Source: an uncultured Clostridia bacterium
Lineage (GTDB): Bacteria > Bacillota > Clostridia > TANB77 > CAG-508
Assembly (NCBI GenBank): GCA_944388605.1
Contig: CALXJJ010000003.1
Coordinates: forward strand, 3,091 to 67,090
Reading direction: 5' to 3'
Length of the DNA stretch: 64,000 nt
In this document: in pieces, positions 1 through 64,000 of the stretch
How the letters are laid out: each line of letters starts with the position of its first letter
Position numbering within the stretch: the stretch's first letter is position 1
Position numbers and translations under genes: made by a program
The notes under the pieces: model-generated
What the model saw: only the letters and a program-made list of their open reading frames with translations
Told to the model about the DNA's origin: nothing
Databases searched by the model: none

Positions 1-469
1 TTCTTTCCCGAAGTTCACTTTGAGTTAAATTTTCCTTAGTCTTTATTATTATATCTTCTCTATATTCAATATTTAATTTATATGCTAGATTCTTTGCTAT
101 TAAAGAACTTTGATTATATCCTCTTGTTTTTTTCTTTTTATTACTTATTGGTATTGGTAGAATTATATCATATTTTTTTATTTTTCTACATACTTTTTCG
201 TTTTTTAATAAAAAATTTACAAAAGTATTATATAAATATGCCTTATCATTAAATTTATATTCTAATATTTTATCTCTTATTAAGCCTTTATATTCAAATA
301 TTGAAATTAATTCCGTAAAATTTTTATTATAAATATCTATTATCTTTAATCTCTGCAAGTCTTTTAATCTTAAATAACATCTATTACATAAACTTTTTTC
401 ATTTATCTTTCCGCAAATTCCACATTTATATGGGTATACAATATCTAATATTCTTTTAAAAATGTTCAT
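1..469 (-). CDS. comFC: ComFC-like competence protein (double zinc-ribbon plus phosphoribosyltransferase-type domain); 5' part only, gene continues past window start
   Basis: Reverse-strand translation from the ATG at 469-467 gives MNIFKRILDIVYPYKCGICGKINEKSLCNRCYLRLKD...ILPIPISNKKKKTRGYNQSSLIAKNLAYKL. The CxxC..CxxC ribbon and the PRTase-like core are typical of ComFC. The start overlaps the recD2 stop (TAATG). Confidence 0.6.
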   Translation of the reverse strand, partial: MNIFKRILDIVYPYKCGICGKINEKSLCNRCYLRLKDLQRLKIIDIYNKNFTELISIFEYKGLIRDKILEYKFNDKAYLYNTFVNFLLKNEKVCRKIKKYDIILPIPISNKKKKTRGYNQSSLIAKNLAYKLNIEYREDIIIKTKENLTQSELRER

Positions 470-2775
470 TATAGCTCCTTTTCTAATTTATATTGTAGCC
501 CCGTATTTCTTTTTTTCCCATCAATATTATTTATCATAAAATTTATTATATTAGGATTTCCTACTATAATAAGCATTTTTTTAGCTCTGGTCATTCCTGT
601 ATACAATAAATTCCTAGTAAGTAGCATTGGCGCTGATTGTGTTATTGGCATAATTACAACATCAAATTCACTTCCTTGTGCCTTATGAATAGTTATACTA
701 TAACTATGTTCTATTTGATCCATTTCATTGTATGCATACCATGCATATTTATCGTCATCAAATTTAATTTTAACCGTTTTTGTTTCTTCATTAAAACTTT
801 CTATTTTCCCCATCTCACCATTAAATACTCCTGAACCTGATTCAAATTTTTCTCCTTTTTTCTCCCAATATATATCATAATTATTTTTTATTTGCATAAC
901 TCTGTCACCAGTTCTAAAAATTGTTTTTCCTATTCTTTTTTCTTTTGAAAAATCTGTTTCAGGATTTAATTTTTCTTGAAGTATAACATTCAACTCTTTT
1001 GTTCCTAATTTTCCTTTTTTAGTTGGTGTAATGATTTGTATATTCTCAAAAAAATCATAATTTGCATATTTTTTTAGCCTTCCTGTACATAATGATATAA
1101 CATTGCTTAGTATTTTTTCTTGATTTGTCTCTGGTATGAAAAAAAAGTCGTCTTTAATTTCTTTATCTTCGTATTTTACTCCTATAAAACTTTCACCTTC
1201 GTTTACTTTATGTGAATTTAATATTATTTTACTTTTTGCAGCTTGCCTGAAAATTTTATTAAGTACTATAACCTCAATTCTATTTGAATTTATTATATCT
1301 TTCAATACACTACCAGGTCCTACTGATGGTAACTGATCTACATCTCCTACCAATACTAATTTTGTTCCTTTATATAATGCTTTAATTAAGTTATTCATCA
1401 AAAACATATCTACCATAGAAACTTCGTCAACTATAACTACATCTCCATCAATTGGTGATACATTTATTTCTTCTGCATATTCATCATCAATTGTTTTTTG
1501 TATTTCTAATAATCTATGTAAAGTTTTTGCTTCTTCTCCTGTTGCTTCTGTCATTCTTTTTGCCGCTCTACCTGTAGGCGCACATAATACAACTTTTTTT
1601 TCTTCTTTTTTATATAATTCTATAATTGTTTTTATTATAGTTGTTTTTCCTGTACCAGGTCCTCCTGTAATAACACATACATTATTATTATTTATTGCTA
1701 ATATTGCTTCCTTTTGCTTTTCTGACAAATCTATTATAGATTCTTTTTCTATATTTTTTAGTTTTTTGTCTATATTATGTATTTTCTTTACATTACTTGC
1801 ATTTACTAAATTCATTAATCTGTCTGCTATGTTTTGTTCTATTCTATAATAATTTGCTAAATAAATCCAATTTATTTCTTTTCTTTTTTCTTCTTTTATT
1901 TCTTCTTTTGCTTTCATAGTTATCATTGTCTCATGGACATCGTCATATGTTATTTCTAACAAATCTGAAACATATTGCATCAAATTTTCTTTATTTACAC
2001 ATGAATGTCCATTGGTTGTTGCTCTTAAAAAAGCATATTTTATTCCACTTCTGACTCTTTTATAATTATTTTTTTCTATTCCATTTTTTATAGCTAAACT
2101 ATCTATTTGTTTAAAATCAATATTATTTATTATATCTAATAATATGTACGGATTTGTTTCTATTTCTTCTATTGCATTATTACCTAATCTCTTATATACA
2201 GTTTGTGCACTTTGTGGTCCTAGTCCAAATTTTTCTAAGAATCCCACTATTTGCCACAATTCCCAGTTTTCTACAAAAGAATTTGCTATTTCTATAGCCC
2301 TTTCTTTAGTTATTCCTTTTACTTTACTTAATTTTTCAGGTTCGAATTTAAAAATATGTATTGTCTCTTCTCCAAAGGATTGGACTATATTTCTTGCAAT
2401 TGCAGGACCTATTCCTTTTATTAATCCATTTCCTAAATATCTTTCTAATGCTTCTAATGTACGTGGCATTATTTTCTCAAAAGTTGAAACTTTAAACTGT
2501 ACTCCATATTCTATATGTTCAACAAAATCTCCATATAATTTTAAAGTATCACCTATATTAACAAAAGGTAAATAACCTACTATTATTGTTTCTTCTTTAT
2601 CTGTTTCCAAGACAGCAACTGTATAACTATTCATTTCATTATGATAAACTATTTCTTTTACTTCTCCTATTATCTCCAAAATTTGCCTCTTTCCTTTTTG
2701 TTTATATATTGGGAAAGTCATACTTACTCTTCCTAATATATAACATATACTGCGAACAAATTCACGGAAAGTCAA
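469..2775 (-). CDS. recD2: ATP-dependent RecD2-type DNA helicase (SF1B)
   Basis: 768 aa. Walker A ITGGPGTGKTT and a DEVSMVD Walker B are present, with N-terminal HhH-like modules and a C-terminal SH3-like region, as in RecD2/YrrC. Confidence 0.8.
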   Translation of the reverse strand: MTFREFVRSICYILGRVSMTFPIYKQKGKRQILEIIGEVKEIVYHNEMNSYTVAVLETDKEETIIVGYLPFVNIGDTLKLYGDFVEHIEYGVQFKVSTFEKIMPRTLEALERYLGNGLIKGIGPAIARNIVQSFGEETIHIFKFEPEKLSKVKGITKERAIEIANSFVENWELWQIVGFLEKFGLGPQSAQTVYKRLGNNAIEEIETNPYILLDIINNIDFKQIDSLAIKNGIEKNNYKRVRSGIKYAFLRATTNGHSCVNKENLMQYVSDLLEITYDDVHETMITMKAKEEIKEEKRKEINWIYLANYYRIEQNIADRLMNLVNASNVKKIHNIDKKLKNIEKESIIDLSEKQKEAILAINNNNVCVITGGPGTGKTTIIKTIIELYKKEEKKVVLCAPTGRAAKRMTEATGEEAKTLHRLLEIQKTIDDEYAEEINVSPIDGDVVIVDEVSMVDMFLMNNLIKALYKGTKLVLVGDVDQLPSVGPGSVLKDIINSNRIEVIVLNKIFRQAAKSKIILNSHKVNEGESFIGVKYEDKEIKDDFFFIPETNQEKILSNVISLCTGRLKKYANYDFFENIQIITPTKKGKLGTKELNVILQEKLNPETDFSKEKRIGKTIFRTGDRVMQIKNNYDIYWEKKGEKFESGSGVFNGEMGKIESFNEETKTVKIKFDDDKYAWYAYNEMDQIEHSYSITIHKAQGSEFDVVIMPITQSAPMLLTRNLLYTGMTRAKKMLIIVGNPNIINFMINNIDGKKRNTGLQYKLEKEL

Positions 2776-2912
2776 AGAAAAAAGTTGAAAATACTATAAA
2801 TTTCAATGCTTACCGATTTGTTCTTTTATTATTTAACATTATTTCTAAACACAAAATAAGTATAGCATAATTTTATCAAAATTACTATAATTATACCATA
2901 CTTATTTTATTA

Positions 2913-3269
2913 CTAACACTTTTCTTCATATCTGTCTATCATTTCTTTACATTCTCTCCAATTGACTGTTTGTAAACAGTCATAATCTTTAGACAATTTT
3001 TCTAATATTTGCATTGTATCATCTTTTGAATCTAAATCTGTTACAATTATATCTTTAACTATATCCTCTTTTCCATATAAAATTCTGAAAATTAGACTTC
3101 TCATAAATCCTTCAATTTTCTTGCCTTGATTTTTTACTGCTATAATAAGATATATTCCATCAGACTTAAAATTATTATATGTACAAACATATACAATAGT
3201 CTTAATAATTTCAAAAACACCATATAGAGCAAATGTCCATAATATAGCTTGATAAATGAAATTTATCAT
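2913..3269 (-). CDS. hypothetical small membrane protein (one N-terminal TM helix; weak GT2-like DxD region)
   Basis: 118-aa ORF with a hydrophobic N-terminus (ILWTFALYGVFEIIKTIVYV). The stretch IIVTDLDSKDDT resembles a glycosyltransferase-2 DxD region, but the protein is too short for a GT2. Function unknown. Confidence 0.35.
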   Translation of the reverse strand: MINFIYQAILWTFALYGVFEIIKTIVYVCTYNNFKSDGIYLIIAVKNQGKKIEGFMRSLIFRILYGKEDIVKDIIVTDLDSKDDTMQILEKLSKDYDCLQTVNWRECKEMIDRYEEKC

Positions 3270-3339
3270 ATAAAGTCCCCCCTATAATATATTATGAAAT
3301 TTATGCATAAAAGTTCTTATCACCAAATTTTACTCTATA

Positions 3340-3385
3340 AGTATTTTTAATGGCAGTTCTTAAAATTTATTTTCTTAAATTTTAA
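3340..3385 (-). terminator. intrinsic terminator downstream of rplQ (perfect 19-bp stem)
   Basis: ATGGCAGTTCTTAAAATTT-attttct-TAAATTTTAAGAACTGCCAT is a perfect palindrome flanked by T/A-rich tracts. Confidence 0.6.
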
Positions 3386-3398
3386 GAACTGCCATATT

Positions 3399-3923
3399 TT
3401 ATACTAATTCTAATATAGCTACCTCAGCTGAATCTCCTCTACGAGGTCCTACTTTTATTATTCTAGTATAACCTCCAACTCTTCCTTCATATTTTGTAGC
3501 TAATTCATCTAATAATTTTGAAGTTAAATCTATTTTATTTCCTTTTTCGTCTTTTACTTTGTTAATCTTTTTCATCATTTTTCTTCTTGCATTTAATCTT
3601 GATGGCTTGTCTTTCTTTCTCTTTTCAGTAGTTGTTTCTTTTACTACTTTTAAATATTCCTTGCCATTTTTGCTTTTTACTAATTCTGTTATTTTGTTTC
3701 CATTATTATCTAATTTTGCTTTTACTACTTTTACATCTACCATTTCAAAATTATCTTTTTCTTTAATTGCTAAAGCTATTAAACTATCTGCTATTTTCTT
3801 TACTTCTTTTGCTCTAGCTTCTGTTGTTTCAATTCTTCCATGTAATATAAAATCAGATGTTAAAGATTTTAGCATAGCAAGTCTTATGTCTGTTTTTCTG
3901 CCTAACTTTCTATTTATAGCCAA
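3399..3923 (-). CDS. rplQ: 50S ribosomal protein L17, with an unusual ~55-aa Lys-rich internal insertion
   Basis: The N-terminus ([21 protein letters not shown]...[11 protein letters not shown]) and C-terminus ([25 protein letters not shown]) are canonical L17. The protein is 174 aa, against the usual ~115-125 aa. Confidence 0.9.
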
Positions 3924-3938
3924 TTTATTTCCCTCCTT

Positions 3939-4886
3939 TTAGTCTTCCTCTTTAGCGAAGTCTAATCCTAAAGAATGTAATTTATTTGTAACTTCATCTA
4001 AAGATTTCTTTCCTAGATTTCTTACTTTCATCATATCTTCTTCTGTCTTTGTTGCTAAATCTTCTACTGTTGAAATTCCAGCTCTTTTTAAACAATTGAA
4101 AGATCTTACTGATAATTCTAAATCTTCTATTGACATTTCAAGTACTTTTTCTTTCTTAGACTCCTCTTTTTCAACCATTACTTGAGTATTTCTTGCAGTT
4201 TCTGATAAATCAATAAATAATTCTAAATGTCCAACCATTACTTTAGCAGCTAAGCTTAAAGCTTCATATGGTTTTAAACTTCCATCTGTCCATACCTCTA
4301 TTGTTAATTTATCATAATCTACCATTTGACCAACTCTTGTGTTTTCAATTGAATAATTTACTTTCTTTACAGGTGTAAATATAGAATCTATTGGTAGAAC
4401 ATCTATAGCCTGATCTGGTTTTTTATTTTTTTCTGCCACATTATATCCTCTACCCATTTCGGCAGTCATTTCCATTTTCAATGAACCACCTTCTGCAATA
4501 GTAGCTATATGTAAGTCTGGATTCAATATTTCCACTGTTCCATCTGTTATAATATCACCTGCTGTCACTTCACCTTCACCTGAAAAGTCTATTCTTAAAA
4601 TTTTTTCTTCATTTTTATCAAGTTTTAACCTTACCATTTTTAAATTTATTATAATTTCTGGAACATCTTCTACAACATTTTCAATACTTGAAAATTCATG
4701 CATAACTCCATCTATTTTTACACTTGTTATAGCACTACCTGGTAATGAAGAAAGTAATATTCTTCTTAATGAGTTTCCTATTGTTACTCCATAACCACGC
4801 TCTAATGGCTCACATACAAATTTTCCATAATTTTTTTCATTGTCCATCTCTAAGCATTTTATATTTGGTTTTTCAAATTCTATCAT
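3939..4886 (-). CDS. rpoA: DNA-directed RNA polymerase subunit alpha
   Basis: 315 aa; MIEFEKPNI...[21 protein letters not shown] is the canonical alpha N-terminal domain. It lies between rpsD and rplQ. Confidence 0.95.
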
Positions 4887-4914
4887 TTTAACCTCCCTAA
4901 ATTATCTATAAACA

Positions 4915-5541
4915 TTATTTAGAGTATAATTCAACTATTAAATGTTCTTCTACTGGAATATCAATATCTTCTCTTGATGCTAATCTCACAACTTTGCCAC
5001 TTAATTTATCTACATCTTTTTCTAACCAAGTTGGAACTGGTCTTGCTGAATTCTCTTCAACATTTAATTTTATAGCTCCATTATCTTTTCTTATTTCTCT
5101 TACAGATATAATATCTCCTGCTTTTACTAGATATGATGGTATATCTACTTTGTGACCATTTACTTCAAATGCCCCATGTGTTACAAGCATTCTAGCTTGT
5201 GCTCTTGAAGCACCATATCCTAATCTATAAACAACATTGTCTAATCTACTTTCTAATATTTGAAGCAAAATTTCACCTGTTTTTCCTCTTGAATTAGAAG
5301 CCATATCAAAATATTTTCTAAATTGCTTCTCTCCTACCCCATAAAATGCTTTTGTTTTTTGTTTTTCTCTTAACTGAGTACCATATTCTGAAAGTTTTTT
5401 CTTTTTTTGTCCATTTTGACCTGGTGCGTAATTTCTTCTTGCAATACTACATTTATCTGTATAACATCTTGAACCTTTTAAGAATAACTTCTGTCCTTCT
5501 CTACGGCAAATTCTACATTGTTCATCTTTATATCTTGCCAT
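4915..5541 (-). CDS. rpsD: 30S ribosomal protein S4
   Basis: 208 aa; [31 protein letters not shown] zinc ribbon plus an S4 domain. Confidence 0.95.
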
Positions 5542-5562
5542 TTTTTATTTCACCTTCCTTAA

Positions 5563-5961
5563 TTAAACTCTACGTCTTTTTGGTGGTCTACATCCATTAT
5601 GAGGAATTGGAGTTACATCTTTTATTGTACTTATTTCCAATCCTGCTGATTGAAGAGACCTAATTGCAGCTTCACGACCTGAACCTGGTCCTTTTACATA
5701 TACTTCCACTGATTTTAATCCATGTTCCATTGCAGCTTTTGCAGCTGTTTCTGCAGCTTGACCTGCTGCATAAGGTGTGCTTTTTCTTGAGCCTTTAAAT
5801 CCTAACTCACCAGCACTTGCCCAAGATATACTATTACCTTGAACATCTGTTATTGTAACAATTGTATTATTAAAACTAGAATGGATATGAACCATACCTT
5901 TATCGATATTCTTTCTATCTCTTCTTCTAGTTGTAGATCTTTTTGTTCCTTTAGTAGCCAT
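5563..5961 (-). CDS. rpsK: 30S ribosomal protein S11
   Basis: 132 aa; [22 protein letters not shown]...[13 protein letters not shown]. Confidence 0.95.
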
Positions 5962-5990
5962 TTTTCTACTCCCTTCTTAAAAGTTATATT

Positions 5991-6359
5991 TTATTTATTT
6001 TTTGCTCTGCTTACTAATTTTCTAGGACCTTTTCTTGTACGAGCATTAGTCTTTGTTCTTTGTCCTCTAACTGGAAGACCTCTTCTATGTCTTAATCCTC
6101 TATAACATCCTATTTCTGTCAATCTTTTTATATTTAGAGCAACTTCCCTACGTAAATCTCCTTCTGTCTTATAACCTTCCATTGCAGTTCTTATAGCTTT
6201 TACTTGATCATCTGTTAAATCTTTCACTCTAATATCTGGATTTACTCCAGCTTCTTTTAATATTTTTTGTGAGCTTGGTAATCCTATTCCATATATATAT
6301 GTTAATCCAATCTCTACTCTTTTTTCTCTAGGTAAATCTACTCCTGCTATACGAGCCAT
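5991..6359 (-). CDS. rpsM: 30S ribosomal protein S13
   Basis: 122 aa; [26 protein letters not shown]. Confidence 0.95.
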
Positions 6360-6539
6360 TTTTTAGCACCTCCAAAGTTTATTTTATTAATTATGTTGCT
6401 TTTTATTGCTAATGGTGAAATGCACTAAAAGGACCTTAGTCATTAACATTTCAAAGCATGTATATAAACACAAATCCAAGTTTCGTTAATATTAACGAAT
6501 TCAGCCGCTACTTTGATTTGTGCTTTTAACTTTTTTATA

Positions 6540-6653
6540 TTACCCTTGTCTTTGTTTATGTTTTGGGTTTTCACAAATTACTCTTATTACACCTTTTCTT
6601 TTTATAACTTTGCATTTTGGGCAAATTGGTTTTACTGATGGTCTTACCTTCAT
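6540..6653 (-). CDS. rpmJ: 50S ribosomal protein L36 (not in the supplied ORF track)
   Basis: Hand translation of the reverse strand gives [37 protein letters not shown] (37 aa), the canonical L36 zinc ribbon, in the expected infA-rpmJ-rpsM position. Confidence 0.85.
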
Positions 6654-6703
6654 TTCAACTAGCACCTCCACTATTTTATATATTTGGGTTAATTACTTAC
6701 TTT

Positions 6704-6922
6704 TTATTTTGCTCTCCAAGTAATTCTTCCACGTGTCAAATCATATGGTGAAAGCTCTACTTTTACTTTGTCTCCAGGTAATATTTTTATATAATTCATT
6801 CTTAATTTACCTGAAATATGAGCTAGTATTTGATGTCCATTTTCAAGTTCTACTTTAAAATTAGTATTTGGTAAAGCTTCTACTACTGTACCTTCTACTT
6901 CTATAACATCTTCTTTTGCCAT
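6704..6922 (-). CDS. infA: translation initiation factor IF-1
   Basis: 72 aa; [53 protein letters not shown]. Confidence 0.95.
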
Positions 6923-6979
6923 AATTTCCTCCTAATACCGTTAGATAAACAATATCTTTTATATTATACTATAGTTTTT

Positions 6980-7747
6980 TTACAATGTCAATATTTCAGG
7001 TTCTTTTTCTGTAATTAATATAGTATTTTCATAATGTGCAGCTAAACTTCCATCTTCAGTAATTATTGTCCATCCATCTTCTAATTCCAATATGTCTGGT
7101 TTGCCTTCTATAACCATTGGTTCAATTGCGAGTGTCATACCTGGTTCCAATTTAATTCCTCTACCAGGTTTGCCATAATTAGGTATTCCTGGATCTTCAT
7201 GCATACTTTGACCAATTCCATGTCCTTGAAATTCTCTTACCACACTATATCCATTTTTTCCTACAAATTCACCTATTGCATGTGAAATATCTCCTATTCT
7301 ATTTCCTACTTTAGCATATTTTATCCCTTCAAAAAAGGCTTGTTTTGTTATTTCTACTAATCTTGTAGCACTTTTACTTGCATTCCCTACAATATATGTT
7401 CTAGCTGCATCTCCATTATATCCATTCTTATATACAACTAAATCTATACTTACTAAATCTCCATCTTTTACTTTAACTTTATCAGATGGTATTCCATGTA
7501 TTACTTCATCATTTATAGAAACACATATTGTTGCTGGGAAATTTGGTACTCCTTTTATTCCACTTGGATAACCTTTTTGCGCTGGAATACCACCGTTTTT
7601 TCTTATAAAGTTTTCAGCTATTTTGTCTAATTCCAAAGTTGTAATTCCAGGTTTTATAGCTTTTTCAATTTCTTTATGAACTGCATTTGTTAATTTACAT
7701 GCCTCTTTCATAAGTTCAATTTCTCTTCTCGACTTTATCGTAACCAC
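6980..7747 (-). CDS. map: type I methionine aminopeptidase
   Basis: 255 aa; the metal-binding pita-bread fold motifs are present (e.g. the HG...HGIG region). Confidence 0.9.
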   Translation of the reverse strand: MVTIKSRREIELMKEACKLTNAVHKEIEKAIKPGITTLELDKIAENFIRKNGGIPAQKGYPSGIKGVPNFPATICVSINDEVIHGIPSDKVKVKDGDLVSIDLVVYKNGYNGDAARTYIVGNASKSATRLVEITKQAFFEGIKYAKVGNRIGDISHAIGEFVGKNGYSVVREFQGHGIGQSMHEDPGIPNYGKPGRGIKLEPGMTLAIEPMVIEGKPDILELEDGWTIITEDGSLAAHYENTILITEKEPEILTL

Positions 7748-7773
7748 TTTATTTACTTCCTTTTATTAAATAA

Positions 7774-8454
7774 TTAAATTGTAGCTTTAAGCTCTTCTAC
7801 CAAAACTTTTCCAACATCATTTGATGTTAAATTAGTTTCACTACCTAATTTTATATTTTTCAATACATTTTGATTTTTATAATAATTTATTAGTTCATCA
7901 GCTGTACTATGATAAACCTCTAGCCTTCTTTTTATAGTTTCCTCTTTATCATCTTGTCTTTGTACTAATTTTGACCCACATTTATCACATAATCCATCTC
8001 TAATTGGAGGTTTAAAATCTAAATTGTAAATTTCTCCACATTCTTTATTTGGGCAACATCTTCTTCTAGATATTCTTGCTATAACTTCATTGTCAGGTAA
8101 AGACAAATTAATAGCAAGGTTTACTTTATTATTCCCTTTACTTAAAAGTTTGTCCAATTCTTTAGCTTGATTCTCAGTTCTAGGAAAACCATCTAATATT
8201 GCTCCATTTATTACATCTGATTCTTGTAACCTATTTCCAACTAATTGTACAACAAGTTCATCTGGAACTAATAATCCTTTACTCATATAATCTTCTATTT
8301 TTTTCCCAATTTCTTTATCCTTTTTTACATATGTTCTAAAAATATCTCCTGATGAAATTCTTACTATTCCCAATTCTTTTTCTAAAATTCCTCCTATTGT
8401 TCCTTTCCCTGTTCCTGGCGCTCCTAACATTACTATAAACATTTTGATATTCAT
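7774..8454 (-). CDS. adk: adenylate kinase (zinc-lid type); the true start may be the internal Met 4 codons downstream
   Basis: P-loop GAPGTGKGT and a lid with CPNKECGEIYN...CDKCGSKL (4 Cys). The RBS spacing fits the internal start better. Confidence 0.9.
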   Translation of the reverse strand: MNIKMFIVMLGAPGTGKGTIGGILEKELGIVRISSGDIFRTYVKKDKEIGKKIEDYMSKGLLVPDELVVQLVGNRLQESDVINGAILDGFPRTENQAKELDKLLSKGNNKVNLAINLSLPDNEVIARISRRRCCPNKECGEIYNLDFKPPIRDGLCDKCGSKLVQRQDDKEETIKRRLEVYHSTADELINYYKNQNVLKNIKLGSETNLTSNDVGKVLVEELKATI

Positions 8455-8609
8455 TCCTTTCTAGGCATAACTATAGTTTTTATATAGTCCAAACTTTTTT
8501 ACAAACAAACAAGAAGTCTTGAATTTTCGATATGTACACTAATCTAACAGGACGTTAGAATGTAGCATCGTCCTTTTCAGACTTCTTCGCTTTGTATATA
8601 TTATTTTAT

Positions 8610-9935
8610 TTAATCTAAAAATCCTTTATAATGACGTACAGCTAATTGAGATTCCATTTGTTGCACTATTTCAATAGCAACACTAACTACAATAAGTATT
8701 GATGTTCCTCCAAATGCTAAATTTAAAGTTGTAAACCTTAAGAACATTGGAAGGATAGCAATTATTGCTAAGAATATTCCTCCATATAATGTTAATTTTG
8801 AAATTACATTTGATAAATATTCTGTTGTTGGTTTACCAGCTCTTATACCTGGTATAAATCCGCCATTTCTTTTAATATTATTTGATATATCTGCTGGATT
8901 AAATGTTGCATATGTATAAAAATATGTAAATCCTATAATTAATAACAAATATATTATTGCATTAGCAATTGTAAAACCTATTGCCACTTCTGAAGATGAT
9001 GTTGCAAGTGAGAAATTGTAAATTGTATACCAAAAACCTGATGTTCTTTCTGCTATATCTTTAATAAACAAAGGTATGATCATTGCAGGAAATGTCATAA
9101 ATGAAGAAGCAAATATTATTGGCATTACACCTGCCATTGCAAGTTTCAATGGTATATGTGTATTTTGTGCTCCTACCATCTTTCTTCCTACCACTCTTTT
9201 TGAATACTGTACAGGAATTCTTCTTTCTGCTTGTTGTACAAATACAACACCAGCAACTAATAATATAGCTCCTATAATAACTCCTATAGCTGTTAATAAT
9301 CCTGTAGTACTAAATGTTCCATTACCTGCAATCAAGTTCCAAATTGTAACTACAGCTGATGGAAGTCCTGCTATAATACCTACAAATATAATTAATGAAA
9401 TTCCATTACCTATTCCTTTATTTGTAATCTCTTCTCCTAACCACATTAAAATAGCTGTTCCTGCCATTAATGAAATTATAATTGTTATCGCTGTTCCAAT
9501 TCCTGTATCTAAGAATATTCCTGAATTTCTATAAGATAAATATATTCCTAATCCTTCTATTAAAGCTAATATTATAGTAAGAATCTTTGTATACAAACTC
9601 ATCTTTCTTCTTCCTACTTCTCCACCTTCTTTTGCTAATCTTTCTAATGCAGGAATTACAAATGTTAACAATTGAATTACAATTGATGCTGTAATATATG
9701 GAGTTATTGACATAGCAAATATTGAAAATCTAGAAAATGCTCCTCCTGATATTAAGTCAACAATTCCAGATAAACCACTTGCTGATGCATTCATAATTGT
9801 CGATAATTGAAATGTATCTACTCCAGGGATTGTTATATAACATCCTAAACGGAATATAACAATTAGTAACAATGTATATAATATTCTTTTTCTAACTTCA
9901 GGTGTTTTAATTGCATTTATTATCGTTTTAAACAA
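8610..9935 (-). CDS. secY: preprotein translocase subunit SecY
   Basis: 441 aa with 10 TM helices, in the expected rplO-secY-adk context. Confidence 0.95.
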   Translation of the reverse strand: MFKTIINAIKTPEVRKRILYTLLLIVIFRLGCYITIPGVDTFQLSTIMNASASGLSGIVDLISGGAFSRFSIFAMSITPYITASIVIQLLTFVIPALERLAKEGGEVGRRKMSLYTKILTIILALIEGLGIYLSYRNSGIFLDTGIGTAITIIISLMAGTAILMWLGEEITNKGIGNGISLIIFVGIIAGLPSAVVTIWNLIAGNGTFSTTGLLTAIGVIIGAILLVAGVVFVQQAERRIPVQYSKRVVGRKMVGAQNTHIPLKLAMAGVMPIIFASSFMTFPAMIIPLFIKDIAERTSGFWYTIYNFSLATSSSEVAIGFTIANAIIYLLLIIGFTYFYTYATFNPADISNNIKRNGGFIPGIRAGKPTTEYLSNVISKLTLYGGIFLAIIAILPMFLRFTTLNLAFGGTSILIVVSVAIEIVQQMESQLAVRHYKGFLD

Positions 9936-10370
9936 TTATATCACCTCTGTCTTTCCACCTAAAGCTTCAATTTTTTCTTTTGCAGCTTTAGTAAATCTTA
10001 CAGCTTTAACTGTTAATTTCTTTTCAAGATTACCAGTAGCAAGAATAACTATTCCATCTTTCTTCTTACTAATGATACCATCTTTAATTAAACTTTCTGC
10101 TGTAACTTCTTCTGTAGTTGCTTTATTAAGCATTGTTAATGTTACTTCAACATAGTCTTTTGCATGTATATTAGTGAAACCTCTTTTTGGTAGTCTTCTA
10201 TATAATGGTGTTTGACCACCTTCGAAACCTCTTCTAACACCACCGCCAGATCTAGCCTTTTGACCTTTATGTCCTCTTCCAGAAGTCTTACCTAGTCCTG
10301 AACCTATTCCACGTCCAACTCTAGTCCTTGTTTTACTTACTTTAGCTGATCTTATTTCTCCTAGCTTCAT
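9936..10370 (-). CDS. rplO: 50S ribosomal protein L15
   Basis: Start placed at [10 protein letters not shown]. An AGGAGG RBS lies 11 nt upstream; the longer GTG-initiated ORF (to 10382) abuts that RBS. Confidence 0.9.
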
Positions 10371-10394
10371 GATGATTAGCACCTCCTATTTTAA

Positions 10395-10889
10395 TTATAA
10401 TATATCTTCTACTTTTTTATCTCTTTTTTTAGCCACTTGCTCTATTGTTTGCATACTTTTTAATCCTTCTATTGTAGCATAAACAACATTTCTTGGATTG
10501 TTAGTTCCTATAACTTTTGTTCTTATATCTCTATATCCTGCAAGTTCTAAAACTGGTCTAACGCTTCCTCCTGCTATAACTCCAGTACCTTCTGTAGCTG
10601 GTTTTAACATAACTTTAGCACTTCCAAACTTTCCAACATATTCGTGAGGAATTGTTGTTCCTACTAGTGGTACTTGTACTAAATTCTTTTTAGCTTCTTC
10701 TATAGCCTTTTTTATAGCATCTGGAACTTCTGCCGCTTTACCATTTCCTACACCTACACATCCAGCTCCATCTCCTACTACCACTACAGCACTAAATCTA
10801 AAAGTTCTACCACCTTTAACAACTTTAGCAACTCTATTTATAGCTACAACTTTCTCTTTTAATTCTGTTTGCTTTTCTTCGTTTTGCAC
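10395..10889 (-). CDS. rpsE: 30S ribosomal protein S5
   Basis: 164 aa; dsRBD plus S5 C-terminal domain ([23 protein letters not shown]). Only a 12-nt gap separates it from rplO, so no rpmD can fit. Confidence 0.95.
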
Positions 10890-10904
10890 TTACTTTCCCT
10901 CCTT

Positions 10905-11264
10905 TTAGAATTCTAATCCACCACTTCTTGCGGCTTCTGCTAACTCTTTTATTACACCATGGTAAATATATCCACCTCTATCAAATACTACAGTCTTAAT
11001 ATTTTTTTCGATGGCTTTTTTTGCAATTAATTCTCCTAATTCTTTTGCTGCTATTTTATTTGCATGCTTTTCCTTTATTTCATTATCTAAAGTACTTGCA
11101 CTTACTAGAGTATTTGCTACAACATCATCTATTATCTGTACATATAAAGCTTTATTACTTCTAAAAACACATAGTCTTGGACGTTCTGCAGTTCCTTTTA
11201 TTTTTCTACGTACTCTTATATGTCTTCTAACTCTTTGTGCTTTTCTGTCTATTTTCTTTATCAT
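10905..11264 (-). CDS. rplR: 50S ribosomal protein L18
   Basis: 119 aa; [18 protein letters not shown]. Confidence 0.95.
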
Positions 11265-11442
11265 TTTAATCTCCTTTCTAACTAATGTTTTTGCACTAGT
11301 TTATTTTAGATTTTCTTTTTATTACTAGACTAATTTTAATTAATACTAGGTGAACAAATAAAATTTTCGACATAGTACCAGTTGTACATTGAAACAATTT
11401 TTATTGAGTTCTAATAACACAGTACTAAGTTTTTCATTAAAA

Positions 11443-11982
11443 TTATTTCTTACCTGCTTTACCTTCTTTACGTCTAATATGCTCTTCAGCATATTTAATA
11501 CCTTTACCTCTATAAACTTCAGGTGGTCTTTTAGTTCTTACAACAGCTGCTGTTTGACCAACAACTTCTTTATCAATTCCTCTTACTGTAATATGGTTAG
11601 CATCTGGAACATCAAAAGTAATTCCTGCAGGTGGATCCATTTCAACTGGATGAGAATATCCTAAATTCATTACCAATTTATTTCCTTTTTTCTGTGCTCT
11701 ATACCCAACTCCATTTATTTCTAAATCTCTTTTATATTCATTAAGAACTCCTTCAATCATATTATTTATTAAAGTTCTTGTTAGTCCATGTAAACTTTTA
11801 TTAAAAGGCTCATCATCAGGTCTTATTACAGTTATAGTTTTATCTTTTAATGAAACATTCATATTTTTGTGTAAATCTTTTTCTAAAGTTCCTTTTGGTC
11901 CTTTAACTGTAATATGATTACCATCTATTTTAACATCAACACCATCTGGCACTGTAATAGGCTTGTTTCCTATTCTTGACAT
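11443..11982 (-). CDS. rplF: 50S ribosomal protein L6
   Basis: 179 aa; MSRIGNKPITVPDGVDVKIDGNHITVKGPKG. Confidence 0.95.
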   Translation of the reverse strand: MSRIGNKPITVPDGVDVKIDGNHITVKGPKGTLEKDLHKNMNVSLKDKTITVIRPDDEPFNKSLHGLTRTLINNMIEGVLNEYKRDLEINGVGYRAQKKGNKLVMNLGYSHPVEMDPPAGITFDVPDANHITVRGIDKEVVGQTAAVVRTKRPPEVYRGKGIKYAEEHIRRKEGKAGKK

Positions 11983-12081
11983 AATTTTTCCCTCCTTTTT
12001 ATTTATTAAAATCTATATATCATTTATTTTATTCAAATACATTATATCTTTCAACATAATATCAAATTGGTTTATTATTTA

Positions 12082-12480
12082 TTACCAAACATAAGCTAAT
12101 ACTTCTCCACCTAAATTAGCTTCTCTTGCTTCTTTATCAGTTTTTAGCCCTTTAGATGTTGATACTATAGCAATTCCTAATCCATTTAATACTTTTGGTA
12201 ATTCATCTTTTGATGCATACACTCTTAAACCTGGTTTACTAATTCTTTTTATTCCAGAAATAACTCTTGCACCTTTATCATCATATTTTAAACTAATTCT
12301 TATAATACCTTGATTTTCATTTTTTATTTCTTCATAAGCTCTAATATATCCTTCTTTAAATAATATTTCAGCAATTGCTTTTTTCATATTAGATGCTGGT
12401 ACATCTACTGTTTTATGCTTAGAGCTGTTTGCATTTCTTATTCTTGTTAGCATATCTGCAATAGGATCTGTTATGTTCAA
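12082..12480 (-). CDS. rpsH: 30S ribosomal protein S8
   Basis: 132 aa; [13 protein letters not shown]. Confidence 0.95.
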
Positions 12481-12516
12481 ACTAATTCCCTCCTTTATGA
12501 TTTTCTATAGTTTATA

Positions 12517-12702
12517 TTACCAACTTGCTTTCTTAACACCAGGAATCTCACCTTTATGTGCTAACTCTCTAAAACAAACACGGCAAATTCCATATTTTCT
12601 TATATAAGCATGTGGTCTACCACAAATTTTACATCTATTATATTCTCTTGTTTTGTACTTTTGTGGTCTTGCTTGTTTTACTTTTAATGATTTTTTAGCC
12701 AT
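12517..12702 (-). CDS. rpsZ: 30S ribosomal protein S14 type Z (zinc-binding, 61 aa)
   Basis: [61 protein letters not shown]. An AAGGAG RBS lies 7 nt upstream of this ATG. Confidence 0.9.
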
Positions 12703-12875
12703 TTTTTTCTCCTTTCTCAATTTTTATCTTATATCAAATTACTATTTCACTATAATTATCTTTAAATTAATCAAAAGCGAGTATTGCTAGGAAATCTAGC
12801 AAAAAAGTTTGAAATAATACTTTGTGTATATTGAGAACTTTTTTGTGACTTGACAATGCAAGACGAAGCTTTTCA

Positions 12876-13415
12876 TTAATTTTTAAATGGCATTCCTAAT
12901 AGAGTAAGTAATTCTTTAGCTTCTTCATCTGTCTTTGCTGTTGTCACAAATATAATATCCATTCCTCTTATTTTATCTATTTTATCATATTCAATTTCTG
13001 GGAATATTAACTGCTCTTTAATACCCATTGAATAGTTTCCTCTTCCATCAAAAGAATTAACTGATACTCCTCTAAAATCTCTCACTCTTGGAAGTGCTAC
13101 ATTGAATAGTTTATATGCAAAATCATACATTTTTCCTTTTCTTAATGTTACTTTACATCCAATATTAACACCTTCTCTTAATTTGAATGCTGCTATAGCC
13201 TTTTTAGACTTTGTAATAACTGGTTTTTGTCCTGTTATTATTTTTAAATCATTTACAGCATTATCTAGTGATTTTGGATTGTCTTTAATATCTCCTAATC
13301 CTATATTTATAACTATTTTTTCTAATTTAGGAGCCTCCATCACAGATTTATATCCAAACTTTTTCATTAAAGCTGGAAGTACTTCTTTTTCATATTGCTC
13401 TTTTAGTATTTCCAT
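12876..13415 (-). CDS. rplE: 50S ribosomal protein L5
   Basis: 179 aa. Confidence 0.95.
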
Positions 13416-13448
13416 AAGTCTAAATAGACCTCCTTTCTTTTATTACTC

Positions 13449-13760
13449 TTATTTGATTTTTGTATTACATTTTTTACATACACGAATTTTCTCATCTTTT
13501 TCTATGCTAAATCCTATTCTTGTAGGTTTACCACATTTAGGGCATATAACAGCTACTTTACTTATATGTATAGGACATTCTGATGGTATAATTCCTGCTT
13601 GTTCACCTTGTTTTCTTTGTTTCACATGTTTCTTTCTTACATTTACACCTTTAACGATTATCTTTTCTGATTTAGGTATAACCTGTAAAACTTCTCCTGT
13701 TTTACCTTTGTCATTCCCTGATAAAATCATTACATTATCGCCTTTTTTTACCTTTAACAT
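13449..13760 (-). CDS. rplX: 50S ribosomal protein L24
   Basis: 103 aa; KOW domain (MLKVKKGDNVMILSGNDKGKTGEV). Confidence 0.95.
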   Translation of the reverse strand: MLKVKKGDNVMILSGNDKGKTGEVLQVIPKSEKIIVKGVNVRKKHVKQRKQGEQAGIIPSECPIHISKVAVICPKCGKPTRIGFSIEKDEKIRVCKKCNTKIK

Positions 13761-13791
13761 TTATTTTTCGCCTCCTCTAGGTTTTAACATT

Positions 13792-14160
13792 TTATAAAAC
13801 TTCTGGTGCTAGAGAAAGTATTTTCATATAATCCTTATCTCTTAGCTCTCTTGCAACTGGTCCAAATATACGTGTGCCTCTTGGGTTTCCATCTTCTTTT
13901 ATAATAACAGCTGCATTTTCATCAAATCTAACATAAGAACCATCAGCTCTTCTTGTTGGTTTCTTTGTCCTAACAACAACGGCTTTTACTACGTCTCCTT
14001 TTTTTACAACTCCTCCTGGTGTTGCAGTCTTAACAGAAGCTACTATAATGTCACCGATTCTAGCATATTTTCTATATGAACCGCCTAAACATCTAATACA
14101 CATAATTTCTTTTGCTCCAGTGTTATCGGCTACTTTTAATATAGTTTGTTGCTGTACCAT
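13792..14160 (-). CDS. rplN: 50S ribosomal protein L14
   Basis: 122 aa; [23 protein letters not shown]. Confidence 0.95.
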
Positions 14161-14189
14161 TTTACGATTCCTCCTTTTTACATTGCTAT

Positions 14190-14453
14190 TTATTTAATAA
14201 CTGCCTTTTCTAAGATTTCAACTATTCTCCATCTTTTATCTTTTGACAAAGGTCTTGTTTCCATAACTTTAACCTTATCTCCAGTATGGCATTCATTCTT
14301 TTCGTCATGAGCTTTTAATTTATATGTTTTTTTCTGAATTTTTCCATAAGTTTTATTCATTTCGCTTGTTTCAACAGCTACTACTACTGTTTTATCCATT
14401 TTATCAGAAATAACTGTACCAATCATGACTTTACGAAGATTTCTTTCTTCCAT
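14190..14453 (-). CDS. rpsQ: 30S ribosomal protein S17
   Basis: 87 aa. Confidence 0.95.
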
Positions 14454-14471
14454 TAGAGTATCTCCTTTCTA

Positions 14472-14684
14472 TTATTTATTCTCTGCTAATTCTCTTTCTC
14501 TTAAAACTGTATTTATTCTTGCAATGTCTTTTTTCACTTCTTTTATTTTCATAGGATTATTTGAATTTCCTGATTTTAAACTAAATCTTAATTTAAAAAG
14601 TTCTTGTTTCAATTCTCCTAATTCTTTCTCTAAATCTGGTGAAGACATTTCCTTTATTTTATTTATCTTCATCTTTTTCACCAC
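14472..14684 (-). CDS. rpmC: 50S ribosomal protein L29
   Basis: 70 aa. Confidence 0.9.
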
Positions 14685-15102
14685 CTACTTCAGTTTCCTT
14701 CTTTACAAATTTACATTTTACTGATAATTTGTTAGCTGCAAGTCTTAGTGCTTCTTTTGCTGTTTCTTCTGAAACTCCAGCAATTTCAAACATAACTCTT
14801 CCAGGTTTTACTGGAGCTACCCAATATTCAACAGCACCCTTTCCTTTACCCATACGAGTTCCTATAGGTTTGCTTGTCATTGGCTTATCTGGAAAAATCT
14901 TAATCCAAACTTGACCTCCTCTTTTTATATAACGAGTCATAGCAATACGTGCAGCTTCTATTTGGTTTGATGTTATCAATCCTATTTCTAAAGATTGAAG
15001 ACCAAACTCACCATTTGTTACTTTGTTACCTCTTGTTGCCTTTCCTCTTATTCTACCTTTTTGCAATTTTCTATATTTTGTTCTTTTTGGCATTAATGGC
15101 AT
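14659..15102 (-). CDS. rplP: 50S ribosomal protein L16
   Basis: [17 protein letters not shown]. The start overlaps the rpsC stop (ATGA/TAATG-type coupling), with a GGAGGA RBS 8 nt upstream. Confidence 0.95.
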
Positions 15103-15761
15103 TATTTGTCTCCTCCTTCCACTTTCTTTTTAGCTGGAAGAACTTCACCTTTATATATCCAAACTTTAACACCGATTTTTCCGTAAGTAGTATCTGCTTC
15201 TGCAAATCCATAATCGATATCTGCTCTCAATGTTTGAAGTGGTATTGTTCCTTCTTTATAGAATTCTGTTCTAGCCATATCAGCTCCACCTAATCTTCCT
15301 GAAACTGATGTTTTAATTCCTAATGCTCCTGCTTTCATTGTTTTTTGCATGCATTGTTTCATAGCACGTCTAAAAGAGATTCTTCTTTCTAATTGTCCTG
15401 CTATATTCTCAGCTACTAATTGAGCATCTATATCTACATTCTTTACTTCTATAATATTTAGGTTAACCTCTTTACCTATCATTTTCTCTATCTCAGCTTT
15501 TAAGCTTTCAGCAAAATTTCCACCTTTTCCTATTACTAATCCAGGTTTTGCTGTATAAACATTTACCTTAACAAATTTAGCTGTTCTTTCAATTTCAACT
15601 TTTGAAATACCGCTAGTGTATAACTTCTTTTTTACATATTCACGAATTTTATGGTCCTCTATCAAATAATCACTGAAATGCTTTTTATCAGCATACCATT
15701 TTGAGTTCCAATCTTTGATGATACCTACTCTTAATCCATGTGGATCCATTTTTTGTCCCAT
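15102..15761 (-). CDS. rpsC: 30S ribosomal protein S3
   Basis: 219 aa; KH plus S3 C-terminal domains. Confidence 0.95.
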
Positions 15762-15781
15762 GTCTTAATCGTCCTCCTTCC

Positions 15782-16117
15782 TTATTCTCTCTCTCCTAAT
15801 ACTATTGTTATATGGCTTGTTCTTTTTCTTATTCTTACTGCAGAACCTTTTGCTGCTGGTCTTATTCTTTTTAAAGTAGGCCCTTGATTAGCATATATTT
15901 GTTCTACATATAATTTAGAATGTTCCATATTATGATTATTTTCAGCATTTGCAATTGCTGATTTTAATAACTTTTCTATAATCTCAGATGAAGCTTTTGG
16001 AGTAAATTTAACTATAGCTAATGCTTCATCAACATTTTTACCTCTTATTAAATCTGCAACTATTTTCACTTTTCTTGATGAAATCCTTGCAAATTTTAGT
16101 GTTGCTTGTGCTTCCAC
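15782..16117 (-). CDS. rplV: 50S ribosomal protein L22
   Basis: 111 aa. Confidence 0.95.
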
Positions 16118-16166
16118 TTTGTTATCCCTCCTTCTTTAATTTAGGAATTATTTAACTAAAATAATT

Positions 16167-16442
16167 CTAGCTCTTTGTTGTTTTTTCTCCTGCATGACCC
16201 TTAAATGTTCTTGTAGGAGCAAATTCACCTAATTTATGTCCTATCATTTCTTCAGTAATATATACTGGTACATGTTTTCTACCATCATGAACAGCTATTG
16301 TATGACCAACCATTTGAGGATAGATTGTAGAAGCTCTTGACCATGTCTTTAATACTTCTTTATTACCATTTTCATTCATAGCTTCAATTCTTTTTAATAA
16401 TTCTGGTGCTATAAATGGTTTCTTTTTGCTTGATCTTGACAT
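16167..16442 (-). CDS. rpsS: 30S ribosomal protein S19
   Basis: 91 aa. Confidence 0.95.
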
Positions 16443-16456
16443 ATTTTATTTCCTCC

Positions 16457-17284
16457 TTACTTTCTTCTCTTTACTATAAATTTATCAGATTTTTTATTTT
16501 TCTTTCTTGTTTTATATCCAAGTGCTGGTTTGCCCCAAGGTGTCATTGGTCCTGCATGACCGATAGGTGCTCTACCTTCACCACCACCATGTGGGTGATC
16601 TACTGGATTCATTACAGATCCTCTAACTTCTGGACGTTTACCCATATGTCTACTTCTTCCAGCCTTACCTAATTTTATGTTTTCATGATCTTGATTACCA
16701 ACTGTTCCAATTGTTGCTCTGCACACAACCATAATTAATCTCATTTCTCCTGAAGGAAGTCTAATATGTGCATATTTTCCTTCTTTTGCCATTAATTGAG
16801 CTTCCTGACCTGCTGCTCTTACTAATTTACCACCTTGCCCAGGATTTAACTCAATATTATGAATCATTGTACCAACTGGAATATTTTCTATTTTCATACA
16901 ATTTCCTGGTTTTATATCAGCTTTATCACCTGATACAACTTTATCTCCATCTTTCAAACCTAATGGTGCTAAAATATAGCTTAATGTTCCATCTTCATAT
17001 TTTATTAATGCTATATTTGCACTTCTATTTGGATCATATTCTATACCTACAACAGTAGCTACCATATCATCTTTTTTTCTCTTAAAATCAATTATTCTAT
17101 ATTTTTGTCTATTACCTCCACCTTGATGTCTTACAGTAATTCTACCATATGAATTTCTTCCTGAATTTTTCTTTTTTACATCCAATAAAGATTTTTCAGG
17201 TGTCTTTTTTGTTATTTCATCAAATGTAGAAACTGTCATGTTTCTTAATGATGGAGTAATTGGTCTAAATCTTTTTGTTCCCAT
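16457..17284 (-). CDS. rplB: 50S ribosomal protein L2
   Basis: 275 aa; [16 protein letters not shown] and the C-terminal [13 protein letters not shown]. Confidence 0.95.
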
Positions 17285-17338
17285 TTTTTTCTCTCCTTTA
17301 TAATTTATTTTCCTGGTTTATTTCCAGATAATTTTATT

Positions 17339-17686
17339 TTATGCTCCTATAAATTCATCTATTGAAGTCTTATATTTCTTTTGAGCTTTAACTTGTTTTC
17401 CACCTTTTGTTAAATAAGTACTTTCTCCTACATTAGTATCTATTTTAACAATTGCTTTTTTCCAGTCAGAAGTTTTTCCTACATATCTTCCAACTCTTTT
17501 TTCTTTTCCTTTAACCATCATTGTGTTAACTTTTAATACTTTAACATTAAATAGTTTTTCTACAGCTTTAGCTATATCAACTTTTGTAGCCTTTTTTGCT
17601 ACTTTAAAGGTATACTTTCCTTCCTGAATTTCTTCATTGCTTTTTTCAGTAACAACAGGTTCTATTATAATTTCCTCTGCTATCAT
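17339..17686 (-). CDS. rplW: 50S ribosomal protein L23
   Basis: 115 aa. Confidence 0.9.
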
Positions 17687-18309
17687 TATGCGTACACCTC
17701 CTCTAATTTTTTAACTGTATCCATTGTTATAACTAAGTTTTTGTATTTTAATAAATCATATACATTAATAGTATTTACTAAAGTTGTTTTAACTCCTTCA
17801 ATATTTCTTGCTGATTTTTGCACTTTTTCTTCTCTTTCAGGAAGCATTATTAGTGTTTTTCCTTCAGCTTTAATATTTTCTAATATTCTTACCATTTCCT
17901 TAGTTTTAATTTCTTTTAATTGTATATTATCTATAACTATTAATTCATTTTCTAAAACTTTAGAACTCAATAAAGATTTTATTGCTAATCTTTTTTCTTT
18001 TTTATTAACAGTGTACTTATATGAACGTGGTTTTGGTCCTAATGCTATACCACCTTTTATCCATTGTGGTGCTCTTATAGAACCTTGTCTTGCTCTACCA
18101 GTTCCTTTTTGTCTCCATGGTTTTTTTCCTCCACCACGAACTTCTGCTCTTGTCTTTGTACTTTGTGTACCCTGTCTTTGATTTGCTAAATAATTAACTA
18201 ATACACTGTGTACAACTTTTTCATTTGGCTCTATGCCAAATATTTCGTCTTTTAATTCTATGCTTTTTACTTTTTTACCTTCTATATCGTATACATCTAT
18301 TTTTGGCAT
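17686..18309 (-). CDS. rplD: 50S ribosomal protein L4
   Basis: 207 aa. Confidence 0.95.
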
Positions 18310-18323
18310 CTTTTCTTCCCTCC

Positions 18324-18953
18324 TTATGCTTTAACACTTGATTTTATTTTTAAGATAGAACCTTTTGCTCCAGGTACACTACCTTTAACTAAAATTACAT
18401 TTTTATTTAAATCAACTTTTACAACATCCAAATTTTGTATTGTAACTGTTACTCTTCCCATATGACCTGGTAATCTTTTTCCTTTAAATACTCTACCTGG
18501 TGTTGAAGTTGGTCCCATTGATCCTGGTCTTCTATGATACATAGATCCATGTCCCATTGGTCCTCTTGATTGTCCATGACGTTTAATAACGCCTTGGAAT
18601 CCTTTTCCTTTTGATATTCCTTGTATGTCTACTTTATCACCAACTGAAAATACATCGGCTTTTAATTCATCTCCAACTTTTAATTCATTAATATCATCTA
18701 TTCTAAATTCTCTTAAATGTTTTTTTAATGTTAATCCCGCTTTTGTAAAATGACCTTTTTCAGGGTTTGTTAATTTACTTTCTTTAACTTCTCCATATCC
18801 TAATTGTATAGCATTATATCCATCTGTTTCCACAGTTTTTACTTGTGCTATAATACAAGGACCTGCTTCTATAACTGTTACTGGAATAACTTTTCCTGTT
18901 TCATCAAATACTTGAGTCATTCCAATTTTCTTTCCTACTAAAGTTTTATTCAT
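18324..18953 (-). CDS. rplC: 50S ribosomal protein L3
   Basis: 209 aa. Confidence 0.95.
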
Positions 18954-19026
18954 TTTTTCCTCCTAACTATTGGCTGATAAGGTTAAATTTACATGTCTAT
19001 GTACTATCAGCTTAGTTTTAAAAAAA

Positions 19027-19350
19027 CTATAATTTTATTTCTATATCAACACCTGCTGGCAAATCAATTTTCATTAAACTGTCAACTGTTTTTTGTGTTG
19101 GGTATAAGATATCTATAACTCTTTTATGTGTTCTCATTTCAAATTGCTCTCTTGAGTCTTTATCTTTATGTGGAGAACGTAAAATTGTTACTATCTCTTT
19201 TTCTGTTGGTAATGGAATAGGACCTGAAACTTTTGCTCCTGTCTTTTTAGCAGTATCTACTATCATTTCAGCAGACTGTTCTAAAACTCCATGGTCATAA
19301 GCTTTTAATCTTATTCTAATCTTCTCACTTTCTACTTTGTTTGTTTGCAT
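19027..19350 (-). CDS. rpsJ: 30S ribosomal protein S10
   Basis: 107 aa; [21 protein letters not shown]. It is the first gene of the S10 operon. Confidence 0.95.
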
Positions 19351-19565
19351 TTTGCATTTCCCTCCTTCTATATTTATGGTCGGAAGCTATAAACGCACCC
19401 TGGTGTTTCTTTTTTTACCAATATAAAATCCAAAGTCTGCATGATAACTTTGGGATAAGTGCTTTTTTTATTAAACTTACCGCCTGGTCTAAGCCATAAC
19501 ATACTCCATAGGAGTTCCCTCCAACCTCAGTTGTAGCCACATCCTACTTCATCGCTTTTTTCATG
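19351..19565 (-). promoter_or_regulatory. structured ~215-nt 5' leader of the S10 operon, with a GC-rich hairpin cluster around 19380-19560
   Basis: The region is GC-elevated and contains several hairpins (CCAAAGT...ACTTTGG; GGATGTGGCTACAACTGAGGTTGGAGGGAACTCC on the minus strand). It lies between the consensus promoter and the rpsJ RBS, so it is probably a ribosomal-protein autoregulatory leader. Confidence 0.5.
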
Positions 19566-19572
19566 CTTTTAT

Positions 19573-19601
19573 ATTATACAATGCTTTTAGACTTATGTCA
19601 A
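19573..19601 (-). promoter_or_regulatory. consensus sigma-A promoter for the S10 operon (TTGACA - 17 nt - TATAAT, with TG immediately upstream of the -10)
   Basis: On the minus strand the sequence reads TTGACAtaagtctaaaagcattgTATAAT. Confidence 0.6.
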
Positions 19602-19819
19602 TACAAAAAATAAGAAATTTTCATATTTATATTTACTATCACTGGTTTAATCTATTATATTTTATTTATTATAAAAATAAAATTTATCTCATCTACAAGT
19701 TTTGACATTTTTTTCAAATAGTACATGCTATAATTAAAAAAATAGTTCCATTATACTAACAAATCAATTAACAAATATGAAATAAAATTTATTCTTCATA
19801 CAAAATAGGAGTGATACAT

Positions 19820-19966
19820 ATGAGGATAGAATTATTAATTTTAAAAAACAGAGCAAAACTTGAGCATATGATAAAAATAGGAGCTCCCTATGAAAAAATA
19901 TTAAAACAAAGTCAACTGTTAGATAAATACATAAATGAAAAAATGAAAAGGTTAACTTCAAAATAG
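19820..19966 (+). CDS. Spo0E-like sporulation regulatory phosphatase family small protein (48 aa); not in the supplied ORF track
   Basis: An RBS (TAGGAGTGA) precedes the ATG. The product is MRIELLILKNRAKLEHMIKIGAPYEKILKQSQLLDKYINEKMKRLTSK. It carries the Spo0E-family signature (helical hairpin with SQxLDxxI; compare SQELDxLI in Spo0E). It is transcribed divergently from the S10 promoter. Confidence 0.55.
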   Translation: MRIELLILKNRAKLEHMIKIGAPYEKILKQSQLLDKYINEKMKRLTSK

Positions 19967-20057
19967 TTAGCCTTTTCTAATATATAACATCTATTGAGCA
20001 TAAATTTACTAAACTGATAAATATAAAAGTATAAATTTTAATGCTTTCCCATTTGCT

Positions 20058-21650
20058 CTATTTAATTCTTTCAAATATTGGTTCTATATTTTCAATATCT
20101 TTACATTTTTTTACTTGTATATATTCCCAGCAACATTCTTCTATTTCTAAGAATCTCCTAACTTTTTTAGATGACTCAGGCATAAAAGGTTCATATAAAT
20201 TAGATAAATTAGCAATAAGGTTACAACATGTATATATAGTATTATTAAATTCTTGTATATTCTCTTTTTGCTGTTTCCATGGCTGTTTTTCCTCATAAAA
20301 TTTATTTCCTTCTTCAACTAAATCTCTAATTAATAAAACTGCCTTTTTAAATTCCAAATTTTCAATTGCATTTCCCACATCTTTATATGCTTTTTCTATT
20401 AATTCCTTCATATATTTATTCATAACACCATCAGGTATTTGTTTTAATCCTTTATATTTTAAAGTTCTATTTATGAGATTTCCATATTTATTAACAACTT
20501 CCGCATTACTTATAGCAACAAATTCTTCAATAGAAAAATTACTATCCTTCCTTTCTGGTCCATTTCCTATTAGATAATATCTAATCATATCAGAATTATA
20601 ATTATCTAGCATCTGTCTTATTGTTATACCATTTCCTTTGGATTTAGATATTTTCTCTGAATTTATATTTAAGTATTGTGTTGCGACCATATAATCTGGC
20701 AATTTATAATCTTCTTCCAACGCTAATAATAAAGCTGGTAATATTATAGTATGAAAGGTTATATTGTCTTTTCCATGTGCCATAAAAATCAAATTATTTC
20801 TGTCATTTTTCCAATAATTTTCCCAGTTTAAACCTTTTTCAATACAAATTTTTTGACATGCTGTAATATATCCTAAAACAGCCTCTATCCATACATACAT
20901 TTTTTTGTCTTCAAATCCTTTAATAGGTATATCGATTCCCCATTCAAGATTTCTGGTTACTGCTTTTTCTGGCAAACCTTCTCTTAAATACTTTTCAGTT
21001 TCATTTTGAGAACTAATTCTCCAATTTTTTTTATTTTTTTCAACATATTTTTCAATCTTATTTTGTAATTTTCCCAATGCTAAATATAAATTCATATTTT
21101 CTTTTTGAACTGTTTCACTTCCACATGTCTGACATTTAGCCCCAATTAAGTCTTCTAACTTAGGCTCATATCCACAATCACACATATCTCCTTTAGTTTC
21201 TTTTCCACAAGAAGGACAAGTTAAAATCAGCTCTCTGTCTGCCACAAACTTATTGCAATGTTCGCAAAAAGGTTGTAAATCTTTTTTAGCATAAATATAT
21301 CCATTATCATACATCTTTTTAAACAACTCTTGTACTTTCTTTTTATGAAATTCATCTTCTGTTTTAGTATATAAATCATATGAAAACTGCATGTCATTAA
21401 AGCAATCTGTAAATTCTTTGTGATATGATTCTGATATTTCTTTAGGAGTTTTGTTTTCTTTTTTTGCTCTAATTGTAATAGGAGTACCATGGCAATCCGT
21501 TCCAGAAACATAAAGTACATTATCTCCAATTTGTCTATAATATCTTGCAAGAACATCTCCAGAAATTAATCCTGCTACATGTCCAACATGTAAAGAATTA
21601 TTAGCATAAGGCCATGCTCCTCCTATTAATATATTTCTTTTATTATGCAT
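20058..21650 (-). CDS. metG: methionyl-tRNA synthetase, short form (530 aa, no C-terminal EMAP/tRNA-binding domain)
   Basis: HIGH motif (SLHVGHVAG), KMSKS-type motif (KISKS) and the CxxC...CxxC zinc knuckle of the MetRS connective peptide. Confidence 0.85.
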   Translation of the reverse strand: MHNKRNILIGGAWPYANNSLHVGHVAGLISGDVLARYYRQIGDNVLYVSGTDCHGTPITIRAKKENKTPKEISESYHKEFTDCFNDMQFSYDLYTKTEDEFHKKKVQELFKKMYDNGYIYAKKDLQPFCEHCNKFVADRELILTCPSCGKETKGDMCDCGYEPKLEDLIGAKCQTCGSETVQKENMNLYLALGKLQNKIEKYVEKNKKNWRISSQNETEKYLREGLPEKAVTRNLEWGIDIPIKGFEDKKMYVWIEAVLGYITACQKICIEKGLNWENYWKNDRNNLIFMAHGKDNITFHTIILPALLLALEEDYKLPDYMVATQYLNINSEKISKSKGNGITIRQMLDNYNSDMIRYYLIGNGPERKDSNFSIEEFVAISNAEVVNKYGNLINRTLKYKGLKQIPDGVMNKYMKELIEKAYKDVGNAIENLEFKKAVLLIRDLVEEGNKFYEEKQPWKQQKENIQEFNNTIYTCCNLIANLSNLYEPFMPESSKKVRRFLEIEECCWEYIQVKKCKDIENIEPIFERIK

Positions 21651-21947
21651 TTTTATTCCCCCTTAATTATATATTATTACTTAAATGCAGTGCATTTTTA
21701 ATACACTACTATTTTTATATTTATTCTGTAATTTCTATATCTTACTATATAAAATTTCTCATCCATAAAATAATTCATTCTATTTAATATTATATTCAAT
21801 TATCTTAATTTTTTCAATAAATTTTTAAATTTGGCAAATATATATCACACTTTACTGATAAATATATGCTTTAAAATACCAAACTATAGTTTATAATTTA
21901 ACATAAATTTTTAAATTTGGCAATGCTAGTTGGCAAATTTTTATTAT

Positions 21948-22106
21948 ACAATAGGAAAGTTATCCTTTCCTATTGTATAAAAGTCGCTACGCTCTAACGA
22001 CTGCACACAATTTTACTTGCGTAAAATTGGCTTAGGAACAAATTTACTAAAAAGCCAACGAGAAAATATTAAATTAGTACAAATTTTAAGGCTTTCCGAT
22101 TTGTTC
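21948..22106 (-). repeat. mosaic intergenic repeat/promoter module upstream of metG (X module GAACAAATCGGAAAGCCTTAAAAT plus Y module CTTTCCTATTGTATAAT); other copies at 31216-31272 and 32396-32475
   Basis: The reverse complement of 22081-22106 is identical to 31216-31241. CTTTCCTATTGTATAA(T/A) recurs at all three sites, in sense orientation upstream of metG, asd and dapA. Confidence 0.6.
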
Positions 22107-22207
22107 TTTTATTGGATTGTTTTCTAATCCATAGTATAATTTATTTAATTTACATATCTCCTCCTTCATTCACCCCAAAAATCTGATGTGCAGATAGAGT
22201 AAAGTAT

Positions 22208-22253
22208 AAAGAGTATACCGAAAAGTTTACATAAACTTTTCGGTATACTCTTT
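22208..22253 (-). terminator. perfect 21-bp stem hairpin (probable terminator of the minus-strand small-ORF transcript)
   Basis: AAAGAGTATACCGAAAAGTTT-acat-AAACTTTTCGGTATACTCTTT. Confidence 0.45.
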
Positions 22254-31215: not shown

Positions 31216-31272
31216 AACAAATCGGAAAGCCTTAAAATTTATATTAATTTTATCTTTCCTATTGTATAAAAT
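31216..31272 (+). repeat. mosaic intergenic repeat/promoter module (X plus Y) upstream of asd
   Basis: GAACAAATCGGAAAGCCTTAAAATTTATATTAATTTTATCTTTCCTATTGTATAAAAT. ACAAATCGGAAAG pairs with CTTTCCTATTGT as a long hairpin, and TGTATAAAAT resembles an extended -10. Confidence 0.6.
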
Positions 31273-31312
31273 AAATATTTGTATATTCTAACTATTATTA
31301 AGGAGTGACTTT

Positions 31313-32314
31313 ATGAAAAGTTATAAATTTGCTTTAGTAGGTGCAACTGGAATTGTTGGTCAAACAGCATGTAAAGTTTTAGAAGAAAAAAAACTGCCTA
31401 TTTCTAAATATGCCTTTTTTGCTTCTTCAAAATCTGTTGGTAAAACTATTCATTTCTTAGGTAATGAATACCATGTTGAAGAATTAACAGAACATTCTTT
31501 TGATGAAGGTTTTGATTTTGCTATTTTTTCAGCTGGTGCAGATATTGCTAGAAAATTTGCACCAATTGCTGTTTCAAAGGGATGTATTGTTATTGATAAC
31601 AGCAGTGCTTTTAGAATGGATCCTAATATACCTTTAGTAGTTCCAGAAGTTAATTCTAATGAATTAAAGAATCATAATGGAATTATAGCAAACCCAAATT
31701 GTTCTACAATACAAGCTGTTGTAGCATTAAAACCATTAGATGAAAAATATGATATAAAAAGAATTGTTTATTCTACATATCAAGCTGTATCTGGTGCTGG
31801 AAGTAAAGGAATTTTAGATTTAGAAAATGGTATAAAAAACTATCATAAACATAATGATTATTCACTACAAAAATTTCCTTACCCTATTTTTAATAACTGT
31901 CTTCCACATATAGATGTATTTATGGAAAATGGATATACAAAAGAAGAAGAAAAAATGATAAATGAAACAAGAAAAATATTAAATAAACCAGATTTGAAAA
32001 TTACAGCAACTACTGTTAGAGTTCCTGTTTCTAACTCTCATAGTGAATCTATAAATATTGAATTTAATAAAGATTTTGATTTGTCTGAATTGAAAGATAT
32101 TTTGAAAAATTCACCTGGTATTATATTACAAGATGATATGACCTCTAATATTTATCCACTAGCAATTAATGCAAGTGGTCATGATGAAGTATTTGTTGGT
32201 AGAATTCGAAAAGATTTTAGTGTTCCTTATGGAATCAACTTATGGGTGGTAGCAGACAATATAAGAAAAGGAGCTGCAACTAATGCTATCCAAATAATGC
32301 AAAATTTAATGTAA
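31313..32314 (+). CDS. asd: aspartate-semialdehyde dehydrogenase
   Basis: 333 aa; N-terminal NAD-binding GATGIVG and the catalytic Cys region NPNCSTI. Confidence 0.9.
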   Translation: MKSYKFALVGATGIVGQTACKVLEEKKLPISKYAFFASSKSVGKTIHFLGNEYHVEELTEHSFDEGFDFAIFSAGADIARKFAPIAVSKGCIVIDNSSAFRMDPNIPLVVPEVNSNELKNHNGIIANPNCSTIQAVVALKPLDEKYDIKRIVYSTYQAVSGAGSKGILDLENGIKNYHKHNDYSLQKFPYPIFNNCLPHIDVFMENGYTKEEEKMINETRKILNKPDLKITATTVRVPVSNSHSESINIEFNKDFDLSELKDILKNSPGIILQDDMTSNIYPLAINASGHDEVFVGRIRKDFSVPYGINLWVVADNIRKGAATNAIQIMQNLM

Positions 32315-32395
32315 ATAGTATTCCATTTTTTGCATTTTTATCATATAATGTATGTAGAGAAATATAAATATATTTTCTAATTATCTTATTTTACG

Positions 32396-32475
32396 ACAAC
32401 AATAGAGCAAATTGGAAAGTCTTAAAACTTGTACTAATTTTATTTTTACTCTTTGACTTTCCTATTGTATGAAAA
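32396..32475 (+). repeat. mosaic intergenic repeat/promoter module (X' plus Y, then a Z-like GCAATTTTTCTGC) upstream of dapA
   Basis: AGCAAATTGGAAAGTCTTAAAACTTGTACTAATTTTATTTTTACTCTTTGACTTTCCTATTGTATGAAAA, followed by TTGCAATTTTTCTGCTCAA. The last piece matches GCAATTTTTCTGTGCAA in the tRNA-Trp-adjacent repeat. Confidence 0.55.
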
Positions 32476-32580
32476 AATTATGTTGCAATTTTTCTGCTCA
32501 AAAATAACCTCTAATATTTTAATAATTTTAGAGGCTATTTTTGAAATTGTTTACATATGTCGGTAAAGGAATGATATTTT

Positions 32581-33468
32581 ATGACTAAAAAAATTTTATT
32601 TAAAGGATGTGGTACTGCCATCTCCACACCATTTACAAATGATGGCGTTAATTTTGAAGCTTTAGGAAAATTACTTGAAAATCAAATACAAAATAATGTA
32701 GATGCTATAATTGTATGTGGCACTACTGGAGAAGCTTCTACAATGACCACAAAAGAAAAACATGATACTATTAAATTTACTGTTGATACAGTTGCCAAAA
32801 GAGTTCCTGTTATTGCAGGAACAGGTGGAAATAATACTGCAAATGCAATCGAAATGTGTAAAATGGCTGAAGAGCTGGGAGTTGATGGACTTTTAATTGT
32901 AACTCCTTATTATAATAAAACAACTCAAAATGGTCTTATTGCCCATTATACTGAAATTGCAAAAAATACAACTCTGCCTATAATTATGTATAATGTTCCT
33001 AGTAGAACTGGAGTAAATATACTTCCAGAGACCTGTTTTGAATTATCTAAAATAGAAAATATAATAGCTATTAAAGAAGCAAGTGGTAATCTTTCTCAAG
33101 TAGCAAAAATAGCTTCTTTATGTAAAGAAAATCTTTGCATTTATTCAGGTAATGATGATCAAATATTACCTTTATTATCACTTGGAGGATATGGTGTAAT
33201 ATCTGTTCTTTCTAATATTGCTCCAAAATATACTCATGATATGGTACAAAATTTTTTAGATAATAATATAGAAAAAGCAAAAGAAATGCAATTAAATTGT
33301 TTAAATTTAGTTGATGCTTTGTTTTGTGAAGTAAACCCTATTCCTGTTAAAGAAGCTTTAAATATATTGGGATATAATTATGGAACTCCAAGACTTCCTT
33401 TAATTGAACTTTCTGAAAAAGGTAAAAACAAACTAATATCAGCTATGAAAGATTTTGGACTTATTTAA
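32581..33468 (+). CDS. dapA: 4-hydroxy-tetrahydrodipicolinate synthase
   Basis: 295 aa TIM-barrel class I aldolase family. Confidence 0.9.
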   Translation: MTKKILFKGCGTAISTPFTNDGVNFEALGKLLENQIQNNVDAIIVCGTTGEASTMTTKEKHDTIKFTVDTVAKRVPVIAGTGGNNTANAIEMCKMAEELGVDGLLIVTPYYNKTTQNGLIAHYTEIAKNTTLPIIMYNVPSRTGVNILPETCFELSKIENIIAIKEASGNLSQVAKIASLCKENLCIYSGNDDQILPLLSLGGYGVISVLSNIAPKYTHDMVQNFLDNNIEKAKEMQLNCLNLVDALFCEVNPIPVKEALNILGYNYGTPRLPLIELSEKGKNKLISAMKDFGLI

Positions 33469-33593
33469 TCTTTTCATCTATATATACAAAAAAATTAATA
33501 TTTTATGAATTTTATTTTATTTATGAAATTTTTATGCTATAATTTTTATATAAGCTTCACTAATGTTTTTAGTGATTAAAAAAGGGGTTTCTA

Positions 33594-34136
33594 ATGAAAA
33601 GTGTAGAAAAAAGAAAAGAACTTATTAATGATTTTGAAGAAATTATACAAGACTTAATAATAAATGAAAAAGTTCTAAAAATGCAAGAATTTAATCAACA
33701 TTATAATACAACGTGTTTTGAACATTGTCATAATGTTGCATTTTATTCATATATTATATGTCGCAAATTAAATTTAGATTATATATCTGCTTCACGTGCT
33801 GGTATGTTACATGACCTATTTTTATATAATTGGCGAAACAGTAGGAAAACAATACCTTTAGATGGATATCATGCTTTTGTTCATCCTAAAATTGCTTTAA
33901 AAAATGCAATGGATCAATTTAATTTAAATGAAAAAGAACAAGATATAATACTAAAACATATGTGGCCTCTAACAATACGTTTGCCTAGATACATAGAATC
34001 TTACATTGTTAGTTTCGTAGATAAATATTGTGCAATTTTAGAATCTCGTAATTATTATATTGAATGGCTTAGAAGCAAAAAAATATATAAGTATGCTTAT
34101 ATATTTCTTACAATGTTCTTTTTTAGAATTTTTTGA
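33594..34136 (+). CDS. HD-domain metal-dependent phosphohydrolase
   Basis: 180 aa; H...HD metal ligands (CFEHCHNVAFYS...GMLHDLF). It is inserted between dapA and dapB. Confidence 0.6.
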   Translation: MKSVEKRKELINDFEEIIQDLIINEKVLKMQEFNQHYNTTCFEHCHNVAFYSYIICRKLNLDYISASRAGMLHDLFLYNWRNSRKTIPLDGYHAFVHPKIALKNAMDQFNLNEKEQDIILKHMWPLTIRLPRYIESYIVSFVDKYCAILESRNYYIEWLRSKKIYKYAYIFLTMFFFRIF

Positions 34137-34259
34137 TAATTTAGTAAAATTTGGCATGTGAACAATAAACGCGGGCTTTAAAATGTTATCAACAGAGAAA
34201 AAAATCTAAAAAGCCCGCTATTGTTTTTAATCTATATTTTATTTCTAGGAGGTATTAAA

Positions 34260-35042
34260 TTGATAAATATTTTAGTTAATGGTTGTAATGGCAAAATGGG
34301 ACAAGAAGTCGTTAAACAAATTGATAAAGTTGATGATATGAATTTGATTGGTGGTTTTGATAAAGAAAATACAGGAATTTTCACTTTCCCTGTATATACT
34401 TCTTGGGAAGAAGTATATAATGTTATATATAGCAAATGTAATAAATTTTCAGAAAAACCTGATGCTATTATAGATTTTTCAGTTCCAGTTGCTACTTTTG
34501 CTATGCTAGATTTTGCAAAAGAGCATAAAATCCCTGTAGTTATTGCTACAACTGGCTTCACAAATGACGAATTAAATAAAATAAAAAAATATAGTGAATA
34601 TATTCCTATATTTCGTTCTTCAAATATGTCTTTTGATATTAATTTGATGTGTAAAATTGTTTCTTGGATTGCTCCACTTCTAAGTGATACTGATATAGAA
34701 ATTACAGAAACTCATCATAACAGGAAAATAGATAGTCCAAGTGGAACAGCACTCATGTTAGCTGATAAGATTAATCAAGCTTTAAATAATAAATTACACT
34801 ATGAATTTAATAGGCATGATAAACGCTCGAAAAGAGATAAAAATGAAATTGGATTTTCTTCAATTAGAGGTGGCAATATTGTTGGTGAACATATTGTACA
34901 ATTCTTTGGTGAATATGAATCTTTTGAAATAAAACATACTTCTTATTCAAGAAATGTATTTGCAGAAGGTGCTTTAAAAGCTACTAAGTTCCTAATTAAT
35001 AAGCCATCTGGTTTATATAATATGGATGATATATTAAAATAA
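34260..35042 (+). CDS. dapB: 4-hydroxy-tetrahydrodipicolinate reductase
   Basis: The DapB signature HHNRKIDSPSGTA is present. The start is placed at the in-frame TTG (LINILVNGCNGKMG), which has an AGGAGG RBS 7 nt upstream; the ORF-track ATG at 34221 would overlap that RBS. Confidence 0.85.
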   Translation: MINILVNGCNGKMGQEVVKQIDKVDDMNLIGGFDKENTGIFTFPVYTSWEEVYNVIYSKCNKFSEKPDAIIDFSVPVATFAMLDFAKEHKIPVVIATTGFTNDELNKIKKYSEYIPIFRSSNMSFDINLMCKIVSWIAPLLSDTDIEITETHHNRKIDSPSGTALMLADKINQALNNKLHYEFNRHDKRSKRDKNEIGFSSIRGGNIVGEHIVQFFGEYESFEIKHTSYSRNVFAEGALKATKFLINKPSGLYNMDDILK

Positions 35043-35185
35043 TTACAAATTTAAAATCCTAAAAATTTGTAATTATTTTAACTTTTTCCTTTACTTTTTA
35101 GTTAACTTGCATGCAATGCTAAAATATATCTACTTTTATATAATAGAGAAGATTACTTTTCTATTATATAATTATTTTGTATTTT

Positions 35186-35596
35186 TTAAAATATATTTTG
35201 TATTGTCAATGCTGTTTTATCTCTTATATGTTCTAATATAAATTTACATTTTTCTATTCCAGATATAGCTTGTTTATAATCTTTTACTTCTATATTTCCA
35301 TTTATAGCAACTATTTCTGTTTTAACTTTTTCCAATTCATCATGTTCTATATAATATGCCATTTTTTTATACATATCACTCCAATTATTATTAATCTCTT
35401 TCATAATTTCTTCTGCTTCATAATTTTCTTCCTCTTCTTCTTTATTTATTAAATATTGCTTTAAATCTTCAATATTTTTATTCAATACTTCTACACATTT
35501 CTTTGTATAGTTTTGAGTTACAATATTACCTATAACTACTAATCCTACTATTAATATCGTAATTACAATTTCTTTTTTAAAAGTACTTTTCATCAT
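35186..35596 (-). CDS. DUF4363-family protein (membrane-anchored partner of DUF421)
   Basis: The start is placed at the internal MMKSTFKK, so that the gene is stop/start-coupled to the upstream DUF421 gene. It has a single N-terminal TM helix and an acidic, coiled-coil-like ectodomain. Confidence 0.5.
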   Translation of the reverse strand: MMKSTFKKEIVITILIVGLVVIGNIVTQNYTKKCVEVLNKNIEDLKQYLINKEEEEENYEAEEIMKEINNNWSDMYKKMAYYIEHDELEKVKTEIVAINGNIEVKDYKQAISGIEKCKFILEHIRDKTALTIQNIF

Positions 35597-35603
35597 ATTC
35601 TCC

Positions 35604-36290
35604 TTACATTTCTTTTTCTTGGCAAAACATTTGCTTTTTTCCATCATAAGTTACAATAAGTGCCTTATCAGGAGTTATTTTAAATTTTGCGACTTGACTT
35701 CTTAACCATTCTTCATCTTTTCCTATTCTTTTTAAATTTTCATGCATAATTTTTCCATCTACTATTAAGTCATATGGTATTCCTTCATATTCTGGCATTA
35801 TATTTAAGTCTTCTGGAGTAACATTTCTTTTGTTTGGTTTTTGTATTACAGTTACCTGTCCACTAGTCTCCAATATAGCATATTCCACATCTCCTATATT
35901 AAATACATTATTTGTTCTTAATCTTTCTTGCAACTCATTTATTGTAAATCTTTCTTTTTTTAATTCATTTTCCTGAATTCTTCCTCTATATATTAATATA
36001 CTTGGTTTTCCACACATCATTTCTCTTATTCTTATACTTTTTAAATTAAAATATGAAATTAATAAATGCATTACTAATAATCCTAAAATTGCTATAATTC
36101 CATTTGATATAGGAATACCAGGATCAGACATCGGAATTGAAGCCAAATCTGCTATCATTATAGATATCGCAAGTTCAAACGGTTGTAACTGACCTATCTC
36201 TCTCTTCCCCATTAATCTCATTATAATTAAAACTAATATATATAATAAAATTGCTCTAAAAAAAGTTATTATCAAATACTTCATCTCCAT
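35604..36290 (-). CDS. DUF421 (YetF-like) membrane protein
   Basis: 228 aa; an N-terminal 2-3 TM region plus a C-terminal soluble YetF-like domain. Confidence 0.55.
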   Translation of the reverse strand: MEMKYLIITFFRAILLYILVLIIMRLMGKREIGQLQPFELAISIMIADLASIPMSDPGIPISNGIIAILGLLVMHLLISYFNLKSIRIREMMCGKPSILIYRGRIQENELKKERFTINELQERLRTNNVFNIGDVEYAILETSGQVTVIQKPNKRNVTPEDLNIMPEYEGIPYDLIVDGKIMHENLKRIGKDEEWLRSQVAKFKITPDKALIVTYDGKKQMFCQEKEM

Positions 36291-36457
36291 TCAGCCTAGA
36301 TTTAATTTTACAAAAATTTACTTTTATTATATTTTGCCTTTTTTTTATAAATTTATTCAAAATAAGAATATTTTTTTTCAAATAGTTAATAATAAATATA
36401 GGAAAATTGCAAATTTTATTTTGCTTTATTTCCTATGGTTATTTAAAGGGAGGTATA

Positions 36458-36835
36458 AATATGACAGACAATCAAGCAAGTAGCCAATCAAAAGGTAAAA
36501 GTACAGTATTACAAATAGTAGGACGTTTAGTAGTTGCTGCTATTGTCCTTGGTATTACAGCTTTTTTTACACCTGGTTTCAGTATTAATAATCTTTGGTC
36601 TTTAGTAGCTGCAGCAATTGTTCTTTCTATTATAGATTACTTAATTGTAAAGTTTACAGGTTTACATGCAAGTAGCTTTGGAAAAGGATTCGTAGGATTT
36701 GTTCTTTCTGCAATCGTTTTATATGTTACTCAATTTTTTGTAGCTGGTTATTCTATATCTTGGATGGCTGCAATAATAGGCGCTTTAGTCTATGGTATTG
36801 TTGATTATTTCTTGCCAGGTGAACAACAGGTTTAA
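36458..36835 (+). CDS. small integral membrane protein (4-TM, phage-holin-like / YndM-like family)
   Basis: An AAAGGGAGG RBS precedes ATG 36461 (MTDNQASS...). Four hydrophobic helices follow. Family assignment is uncertain. Confidence 0.45.
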   Translation, partial: NMTDNQASSQSKGKSTVLQIVGRLVVAAIVLGITAFFTPGFSINNLWSLVAAAIVLSIIDYLIVKFTGLHASSFGKGFVGFVLSAIVLYVTQFFVAGYSISWMAAIIGALVYGIVDYFLPGEQQV

Positions 36836-36982
36836 TTATAATAAATTGCCATAATGTATATATACACGTATTTCAAAACCTTGTTGTCTAAGAAAAAATA
36901 TAAGCTTTATTGCACACAAATTTAATCACTAAATCTGTGTGCAATAAAGCTTACATATTTAAAATTTAATATACAATACATT

Positions 36983-37687
36983 TTATTTTAAAATTGTTTT
37001 TTCATTTTCTTCGAACTGTATTATACATTTGTTATACACTCTTTTTTGTGCTGGTACAAAACCTTTTACAGATGTTAATGGATAAATCCAACTATATGGT
37101 CCTATAAATGTTCCTGGTATTAATGCACTATTTGCCCCAACTCTTGAATAATCTCCTAAAATACAGCCAAAGAAATCATCTCCAGTATCTATTCTTCTTC
37201 CATCTTGTAATTTTACAGTTATATTTTTTTGGTCAAATCTTCTATTTGCTGTAATTACTCCTGAACCTATTCTTGCACTTTTTCCAAGTATACTATCCCC
37301 TACAAATGCAAGTGATGCAACTTTTGATCCATTTTGCATAATAGAATTTTTTACTTCAGAATTAAATCCAACACTACATTTATTTCCTAAAATTGTCCCT
37401 GGTCTAATATAAGCTCCTGGTTTTATTTCACAATTTTCTCCTATATATACAGGTCCTTCTATTGTTGCACCATTATATATTTTGGTTCCTTTCCCAATAT
37501 AATAGTTTCCAATAAGAGTAACATTTCCTATTGCGTCTCCTCTATTTTCTTGACTTGTTACATTTTCTTCAATAAATTTTTTTGCATTCTTTTTTAAATC
37601 CCATACATTTTTTACATCTTTAGTTAATTTTTTAAAAATTTCGTTATCTTCATAATTACTAAAATAATAATCTAATCCTAATTCCAT
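36983..37687 (-). CDS. left-handed beta-helix (hexapeptide-repeat) protein, GlmU C-terminal-like
   Basis: 234 aa with successive [LIV]-G-x-x-x-x hexapeptide repeats (IGENCEIKPGAYIRPGTILGNKCSVGFNSEV...). It lies immediately downstream of the UDPGP-family gene. Confidence 0.55.
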   Translation of the reverse strand: MELGLDYYFSNYEDNEIFKKLTKDVKNVWDLKKNAKKFIEENVTSQENRGDAIGNVTLIGNYYIGKGTKIYNGATIEGPVYIGENCEIKPGAYIRPGTILGNKCSVGFNSEVKNSIMQNGSKVASLAFVGDSILGKSARIGSGVITANRRFDQKNITVKLQDGRRIDTGDDFFGCILGDYSRVGANSALIPGTFIGPYSWIYPLTSVKGFVPAQKRVYNKCIIQFEENEKTILK

Positions 37688-37720
37688 TACTTATCACATT
37701 CCTTTCATAAATGACAAATA

Positions 37721-38947
37721 TTATATTAGATTCCTTTTCATAAAATTATTATATAATTTTGTTGCTGTTTCTGGGCTGTCATTACCTTCTTTATTTTTGA
37801 TTGGAGCAAATTCATTTTCTCTTTTTACACGTAAAAGTGTCATATCTTCAAATTCTTCAAATGCATCAAATATAAAACTTTCAAATTTATATGCATTTGG
37901 TGTATCAGGTTTTATTAAATTTCCACTTTCATCTAAATACTCTGCTTTTTTATGTGCTACATGATATGGCATATTTTTATTTGCTATTTTTTCAAGTGCT
38001 TTTATATTAAATAAATGACTAATAATATTAGTATCTCCATATACGAAGTCTCCGTTTTCATCAACTTCTTCTGCTAGATCCTTTGGTGTTTCTGTATACT
38101 CAATTACTTTTGGTCTTCCATTTACTTTACAAAATACTCCAACTTTTTCATATGCATCTCTTTTTATTATTGATTTAGATGCAATAATATTTCCTTCTTC
38201 TATTGTAAGTCCAGTTAATAGTGGATCTATAAATTTTAATAAAACATTGTCTACTCCTCCTATAAAAATCCACTCTATTTCTCTTTTCCTCATATCTTCT
38301 AGAATTCCGTCTCTATCTAGTGACGCATATATACTTCCATTTCCATCAGAAGCTTCTTTTATTATTTTATGTTCATTTATAAGAAGTTTTCCATCATCTG
38401 ATATTAATGGCATTTCTCCTTGTTTAAAGAATTTAACTTTATCGCTTGGATATCCAAAGAAATTATGTATTTTTAAAAAATTTTCTGTTTCATCATTATT
38501 CTCTTTTGAAGTCATTATATACCACATAATTGTAGTACCATATTTCTCTTGTGCTTTTTTTAATTCATCTATTATTATTTCAAACAAATATTTTGGTCCA
38601 TTTACAGTATTTATTTTATATGTACCTTTTGGACCTGTATGCCCTAGTCTTGTTCCTTGCCCACCTGCCATAGTTATAACAGCATATTTATTTTGTTTAA
38701 TTATTTTCTCACCTATATCTTCTAATTCTTTAGTCTCTTTTTCTGAAAGCTTTTCTTTATTAGTATATGGCATATGTTCTATTATACTAGCTTCTAAGTT
38801 TTTCCTATTTTTCACACTATTATATAAATTAATTATTGTATCAAAGTCAAAACTTAATATTTGTTCTTCTAATTTTGGATTATTTTCTAAAAATTTTATA
38901 ATATGTTCTTGTTTATATCTTTTTAATAGTTCTTCTGCAACCAACAT
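37721..38947 (-). CDS. UDPGP-family (eukaryote-type UAP1-like) UDP-sugar / UDP-N-acetylhexosamine pyrophosphorylase
   Basis: 408 aa; a nucleotide-binding loop (MAGGQGTRLG) in a UDPGP-type fold. Confidence 0.7.
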   Translation of the reverse strand: MLVAEELLKRYKQEHIIKFLENNPKLEEQILSFDFDTIINLYNSVKNRKNLEASIIEHMPYTNKEKLSEKETKELEDIGEKIIKQNKYAVITMAGGQGTRLGHTGPKGTYKINTVNGPKYLFEIIIDELKKAQEKYGTTIMWYIMTSKENNDETENFLKIHNFFGYPSDKVKFFKQGEMPLISDDGKLLINEHKIIKEASDGNGSIYASLDRDGILEDMRKREIEWIFIGGVDNVLLKFIDPLLTGLTIEEGNIIASKSIIKRDAYEKVGVFCKVNGRPKVIEYTETPKDLAEEVDENGDFVYGDTNIISHLFNIKALEKIANKNMPYHVAHKKAEYLDESGNLIKPDTPNAYKFESFIFDAFEEFEDMTLLRVKRENEFAPIKNKEGNDSPETATKLYNNFMKRNLI

Positions 38948-39182
38948 ATGTTTTCATCCTTTCTTCTTTATACTATGCTATTTTATCACAATGAGAAAAA
39001 TATATCAAGTTTTATTAGATTTTATGCATAAGTATTTTAAATTGTTAATATACATTAATAAAGTTTATTGTACAAACGTATTCTCAAACTTAGTTAGAAT
39101 TGGAGGTTTTTATAGTGTGAAAATAAAATAGAAATACTTAATAATTTTTTATAAGAGCTAAAAATCGCTCGAGGAGGTTAAA

Positions 39183-40664
39183 ATGGAGGAAAATTTAAAA
39201 TTATATCAAGATATAGCTAATCGTACTGATGGTGACATTTATGTTGGAGTTGTTGGTCCTGTCAGAACTGGTAAATCTACTTTTATTAAAAGATTCATGG
39301 ATTTATTAGTAATTCCTAATATTGACAATGAATTTAAAAAGCAAAGGGCTTTGGATGAATTACCTCAAAGTGCGTCAGGTAGAACAATAATGACAACAGA
39401 ACCTAAATTCATCCCTAATGAAGCTGTAGAAATTACAGTTGGTAATAATATAAAGTTAAAAACAAGAATGGTTGATTGTGTTGGATATTTAGTAAATAAT
39501 GCTATAGGATATTTAGAAAATGATATGCCTAGAATGGTAAAAACTCCTTGGTCAGATGAAGAAATTCCTTTTGAAAAAGCTGCTGAAATTGGCACTAAAA
39601 AAGTAATAGAAGAACATTCTACAATTGGAATTTTAATAACAACTGATGGTAGCATTACAGATATTCCTAGAGAAGATTACATAGAAGCTGAGGAAAGAGT
39701 TGTAAGAGAACTAAAAGAAATAAATAAACCTTTTATAATTCTATTAAATTCTAATAATCCTTCTTCTGAATATACAAGAGCATTATCAATAAAGTTGGAA
39801 GAAAAATATCAAACTTCAGTTATTGCTACTGATTGCTCTAATTTAACAATAGAAGATATCAATTCAATATTTTCTAAAATACTATATGAATTTCCTATTG
39901 AAAGAGTTAATATAAAATTACCAAAATGGGTTGATGCTCTTTCAAATGAGCATTGGTTGAAACAAGAAATATTTACAGAAATAAAAAATGCATTTAATGA
40001 TATTAAAATCTTAAAACAAGTAGATAATGCAATAGATCTATTGCAAAAAACAGAAGTTATTGAAAGATCTATATTAGATGAAATTATTTTAGGAAGTGGA
40101 TTTGTTAATATTTCTATAGAATTAATTGATACTTTATTCTATAAAGTATTAACAGAAATTTCTGGAGTTGAAGTAACTAATGAAGGAGATTTATTCTCTA
40201 CTATAACTTCTTTGGCACAAACTAAAAAAGAGTATGATAAAATATCATATGCATTAAATCAAGCAAAATCTGTAGGCTATGGAATTGTTACTCCTTCTAT
40301 GGATGAATTGATATTAGATGAACCAGAAATGGTAAAACAAGGAACTCGCTATGGAGTAAAATTAAAGGCTCGTGCTCCAAGTTTACACATTATTAAAGCA
40401 GATATTGAAACTGAAGTCTCTCCTATTGTAGGTTCAGAAAAGCAATCTGAAGAATTAGTTAATTATTTACTTTCTGAGTTTGAAAGTGATCCTAAAAAGA
40501 TCTGGGAATCAAACATATTTGGAAAAAGTTTGCATGAATTAGTAAATGAAGGTCTTCAAAATAAATTATGTAAAATGCCAGAAGATGCACAATATAAATT
40601 GCAAGAAACATTAGAAAGAATTGTAAATGAAGGTAGTGGTGGCTTAATCTGTATAATACTTTAA
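39183..40664 (+). CDS. spoIVA: stage IV sporulation protein A (spore coat morphogenetic ATPase)
   Basis: 493 aa; the N-terminal Walker A GVVGPVRTGKST and overall SpoIVA architecture. Confidence 0.9.
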   Translation: MEENLKLYQDIANRTDGDIYVGVVGPVRTGKSTFIKRFMDLLVIPNIDNEFKKQRALDELPQSASGRTIMTTEPKFIPNEAVEITVGNNIKLKTRMVDCVGYLVNNAIGYLENDMPRMVKTPWSDEEIPFEKAAEIGTKKVIEEHSTIGILITTDGSITDIPREDYIEAEERVVRELKEINKPFIILLNSNNPSSEYTRALSIKLEEKYQTSVIATDCSNLTIEDINSIFSKILYEFPIERVNIKLPKWVDALSNEHWLKQEIFTEIKNAFNDIKILKQVDNAIDLLQKTEVIERSILDEIILGSGFVNISIELIDTLFYKVLTEISGVEVTNEGDLFSTITSLAQTKKEYDKISYALNQAKSVGYGIVTPSMDELILDEPEMVKQGTRYGVKLKARAPSLHIIKADIETEVSPIVGSEKQSEELVNYLLSEFESDPKKIWESNIFGKSLHELVNEGLQNKLCKMPEDAQYKLQETLERIVNEGSGGLICIIL

Positions 40665-40830
40665 TCATTAAATTTCGCTCCTTAAATAACTTCTCACTAT
40701 TCTTATGGTTTAAGTTTTCTCTTTTAATTTTATAATAGTAAAATAAATCTCAATTTGCAAGATTTATTTTACTATTTTTGTATATTTTTTCTTTTTACGG
40801 GAAAAATTATTTTAAAAGGAGATTTATACT

Positions 40831-42559
40831 ATGAATATAAAAAACTTTTTAAAACAAGTATTCTATCCCCAGGATTCTAAAGATTATGATTTTACTTTAC
40901 CAGAAACAACAAATCCTAGGCAAAATTTAGAAATTGATGATGAAAAAGTCAAAACAAATTATGATTCTCAAAGTGTTGATGAAGATATCTACAAAAATAC
41001 ACAAGAAATATTTCCAAGTGTAGATGTAAATTATGAATATATTAAAGTAAAATACAACACATTAATAAATAGTGATATTGTAACTAGAAAGTTTATTTTA
41101 AATATAAGGAACAAACAATATAAAGCTTTTATACTATACATCGACGGTATGGTTAATACTACAACTATTAATGATTTTATTCTAAAACCACTAATGCTTA
41201 AAAATTCTTCTAATAGCTTTGATGGTGAACAAAACAGAGTAGTTTCTGAAGCAATTAGTAATAATATAACTGTTCGCAGAATAAAAAAATTTGATATATC
41301 TGAATATGTCTCAAATTGTTTAATACCTCAAAACAATGTTACTGAATGTAAAGATTTTCAAAAAGCTATATCTGGTACAAATTCTGGTGATTGTATTCTT
41401 TTTATAGATACACTTAATATTGCATTTGATATTGAAGTAAAAGGTTTTGAAAAAAGGTCTCTTGGCGAACCTAACAATGAAATTGTAGTACGTGGTGCTC
41501 AAGTAGCTTTTACAGAAACAATTCGTACTAATACTTCTCTTTTAAGAAGATTTGTAAATAATGAAAATTTAATTATAGAAAATGTAGATGTTGGTAAAAT
41601 TAGTAAAACAAAATGTGCTATTTGTTATATTAAAAATATTGCAAATTCAGATTTAGTAGCAGAAGTAAAGTATAGAATTAATAATCTTAATATAGATTAT
41701 TTAATTTCTTCTGGTAAACTAGAACAATTAATTGAAGATAAAAATTCTACACTTCCACAATTAATAGCAACTGAAAGACCTGATAAAGCTACAAATTATC
41801 TAATAGAAGGTCGTGTTGTTATAATAGTAAATGGTAGTCCATATGTCTTAATTGCTCCAGCTGTGTTTACAGATTTTTTAAATTCACCTGAAGATCTTAA
41901 TTTAAAATATCAGTTTTCTAATTTGTTAAAATTTATTAGAATTATAGCTTTTATATTAACTCTATTATTACCTGGTATATATATTGCAATTACAAACTTT
42001 CACCAAGAATTTATACCTACAGAATTATTATTTGCTATTGTTGCTTCAAGAGAAGCAGTACCATTTCCTATAATATTTGAAATTTTTCTTATGGAATTTT
42101 CTTTTGAATTAATAAGAGAGGCAGGACTTAGAGTTCCATCACCTATAGGTCCTACTGTTCGGAATTGTTGGTGCTCTAATTTTAGGACAAGCAGCAGTGG
42201 AAGCAACAATTGTTAGTCCTATACTAATAATTATTGTCGCTATAACAGGAATAGCATCATTTGCTATACCAGACTTTTCATTGAGTTTTCATGCAAGAAT
42301 CTCTAGATTTATTTATATTATTTTTGGTTATATTGGTGGATTTTTGGGAATTGGAACAGCTATATGTATTCACATATTTATTTTAGCCAATATGAAGTCA
42401 TTTGGTGTAGAATATCTCTCTCCTTATTTTTCTAAAGCAAATAGTCTTAATAAAGGTATGATATTATCTCCTATATGGAAAAGACAATTCAGAGCTAATT
42501 TTTTGAATACAAAACGTAAAGAAAAACAAGATGATATTAGTATGAAATGGAAAGCATAA
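40831..42559 (+). pseudogene. gerAA: GerA-family germinant receptor A subunit, split by a 1-nt insertion (extra C at ~42160); either a pseudogene or a sequencing error
   Basis: ORF 40831-42216 ends ...SPIGPTVRNCWCSNFRTSSSGSNNC*. The shifted frame continues ...GIVGALILGQAAVEATIVSPILIIIVAITGIASFAIP (track ORF 42197-42559). Together these reconstitute the conserved A-subunit C-terminal membrane region. Confidence 0.75.
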
Positions 42560-42584
42560 TTTTTAAGAAAGGATCGATTTTTTC

Positions 42585-43688
42585 ATGAATTATTCCAAAA
42601 TTGGTACTTTAGAAGCTATTGGTATTGTTTTTATAGTATTATGTAATCATTTAGTTTTAAATATGCCTCAAAGCATTATAAGTTCAACAGGTTCTGCTTC
42701 TATATTAAATATAGCATATGTATTTTTATTAGCTCTTTTATTTATATTATTAGTAATTAAACTTTTTAAAAATTTTTCTACTTATGACATTATAGATGTT
42801 TCTGAATTTTTAGGTGGAAAATTTTTAAAAGTACTAATATCTATTATTATATTATTATATTTTATACTTACATCTTCTACTCTAATTAGAAACTTTAGTG
42901 AAGGACTAAAAATAATATATTTTACTAACTATCCTATTTATGCTATATTATTATTTTTTATAGTCTCTGCTACAATATGTAACTATTTTGGTAGTAAAAC
43001 TGTTATAAGAGCTAATTTGCTTATTATTCCAATTATTTTTATAAGTTTATTGTTAGTGTTTATCGCTTCTTTTAATAATATTATACCACAGAGGGCACTA
43101 CCAATTCTAGGATATGGTAGCTATGAAACTTTTATACAGGGTATATCTAACATATTTTCTTTTAATGGCTTATTTTACTTATTTTTTATACTCCCTATGC
43201 TTGACAAAAAAGAAAATTTTTCAAAAATATCTCTAATTTCTATTATAATTATAGGAGCAATAATATTAATTTGTATAACTTGCCTACTATTAGCATTTCC
43301 TTTTATAACTAGTTTTAAAGAACTCTCACCATTATATTTAACTATAAGATATACTCATTTTGGAGATTTTTTTCAAAGACCTGAATCTTTATTCATATTA
43401 ACATGGATAATTTCAATGATATCATATATAAGTGTATCATTAATGTTTTCGATAAAAATATTTAAAAAATTAACTAATATAGAACATGAAAAATATATGA
43501 TATTACCTTTTAGTGCTATTTTATTTATTTTTTCTTTAGCTCCAAAAGGTATGGCTGAAATTAGCTTTTTAGAAAATACAGTATATAAATGGTTAACGAT
43601 TTTTATTACTTTTGTTTTGTTTTTATTTATTTTAATATTTGCAAATATCAAATATAGAAGAAAAAAATCTAAGGAGGCTCAAACTTAA
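42585..43688 (+). CDS. gerAB: GerA-family germinant receptor B subunit (APC-superfamily 10-TM permease-like)
   Basis: 367 aa polytopic membrane protein in the A-B-C operon order. Confidence 0.8.
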   Translation: MNYSKIGTLEAIGIVFIVLCNHLVLNMPQSIISSTGSASILNIAYVFLLALLFILLVIKLFKNFSTYDIIDVSEFLGGKFLKVLISIIILLYFILTSSTLIRNFSEGLKIIYFTNYPIYAILLFFIVSATICNYFGSKTVIRANLLIIPIIFISLLLVFIASFNNIIPQRALPILGYGSYETFIQGISNIFSFNGLFYLFFILPMLDKKENFSKISLISIIIIGAIILICITCLLLAFPFITSFKELSPLYLTIRYTHFGDFFQRPESLFILTWIISMISYISVSLMFSIKIFKKLTNIEHEKYMILPFSAILFIFSLAPKGMAEISFLENTVYKWLTIFITFVLFLFILIFANIKYRRKKSKEAQT

Positions 43689-43689
43689 T

Positions 43690-44988
43690 ATGCAAACTTT
43701 TAAAAAAATTTTAGTATCTATTATATTATTACTTTTGTTTATATTTATTTTTACTAATCCATATTTAAGTTTTCATAATATAGATAGCTTAGCATATGTA
43801 GTTGCACTTGGTTTAGACGTAGGAGAAACTAATAATCTTAAATTAAGTTTACAATTATATAAGCCTACTGAATCTTCTGGTAGTTCGAGTGGTTCTTCTC
43901 AAAGTTCAAATTCGTTAATAAATTCTGTTGATTGTTCATCTATTAGTTCTGGTATTAATTTATTTAATAGTTATATTAGTAAACAAATATCGCTTTCTCA
44001 TTGTAAAGTCATAGTAATCTCTGAAGAATTAGCAAAACAAGGTATTTCGAAATATCTATATACTCTTGTAAATAATGTGCAAATTGGTTCAGATTGTAAT
44101 ATAATAATTTCTAAATCTGATTCATATTCATTTTTAGAAAATTCAAAACCTACAGTTGAAAAATTGATTGCTAGATATTATGAGTCTGCTCCTATGTCTA
44201 GCTTATATACGGGTTTTACAGAAGATGTTACACTTGGAGATTTCTTTTCAGATTATACTGATTCTTTTAAACAACCTCACGCAATCCTAGGTTCTATAAA
44301 CACTTCTCAAACTCAAGATAATGTAACATCTTCTAATAATGCTAAAACAAATACTAGTTCTTCTACCGCTTCTATTACTGATAACACCAATTATGAAAAT
44401 GACAATAAAGATAGTGATTATATTGCCGGTGAAACACCTATAACCTCTGAAAATAATATAGAAAGCATGGGACTTGCGGTTTTTTACTCAGATAAACTTG
44501 TTGGTGAATTAAATGCTCTCGAAACATTATGTCATATGATAGTAGTAAATAAAATTCAAACAGCAGAAATTCAGATTTCTAGCCCTGTTAACCTTAATGA
44601 AAAAATAGATATCTCTTTAAAACAAAATCTTGCTCCTAAAATATCTTTAAAAATCATTAATAATACTCCATATATTAAAATAAATCTTAATATTAATGCC
44701 CGAATACGATCTATGGATGAAAACTCTGAACATTTAAATGAAGACAATATTTTAAAAATAGAAGAATCGGTTAATAAATATTTAGAAGAAAACATTTCTG
44801 CTTACTTGTATAAAACAGCTAAGCAATTTAATTCAGATATTGTTGGCTTTGGCAAATATGCTGTTGGATATTTTAAAACACTAGATGAATGGCAAGATTA
44901 TAATTGGCTATACAATTATAGAAATTCATTTTTTGATGTAACAGTAAACTCTGATATTAAGTCTACTTATCTTTTAATGGATAATTAA
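43690..44988 (+). CDS. gerAC: GerA-family germinant receptor C subunit (lipoprotein-like), with Ser/Thr/Asn-rich low-complexity inserts
   Basis: The start is placed at MQTFKKILVSIILLLLFIF. The GerAC-type N-terminus (...AYVVALGLDVGE...) follows, with SSGSSSGSSQSSNS and TNTSSSTASITDNTNYEND inserts. Confidence 0.7.
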   Translation: MQTFKKILVSIILLLLFIFIFTNPYLSFHNIDSLAYVVALGLDVGETNNLKLSLQLYKPTESSGSSSGSSQSSNSLINSVDCSSISSGINLFNSYISKQISLSHCKVIVISEELAKQGISKYLYTLVNNVQIGSDCNIIISKSDSYSFLENSKPTVEKLIARYYESAPMSSLYTGFTEDVTLGDFFSDYTDSFKQPHAILGSINTSQTQDNVTSSNNAKTNTSSSTASITDNTNYENDNKDSDYIAGETPITSENNIESMGLAVFYSDKLVGELNALETLCHMIVVNKIQTAEIQISSPVNLNEKIDISLKQNLAPKISLKIINNTPYIKINLNINARIRSMDENSEHLNEDNILKIEESVNKYLEENISAYLYKTAKQFNSDIVGFGKYAVGYFKTLDEWQDYNWLYNYRNSFFDVTVNSDIKSTYLLMDN

Positions 44989-45000
44989 TTTATTCTTTTT

Positions 45001-45185
45001 TATTGAATAGGAAAAATCGAATTTTTCTTATTCAACAAAAAACAACATTGCGCAGAAAAATTGCTATGCAATTTTTCTGTGTCGACAAATCTTTACTCTT
45101 CTTCGAGAACTTAAATATATATAGTGTTAAGTTAGAAAAGTCCTCGCGAAGCGAGATTTGTCCATTTCAAATACATGTCATTATA
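45001..45185 (-). repeat. copy B (inverted) of the ~175-bp tRNA-Trp-adjacent intergenic repeat
   Basis: See copy A at 23616-23790. It is ~90% identical and lacks the 10-bp duplication. The track ORF 45003-45188 is an artefact of this repeat. Confidence 0.8.
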
Positions 45186-45216
45186 TAAATTCTTTTATGA
45201 AAGGAAAATTTTTTAT

Positions 45217-45379
45217 GAAAACTATAATATTCATTTTATCTTTATATATTTTTTTACAAACCTCTATATATGGAATTTATGAAATAAAACAAAATAAAAA
45301 AAAGCTAGTTGGAGCAGTTATTATAATAATATCAACTATTTGCTTATTTGCTCCAACTATACTTTTACAATTTAGATAA
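45217..45379 (+). CDS. hypothetical small membrane protein (54 aa, 2 TM)
   Basis: MKTIIFILSLYIFLQTSIYGIYEIKQNKKKLVGAVIIIISTICLFAPTILLQFR, preceded by a weak RBS (AAGGAAA). Confidence 0.3.
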
Positions 45380-45415
45380 TATTATTAATTTATAGCAATT
45401 ATACAGACCCTAGAT

Positions 45416-45979
45416 TTATTTTAATGAAATACCTCTTTTTGCTACAATTTTATCTGCTACCATGTATTTGTCTCCTGCATAAAGTAAAGTTTCTACATTA
45501 GAAAAATCTATTAGTTTATTTCCATTATTTAATATATTTATATAATTATCATCACAATGTACACTTACTACTTCTCCTATAAACATATCATGTGAACCTA
45601 AATCTCTAATTTCTTTTACTCTACACTCTAAATTTATTGGGCACTCTTTTATTAAAGGTGCCTTTATTTCATTTGATTTTTCTTTTGTTAAACCTGCTTC
45701 CTTAAATTTATCAATATCTTTTCCTGTTTTCGTTCCACAGAAATCGACTTGCCATACTAAATTTTTATTTGGTATATTTACTGCGAACTCACCTGTTTCT
45801 TTTATTATATTATATGAATATCTATTTTTTCTAATAGACACATAAACAGTTGGTGGTTCTGAACTTGCAATCCCAGTCCATGCTATTGTAATAATATTAG
45901 ATTTTTCTTCATTCCCACAAGATACCATTACAACTGGTACAGGTGCCATACTTGTATTTGGATTTAATATTTCTTTCAT
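45416..45979 (-). CDS. flavin reductase-like FMN-binding split-barrel protein
   Basis: 187 aa; the PF01613-like pattern (PVPVVMVSCG...NIITIAWTG). Confidence 0.7.
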   Translation of the reverse strand: MKEILNPNTSMAPVPVVMVSCGNEEKSNIITIAWTGIASSEPPTVYVSIRKNRYSYNIIKETGEFAVNIPNKNLVWQVDFCGTKTGKDIDKFKEAGLTKEKSNEIKAPLIKECPINLECRVKEIRDLGSHDMFIGEVVSVHCDDNYINILNNGNKLIDFSNVETLLYAGDKYMVADKIVAKRGISLK

Positions 45980-46002
45980 TGTTTATTCCTCCTTAATTAA
46001 TT

Positions 46003-47916
46003 TTATTCACAATATGCAAAGTCTATTCTTCTTGTTTCTTTATCTGCACTAATAACTTTTATTTTCATTTTATCTCCCATTTTATATATTTTATTAGATC
46101 TTTCTCCAATTAGTTGTTTTCTTTCATCATCATATAAAAAGTATTCATTACCTAGATTTTCAAACCTTACTAACCCTTCTACCGTATTTTCCAATTGTAC
46201 AAATATACCAAATTGTGTAACTCCAGATATAATTCCTTCATACTCTTCTCCTATTTTTGTAGACATATATTCTGCTTTCTTTATATCTTCACTATCCCTT
46301 TCTACCTTCTGAGCTACTTTTTCTCTTTCAGATGATGTTTGTGCATATTTAGTTGCTTGATCATAATACTTTTCTAATTTATCTACTTTATAATTATTTT
46401 CTAAATACTTTGATATAATTCTATGTATAAAAAGGTCTGGATATCTACGTATAGGAGATGTAAAATGGCAATAATATTTACTAGCTATACCAAAATGTCC
46501 CTTATTTTCACTCTCATATCTTGCAACTTTTAAAGTTCTTAATATTAAATTAGATACAATCATTTCTTCTTGCTTTCCTTTTACGTCTTTCAAAACTTTT
46601 GCAAATTCTGTTGGATAAACCTTTTCGTTTACTATTTTTATTTTGTATCCAAAATTATATAAAAATTTATTAAGTTCTTTTATTTTATCTATATCTGGTA
46701 CTTCATGTACACGATATATAAATGGAGCATGCAACCAATAAAATTTTTCTGCTATTGTTTCATTTGCTATTAACATAAATTGCTCTATTATTTCATTTGC
46801 AAAATTAAGTTCATATTTTTTTACATCTACTGCTATTCCGTTTTTATTTAAAATTATTTTACTTTCTGGAATATCTAAATTTAAGCTTCCTGATTTATCT
46901 CTTCTTTCTTTTAGTATATTTGCCAATTCAGCCATTAATTTAAAGTGATTAACATATTCCTTATTTTCTTCCACAGATTTTTCGTCATTTTCTAATATAG
47001 CATATACTTCATTATAGCTCATTCTTTTTGTCACATTTATAATACTTTTTTTTACTTCAGATGAAACTACTCTTCCTTTTTTATCTATCTCCATTATGAC
47101 AGAAATAGTAAGTCTATCTTCTCCTACATTCAAACTACATATTCCATTTGAGAGCTCTCTTGGAAGCATTGGAATTACCCTATCCATCATATATATACTT
47201 GTTCCTCTTAATCTTGCTTCTTTATCAAGTTTTGAATTTTCTGCTACATAATAACTAACATCTGCTATATGAACACCCAAGTAATAATTTCCATTTTTTA
47301 ATTTTCTCACACAAACTGCATCATCTAAATCTTTAGCATCTTCCCCGTCAATCGTAAAAATTTGTTCATTTCTTAAATCAAGTCTATTAGGTATATCTTT
47401 TTTATCTATTTTACTTACAATCTGTGCTTCTTTTACAACAGGCTCTGGAAATGTGTATGGAAGCTTGTACTCTTTTATTAAAGATAACATATCAACTCCA
47501 GCCTCATTTACATTCCCAATAACCTCTATTACTTTTCCTTCTGCATTTTTATTTTTTTCTGGATATTTTAATATTTTAACTAAAACTTTACTATTATTTC
47601 TTGCTTTACCAAAATTCTTTTTAGATATAAATATATCAGTTCCAAATTTCCTATCATCTGGTACAACAAATCCAAAATTATTATTTTTTGTAAATGTTCC
47701 CACTATAGTGTCTCTTTCACGTTTTAATACTTTCTTTATTTTGCCTTCTCTATGTAGATCATTTTTTACATTTAAAATTTCTATTAATACTCTATCTCCA
47801 TTTAAAGAGTTCATCGTATTTTCTTTAGAAATATATATTTCTTCATCTGATTCCTCTAGCTTAACAAATCCAAACCCTTTTTCTGAACCTCTAAATATCC
47901 CAATATTATTTTTCAT
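46003..47916 (-). CDS. rnr: ribonuclease R (RNB-family 3'-5' exoribonuclease with CSD and S1 domains)
   Basis: 637 aa; N-terminal cold-shock-like OB folds (GFGFV), an RNB catalytic core (...IDGEDAKDLDDAV...), a C-terminal S1 domain, and secG-rnr synteny. Confidence 0.85.
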   Translation of the reverse strand: MKNNIGIFRGSEKGFGFVKLEESDEEIYISKENTMNSLNGDRVLIEILNVKNDLHREGKIKKVLKRERDTIVGTFTKNNNFGFVVPDDRKFGTDIFISKKNFGKARNNSKVLVKILKYPEKNKNAEGKVIEVIGNVNEAGVDMLSLIKEYKLPYTFPEPVVKEAQIVSKIDKKDIPNRLDLRNEQIFTIDGEDAKDLDDAVCVRKLKNGNYYLGVHIADVSYYVAENSKLDKEARLRGTSIYMMDRVIPMLPRELSNGICSLNVGEDRLTISVIMEIDKKGRVVSSEVKKSIINVTKRMSYNEVYAILENDEKSVEENKEYVNHFKLMAELANILKERRDKSGSLNLDIPESKIILNKNGIAVDVKKYELNFANEIIEQFMLIANETIAEKFYWLHAPFIYRVHEVPDIDKIKELNKFLYNFGYKIKIVNEKVYPTEFAKVLKDVKGKQEEMIVSNLILRTLKVARYESENKGHFGIASKYYCHFTSPIRRYPDLFIHRIISKYLENNYKVDKLEKYYDQATKYAQTSSEREKVAQKVERDSEDIKKAEYMSTKIGEEYEGIISGVTQFGIFVQLENTVEGLVRFENLGNEYFLYDDERKQLIGERSNKIYKMGDKMKIKVISADKETRRIDFAYCE

Positions 47917-47983
47917 ATTATCACACCCTATAATTGGTCAAATTTTAAAAAGCACTATCTCCATATGATTAGTGCTTCTTCAT

Positions 47984-48244
47984 CTATATTACATATAATA
48001 TACTTAGTGCTATAGCTAATACTACAAAAACTATTCCTAGAATAATAGTCCATCTTTTCATTTTGCCTTCTTTTGTTCTACCTTTATTTTTTTCATAAAA
48101 ATTATTTGTTGTAGAGCCTGTAATTGCTGCTGAAGCTCCAGATTGCTCTTTACTTTGTAATGTAGCTATAATTATTAGTGCAACACATACAATAAGGTAT
48201 ATTACCCATATAATATTTTTTGCTATTTCCATTTTTACCTCCAT
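47984..48244 (-). CDS. secG: preprotein translocase subunit SecG
   Basis: Two TM helices with a Gly/Ser-rich loop (SGASAAITGSTTNNF). The start may be the internal MEIAKN. Confidence 0.8.
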   Translation of the reverse strand: MEVKMEIAKNIIWVIYLIVCVALIIIATLQSKEQSGASAAITGSTTNNFYEKNKGRTKEGKMKRWTIILGIVFVVLAIALSILYVI

Positions 48245-48494
48245 TCGAGCCTTTTTGCTCTAACAAAAATTTGCTAGATATCTTCTTACCGCAATTATTG
48301 TACCACATATACCAAAAAAAAGCAAATAAATTTTACAATTTTGTTTAATATATAGTCTCTTATAATCGTATATTACTTGATCGGTATAATACAATATTAT
48401 TGGTATAAAATTATTCCTTTGTTACATATTATAACATATTTTTCTTGAAACTTCCCCATTGACAATATATGATATAATTTATTAGGTGATATTA

Positions 48495-50819
48495 ATGAAC
48501 AAATACTTAAAAATATTAGAATTTGATAAAATATTGCAAATACTTTCTTCTTTTTGTTATAGTGATATTGGTAAAAATCTTGCATTAAATTTAAAACCTA
48601 GTTTTAATAAGTCTGATGTAGAATATTTGCAATTGGAAACCTCAGAAATGTATGATTTTATAATAAAAAAAGGAAACTTACCAATGTTTAATTTTCCAGA
48701 TGTTTCTGTATATTTTAAGGAGCTAGAAAGTGGGTATTCACTTAGTATTAAGGCTATTTTAGAAATCCTTCAAATACTAAAGCTATCATATAATTTAAAA
48801 AAAATATATGCTGAAGAAAATTTTTCTTCATTAAATATTTTATTTAATGAATTGTACTCTAACATTGGAATTATTGAAAAAATAAATTCTTGTATTATAG
48901 ATGAGAATACTATTAATGATTCCGCTTCTTCAGAATTAAAACATATAAGGATTGAACTACGTTCTTGTATTGGTTCTATTCGTAATAAATTAAACTCATA
49001 TATTCATTCTCATAGTAAATATATTATGGAACCAATAATTACTATTAGGAATAATAGATTCGTAATTCCTGTTAAAGAAGAATATAAACATGAAATAAAA
49101 GGTTTTATACATGATATTTCATCTAGTGGTTCTACTGTATTTATAGAACCTACAGATGTTTTTGAAATAAATAATAAAATTAGTTCTTTGAAAATAAATG
49201 AACAAACTGAAATTGAAAAAATTCTTTTTGACCTTTCTAAATTGTTCTTTCCTATAATTCAAGAACTAAAAAAAGACTTAAATTTATTAAGTACTATTGA
49301 TTTATTGCAAGCTAAAGTTCAATATAGTAAATTCATTTCTGGTGAGAAACCTATTATAACAGAGAAAAAAGTAATTTCTTTAATAGGTGCTAGACATCCT
49401 CTTATTGATAGGAATAAGGCTGTTCCAATTGACTTAGAAATAGGTAAAGATTTTTCTACATTACTAATAACTGGTCCAAATACTGGAGGTAAAACTGTAA
49501 CTTTAAAAACTGTAGGTCTTTTATGCCTAATGACTTATATAGGATTGCAAATTCCTTCAAGTGAAAATAGTGTAATTTATGTTTTTGACAATATATTTGC
49601 AGATATTGGAGATGAACAAAGTATTTCCGAATCATTAAGTACTTTTTCATCACATATTAAAAATATAATTGAAATACTAAATACTGCTACAACTAATAGC
49701 CTAGTACTCTTAGATGAATTAGGTTCTGGAACAGATCCAATAGAAGGTGCTAGTCTTGGAATAAGTATATTAGAAAAATTACATTCCATTCAAATTATTA
49801 CACTTGTTACAACACATTATCCTGAAATAAAAAATTATGCTCTTGTTACAAATGGGTTTGAAAATGCTTCTTGTGAATTTGATATAGAAAATTTGAAACC
49901 TACATACAAACTACTTCTTGGTGTTCCTGGAAAAAGCAATGCATTTTCTATAAGTAAACGTTTAGGTTTATCAGATGATATTTTAAAAAGAGCCAAATAT
50001 TTTTTAAAAGATGAACATATTAGAACTGAAGAATTATTAAAAAATATATATGATAACAAAATTATAATAGAAAAAGAGAAAGAAAATATAGAAAAAAATT
50101 CTACTCAAATAGAATTACTTAGAAAATCTTTGGAAAATGATAAAAAGTTATTATTTGAAAAAGAAAATGAAATTATAAATAAAGCTAAACAGCAAGCTAG
50201 AAATATTATCATTAATGCACAAGATGATGTAAATAAAATTTTAAAAGAACTTAATAATAGTAATGATTTAAAAAAAGCCAATAAACTTAGGAAAGAATTA
50301 CATTCATCACTAGCTGAATTACATGATGATAATATTAGTAGCACTACTAATTCATCTATTATTGATCCTAAAAACATTAAAATTGGTAATTTAGTTTTTA
50401 TAAAAACTTTAAATAAAGAAGGAAAAGTTCTAACTCTACCTAATCGCTCTAATGAAGTTCAAGTACAAATTGGTAATGCTAAAATGAATGTTAAAATTGA
50501 AAATCTAAGCATTATAGAAAATCATATTAATATTTCAAAGACTTCATTTACTAGTATAAAGAAAATCAAAAAATGTCCTAAACTAGAAATTAATGTAATT
50601 GGTCTTAATGTAGAAGAAGCCAATTTTGTAATTGATAAATATTTAGATGATAGTTATTTATCTGGTCTTACATCTGTTAGAATTGTGCATGGAAAAGGTA
50701 GTGGAAAATTAAGAGAAGGAATTCATAAATTTTTAAGAAATCATCCTCATGTAAAAAATTTTCGACTTGGAACCTTTGGTGAAGGAGAAATGGGAGTAAC
50801 TGTTGTAGAATTAAAATAA
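48495..50819 (+). CDS. mutS2: endonuclease MutS2 (MutS domains III/IV/ATPase plus C-terminal Smr)
   Basis: The start is placed at ATG (MNKYLKILEFDK), with a TAGGTGA RBS 5 nt upstream. Walker A GPNTGGKT, and a C-terminal Smr domain (...LEINVIGLNVEEA...VRIVHGKGSGKLREGIHKFL). Confidence 0.9.
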   Translation: MNKYLKILEFDKILQILSSFCYSDIGKNLALNLKPSFNKSDVEYLQLETSEMYDFIIKKGNLPMFNFPDVSVYFKELESGYSLSIKAILEILQILKLSYNLKKIYAEENFSSLNILFNELYSNIGIIEKINSCIIDENTINDSASSELKHIRIELRSCIGSIRNKLNSYIHSHSKYIMEPIITIRNNRFVIPVKEEYKHEIKGFIHDISSSGSTVFIEPTDVFEINNKISSLKINEQTEIEKILFDLSKLFFPIIQELKKDLNLLSTIDLLQAKVQYSKFISGEKPIITEKKVISLIGARHPLIDRNKAVPIDLEIGKDFSTLLITGPNTGGKTVTLKTVGLLCLMTYIGLQIPSSENSVIYVFDNIFADIGDEQSISESLSTFSSHIKNIIEILNTATTNSLVLLDELGSGTDPIEGASLGISILEKLHSIQIITLVTTHYPEIKNYALVTNGFENASCEFDIENLKPTYKLLLGVPGKSNAFSISKRLGLSDDILKRAKYFLKDEHIRTEELLKNIYDNKIIIEKEKENIEKNSTQIELLRKSLENDKKLLFEKENEIINKAKQQARNIIINAQDDVNKILKELNNSNDLKKANKLRKELHSSLAELHDDNISSTTNSSIIDPKNIKIGNLVFIKTLNKEGKVLTLPNRSNEVQVQIGNAKMNVKIENLSIIENHINISKTSFTSIKKIKKCPKLEINVIGLNVEEANFVIDKYLDDSYLSGLTSVRIVHGKGSGKLREGIHKFLRNHPHVKNFRLGTFGEGEMGVTVVELK

Positions 50820-50987
50820 TGTTAAGAACAAAAGCGACATGATTAATTTATATATTAGGAAAAGTTAACATAACTTTCCTAATATATAATAAATTACACT
50901 TCTTAGAAAACTTAAATATATACAGTTTAATTATATACTAGAAAAAGTTCTCTAAGAAGTGTAAAGTTTTTTTGTATTATATATTTT

Positions 50988-51764
50988 TTATTCTACTGGC
51001 ATTGCTGAACCATAATTTTCTGTAATCCATGAATTATAATCAAATGGTTCTACTGTTTCAGGCACACCATAATCTACTCCAAAAGTATCTACTGTTAAAC
51101 TTTTTATTACTGGTGGATTTACTGGTTTGTCTACACCCTCTTCAGCATTTTGATCTCTTGTTACAACTTCTACATTTTCAATTTGTTCTACTATATCCAT
51201 ACCTTCTATTACTTTACCAAATGCAGCATATAATCCATCTAAAGATTCATTATCTTCTGTCATAATAAAGAATTGTGAACCTCCTGAATTATATCCTTTT
51301 GTTGTTAATGTAGAACTTAAAGAACTATAATCAGCTCTTGCCATTGATATAACCCCTTTTTCATGTTTTAATGTGTTTTGATTAAATCCATTAGCAATAA
51401 ATTCTCCTTTTATATTATATTCTTCACTTCCACCATTATCTTTAATATCATTTAATGTTGGCGAACCTGTACCATCACCATTTTTATCTCCACCTTGGAT
51501 CATAAAATCTGGTATTGTCCTATGAAACACTTTTCCATTATAAAATCCTCTATTTGCTAAGCATATAAAATTTGCAACTGTATTAGGTGCCATATCTGGA
51601 TATAATTTTATTTTTATAGTTCCAAAATTTTCCACTTCCATTGTAGCTATCGGATTTTTTACTTCTTCTGTTAATTTTTTATAATAACCGTACCCTAAAT
51701 ACCCTAATGCACCTATAATAATTATTATTCCTATTATAATTAATATATTTTTTAAAATTTTCAT
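50988..51764 (-). CDS. membrane-anchored cyclophilin-type peptidyl-prolyl cis-trans isomerase
   Basis: N-terminal TM anchor, then a cyclophilin core (FHRTIPDFMIQGGD...GTGSP...). Confidence 0.85.
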   Translation of the reverse strand: MKILKNILIIIGIIIIIGALGYLGYGYYKKLTEEVKNPIATMEVENFGTIKIKLYPDMAPNTVANFICLANRGFYNGKVFHRTIPDFMIQGGDKNGDGTGSPTLNDIKDNGGSEEYNIKGEFIANGFNQNTLKHEKGVISMARADYSSLSSTLTTKGYNSGGSQFFIMTEDNESLDGLYAAFGKVIEGMDIVEQIENVEVVTRDQNAEEGVDKPVNPPVIKSLTVDTFGVDYGVPETVEPFDYNSWITENYGSAMPVE

Positions 51765-51782
51765 ATTTAATCACATTCCTTT

Positions 51783-52859
51783 CTATAACATTACATTATC
51801 AAACACAAATTGTTCTTGCATTCTTTTTAAAGATTGTTTTATAGTTCTTGCTCTAATTTCACCTATTCCATCCACATCATCTAAAGCTTGTATATCTGCT
51901 ACTAATATATGTTGGAACGATTTAAAAGATTTTACTAGATTTACTACTATATTACTTGGCATTCTTGGAACTTTACTTAATATTCTGTATCCTCTTGTAT
52001 ATACTCCAACATCATCATAATTGTCAAAATCTTCATATCCTAATAATTTTGCTATTACTTGTGGTTTATTTAATTCCTCTAATTCTAACTGACTTATTTC
52101 TTCTAGCACCTTTTCTGTAGTGCGTTTTTTGCCTGTTGCAATATAATCTTTTATTATAAGTAGTTCCTCTTTTTCAAGTCCTCCAACTAATTCTTCTAAT
52201 TGCATTTCTACTAATCTTCCTTCTACTCCTAATTCATATATTGCTTTTTGCACTTCATTTACAACTTTCATTACCATCTCAGCTCTTTGAATAGCACTTA
52301 CTACATTTTCTAATGTAACTATATCATTAAATTCATATTCATTTAACAAACTTAATTTTCCATCAAATACTTTTTTATATTTTTCAACAGTTTGCAATGC
52401 TTGATTTGCTCTTGTTAATACTTTTGATGTATCTTCTAAAACATATCTGTAATTACCTTTAAATATTGTAATTATATTTCTCCTTTGAGATATACTTACA
52501 ACTAGTTCTCCTGTTTGTTTTGCTGTACGTTCTGCTGTTCTATGTCTTGTTCCAGTTTCTGCAGTTGAAATATCTGATGATGGAATAAGTTGTGCATTTG
52601 CATATAATATTTTCTTAAAATCTTTACTTAATATAATAGCACCATCCATTTTTGCTAATTCATATAATCTTGCAGGTGTATACTCTACATCTAAGCTAAA
52701 TCCACCATCTACTAAATCTAATACTTCTTTTGAATCACTAAATACTAATAGTCCCCCTGTTTTTGCCTTTAATATACTTTCTAATCCATCTCTTATAGCT
52801 GTTCCTGGTGCAATTAATTTTAAAACATCTGTAATAACATCGTTTTTACTATTTCTCAC
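51783..52859 (-). CDS. disA: DNA integrity scanning protein DisA (diadenylate cyclase)
   Basis: 358 aa; a DAC domain (DGAIIL...TGTRHRTAERTAKQTG) plus a C-terminal HhH domain, in radA-disA synteny. Confidence 0.9.
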   Translation of the reverse strand: MRNSKNDVITDVLKLIAPGTAIRDGLESILKAKTGGLLVFSDSKEVLDLVDGGFSLDVEYTPARLYELAKMDGAIILSKDFKKILYANAQLIPSSDISTAETGTRHRTAERTAKQTGELVVSISQRRNIITIFKGNYRYVLEDTSKVLTRANQALQTVEKYKKVFDGKLSLLNEYEFNDIVTLENVVSAIQRAEMVMKVVNEVQKAIYELGVEGRLVEMQLEELVGGLEKEELLIIKDYIATGKKRTTEKVLEEISQLELEELNKPQVIAKLLGYEDFDNYDDVGVYTRGYRILSKVPRMPSNIVVNLVKSFKSFQHILVADIQALDDVDGIGEIRARTIKQSLKRMQEQFVFDNVML

Positions 52860-52875
52860 AATCAGGCCTCCTTAC

Positions 52876-54228
52876 CTATAATCCCAATTTATTAATTGCT
52901 TCCCCTATATTTCTAACGCTTATTATATCTAATTTATACTTTTCTTTCAAGAGTTTTTTATTATTTTCTGGAATTATACATTTTTTAAATCCCATTTTTT
53001 CACATTCCTTCAATCTTTTATCTATCATATTAATAGTTCTTATCTCACCTGTTAACCCTATTTCTCCCATAGCTACAACATCTTTTGGTATGCTTTTATT
53101 TTTAAAACTAGAAACCAATGCTAATGCAACTCCTAAATCAACTGCTGGTTCTGTTATTTTTATTCCACTTACTACATTAACATAGGCATCTTGATTACTA
53201 ATTGACATTTTTGCATGTTTTTCAAGAACTGCTATTAATAATGTAACTTTATTATAATCAATTCCATTTGCCACTCTTCTTGGTACTCCATAAACTGCAA
53301 ATGATGTTAATGCTTGTATTTCTATAAGTAATGGCCTAGTACCTTCCATACTAGCAACTATTATTGAGCCTGCTGGATTATCTTCTCTTTCTGAAATTAA
53401 AATAGAGGATGGGTTTGTAATTTCCACCATTCCTTCGTTTTGCATTTCAAACATACCTATCTCGTTTGTTGAACCAAAACGATTTTTCACACTTCGTATT
53501 ACTCTATATGAAAAATATCTTTCTCCTTCTATGTATAAAACTGCATCTACCATATGTTCTAAAACTCTTGGTCCTGCTATATTTCCATCTTTAGTAACAT
53601 GTCCTATTATTATTGTGGTAATAGCATTTGCTTTACATATTCTCATTATCCTTGCTGTTATTTCTCTTACTTGGCTTACAGTACCAGCTACTGATGTAAT
53701 TTCACTACTATACATTGTCTGTATTGAATCTATAATAACAAGCTTAGGATTCATATTTAGAATATTTTCTTCTATTATATCAATATCTGTTTCTGCTAAA
53801 AACATTATATTTTCATTTTTTATTTTCATCCTATCTGCTCTTATTTTTACTTGTTCTGCAGATTCTTCTCCAGAAACATATAATACTTTTCCATTTCCTT
53901 CAATTTTATCACATACTTCTAATATTAAAGTTGATTTCCCTATGCCAGGTTCTCCACCGATTAAAATAAGTGAGCCTTTTACTATCCCACCTCCCAAAAC
54001 TCTATCTAATTCTCCTATTTTTGTGCTTGTTCTTGCAATTTCCTTTCCCTCAATATTATTAAGTAAAGTTGGAACAGATTTAACTTTACTACTTGCTGTT
54101 TTTGTTGTATTTACTACTTTTTCTTCGTAAAAACTATTCCATTCATTACATGCAGGACATTTTCCTAACCATTTTGCAGATTCGTACCCACACTGATTAC
54201 AAACAAACACAGTCTTTGTTTTTGCCAT
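52876..54228 (-). CDS. radA: DNA repair protein RadA/Sms
   Basis: N-terminal C4 zinc finger (CNQCGYESAKWLGKCPACNEW), a RecA-like ATPase (GGEPGIGKST), a KNRFG motif and a Lon-like C-terminal domain. Confidence 0.9.
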   Translation of the reverse strand: MAKTKTVFVCNQCGYESAKWLGKCPACNEWNSFYEEKVVNTTKTASSKVKSVPTLLNNIEGKEIARTSTKIGELDRVLGGGIVKGSLILIGGEPGIGKSTLILEVCDKIEGNGKVLYVSGEESAEQVKIRADRMKIKNENIMFLAETDIDIIEENILNMNPKLVIIDSIQTMYSSEITSVAGTVSQVREITARIMRICKANAITTIIIGHVTKDGNIAGPRVLEHMVDAVLYIEGERYFSYRVIRSVKNRFGSTNEIGMFEMQNEGMVEITNPSSILISEREDNPAGSIIVASMEGTRPLLIEIQALTSFAVYGVPRRVANGIDYNKVTLLIAVLEKHAKMSISNQDAYVNVVSGIKITEPAVDLGVALALVSSFKNKSIPKDVVAMGEIGLTGEIRTINMIDKRLKECEKMGFKKCIIPENNKKLLKEKYKLDIISVRNIGEAINKLGL

Positions 54229-54477
54229 TTTTAATAATTAGCCTCCTTTTTTTGTATAATTGTTCAAAATATTCTCCACTTTTATTATCATTTTATCTAA
54301 ATATATAATGTTCATCTTTTTAAGCATTAAAATTATAATTGTTTAATTTTGATAACATTATAACACAGTTTTTTAAACAATTCTAGTTTATCTGTAGCTT
54401 TTCTCTACTTTTTAATATTTGCAATATTAAATTAATATATGGTAAGAAAAGTATAAAATTATAATACAAAAAAATAC

Positions 54478-54665
54478 CCCACGTTTAAGCCGTAAGATGA
54501 ATGAAATTTTAAGGACCTGCTTGCACAGGTGGGTGTCTTGTTGAATGCTTATGGGCTTCTTACTACTAAATAGTGTAAGCTTGCACGCCACATTCAAAGT
54601 CGGACTCCCTTTTAATATTTGTTGGTTCTAAAATTCCAGTCTACACGCACTTCGTAGGGAAATTA
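54478..54665. ncRNA. unclassified GC-rich structured element (orphan ncRNA or leader candidate)
   Basis: ~45-50% GC in a ~27% GC background. Hairpins include CCTGcttgcaCAGG, CTTACta...taGTGTAAG and long-range GAATG...CATTC / GCCG...CGGA pairings. No ORF overlaps it, and the downstream gene has its own consensus promoter. Confidence 0.35.
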
Positions 54666-54794
54666 ATAACTTATTTAATTGTTGTTTATATATTAACATA
54701 TATAAAATATATTTTCAAGTCTTATTTTATCCATTTTATTTAATTATATTCGTTTTGTTCTATTTTTCTTATCCTTTTACTACTTTATTTAATT

Positions 54795-54823
54795 TTTTCA
54801 TTGTTTGATTTTTTATTAATTTT
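54795..54823 (+). promoter_or_regulatory. consensus-like sigma-A promoter (TTGATT - 17 nt - TATAAT) for the 54845 gene
   Basis: TTGATTttttattaattttatgcTATAAT. Confidence 0.5.
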
Positions 54824-54844
54824 ATGCTATAATATTTTTAATTA

Positions 54845-55705
54845 TTGAGTATAAGGAGATTACTTATGAAAAAAACAAATGATAACAATAATAACAAAAA
54901 AATTTATTTTAAAGAAATTGTAAAATCTATTTTTTTGTTGTTATTTTTTTTCGCTCTATGCTATATTATTTTTTCTGTAATAAACACACATATTTTAGCT
55001 AAAGATTTTGCTTATGATATGACTAATAAATATAATTTTTATTCTGAAAATATTTTTAGTATTGATAAAATATATTTTTTCAGTAGTGCAACTGCTGATA
55101 ATAATGAACAAAATAAAGCTTTATGGGATTTAAATATTCACCAATTTACAGATATAGCATTATATATTAATAATAACAATTCTCAGAATAATTTCACATC
55201 TGAAAATACAATCAACTCATTATCAATAGAAAACATTAATTTTAATAATATATCAATTGGAGAGCCAAATTTGTATTTTAAAAGTATAACTAATTTTGGC
55301 AAATATATTAAAGATGATAATAATTTAATAAACAATAATTTATCTTTTGAAATACTAGATAATACAAATGAAATAAATTATGAACTTCCTCAAATTCACA
55401 ATACATGTGATGAACCAATTACCTTATCATATATCAATTCAAGTATAGTAAAAAATAAAATCATTACAGATATTTCTGAACCTTTAACTTTCAATGGTAG
55501 CTTATTGAAAAAATCTGGAATTACTATTTCAAGTATATCTGGGGTTGTATCTTTTGATATTCGTATTAAAACAAATTCTAACAAAACATTTGTTGCTAAT
55601 GTATATTTTAGTGTTCCTCTTGGACAAAATGATTCTAATAATGTTTATTCAGGTCAGTATATATATGAAACTAATCCTAATATTCGTTTTATAAGACAAG
55701 AATAA
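54845..55705 (+). CDS. hypothetical Asn-rich membrane-anchored protein
   Basis: 286 aa; an N-terminal signal anchor (IFLLLFFFALCYIIFSVI), then an N/S/T-rich ectodomain. No recognisable domain. Confidence 0.5.
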   Translation: MSIRRLLMKKTNDNNNNKKIYFKEIVKSIFLLLFFFALCYIIFSVINTHILAKDFAYDMTNKYNFYSENIFSIDKIYFFSSATADNNEQNKALWDLNIHQFTDIALYINNNNSQNNFTSENTINSLSIENINFNNISIGEPNLYFKSITNFGKYIKDDNNLINNNLSFEILDNTNEINYELPQIHNTCDEPITLSYINSSIVKNKIITDISEPLTFNGSLLKKSGITISSISGVVSFDIRIKTNSNKTFVANVYFSVPLGQNDSNNVYSGQYIYETNPNIRFIRQE

Positions 55706-55732
55706 AGACAGATAATAAATAATTTTCTGTCT

Positions 55733-56629
55733 TTATTCTTTTAAAATTATATCCCTTTTTATAAATCCATTTTCCATTATTCCTGTTCCTATAAAAATTT
55801 TTCTACTATATATTTTATATACTCCATCTACACTCTTTTCTGCTAAAATTCCTTTTTCTTTATAGTTTAACTTTACACCATTTAATAAAAGTTTTATCTT
55901 ATTTTCATTCATATACACTGAATATTTATCATTAAAAAACTCTTCTATACTTATAATGTGATTTTCTATTTCACTTAAATTTTCTATTGCTTGTTCTATA
56001 CTAAATTTTCCAACTGTTAATCTTCGCAATTCTTTCATATAGCCAATAGTTCCTAGTTTTACTGCTATATCTTCACATAATGACCTAATATATGTACCTT
56101 TTGAGCAATGAACTTTAAATACTATTATTTCATTGTATTCATCTATTTGTTTTAATTCTATACTATATATTTCAATATTTCTCTTTTTATCAGCAATATT
56201 TATTTTTTGATTTTTTCTTGCATACTCATATAATTTCTTACCATTTATTTTTAATGCAGAGTAAATTGGTGGTATTTGTTCTTGTACACCTATAAAACTA
56301 TTTAAAATACTAATTACATTTTTTTGTTTAAATATTTCTTTACTAACCGTTTTTTCTTCTAAAATCCTACCTTCACTATCCATAGTATCTGTTTTTATTC
56401 CTAGCTGTAATGTAGCAATATATGTTTTATCATGCTCTATTAAATATTTACTCAATTTAGTACCTTTATTTATTAATAATGGTAATAATCCTGTTGCATT
56501 CGGATCTAAAGTTCCTGTATGTCCTACTGTTTTTGTATTTAAAATTTTTTTTACTTTTCTTACAATATCATAAGAAGTAACTCCTTTAGGTTTATCAACT
56601 AATAAAATTCCATCCATACTTAATAGCAT
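55733..56629 (-). CDS. truB: tRNA pseudouridine(55) synthase
   Basis: 298 aa; the catalytic Asp motif (GHTGTLDPNATGLL). Confidence 0.9.
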   Translation of the reverse strand: MLLSMDGILLVDKPKGVTSYDIVRKVKKILNTKTVGHTGTLDPNATGLLPLLINKGTKLSKYLIEHDKTYIATLQLGIKTDTMDSEGRILEEKTVSKEIFKQKNVISILNSFIGVQEQIPPIYSALKINGKKLYEYARKNQKINIADKKRNIEIYSIELKQIDEYNEIIVFKVHCSKGTYIRSLCEDIAVKLGTIGYMKELRRLTVGKFSIEQAIENLSEIENHIISIEEFFNDKYSVYMNENKIKLLLNGVKLNYKEKGILAEKSVDGVYKIYSRKIFIGTGIMENGFIKRDIILKE

Positions 56630-56632
56630 TCC

Positions 56633-57589
56633 TTATTTTAATTGTAATTTAATTTGGGTTACTAATTTTTCTTTTATTTGATTAATATCTCCCTGCATCA
56701 TACATCCTGCTGCTTTTGTGTGACCTCCACCACCATATATTAGACACACATCAGATACATTAACATAATCATTTGATCTTAAAGATGCTTTTATTCCTTT
56801 ATCAGTATCTCTTAGGAAAATAGAAACTTCTACTCCTTCAACACTTCTACCTATTTCAACAATACCTTCATGATCTCCACTTTTTGCTTCATATTTTTCT
56901 TCATCCTCTTTTGTTATATATGTAAAGGCAATTTTTCCATCACATAAAAATTCTATTCTATCTATAGCTATTCTTGTCAATTCAAAATTTGCTCTCGTTT
57001 TTGTATTCATAGCTTTTTTATATATGTCTGATACTAATACCCCTTTATTCAATAACCATGCAACAAATTCAAATGTCTCTGCTGTAACACTAGAATATTG
57101 GAATCCACCAGTATCTGTAATTATGCCAGTTAATATACAAGTTCCTATATCCTTTGTTACTTCCATTCTCCAACTTTCTAATAAAACTAATATTACTTGT
57201 GTGCAAGATGGAGCATTTGGAATTACATAATTATAATCTCCAAACATTGTATTTGTACTATGATGATCAATAACAACTTTAGATTTTGCATTTTCAAAAT
57301 ATTTTCCAAAACCATTAAGCATTTTTATTGTTGCTGAATCAACTGAAATAGCTAAATCATATTGTTTAATATCAGATTCTACTTTTATATTATTTATTTC
57401 TGGTAAAAATTCAAATGTTTTTGAATATTCTGGTATTATTATATCGGGATTTTTTCCATAATTTTTTAGTGCTATATACATAGCAATAGCACTACCCATT
57501 GCATCTCCATCTGGGTTTTCATGAGTCAGTATAATGATAGAATTAGCCTTATCTATCTCTTCTAATATTTTATCCATTGTCATATACAT
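56633..57589 (-). CDS. nrnA: DHH/DHHA1 family bifunctional oligoribonuclease / pAp phosphatase
   Basis: 318 aa; the DHH motif region (HENPDGDAMGS; VIDHH) and DHHA1 (GGGGH). Confidence 0.8.
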   Translation of the reverse strand: MYMTMDKILEEIDKANSIIILTHENPDGDAMGSAIAMYIALKNYGKNPDIIIPEYSKTFEFLPEINNIKVESDIKQYDLAISVDSATIKMLNGFGKYFENAKSKVVIDHHSTNTMFGDYNYVIPNAPSCTQVILVLLESWRMEVTKDIGTCILTGIITDTGGFQYSSVTAETFEFVAWLLNKGVLVSDIYKKAMNTKTRANFELTRIAIDRIEFLCDGKIAFTYITKEDEEKYEAKSGDHEGIVEIGRSVEGVEVSIFLRDTDKGIKASLRSNDYVNVSDVCLIYGGGGHTKAAGCMMQGDINQIKEKLVTQIKLQLK

Positions 57590-57594
57590 TCCCC

Positions 57595-57960
57595 CTATTC
57601 TTCACTTTTTTTCAAGTCTTCTATAACTTTTTCTATTCTTGCTCCATATTCCATAGAATCATCTTTTTCAAATATTAGTTCTGGTGTGATTCTTAAATTT
57701 ATTCTTTTTGCTATTAAAGTTCTTACAAAACCTGCAGATCTCTTCAAAGTATCTATAGTATCTTTTTCACTCTTTGAATTCAAAATACTAACATATACTT
57801 TTGCATATTTTAAATCTGGAGTAATTTTTACTTTAGTTACACTTATTAATCCTGTTAGATTAGGATCTTTTATTTCATAACTAATTATTTGACTTAATTC
57901 TTTTCTAAGCTCTTCATCAATACGTCCTAGCCTAGCTTGGTTTTTCCCCATATTAATCAC
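57595..57960 (-). CDS. rbfA: ribosome-binding factor A
   Basis: 121 aa, in infB-rbfA synteny. Confidence 0.9.
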   Translation of the reverse strand: MINMGKNQARLGRIDEELRKELSQIISYEIKDPNLTGLISVTKVKITPDLKYAKVYVSILNSKSEKDTIDTLKRSAGFVRTLIAKRINLRITPELIFEKDDSMEYGARIEKVIEDLKKSEE

Positions 57961-58080
57961 ATTTCCTTCCTTTTTAATTTTTTGTTAATTGTGTTCAATG
58001 TTAGAGCATAGTGAATTTTAATATTAGAAACAAAATTGCGGATATTAACTATATATTTTATCCGCATTTTGTTAATTAAT

Positions 58081-60996
58081 TTATTTTTTTACTTCTTCCA
58101 TAACAAATACTTCTATGATGTCTCCTTCTTTTATATCATTATAATTTTCTATTTGCATACCACATTCAAAACCTTTGGTTACTTCTTTTACATCATCTTT
58201 AAATCTTTTTAATGACGCCAATTTTCCTTCATGAATAACTACATCATCTCTTATTACTCTTACTTCTGCATTTCTTTCTACTTTTCCAGAAAGTACATAA
58301 CCACCTGCTATTGTTCCTACATTTGAAACTTTAAATACTTGTCTAATTTCAACATTTCCAATAACTTTTTCTTCAAACACAGGATCTAAAAGTCCTTTCA
58401 TTGCAAGTTTTATGTCTTCTAATGCTTGATATATAACTGAATATTGTTTAATTTCAACATTTTCTTTTTCGGCAACTTCTTTAGCTATTGAAACAGGTCT
58501 TACATTAAATGCTAATATTATTGCATTTGCAACATTTGCCAAATTTACATCAGACTCATTTACTGCCCCTACAGCTGCATGTATTACTTTTACTCTTACT
58601 GATTCATCTGATAATTTTTCAATAGATTGTTTTAAAGCTTCTGCTGTTCCTTGTACATCTGCTTTAACTATAATATTTAATTGTTTAATATTTCCTTGTT
58701 CCATTTGACTAAATAGATTATCTAATGTAACTTTATTTATATTATTTATTGATTTCTCTCTTTGAGTTCTTTTTCTTCTTTCTATTAGATGTTTTGCCAT
58801 TTTTTCATTCTTTACTTCATAGAATGTATCTCCTGCTTCTGGCACTTCTGTTAATCCCATAATTTCAACTGGAGTCGATGGACCTGCACTTTTTACTTTT
58901 TGACCCTTATCATTTTTCATAGCTCTTATTCTACCAATTGCAGACCCTACTACTATTGTATCTCCTACATCTAATTTTCCTCTTTGAACTAACATTGATG
59001 CAATTGGTCCTCTTGATTTGTCAAGTCTTGCTTCTATTACAACACCTTTTGCTTGCTTATTTGGATTTACTTTTAAATCTTGCATATCTGCTACTAATAG
59101 TACCATTTCTAATAAATTTTCTATATTAATATGTTTTTTAGCAGAAATTGGAACAAATATAGTATCTCCTCCCCATTCTTCTGGAACTAAATCATATTTC
59201 ATTAATTCTTGTTTTATTTTTTCTACATCTGCTCCTGGGAGATCTATTTTATTCACTGCTACTATTATTGGTATTTCTGCTGCTTTTGCATGATTTATAG
59301 CTTCTACTGTTTGTGGCATAACACCATCATCTGCTGCTACAACTAAAATAGCAATATCTGTTATTTGTGCTCCTCTTGCTCTCATTGATGTAAATGCTTC
59401 ATGTCCAGGAGTATCTAAAAATGTTATTTCTCTTCCATTTACATTTACTTTATATGCACCAATATGTTGTGTAATACCTCCTGCTTCTCCTTCTATTACA
59501 TTTGTACTTCTTACTGCATCAAGAAGTGAAGTCTTACCATGGTCAACATGCCCCATTACTACTACTACTGGTGGTCTAGCAACTAATTCTTCCTCTTTAT
59601 CTTCAGATTCATCAAACAATATATCTTCTTCTTTTACAACCTCTTTTTTGTGTGCTGTAACTCCAAATTCCTCTGCTACTAAAAATGCTGTATCAAAATC
59701 TATTTCATTATTTATAGTAGCCATTACTCCATATCCTAATAATTTTTTTATTACTTCACTGCTAGTCTTTTTCAATTCTGTTGCTAAATCTTTTACTGTT
59801 ATAGTTTCTGGTATGGTTATTTCAGTTAATTTAAATATTTTTTGTTTGTTTCTTTCTTCATTATTTTTTTGCTTTTTCTTAGAACGTCTTCCTCTTTCTG
59901 TTGTCAAATCATAATAATCTAACATTCCACCTTCTTGATCATCAAACATATGTGACAATTTATCTACTTGTTTCAAATTTTTTAGTTTTCCTTCATCTAC
60001 TTCATCAAATCTTCCGTTTTTTCTGCCTCTATTAGTTTTCTTTGCCTTTTCTTCATACATCCTATTATTTTTTTCTTTATCTATAGCTCTTGTACTAAAA
60101 TCTCTTTGATTTTCTCTTTCTGGCATATCTGCAGACATTATATTCTTTATATTTTTGTCTATTCCTTTTTCATCTAATGGTCTATTTTTACTATATCCAT
60201 TTTTATTATTTCCATAGTTATTATTTCTATTAAAATTGCGTTGTCCATTTTGATTATTATCTTGTCTATTTCTATTATACCCTTGATTTTGATTATTTTT
60301 ATGGAAATTATTTTTTTGCCCATTTTGTTGATTATTTTGGTAATTATTATAACGGCTCTTATTTTGATTACTTTGATTTTTGTTAAACCTATTATTATTA
60401 TTATATCCATTATTTTGATTATTATTTCTGTTATTAACTAGTTTATTTTCTTTTTTCTCAACTTCTTGCTTTTCCACTTCTTTTTTATTTTCTTCTATAC
60501 TATTCTTTATTTCATCTTCTGCTTTTACTTCTTTTAGTTCATTTTTATTAATTTTCACTTTATCCTCTTTCTCATCTTTTTTATTTATTCCAAATAGTTC
60601 GTCAACTGTTAGTGGTTTTGCTGTCCTATTTCTATAAACTATATTGAAATCTTTATTTTTACTTCTCTCTACAAAACCTACATTTTCTCTTCTTTTGTTT
60701 TCTTGTTGTTTCTTTTCTTCTTGTTTATTCTCATCAGCAATAATTACTTCTCTACGAATTATAACTGGCGCTTCTTTTTTTATTTCTTTTTTCTTCTTAG
60801 GTTCTTCTTCTTTTACTTTTCCAATATTTTTATATAATTTTCTTATTTGGTTTGCTTGCTCTTCTTCTACACCACTTAAATGGCTTTTTACCTCAAAACC
60901 TAATTCTTGTGCTTTTTCTAATATTTCTTTACTGGTTAAGCCTAATTCTTTCGCTATTTCATGTATTTTAATCTTACCCAATAACTTCACCCCCAC
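58081..60996 (-). CDS. infB: translation initiation factor IF-2, with a long Asn/Gln-rich low-complexity N-terminal insert
   Basis: 971 aa; the G domain ([16 protein letters not shown]) and C-terminal domains are canonical. Residues ~180-270 read [81 protein letters not shown]. Confidence 0.95.
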
Positions 60997-61291
60997 TAAT
61001 TAATTCTTGTATTTTTCTTGAAAAATTAACATCTGTAATTCCCACCATTTTCTTATTTTTCTTTCCTATTGATAAACTTATTTCTTCCATATTAGAATAC
61101 TCAATATATTGAACATTATTTATATTACATAAAAACTTGATATTTGACTTAGTCTTTTCTGATGCATCTTTAGCTATTATTAAAAGATATATTTTCTTTT
61201 TACTTATATATTGTTTGCATGCTTCATATCCAAATACAATCTTACCTGCTTTTGTAGCTAATCCCATCATTCCTAATACTTTATTTGTCAA
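60974..61291 (-). CDS. ylxQ: L7Ae-family RNA-binding protein YlxQ
   Basis: 105 aa; [18 protein letters not shown], between ylxR and infB. Confidence 0.8.
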
Positions 61292-61550
61292 TTATTACAC
61301 CTCTCAAATTTTCATATATTTCTTCACTTATTTTAGTTTCAAAAGTTCGTTCCAATCTTTTTGTTTTAATTGCTTTTTCTAAACATTCTACATTATCGCA
61401 AATATATGCTCCTCTTCCATTAGCTTTACCTGTTCTATCTATAAAAATTTGGCTTTCTTTATTTTTTACAATCCTTATTAAATCTTTTTTATCTTTTTTT
61501 TCATTGCACCCTATACATGTTCTTTGAGGTATTTTTCTCAAGCTTTTCAC
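61281..61550 (-). CDS. ylxR: YlxR / RnpM family (DUF448) RNA-binding protein
   Basis: 89 aa; RTCIGCNEKKDKKDLIRIV...GRGAYIC, in the nusA-ylxR-ylxQ-infB order. Confidence 0.8.
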   Translation of the reverse strand: MKSLRKIPQRTCIGCNEKKDKKDLIRIVKNKESQIFIDRTGKANGRGAYICDNVECLEKAIKTKRLERTFETKISEEIYENLRGVIIDK

Positions 61551-61562
61551 TCCCCTTAATTA

Positions 61563-62720
61563 TTATTCTTCTTCAAGTTTGTCTTCAGAATTATTTTTTC
61601 TTTCTTCTAATAATTTTCTAAATTGAGTTTCACTTTTAATATCAATTTTCCAATTAGTTAATTTTGCAGCTAGTCTTGCATTTTGTCCTGATTTACCAAT
61701 TGCTAAAGATAATTGGTCATCTGGAACTATTACTTGTGCAAATTTTTCATTTTCTTTAATATCTACTGCTAGAACCTTTGCTGGAAGTAATGCTTCTGAT
61801 ATATATATACTAGGATCACTATTCCACTCTATTACATCTATTTTTTCTCCTGATAATTCATTTATAATATTTTGTATTCTTATTCCTTTTTGCCCAACAC
61901 ATGAACCTACAGGATCTATATTTTCATCTGGTGAATAAACTGCTACTTTACTTCTATATCCTGGATCTCTTGCTATACTCTTTATTTCAATTACACCTTC
62001 ATAAATTTCTGGTATTTCCAATTCAAATAATTTCCTTACAAAATCATTTGCAGTTCTTGATACCATAACTTGTGGTGAACCTTTAAGTCCTTTTTCTACA
62101 TCTAATACATATGCTCTTATTTTATCATTTACATGATATTTTTCTGTTGGCATTTGTTCTTTCTGAGGCATTATTCCTTCTAGTCTCCCTAAATCTATTA
62201 CCACTATATTACCATCTGCTTTTTGTACAATACCAGAAACTATTTCACCTTTTCTTTCATTAAATTCATTATATAGAAAATTTCTTGAAGCTTCTCTTAT
62301 TTTTTGTATAATAACTTGTTTAGCTGTTCCTGCAGCAATTCTTCCAAAATCCCTTGGTATTATTTCTATTTGAACAATATCTCCAACTTCATATTTTTTA
62401 TCTATTTCTTTTGCTTCTTTTAAAGAAATTTGTACTTTTTCATCTGTCAATTCATCTACAACTTCTTTTTCAGCATAAACATGTATCTCACCTGTTCCTC
62501 TATCCATTACAACTTTTACATTATCTGCTGTAGAATCAAAATTTCTTTTATATGCTGTAATCAGTGCTGTTTCTATGGTTTGTAACATTTCTTCTTTATC
62601 AACACCGTTTTCTTTTTCTAAATCATCAATTGCTTCAATTAATTCTTTATAATTTATTAACTTGCTAGTCACCTTATTTTCCTTTTTTTTCATTTTTTCA
62701 TCATTCCCTTCTTTTACCAA
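61563..62720 (-). CDS. nusA: transcription termination/antitermination factor NusA
   Basis: 385 aa; N-terminal domain, S1 and KH1/KH2. Confidence 0.9.
   Translation of the reverse strand: MVKEGNDEKMKKKENKVTSKLINYKELIEAIDDLEKENGVDKEEMLQTIETALITAYKRNFDSTADNVKVVMDRGTGEIHVYAEKEVVDELTDEKVQISLKEAKEIDKKYEVGDIVQIEIIPRDFGRIAAGTAKQVIIQKIREASRNFLYNEFNERKGEIVSGIVQKADGNIVVIDLGRLEGIMPQKEQMPTEKYHVNDKIRAYVLDVEKGLKGSPQVMVSRTANDFVRKLFELEIPEIYEGVIEIKSIARDPGYRSKVAVYSPDENIDPVGSCVGQKGIRIQNIINELSGEKIDVIEWNSDPSIYISEALLPAKVLAVDIKENEKFAQVIVPDDQLSLAIGKSGQNARLAAKLTNWKIDIKSETQFRKLLEERKNNSEDKLEEE

Positions 62721-64000: not shown

Follow-up and report, generated by a model that had tools for sequence, protein, structure and literature searches.

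Within a 64,000-nucleotide stretch of DNA from an uncultured Clostridia bacterium (hereafter the window), a 48-codon open reading frame (ORF) next to the S10 ribosomal-protein operon is a genuine, conserved gene. Its product is supported as a Spo0E-like protein by sequence motif, size, predicted fold, and continuity with a wider family, and is marginal by the single-sequence threshold of Pfam. On the reading that we favour, with a probability of roughly 0.6, the gene encodes a 48-residue brake of the Spo0E family that acts on phosphorylated Spo0A (Spo0A~P); direct control of the gene by Spo0A~P would be ancestral in its family, and the window would hold a chromosomal copy in which the Spo0A-binding boxes of the promoter have decayed. 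That the gene adjoins the S10 operon is an accident of gene order particular to this species.

The gene, its signals and its neighbours

The features discussed here are collected in Table 1. The original prediction described an ORF with a good ribosome-binding site (RBS), divergent from the S10 operon, and both points are confirmed: the frame is intact, it is preceded at a suitable distance by AGGAG, and it lies on the strand opposite to rpsJ, the first gene of a long ribosomal-protein operon. The translated protein is MRIELLILKNRAKLEHMIKIGAPYEKILKQSQLLDKYINEKMKRLTSK, within which the string SQLLDKYINE contains an SxxxD motif formed by S31-Q-L-L-D35. An equivalent of the RBS, with the pattern (A)GGAG(T)TGAT, can be aligned in nearly all of the homolog loci. 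An alternative start at the GTG at 19811, giving a protein of 51 aa with three additional residues, was rejected as unlikely because it overlaps the RBS.

Table 1. Coordinates of the gene, its predicted control elements and its neighbours in the window.
Feature	Position	Strand	Remarks
rpsJ (ribosomal protein S10), divergent neighbour	19027..19350	-	PF00338 on identical gene in L098-L105
S10-Clostridia ribosomal-protein leader RNA, weak match	19477..19560	-	RF03136; directly downstream of S10 promoter
S10 operon promoter, perfect TTGACA-17-TATAAT	19573..19601	-	12/12 matches; neighbour, outside the ORF's own unit
Degenerate tandem 0A-like boxes, ATCTACA-agt-TTTGACA	19691..19707	+	21 nt upstream of −10 hexamer
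Predicted extended −10, TGcTATAAT	19726..19734	+	Register as in homolog promoters
Ribosome-binding site AGGAG	19807..19811	+	ATG 8 nt downstream
Spo0E-like protein CDS, 48 aa	19820..19966	+	ATG 19820, TAG 19964-19966
13-bp hairpin overlapping stop codon; candidate bidirectional terminator	19945..19977	.	A-run before, T-rich after
530-aa methionyl-tRNA synthetase-like gene (MetRS), convergent neighbour	20058..21650	-	tRNA-synt_1g and Anticodon_3 domains

The hairpin at the end of the gene has a predicted folding energy of −16.2 kcal/mol (z = −3.8), and none of 200 shuffled sequences folds equally well. Its flanking runs of A and T make it a plausible two-way terminator, serving both the ORF and the convergent MetRS gene. 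On the side of the S10 operon, the match to the leader RNA extends over the full length of the model and scores 26.4 bits against a gathering score of 35.1 (E = 0.046).

Two sporulation genes occur elsewhere in the window, encoding SpoIVA (39183-40664) and a GerA-type germinant receptor (40831-42216), and from these the host is a spore former. A six-frame search of the window for the recognition-helix signature of Spo0A found no spo0A gene, so that the presence of Spo0A in the host is assumed from the sporulation genes.

Conservation of the reading frame

The frame is only 48 codons long, lies in a region of approximately 20% G + C, and is overlapped by an antisense ORF of 65 codons (19764-19961), all of which might be expected of a chance ORF in AT-rich intergenic DNA with no gene behind it. 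The comparative evidence leaves this explanation with next to no probability. The exact 48-aa protein is called, as an unnamed gene, on approximately 90 public contigs from many samples; the earlier description of the ORF as ‘unannotated’ is therefore right in that it has neither a name nor an assigned Pfam domain, and wrong in that public assemblies do have it called. A word-indexed search identified 13 clusters of proteins of 36-60 aa at 54-98% identity, and a HMMER search with a profile of these 13 clusters extended the family to 223 cluster representatives (clustering at 50% identity) at E ≤ 1e-3, of which 63 reach E ≤ 1e-10.

Homolog loci were taken from assemblies, species-representative genomes, and viral contigs (n = 42), and the ORF is intact in 41 of them; in the single exception it is unrecoverable from the first ATG. 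When 28 distinct homologous coding sequences are compared over a core of 37 codons, pS averages 0.73, which is saturated, and pN averages 0.22; the third codon positions of these sequences are the most variable. A finite dN/dS was obtained for 198 pairs, with a median of 0.16 and no value as high as 0.5. Frames have thus stayed intact despite saturated synonymous divergence. The chance-ORF reading is refuted by the intact homologs, the dN/dS values, and the 223 family clusters, and the conservation of the RBS and promoter, together with a confident AlphaFold2 model of the protein, also stands against it.

Kinship with the Spo0E family

Members of the Spo0E family are recognized by an SxxxD motif, a length of 40-100 aa, and two helices (PMC11115286). 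The aspartate of the motif is critical in Bacillus subtilis and has been modelled at the interface with Spo0A in Clostridioides difficile (PMC11115286). The hallmark string that had been noted in the window protein is present, with S31 and D35 as the S and D of the family signature. Both are invariant in an alignment of 13 sequences, and in a wider alignment of 149 sequences they are among the residues conserved at 90% or more (L14, I18, I27, Q30, S31, and D35). AlphaFold2 predicts a two-helix hairpin (helices 2-20 and 24-47, mean pLDDT 95.9) with the motif inside the second helix. The subfamily carries SQ(L/K)LD rather than SQELD.

Assignment to the family, which the original prediction proposed to check with the profile PF09388, is supported by the relatives as a group and falls short for the single sequence. 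The only Pfam family found with the protein was SpoOE-like PF09388 (E = 3.4e-4), matched by residues 6-43 over profile positions 4-42 of 42; its score of 21.0 bits lies formally below the gathering score of 23, and an NCBIfam scan of the 48-aa protein matched nothing. Judged by the refuting condition that the original prediction had set, a lack of any Pfam match above threshold, the single sequence formally fails, but the evidence from relatives overrides this score. All 13 of the close relatives match PF09388 (best 2e-5). In the wider set of 149 relatives, 106 do so at E ≤ 0.01, the lowest value being 8.9e-11, and the subfamily therefore grades into undisputed Spo0E-like members.

Comparisons with known structures are compatible with Spo0E kinship and add no weight to it. 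When the PDB was searched with a profile of the 149 sequences, the top match was the Spo0E-like protein 2bzb of Bacillus anthracis, at a non-significant E of 0.42, with SQkLDkyIN aligned opposite SRDLDKLIN; a profile of the 13 sequences returned just one irrelevant designed binder from the PDB (E 0.55). A Foldseek search of the PDB with the AlphaFold2 model gave only matches with E > 1, all generic hairpins such as CsoR, FrmR, and the coiled coils of RNA polymerase. Helices of the CsoR/FrmR type ranked first, and the Spo0E-like NMR structure 2c0s ranked 21st (TM 0.81). Since the fold is small and generic, the Foldseek result is uninformative and the hairpin discriminates poorly between families.

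Tandem Spo0A boxes in the family promoter

The upstream DNA of the homologs contains a recurring doublet of TTCGACA, which is the reverse complement of the Spo0A box TGTCGAA. The consensus promoter of the family reads TTCGACA-N3-TTCGACA, then 21 nt, then an extended −10 element, TGnTATAAT. The box-N3-box arrangement occurs with at most three mismatches in 14 positions in 32 of 35 distinct upstream regions, at a fixed distance to the coding sequence, and in most of these the spacing from box to TATAAT is exactly 21 nt. Column information was obtained from an ungapped stack of 30 distinct promoters; it peaks at a T-tract, the distal box, the proximal box, the TG, and the −10, with the columns between them near zero. 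In 22 of these promoters the distal box matches TTCGACA at every position, the proximal box is more variable, and the TG of the extended −10 is found in the same register in 28.

Dimers of Spo0A~P bind TGTCGAA boxes, and bona fide sites consist of two boxes 3 bp apart, often pairing one perfect or consensus box with an imperfect one (PMC2731898). DNA located 5′ of the boxes shows no alignment whatever among the homologs, which argues that the conserved promoter is a footprint and not part of a recently shared cassette. The same tandem site is present in three of four distant subfamilies tested, the gene of the fourth lying within an operon, and other tandem sites with at most one mismatch number only three across all 42 loci.

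With the −10 hexamer set at −12 to −7, the tandem boxes would be located at about −50 to −34. This position matches that of 0A boxes in Spo0A-activated sigma-A promoters, and the candidate boxes accordingly imply, from sequence, direct control of the family promoter by Spo0A~P. For example, upstream 0A boxes activate sigma-A RNA polymerase at the B. subtilis promoters of spoIIG and spoIIE (PMC12090719). The boxes of those promoters lie upstream of, or overlap, the −35 region with a long spacing to the −10, and the window family is arranged likewise. At spoIIG the spacing from the −35-like element to the −10 is approximately 22 bp, compared with 21 nt here. Unlike spoIIG and spoIIE, the window family has an extended −10 (TGn) that could permit basal transcription without Spo0A, and the boxes of the window copy are degenerate. 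Activation by Spo0A~P, producing a one-step negative feedback, is the most likely form of control, with repression as the possible alternative.

In the window, the full composite is ATCTACA-agt-TTTGACA-N18-TGc-TATAAT on the plus strand (19691-19734), which would place the start of transcription near 19741 and give a leader of about 79 nt. The composite pattern box-box-N18-TGnTATAAT has one match in the window and none in 100 shuffles; the boxes alone, with three mismatches allowed, have six matches against 2.4 expected, which is not above chance. The window boxes differ from the consensus at three of 14 positions, and both lack the CG core. No other promoter among the 30 distinct ones has boxes as poor, and the distal box is the only one of the 30 without GACA. 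Furthermore, the leader of the window copy is about 55 nt longer than those of its relatives between the −10 and the RBS. The decayed boxes and the longer leader suggest that dependence on Spo0A has probably been weakened in this copy.

Genomic contexts of the relatives

Many relatives of the window gene are located on mobile elements. The most abundant of them (P0005, on 79 contigs) lies in a phage region with genes for a small terminase, a ParB-methyltransferase, an SAM synthetase, an HNH endonuclease, and a cytosine methylase. Seven viral contigs of IMG/VR carry the gene; four share the phage neighbourhood of the P0005 type, and one has an integrase nearby. Conjugative functions are found at other loci, including a VirD4-type coupling protein of type IV secretion systems (T4SS) together with DUF5697 and DUF6100 (L009-11 and L022-23), a TraG P-loop protein (L018), and a MobA/VirD2 relaxase (L028, with which L027 and L034 share neighbouring gene clusters). 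Wherever a homolog locus outside this species has hallmark genes, the gene lies in a phage or in a conjugative or mobilizable element, and distant members of the family adjoin a T4SS coupling protein, a Mob_Pre relaxase, or an IS66 transposase. A minority of loci look chromosomal, with glycosidase, copper ATPase, FtsX, or ComEC neighbours. All 27 of the genome matches are to uncultured gut-type Clostridia, and tblastn searches of GenBank phages and PLSDB plasmids returned no close relative.

No mobile-element genes flank the window copy. This setting raises the question of whether the gene has simply been left behind by a mobile element, as an intact but neutral passenger that no longer does useful work in the genome and whose promoter is decaying. 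The location of most relatives on phages or conjugative elements is in keeping with such an origin, as are the weakest boxes of the 30 promoters, the expanded leader, and the lack of any further mobile-element gene beside the window copy. We regard it as rather improbable, because the ORF, RBS, extended −10, and terminator are all intact, and the exact protein is retained on the many contigs and samples noted above, an argument whose weight is limited by the low variation within the species (7 of 708 alignment columns, too little for a test of selection). The simplest reading is that one species has captured or kept a solo gene in its chromosome, where the dependence of the gene on Spo0A is eroding.

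Position beside the S10 operon

The original prediction placed the gene in a bidirectional control region shared with the S10 operon, which would couple translational capacity to commitment to sporulation. Two observations are in its favour: the genes are divergent, with 469 bp of AT-rich DNA between rpsJ and the ORF, and the arrangement is fixed in the species, the order L23-L4-L3-S10, ORF, MetRS being found in all eight places listed from 22 contigs with the exact protein. Two of the homolog loci (L007 and L008) show the same order with a protein that is 98-100% identical. Beyond these the adjacency disappears. Neither rpsJ nor a MetRS of the window type is nearby at any of the 40 other homolog loci, and none of 49 metagenome loci in a synteny test on MetRS has rpsJ or a Spo0E-like ORF. 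Where the MetRS ortholog has 55-81% identity (42 metagenome loci), the flanks retrieved (up to 3 kb per locus) are without rpsJ, a Spo0E-like ORF, or other genes of the window. The S10-ORF-MetRS arrangement is restricted to one species.

The layout of the intergenic DNA does not support the model either. The core promoters are back to back, yet that of S10 does not overlap the promoter elements of the ORF; 89 bp separate the S10 −35 element from the nearest 0A-like box, the predicted start sites are about 175 bp apart, and no element shared by the two promoters was identified. Relative to the S10 promoter, the 0A-like boxes would fall between about −125 and −140. In addition, the conserved promoter of the family accompanies the gene in every context. 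Of the two tests applied to the divergent pair, abutting or overlapping core promoters and evolutionary conservation, both gave a negative result. As the adjacency is confined to a single species and the promoters are separate, the claim of a shared control region is not supported, and a coupling of translation to sporulation is left without comparative or structural support; co-regulation of ribosome synthesis and sporulation commitment from this region is very improbable.

Proposed mechanism and comparison with known systems

In the mechanism that we favour, the 48-aa protein would dock on the receiver domain of phosphorylated Spo0A, its probable partner, where D35 of the SxxxD motif would promote loss of the phosphate, as in a phosphatase, or block the site. 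The level of Spo0A~P would be lowered, and entry into sporulation would be delayed or prevented. The gene appears to form its own transcription unit, with an extended −10 of the sigma-A type, a leader of about 79 nt, an AGGAG, and a hairpin terminator. In the ancestral circuit, Spo0A~P would bind the boxes and directly control its own antagonist, with activation as the likelier sign and negative feedback as the outcome. Much of the family is carried in gut Clostridia by phages and by elements that are conjugative or mobilizable, for which the module may hold the host out of sporulation; the window copy would be a chromosomal representative that is fixed in one species.

The closest functional model is Spo0E of C. 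difficile, which resembles the window protein in size, predicted fold, motif, and host class. It is a protein of 53 aa that represses sporulation and contacts the receiver domain of Spo0A (DiCandia et al. 2024, PMC11115286). In the literature searched, neither a tandem 0A-box promoter nor a link to mobile elements is described for it, whereas the window family has both. C. difficile Spo0E also acts with RstA, in a control of toxin and motility that is independent of Spo0A (PMC11115286), so that Spo0A need not be the sole partner of such a protein.

This dual role lends some credit to a different explanation, namely that the window gene encodes a real Spo0E-fold protein whose main partner is not Spo0A~P, but another response regulator or a regulator of the RRNPP type, or that it has a function for mobile elements unrelated to entry into sporulation. 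Spo0E-like proteins are also known from non-sporulating and non-motile species (PMC11115286), the subfamily scores marginally against PF09388, and its motif departs from SQELD. We consider this explanation unlikely, though it is the most serious of the alternatives, because the tandem Spo0A boxes of the family promoter link the gene with the circuit of Spo0A, the positions that are invariant coincide exactly with S and D of the phosphatase signature, and the window host and the hosts of the relatives are Clostridia, the former with sporulation genes. A brake on Spo0A~P is hence the reading that we retain.

In Bacillus, the proteins Spo0E, YnzD, and YisI of B. subtilis and BA1655 and BA5174 of B. 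anthracis (2BZB, 2C0S) are helical-hairpin aspartyl-phosphate phosphatases of PF09388 that are specific for Spo0A~P. Their signature is SQELD (SRDLD in 2BZB), whereas the third residue of the motif in the window family is L or K and not E. At 48 aa, the window protein is smaller than Spo0E of B. subtilis (85 aa) and lacks a C-terminal tail. The control of B. subtilis spo0E is indirect, as Spo0A~P represses AbrB and AbrB represses spo0E (PMC3627974). In contrast to this AbrB relay, the window family has candidate Spo0A boxes in its own promoter. A literature search turned up no description of 0A boxes in the promoter of a spo0E gene.

Spo0E genes carried by temperate phages of Firmicutes are abundant in catalogues of gut phages and have been proposed to hijack the timing of host sporulation (Bernard et al., 10.1101/2021.07.15.452460; MBE 2023, PMC10075063). 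The published phage genes were picked by an adjacent quorum-sensing receptor, which is their presumed controller, whereas control in the window family would be exerted through the Spo0A boxes of the host system. While many relatives of the window gene are phage-borne, the window copy itself is chromosomal. Rap phosphatases, which are found on phages, plasmids, and ICEBs1, inhibit the sporulation phosphorelay by removing phosphate from it, which delays sporulation of the host. They are large TPR proteins that act on Spo0F~P and are regulated by Phr peptides; as unrelated proteins with no homology to the window family, they are functional analogues only.

The Spo0E family and phage-borne spo0E genes are already known, and the window gene joins a known kind. 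Two features are possibly new: the promoter with tandem Spo0A boxes found in this clade, and the spread of the clade over conjugative elements besides phages. A broader and more tentative proposal, to which we give somewhat less than even odds, is that the clade of mini-Spo0E proteins is a portable anti-sporulation module. Spo0A~P would switch on its own antagonist in one step, and not through the Spo0A-AbrB-Spo0E relay, and the module would be carried in gut Clostridia by phages and conjugative elements, which would thereby keep their hosts vegetative for replication or transfer. The window copy would then have been captured by a chromosome, where it is losing its boxes next to the promoter that is the strongest in growing cells.

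Significance

[quoted passage not shown] The window itself is more ordinary, holding a small gene for a sporulation regulator that happens to adjoin the S10 operon. The analysis adds an unnamed family of Spo0E-type proteins of about 50 aa, comprising 223 clusters at 50% identity, that is missed by standard domain thresholds. Its conserved tandem Spo0A-box promoter provides a concrete, testable circuit in which Spo0A~P would act on its own antagonist, and the frequent carriage of the gene by phages and conjugative elements suggests that mobile elements may tune sporulation in the gut.

Promoter footprint of the Spo0E-like genes

Across the loci that carry homologs of the 48-aa Spo0E-like gene (L001-L042, L092, L096 and L097), a promoter footprint is kept approximately 70 nt 5' of the Spo0E-like start codon. 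Its elements follow in a fixed order: a T-tract, the sequence TTCGACA-N3-TTCGACA, 21 nt and then TGnTATAAT. The two repeats are predicted to be tandem Spo0A (0A) boxes, each reading TGTCGAA on the opposite strand. The footprint, with this putative paired site, lies outside the finding of the original prediction and is the main mechanistic lead. Coordinates of the window copy and of other features are collected in the table.

Variation and neighbours at the homolog loci

One subgroup of the family (L012, L013 and L025) has an acidic C-terminal extension of 20 residues (73 aa in total, ...KNDGYLEKEGRELVNGKFVELEND). Genes for radical-SAM proteins and SAM synthetase are found close to it, and the distal one of its two 0A boxes has degenerated to AAAGACA. 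L019 and L020 have a second, perfect tandem 0A site at position 6494 (+), TTCGACAacaTTCGACA, ∼135 nt 5' of a 243-aa gene adjoining the Spo0E-like gene, and in L038 a tandem site with one mismatch is found at 4624 (-). The elements at these loci may carry additional Spo0A-controlled genes.

A recurring protein of 85-118 aa (cluster c0), seen in L001 and with equivalents in 12 loci, is encoded directly 3' of the Spo0E-like gene and antisense to it, in phage as well as conjugative-element contexts. It had no match in Pfam or PHROG and was not found in the window. This protein is possibly a functional partner.

Genomic surroundings in the window

Upstream of rpsJ, on the minus strand, the promoter is followed by a leader RNA match and then a hairpin (19430-19601), an arrangement that resembles an attenuator-type leader. 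For the convergent MetRS-like gene, 42 metagenome loci that carry orthologs (55-81% identity) show no conservation of its neighbours, and no T-box leader was detected 5' of it; the window gene may have been relocated or may be an additional copy. The adjoining 1.9 kb (21651-23540) is without any ORF of at least 100 aa and shows a local rise in G + C (0.37 versus about 0.26). Within it is a 77-aa fragment (22421-22654, -) whose hydrophobic N-terminus recalls pilin/pseudopilin proteins, and the region is possibly a decayed gene.

Coordinates of features in the window and at homolog loci
Feature	Location	Strand	Remarks
S10 operon promoter	window 19601..19573	-	perfect consensus
S10-Clostridia leader RNA match	window 19477-19560	-	sub-threshold, 26.4 bits versus 35.1
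Terminator-like hairpin 5' of rpsJ	window 19453..19430	-	
Promoter footprint, window copy	window 19691-19734		
MetRS-like gene	window 20058-21650	-	530 aa
tRNA-Trp	window 23541-23615		after the 1.9-kb stretch
spoIVA, then a germinant receptor gene of the GerA family and neighbouring ORFs	window 39183-44988	+	
6S RNA gene	window 54472-54663	-	clear; Rfam RF00013, 104 bits
Cluster c0 gene	L001 4744-5013	-	
Extended Spo0E-like gene	L012/L013/L025, about 5992-6210		

Since the window contains both spoIVA and a GerA-family gene, the source organism is an endospore former.

Follow-up and report, generated by a model that had tools for sequence, protein, structure and literature searches.

6S RNA imitates an open promoter and lodges in the active site of the sigma-70 or sigma-A holoenzyme, and the polymerase is released when a short pRNA is transcribed from the 5' half of the 6S bubble (PMC8876501). 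The 6S-1 RNA of B. subtilis (bsrA, RF00013) is a rod of about 190 nt that consists of a closing stem, helix P2, a central bubble, and an apical arm. Its free form already has a small hairpin on the 3' side of the bubble (PMC8876501); the RNA is made with an 11-nt leader that is trimmed by RNase J1 (PMC10578484), and its pRNA, 5'-GUUCGGUCAAAACU, starts at C40 (PMC3923129, PMC8876501). The free 6S RNA of E. coli has no structure on this side of the bubble, where a hairpin of 9 bp appears only once pRNA has been made (PMC8876501). The 6S RNA of C. difficile sediments together with RNA polymerase, and pRNAs arise from its central bubble (PMC10117727), which supports the same function in Clostridia.

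We examined an element upstream of radA in a 64-kb stretch of DNA (hereafter, the window). Its GC content is 27%, and it comes from an uncultured lineage of the gut that belongs, like C. difficile, to the Clostridia. The window RNA shares the rod layout of B. subtilis 6S-1, and it shares its family and presumably the open-promoter mimicry with the E. coli RNA (ssrS). The coordinates of the RNA, its substructures, the transcription signals, and the neighboring genes are collected in Table 1.

A minus-strand 6S RNA gene upstream of radA

A scan of the whole window with Rfam 15 returned RF00013 (6S / SsrS RNA) as the sole match at this locus, with 104.1 bits (gathering score, 46.4), an E-value of 6.8e-20, and coverage of the model from end to end (1-187 of 187). 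Permissive scans of the 700-nt neighborhood and of the whole window (E <= 0.1) gave nothing beyond 6S except a tRNA-Trp at 23541, and no riboswitch or leader family matched at the 6S locus in Rfam, permissive E-values included. The element is a canonical 6S RNA gene (ssrS) on the minus strand; it belongs to a curated, long-known family and is no new element, and standard annotation pipelines would call it as RF00013 automatically. The original prediction, which had asked for a cmscan search, described a regulatory RNA of 6S-like, imperfect-duplex architecture, and this is borne out by a full-length match to that one family. The accompanying label of "orphan" does not apply to a member of RF00013, and the strand, which had been left unstated, is minus and co-oriented with radA. 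The explanation as a whole, comprising a minus-strand ssrS gene with its own promoter, the 6S rod fold, and a function assigned by inference from the family, is in our judgment almost certainly right.

The element stands out from its surroundings in base composition. Positions 54478-54665 have 41.0% GC; the window as a whole has 27.2%, and the flanks have 17.3% on the left (54229-54471) and 14.4% on the right (54664-54865). Among all 192-nt windows of the 64 kb, just 0.4% reach a value of 41%. The elevated GC content that first drew attention to the element is therefore real, although the figure of 45-50% then given was too high. The case shows that, where a genome has 27% GC, a GC island can be relied on as a sign of a structured RNA gene.

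Table 1. Positions of the 6S RNA, its substructures, nearby transcription signals, and neighboring genes in the window.
Feature	RNA positions (nt)	Window positions	Strand	Basis or remark
6S RNA (ssrS)		54472-54663	-	192 nt, 41% GC; Rfam model limits
6S RNA layout				closing stem, helix P2, central bubble, apical arm; Rfam, MFE, covariation in 13 homologues
Closing stem	5-19 with 171-187		-	MFE structure
Helix P2	26-36 with 152-162	54628-54638 with 54502-54512	-	MFE and Rfam alignment
Helix P2 span, including the apical arm between its strands		54502-54638	-	lies between closing stem and bubble
Central bubble, 5' half	37-54	54610-54627	-	AACCAACAAAUAUUAAAA; unpaired in MFE structure
Small hairpin, 3' half of central bubble	134-149	54515-54530	-	ACCUGU-GCAA-GCAGGU; MFE
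Promoter-like site of 6S gene		54690-54718	-	TTGAAA, 17 nt, TGtTAATAT (extended -10); consensus scan
U-run AUUUUUUUGU		54466-54475	-	immediately 3' of closing stem; putative intrinsic termination point
Extended -10-like TGTTATAAT		54357-54365	-	minus-strand reading; spacer between 6S and radA, outside the RNA
rbfA		57595-57960	-	Pfam
DHH/DHHA1 NrnA-like protein		56633-57589	-	Pfam
truB		55733-56629	-	Pfam
279-aa protein (unk279)		54866-55705	+	no Pfam match
radA		52876-54228	-	Pfam
disA		51783-52859	-	Pfam
Cyclophilin-type PPIase		50988-51764	-	Pfam

Fold and conservation of the RNA

The minus-strand RNA folds with an MFE of -52.3 kcal/mol (z = -3.25), a value equaled by none of 200 shuffles, whereas the fold of the plus strand is near chance (z = -1.1), so that better-than-chance folding is restricted to the minus strand. 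Both the MFE and the centroid structures are the typical 6S rod. At its base, the closing stem pairs CCCCACG (54478-84) with CGTAGGG (54653-59), and the Rfam alignment contains a single non-canonical A-C mismatch within P2. Beyond the bubble, the MFE structure has a GGG/CCC clamp and an apical arm, in which CATTCAA (54591-97) pairs with TTGAATG (54541-47) and which is capped by a CUUAC...GUAAG hairpin. The small 3'-bubble hairpin follows directly after the invariant CACCCACCU. When the transcript is extended to 54466-54683, the fold is unchanged (z = -3.34). The two hairpins noted from the letters alone, CCTG-cttgca-CAGG at 54516-54529 (the 3'-bubble hairpin) and CTTAC...GTGTAAG at 54559-54579 (apical), are both real helices. 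The proposal that the two ends of the element pair over a long range also holds, in the form of the CCCCACG/CGTAGGG closing stem, but the partners that had been suggested, GAATG (54499-503) and CATTC (54591-95), are not joined in the consensus structure.

The predicted 3'-bubble hairpin is a point of likeness to B. subtilis 6S-1, where the hairpin is likewise preformed, and a point of difference from E. coli 6S, since in the window RNA its 6 bp are predicted to form in the free RNA. A collapse helix in the central bubble has been described for B. subtilis 6S-1, whereas none is predicted for the window RNA by constrained folding with nt 30-43 (the pRNA footprint) blocked.

Because 80 radA loci fetched from related genomes lacked a 6S gene (see below), we sought covariation data in metagenomes. 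A motif scan with GGGAGYC-N55-85-CACCCACCTG returned 120 stretches, only about 15 of which are 6S genes, most of the rest being chance matches in high-GC soil contigs. The scan yielded 12 full-length homologues, all above the Rfam 6S threshold (67-105 bits), beside one duplicate (L177) and one 3'-truncated copy (L114). The close homologues come from low-GC contigs and comprise four full-length sequences (L098, L130, L086, and L123) together with L114, which is cut at its 3' end; the remaining eight full-length homologues are more distant. A MAFFT alignment of 13 sequences (A1) has a mean column identity of 62%.

The closing stem, the apical arm, the clamp, and the 3'-bubble hairpin all reappear in the RNAalifold consensus of these 13 sequences. 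Standard pairs occupy 91.8% of cells, a share that falls to 81% in column shuffles and to about 39-46% once partners are displaced by 1-3 columns; compensatory double changes are found in 17 of 37 pairs; and the covariation score is 0.396, as compared with 0.201 in shuffles and 0.06-0.125 with displaced partners. On any of five measures, the observed value was matched by none of 500 shuffles. The motifs that flank the central bubble, GGGAG and CACCCACCUG, are invariant, and of the three GGGAG/CACCC pairs (columns 58-60 with 142-144) two are kept in all 13 sequences and the third in 11. In consensus helix 6, the 3'-bubble hairpin, 93.6% of cells are paired and the changes are one-sided only. 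Column scoring was unsuited to P2, whose 3' strand MAFFT misaligns owing to a 2-nt insertion in the close group; P2 was therefore assessed sequence by sequence by duplex prediction (duplexfold). The P2 duplex is present in all 13 homologues (z between -2.0 and -5.6) despite their differing sequences, as in UUUUAGAACC/GGUCCUUAAAA, GUUUUGAGCC/GGUUCAAAAC, and UUUGGGCC/GGCCGAAU.

Predicted pRNA template and transcription signals

The template segment A30-C43 of the window RNA, AUUUUAGAACCAAC, aligns with the template of B. subtilis 6S-1, and C43 is equivalent to B. subtilis C40 by its position after the GAgCC element. The homologous template site is GAACCAAC, and at the position of C43 (A1 column 46) 11 of the 13 homologues carry a C. 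In E. coli, the pRNA starts at U44, within GAGCCGA-U44, which lies at the same place as C43 after the GAgCC element and with respect to the GAGCC/GGUUC helix. Since the template aligns with both B. subtilis C40 and E. coli U44, pRNA synthesis is predicted to start at C43 (window position 54621) and to give the product 5'-GUUGGUUCUAAAAU, which is identical to plus-strand positions 54621-54634; the plus strand from 54621 reads GUUGGUUC... The predicted product resembles the B. subtilis pRNA in being a G-initiated RNA encoded 3' of a GAnCC element, and a G start on a C43 template would fit the preference of the B. subtilis sigma-A polymerase for GTP (PMC3923129).

The promoter-like site upstream of the 6S gene matches the consensus at 9 of 12 positions, and the AT-rich region contains 11 such matches where 6.9 are expected. 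An extended -10 element, TATGnTAATATA, with a TTGnAA -35 element occurs at the same place in three close homologues (L130, L123, and L086) and in a weaker form in a fourth (L098). At the other end, a terminator-like structure was called at 54498-54476 plus tail on the minus strand, and in each of five close homologues the closing stem is followed by a U-rich tail. The conserved promoter and U-tail are consensus matches in AT-rich DNA and, as such, are supportive, short of proof, of a putative independent transcription unit. From the placement of the promoter, we infer that 6S transcription starts near 54683, with about 20 nt of leader (54664-54683) ahead of the Rfam 5' end; a short leader ahead of the mature 5' end is a trait of B. 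subtilis 6S-1 and apparently of the window RNA as well.

Taken together with the family function, these features suggest the following mechanism. Transcription would begin at the gene's own sigma-A-type extended -10 promoter and end at the U-run, and the short AT-rich leader might be trimmed later. The folded RNA would then imitate an open promoter and enter the active site of the housekeeping RNA polymerase holoenzyme, which it would hold back in stationary phase or under nutrient limitation. On outgrowth, the polymerase would use 6S as a template, initiating at C43 on the 5' side of the bubble, and pRNA synthesis would unwind P2, refold the 6S RNA, and free the polymerase.

In the spacer between 6S and radA, the extended -10-like TGTTATAAT at 54357-54365, which the two-hexamer scan did not pick up, is probably a separate radA promoter, and radA-disA would then not depend on read-through from 6S. 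In E. coli, ssrS and ygfA share a transcript, and the 6S RNA is processed by RNase E/G. An analogous arrangement can be proposed here, in which read-through of a weak 6S terminator would couple radA-disA, the operon for DNA repair and the c-di-AMP checkpoint, to a strong, growth-phase-regulated 6S promoter, but we regard it as unlikely; unlike ssrS-ygfA, the window 6S gene likely has a U-run terminator and a separate promoter downstream of it.

Genomic neighborhood and alternative readings

In the window, 6S is flanked by truB/unk279 and radA, whereas in lactic acid bacteria its neighbors are rarA and upsA (PMC8414754). The spacer to the co-oriented radA gene comprises 243 AT-rich bases. At least 23 metagenome contigs encode the exact RadA protein of the window, and among them L081-L084 share the window's gene order; in these four the intergenic region 54229-54865 is identical save for three SNPs in L082, none of which falls in the 6S RNA. 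All four contigs are of one species; the three SNPs are their sole differences across the 637-nt intergenic region, and the RNA itself is invariant. The L082 SNPs (window positions 54819, 54803, and 54799) lie within or beside the promoter that serves the 279-aa gene on the plus strand.

At the species level, the closest genomes are MAGs of uncultured Clostridia from the gut, among them Clostridium sp. CAG:492, CAG:245, and CAG:273. The 80 loci fetched from related genomes, whose RadA proteins are 71-78% identical to that of the window by tblastn, all encode RadA; 79 show DisA and most also the PPIase. No 6S gene was detected within 2.5 kb of radA-disA in these relatives, by Rfam on 20 loci and by nhmmer on all 80. 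In the two relatives in which the region upstream of radA was inspected, it is occupied by a gene for a GH15 glycosyl hydrolase (L038, 74-2449; L003, 517-2481), and clpC/ctsR are absent there; the remark that this position belongs to clpC/ctsR in other Firmicutes is therefore inapplicable to this clade. In L038, a gene for an IS200-like Y1 transposase lies between the GH15 gene and radA, which hints at how the radA junction becomes rearranged.

The metagenomic homologues place 6S beside other genes. The order is truB-6S-prmC in L098 and L123, continuing into whiA in L098; the L086 contig begins at the 6S gene and runs on into prmC-whiA; and a homologue of the 279-aa gene adjoins 6S in L114 and L130, as it does in the window. 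In the window itself, proS-prmC-whiA (23820-26953) and tRNA-Trp lie 30 kb away. Judged by these gene orders, the 6S gene sits at a synteny breakpoint at which radA-disA-PPIase follows instead of prmC-whiA, and 6S is stably linked to the truB side, a lineage-specific rearrangement having placed radA-disA downstream of it. On the same reading of gene order, 6S travels independently of radA, its close relatives having prmC-whiA beside it. The rearranged neighborhood is the only mildly unusual feature of this 6S gene, and the shift from 6S-prmC in relatives to 6S-radA here is a minor rearrangement marker that implies no new biological principle.

This independence from radA bears directly on whether the element could be a cis-acting 5' leader of radA-disA, that is, a riboswitch or attenuator that has a 6S-like fold and uses the U-run as a conditional terminator. 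The co-orientation of the element with radA at a distance of 243 nt and the U-run directly after its last stem would suit such a role. A leader, however, is expected to show conserved linkage to the downstream gene, and the linkage is not conserved: homologues of the element precede prmC-whiA in relatives, and 80 genomes retain the radA-disA-PPIase cluster with no such element within 2.5 kb, which argues against a radA leader. With Rfam matching 6S and no riboswitch or leader family, and with an extended -10-like element available to radA within the spacer, we consider this reading extremely unlikely. The original prediction was right that the element is not the leader of the plus-strand 279-aa gene. 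A relic of degraded coding sequence, which that prediction had itself raised as a possible refutation and which would account for the GC excess, has a negligible probability. It had been stated that no ORF overlaps the element, and a mechanical 56-aa ORF with a TTG start does overlap it (54427-54597, minus strand); this ORF has no Pfam match, however, and the island matches an RNA covariance model at E = 7e-20, with substitutions among the homologues that are compensatory in helices rather than codon-patterned.

The remaining alternative accepts a polymerase-binding RNA but assigns it an altered function, as a divergent 6S-2-type paralogue or another RNA-polymerase-binding RNA with, for example, poor pRNA synthesis or a different growth-phase behavior. 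Some Firmicutes, including Clostridium acetobutylicum, do have two 6S copies (PMC8414754), and our inspection covered 64 kb of the genome. The initiating nucleotide predicted from template C43 is nevertheless a G, as in 6S-1, whereas 6S-2 initiates with A (PMC3923129); the Rfam score of the window RNA is as high as those of the other homologues; and the genomes of the relatives are small (about 1.6 Mb), which makes a single 6S copy more likely. We therefore hold a paralogue of altered function to be very unlikely and favor a canonical 6S RNA.

With the canonical 6S reading, this uncultured Clostridia lineage of the gut, which is low in GC, now has a 6S gene of known position and strand and with a predicted pRNA start, which should aid both MAG annotation and the analysis of metatranscriptomes in this lineage. 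6S RNA is usually among the most abundant transcripts in metatranscriptomes.

Several further observations concern other parts of the window and the metagenomic contigs. The 279-aa ORF on the plus strand (54866-55705) has a strong Shine-Dalgarno sequence and a hydrophobic N-terminus and no Pfam match, and it is preceded by a consensus extended -10 promoter at 54805-54833 (TTGATT-17-TGnTATAAT, plus strand); a promoter for this gene had been anticipated, and it lies about 10 nt from the position first assigned to it. The strongest GC island of the window, at 16481-16681, reaches up to 51% GC in 120 nt. It was considered as an orphan RNA and rejected, since it lies inside a 275-aa ORF (16457-17284, minus strand) and its composition is therefore that of coding sequence; this ORF adjoins one of 91 aa. 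Finally, a 32%-GC metagenomic contig unrelated to the window (L094) carries Staphylococcus sRNA S35 (RF02894, 83.8 bits) at 9160-9352 on the plus strand, about 200 nt from a 6S gene at 8775-8965 on the opposite, minus strand.
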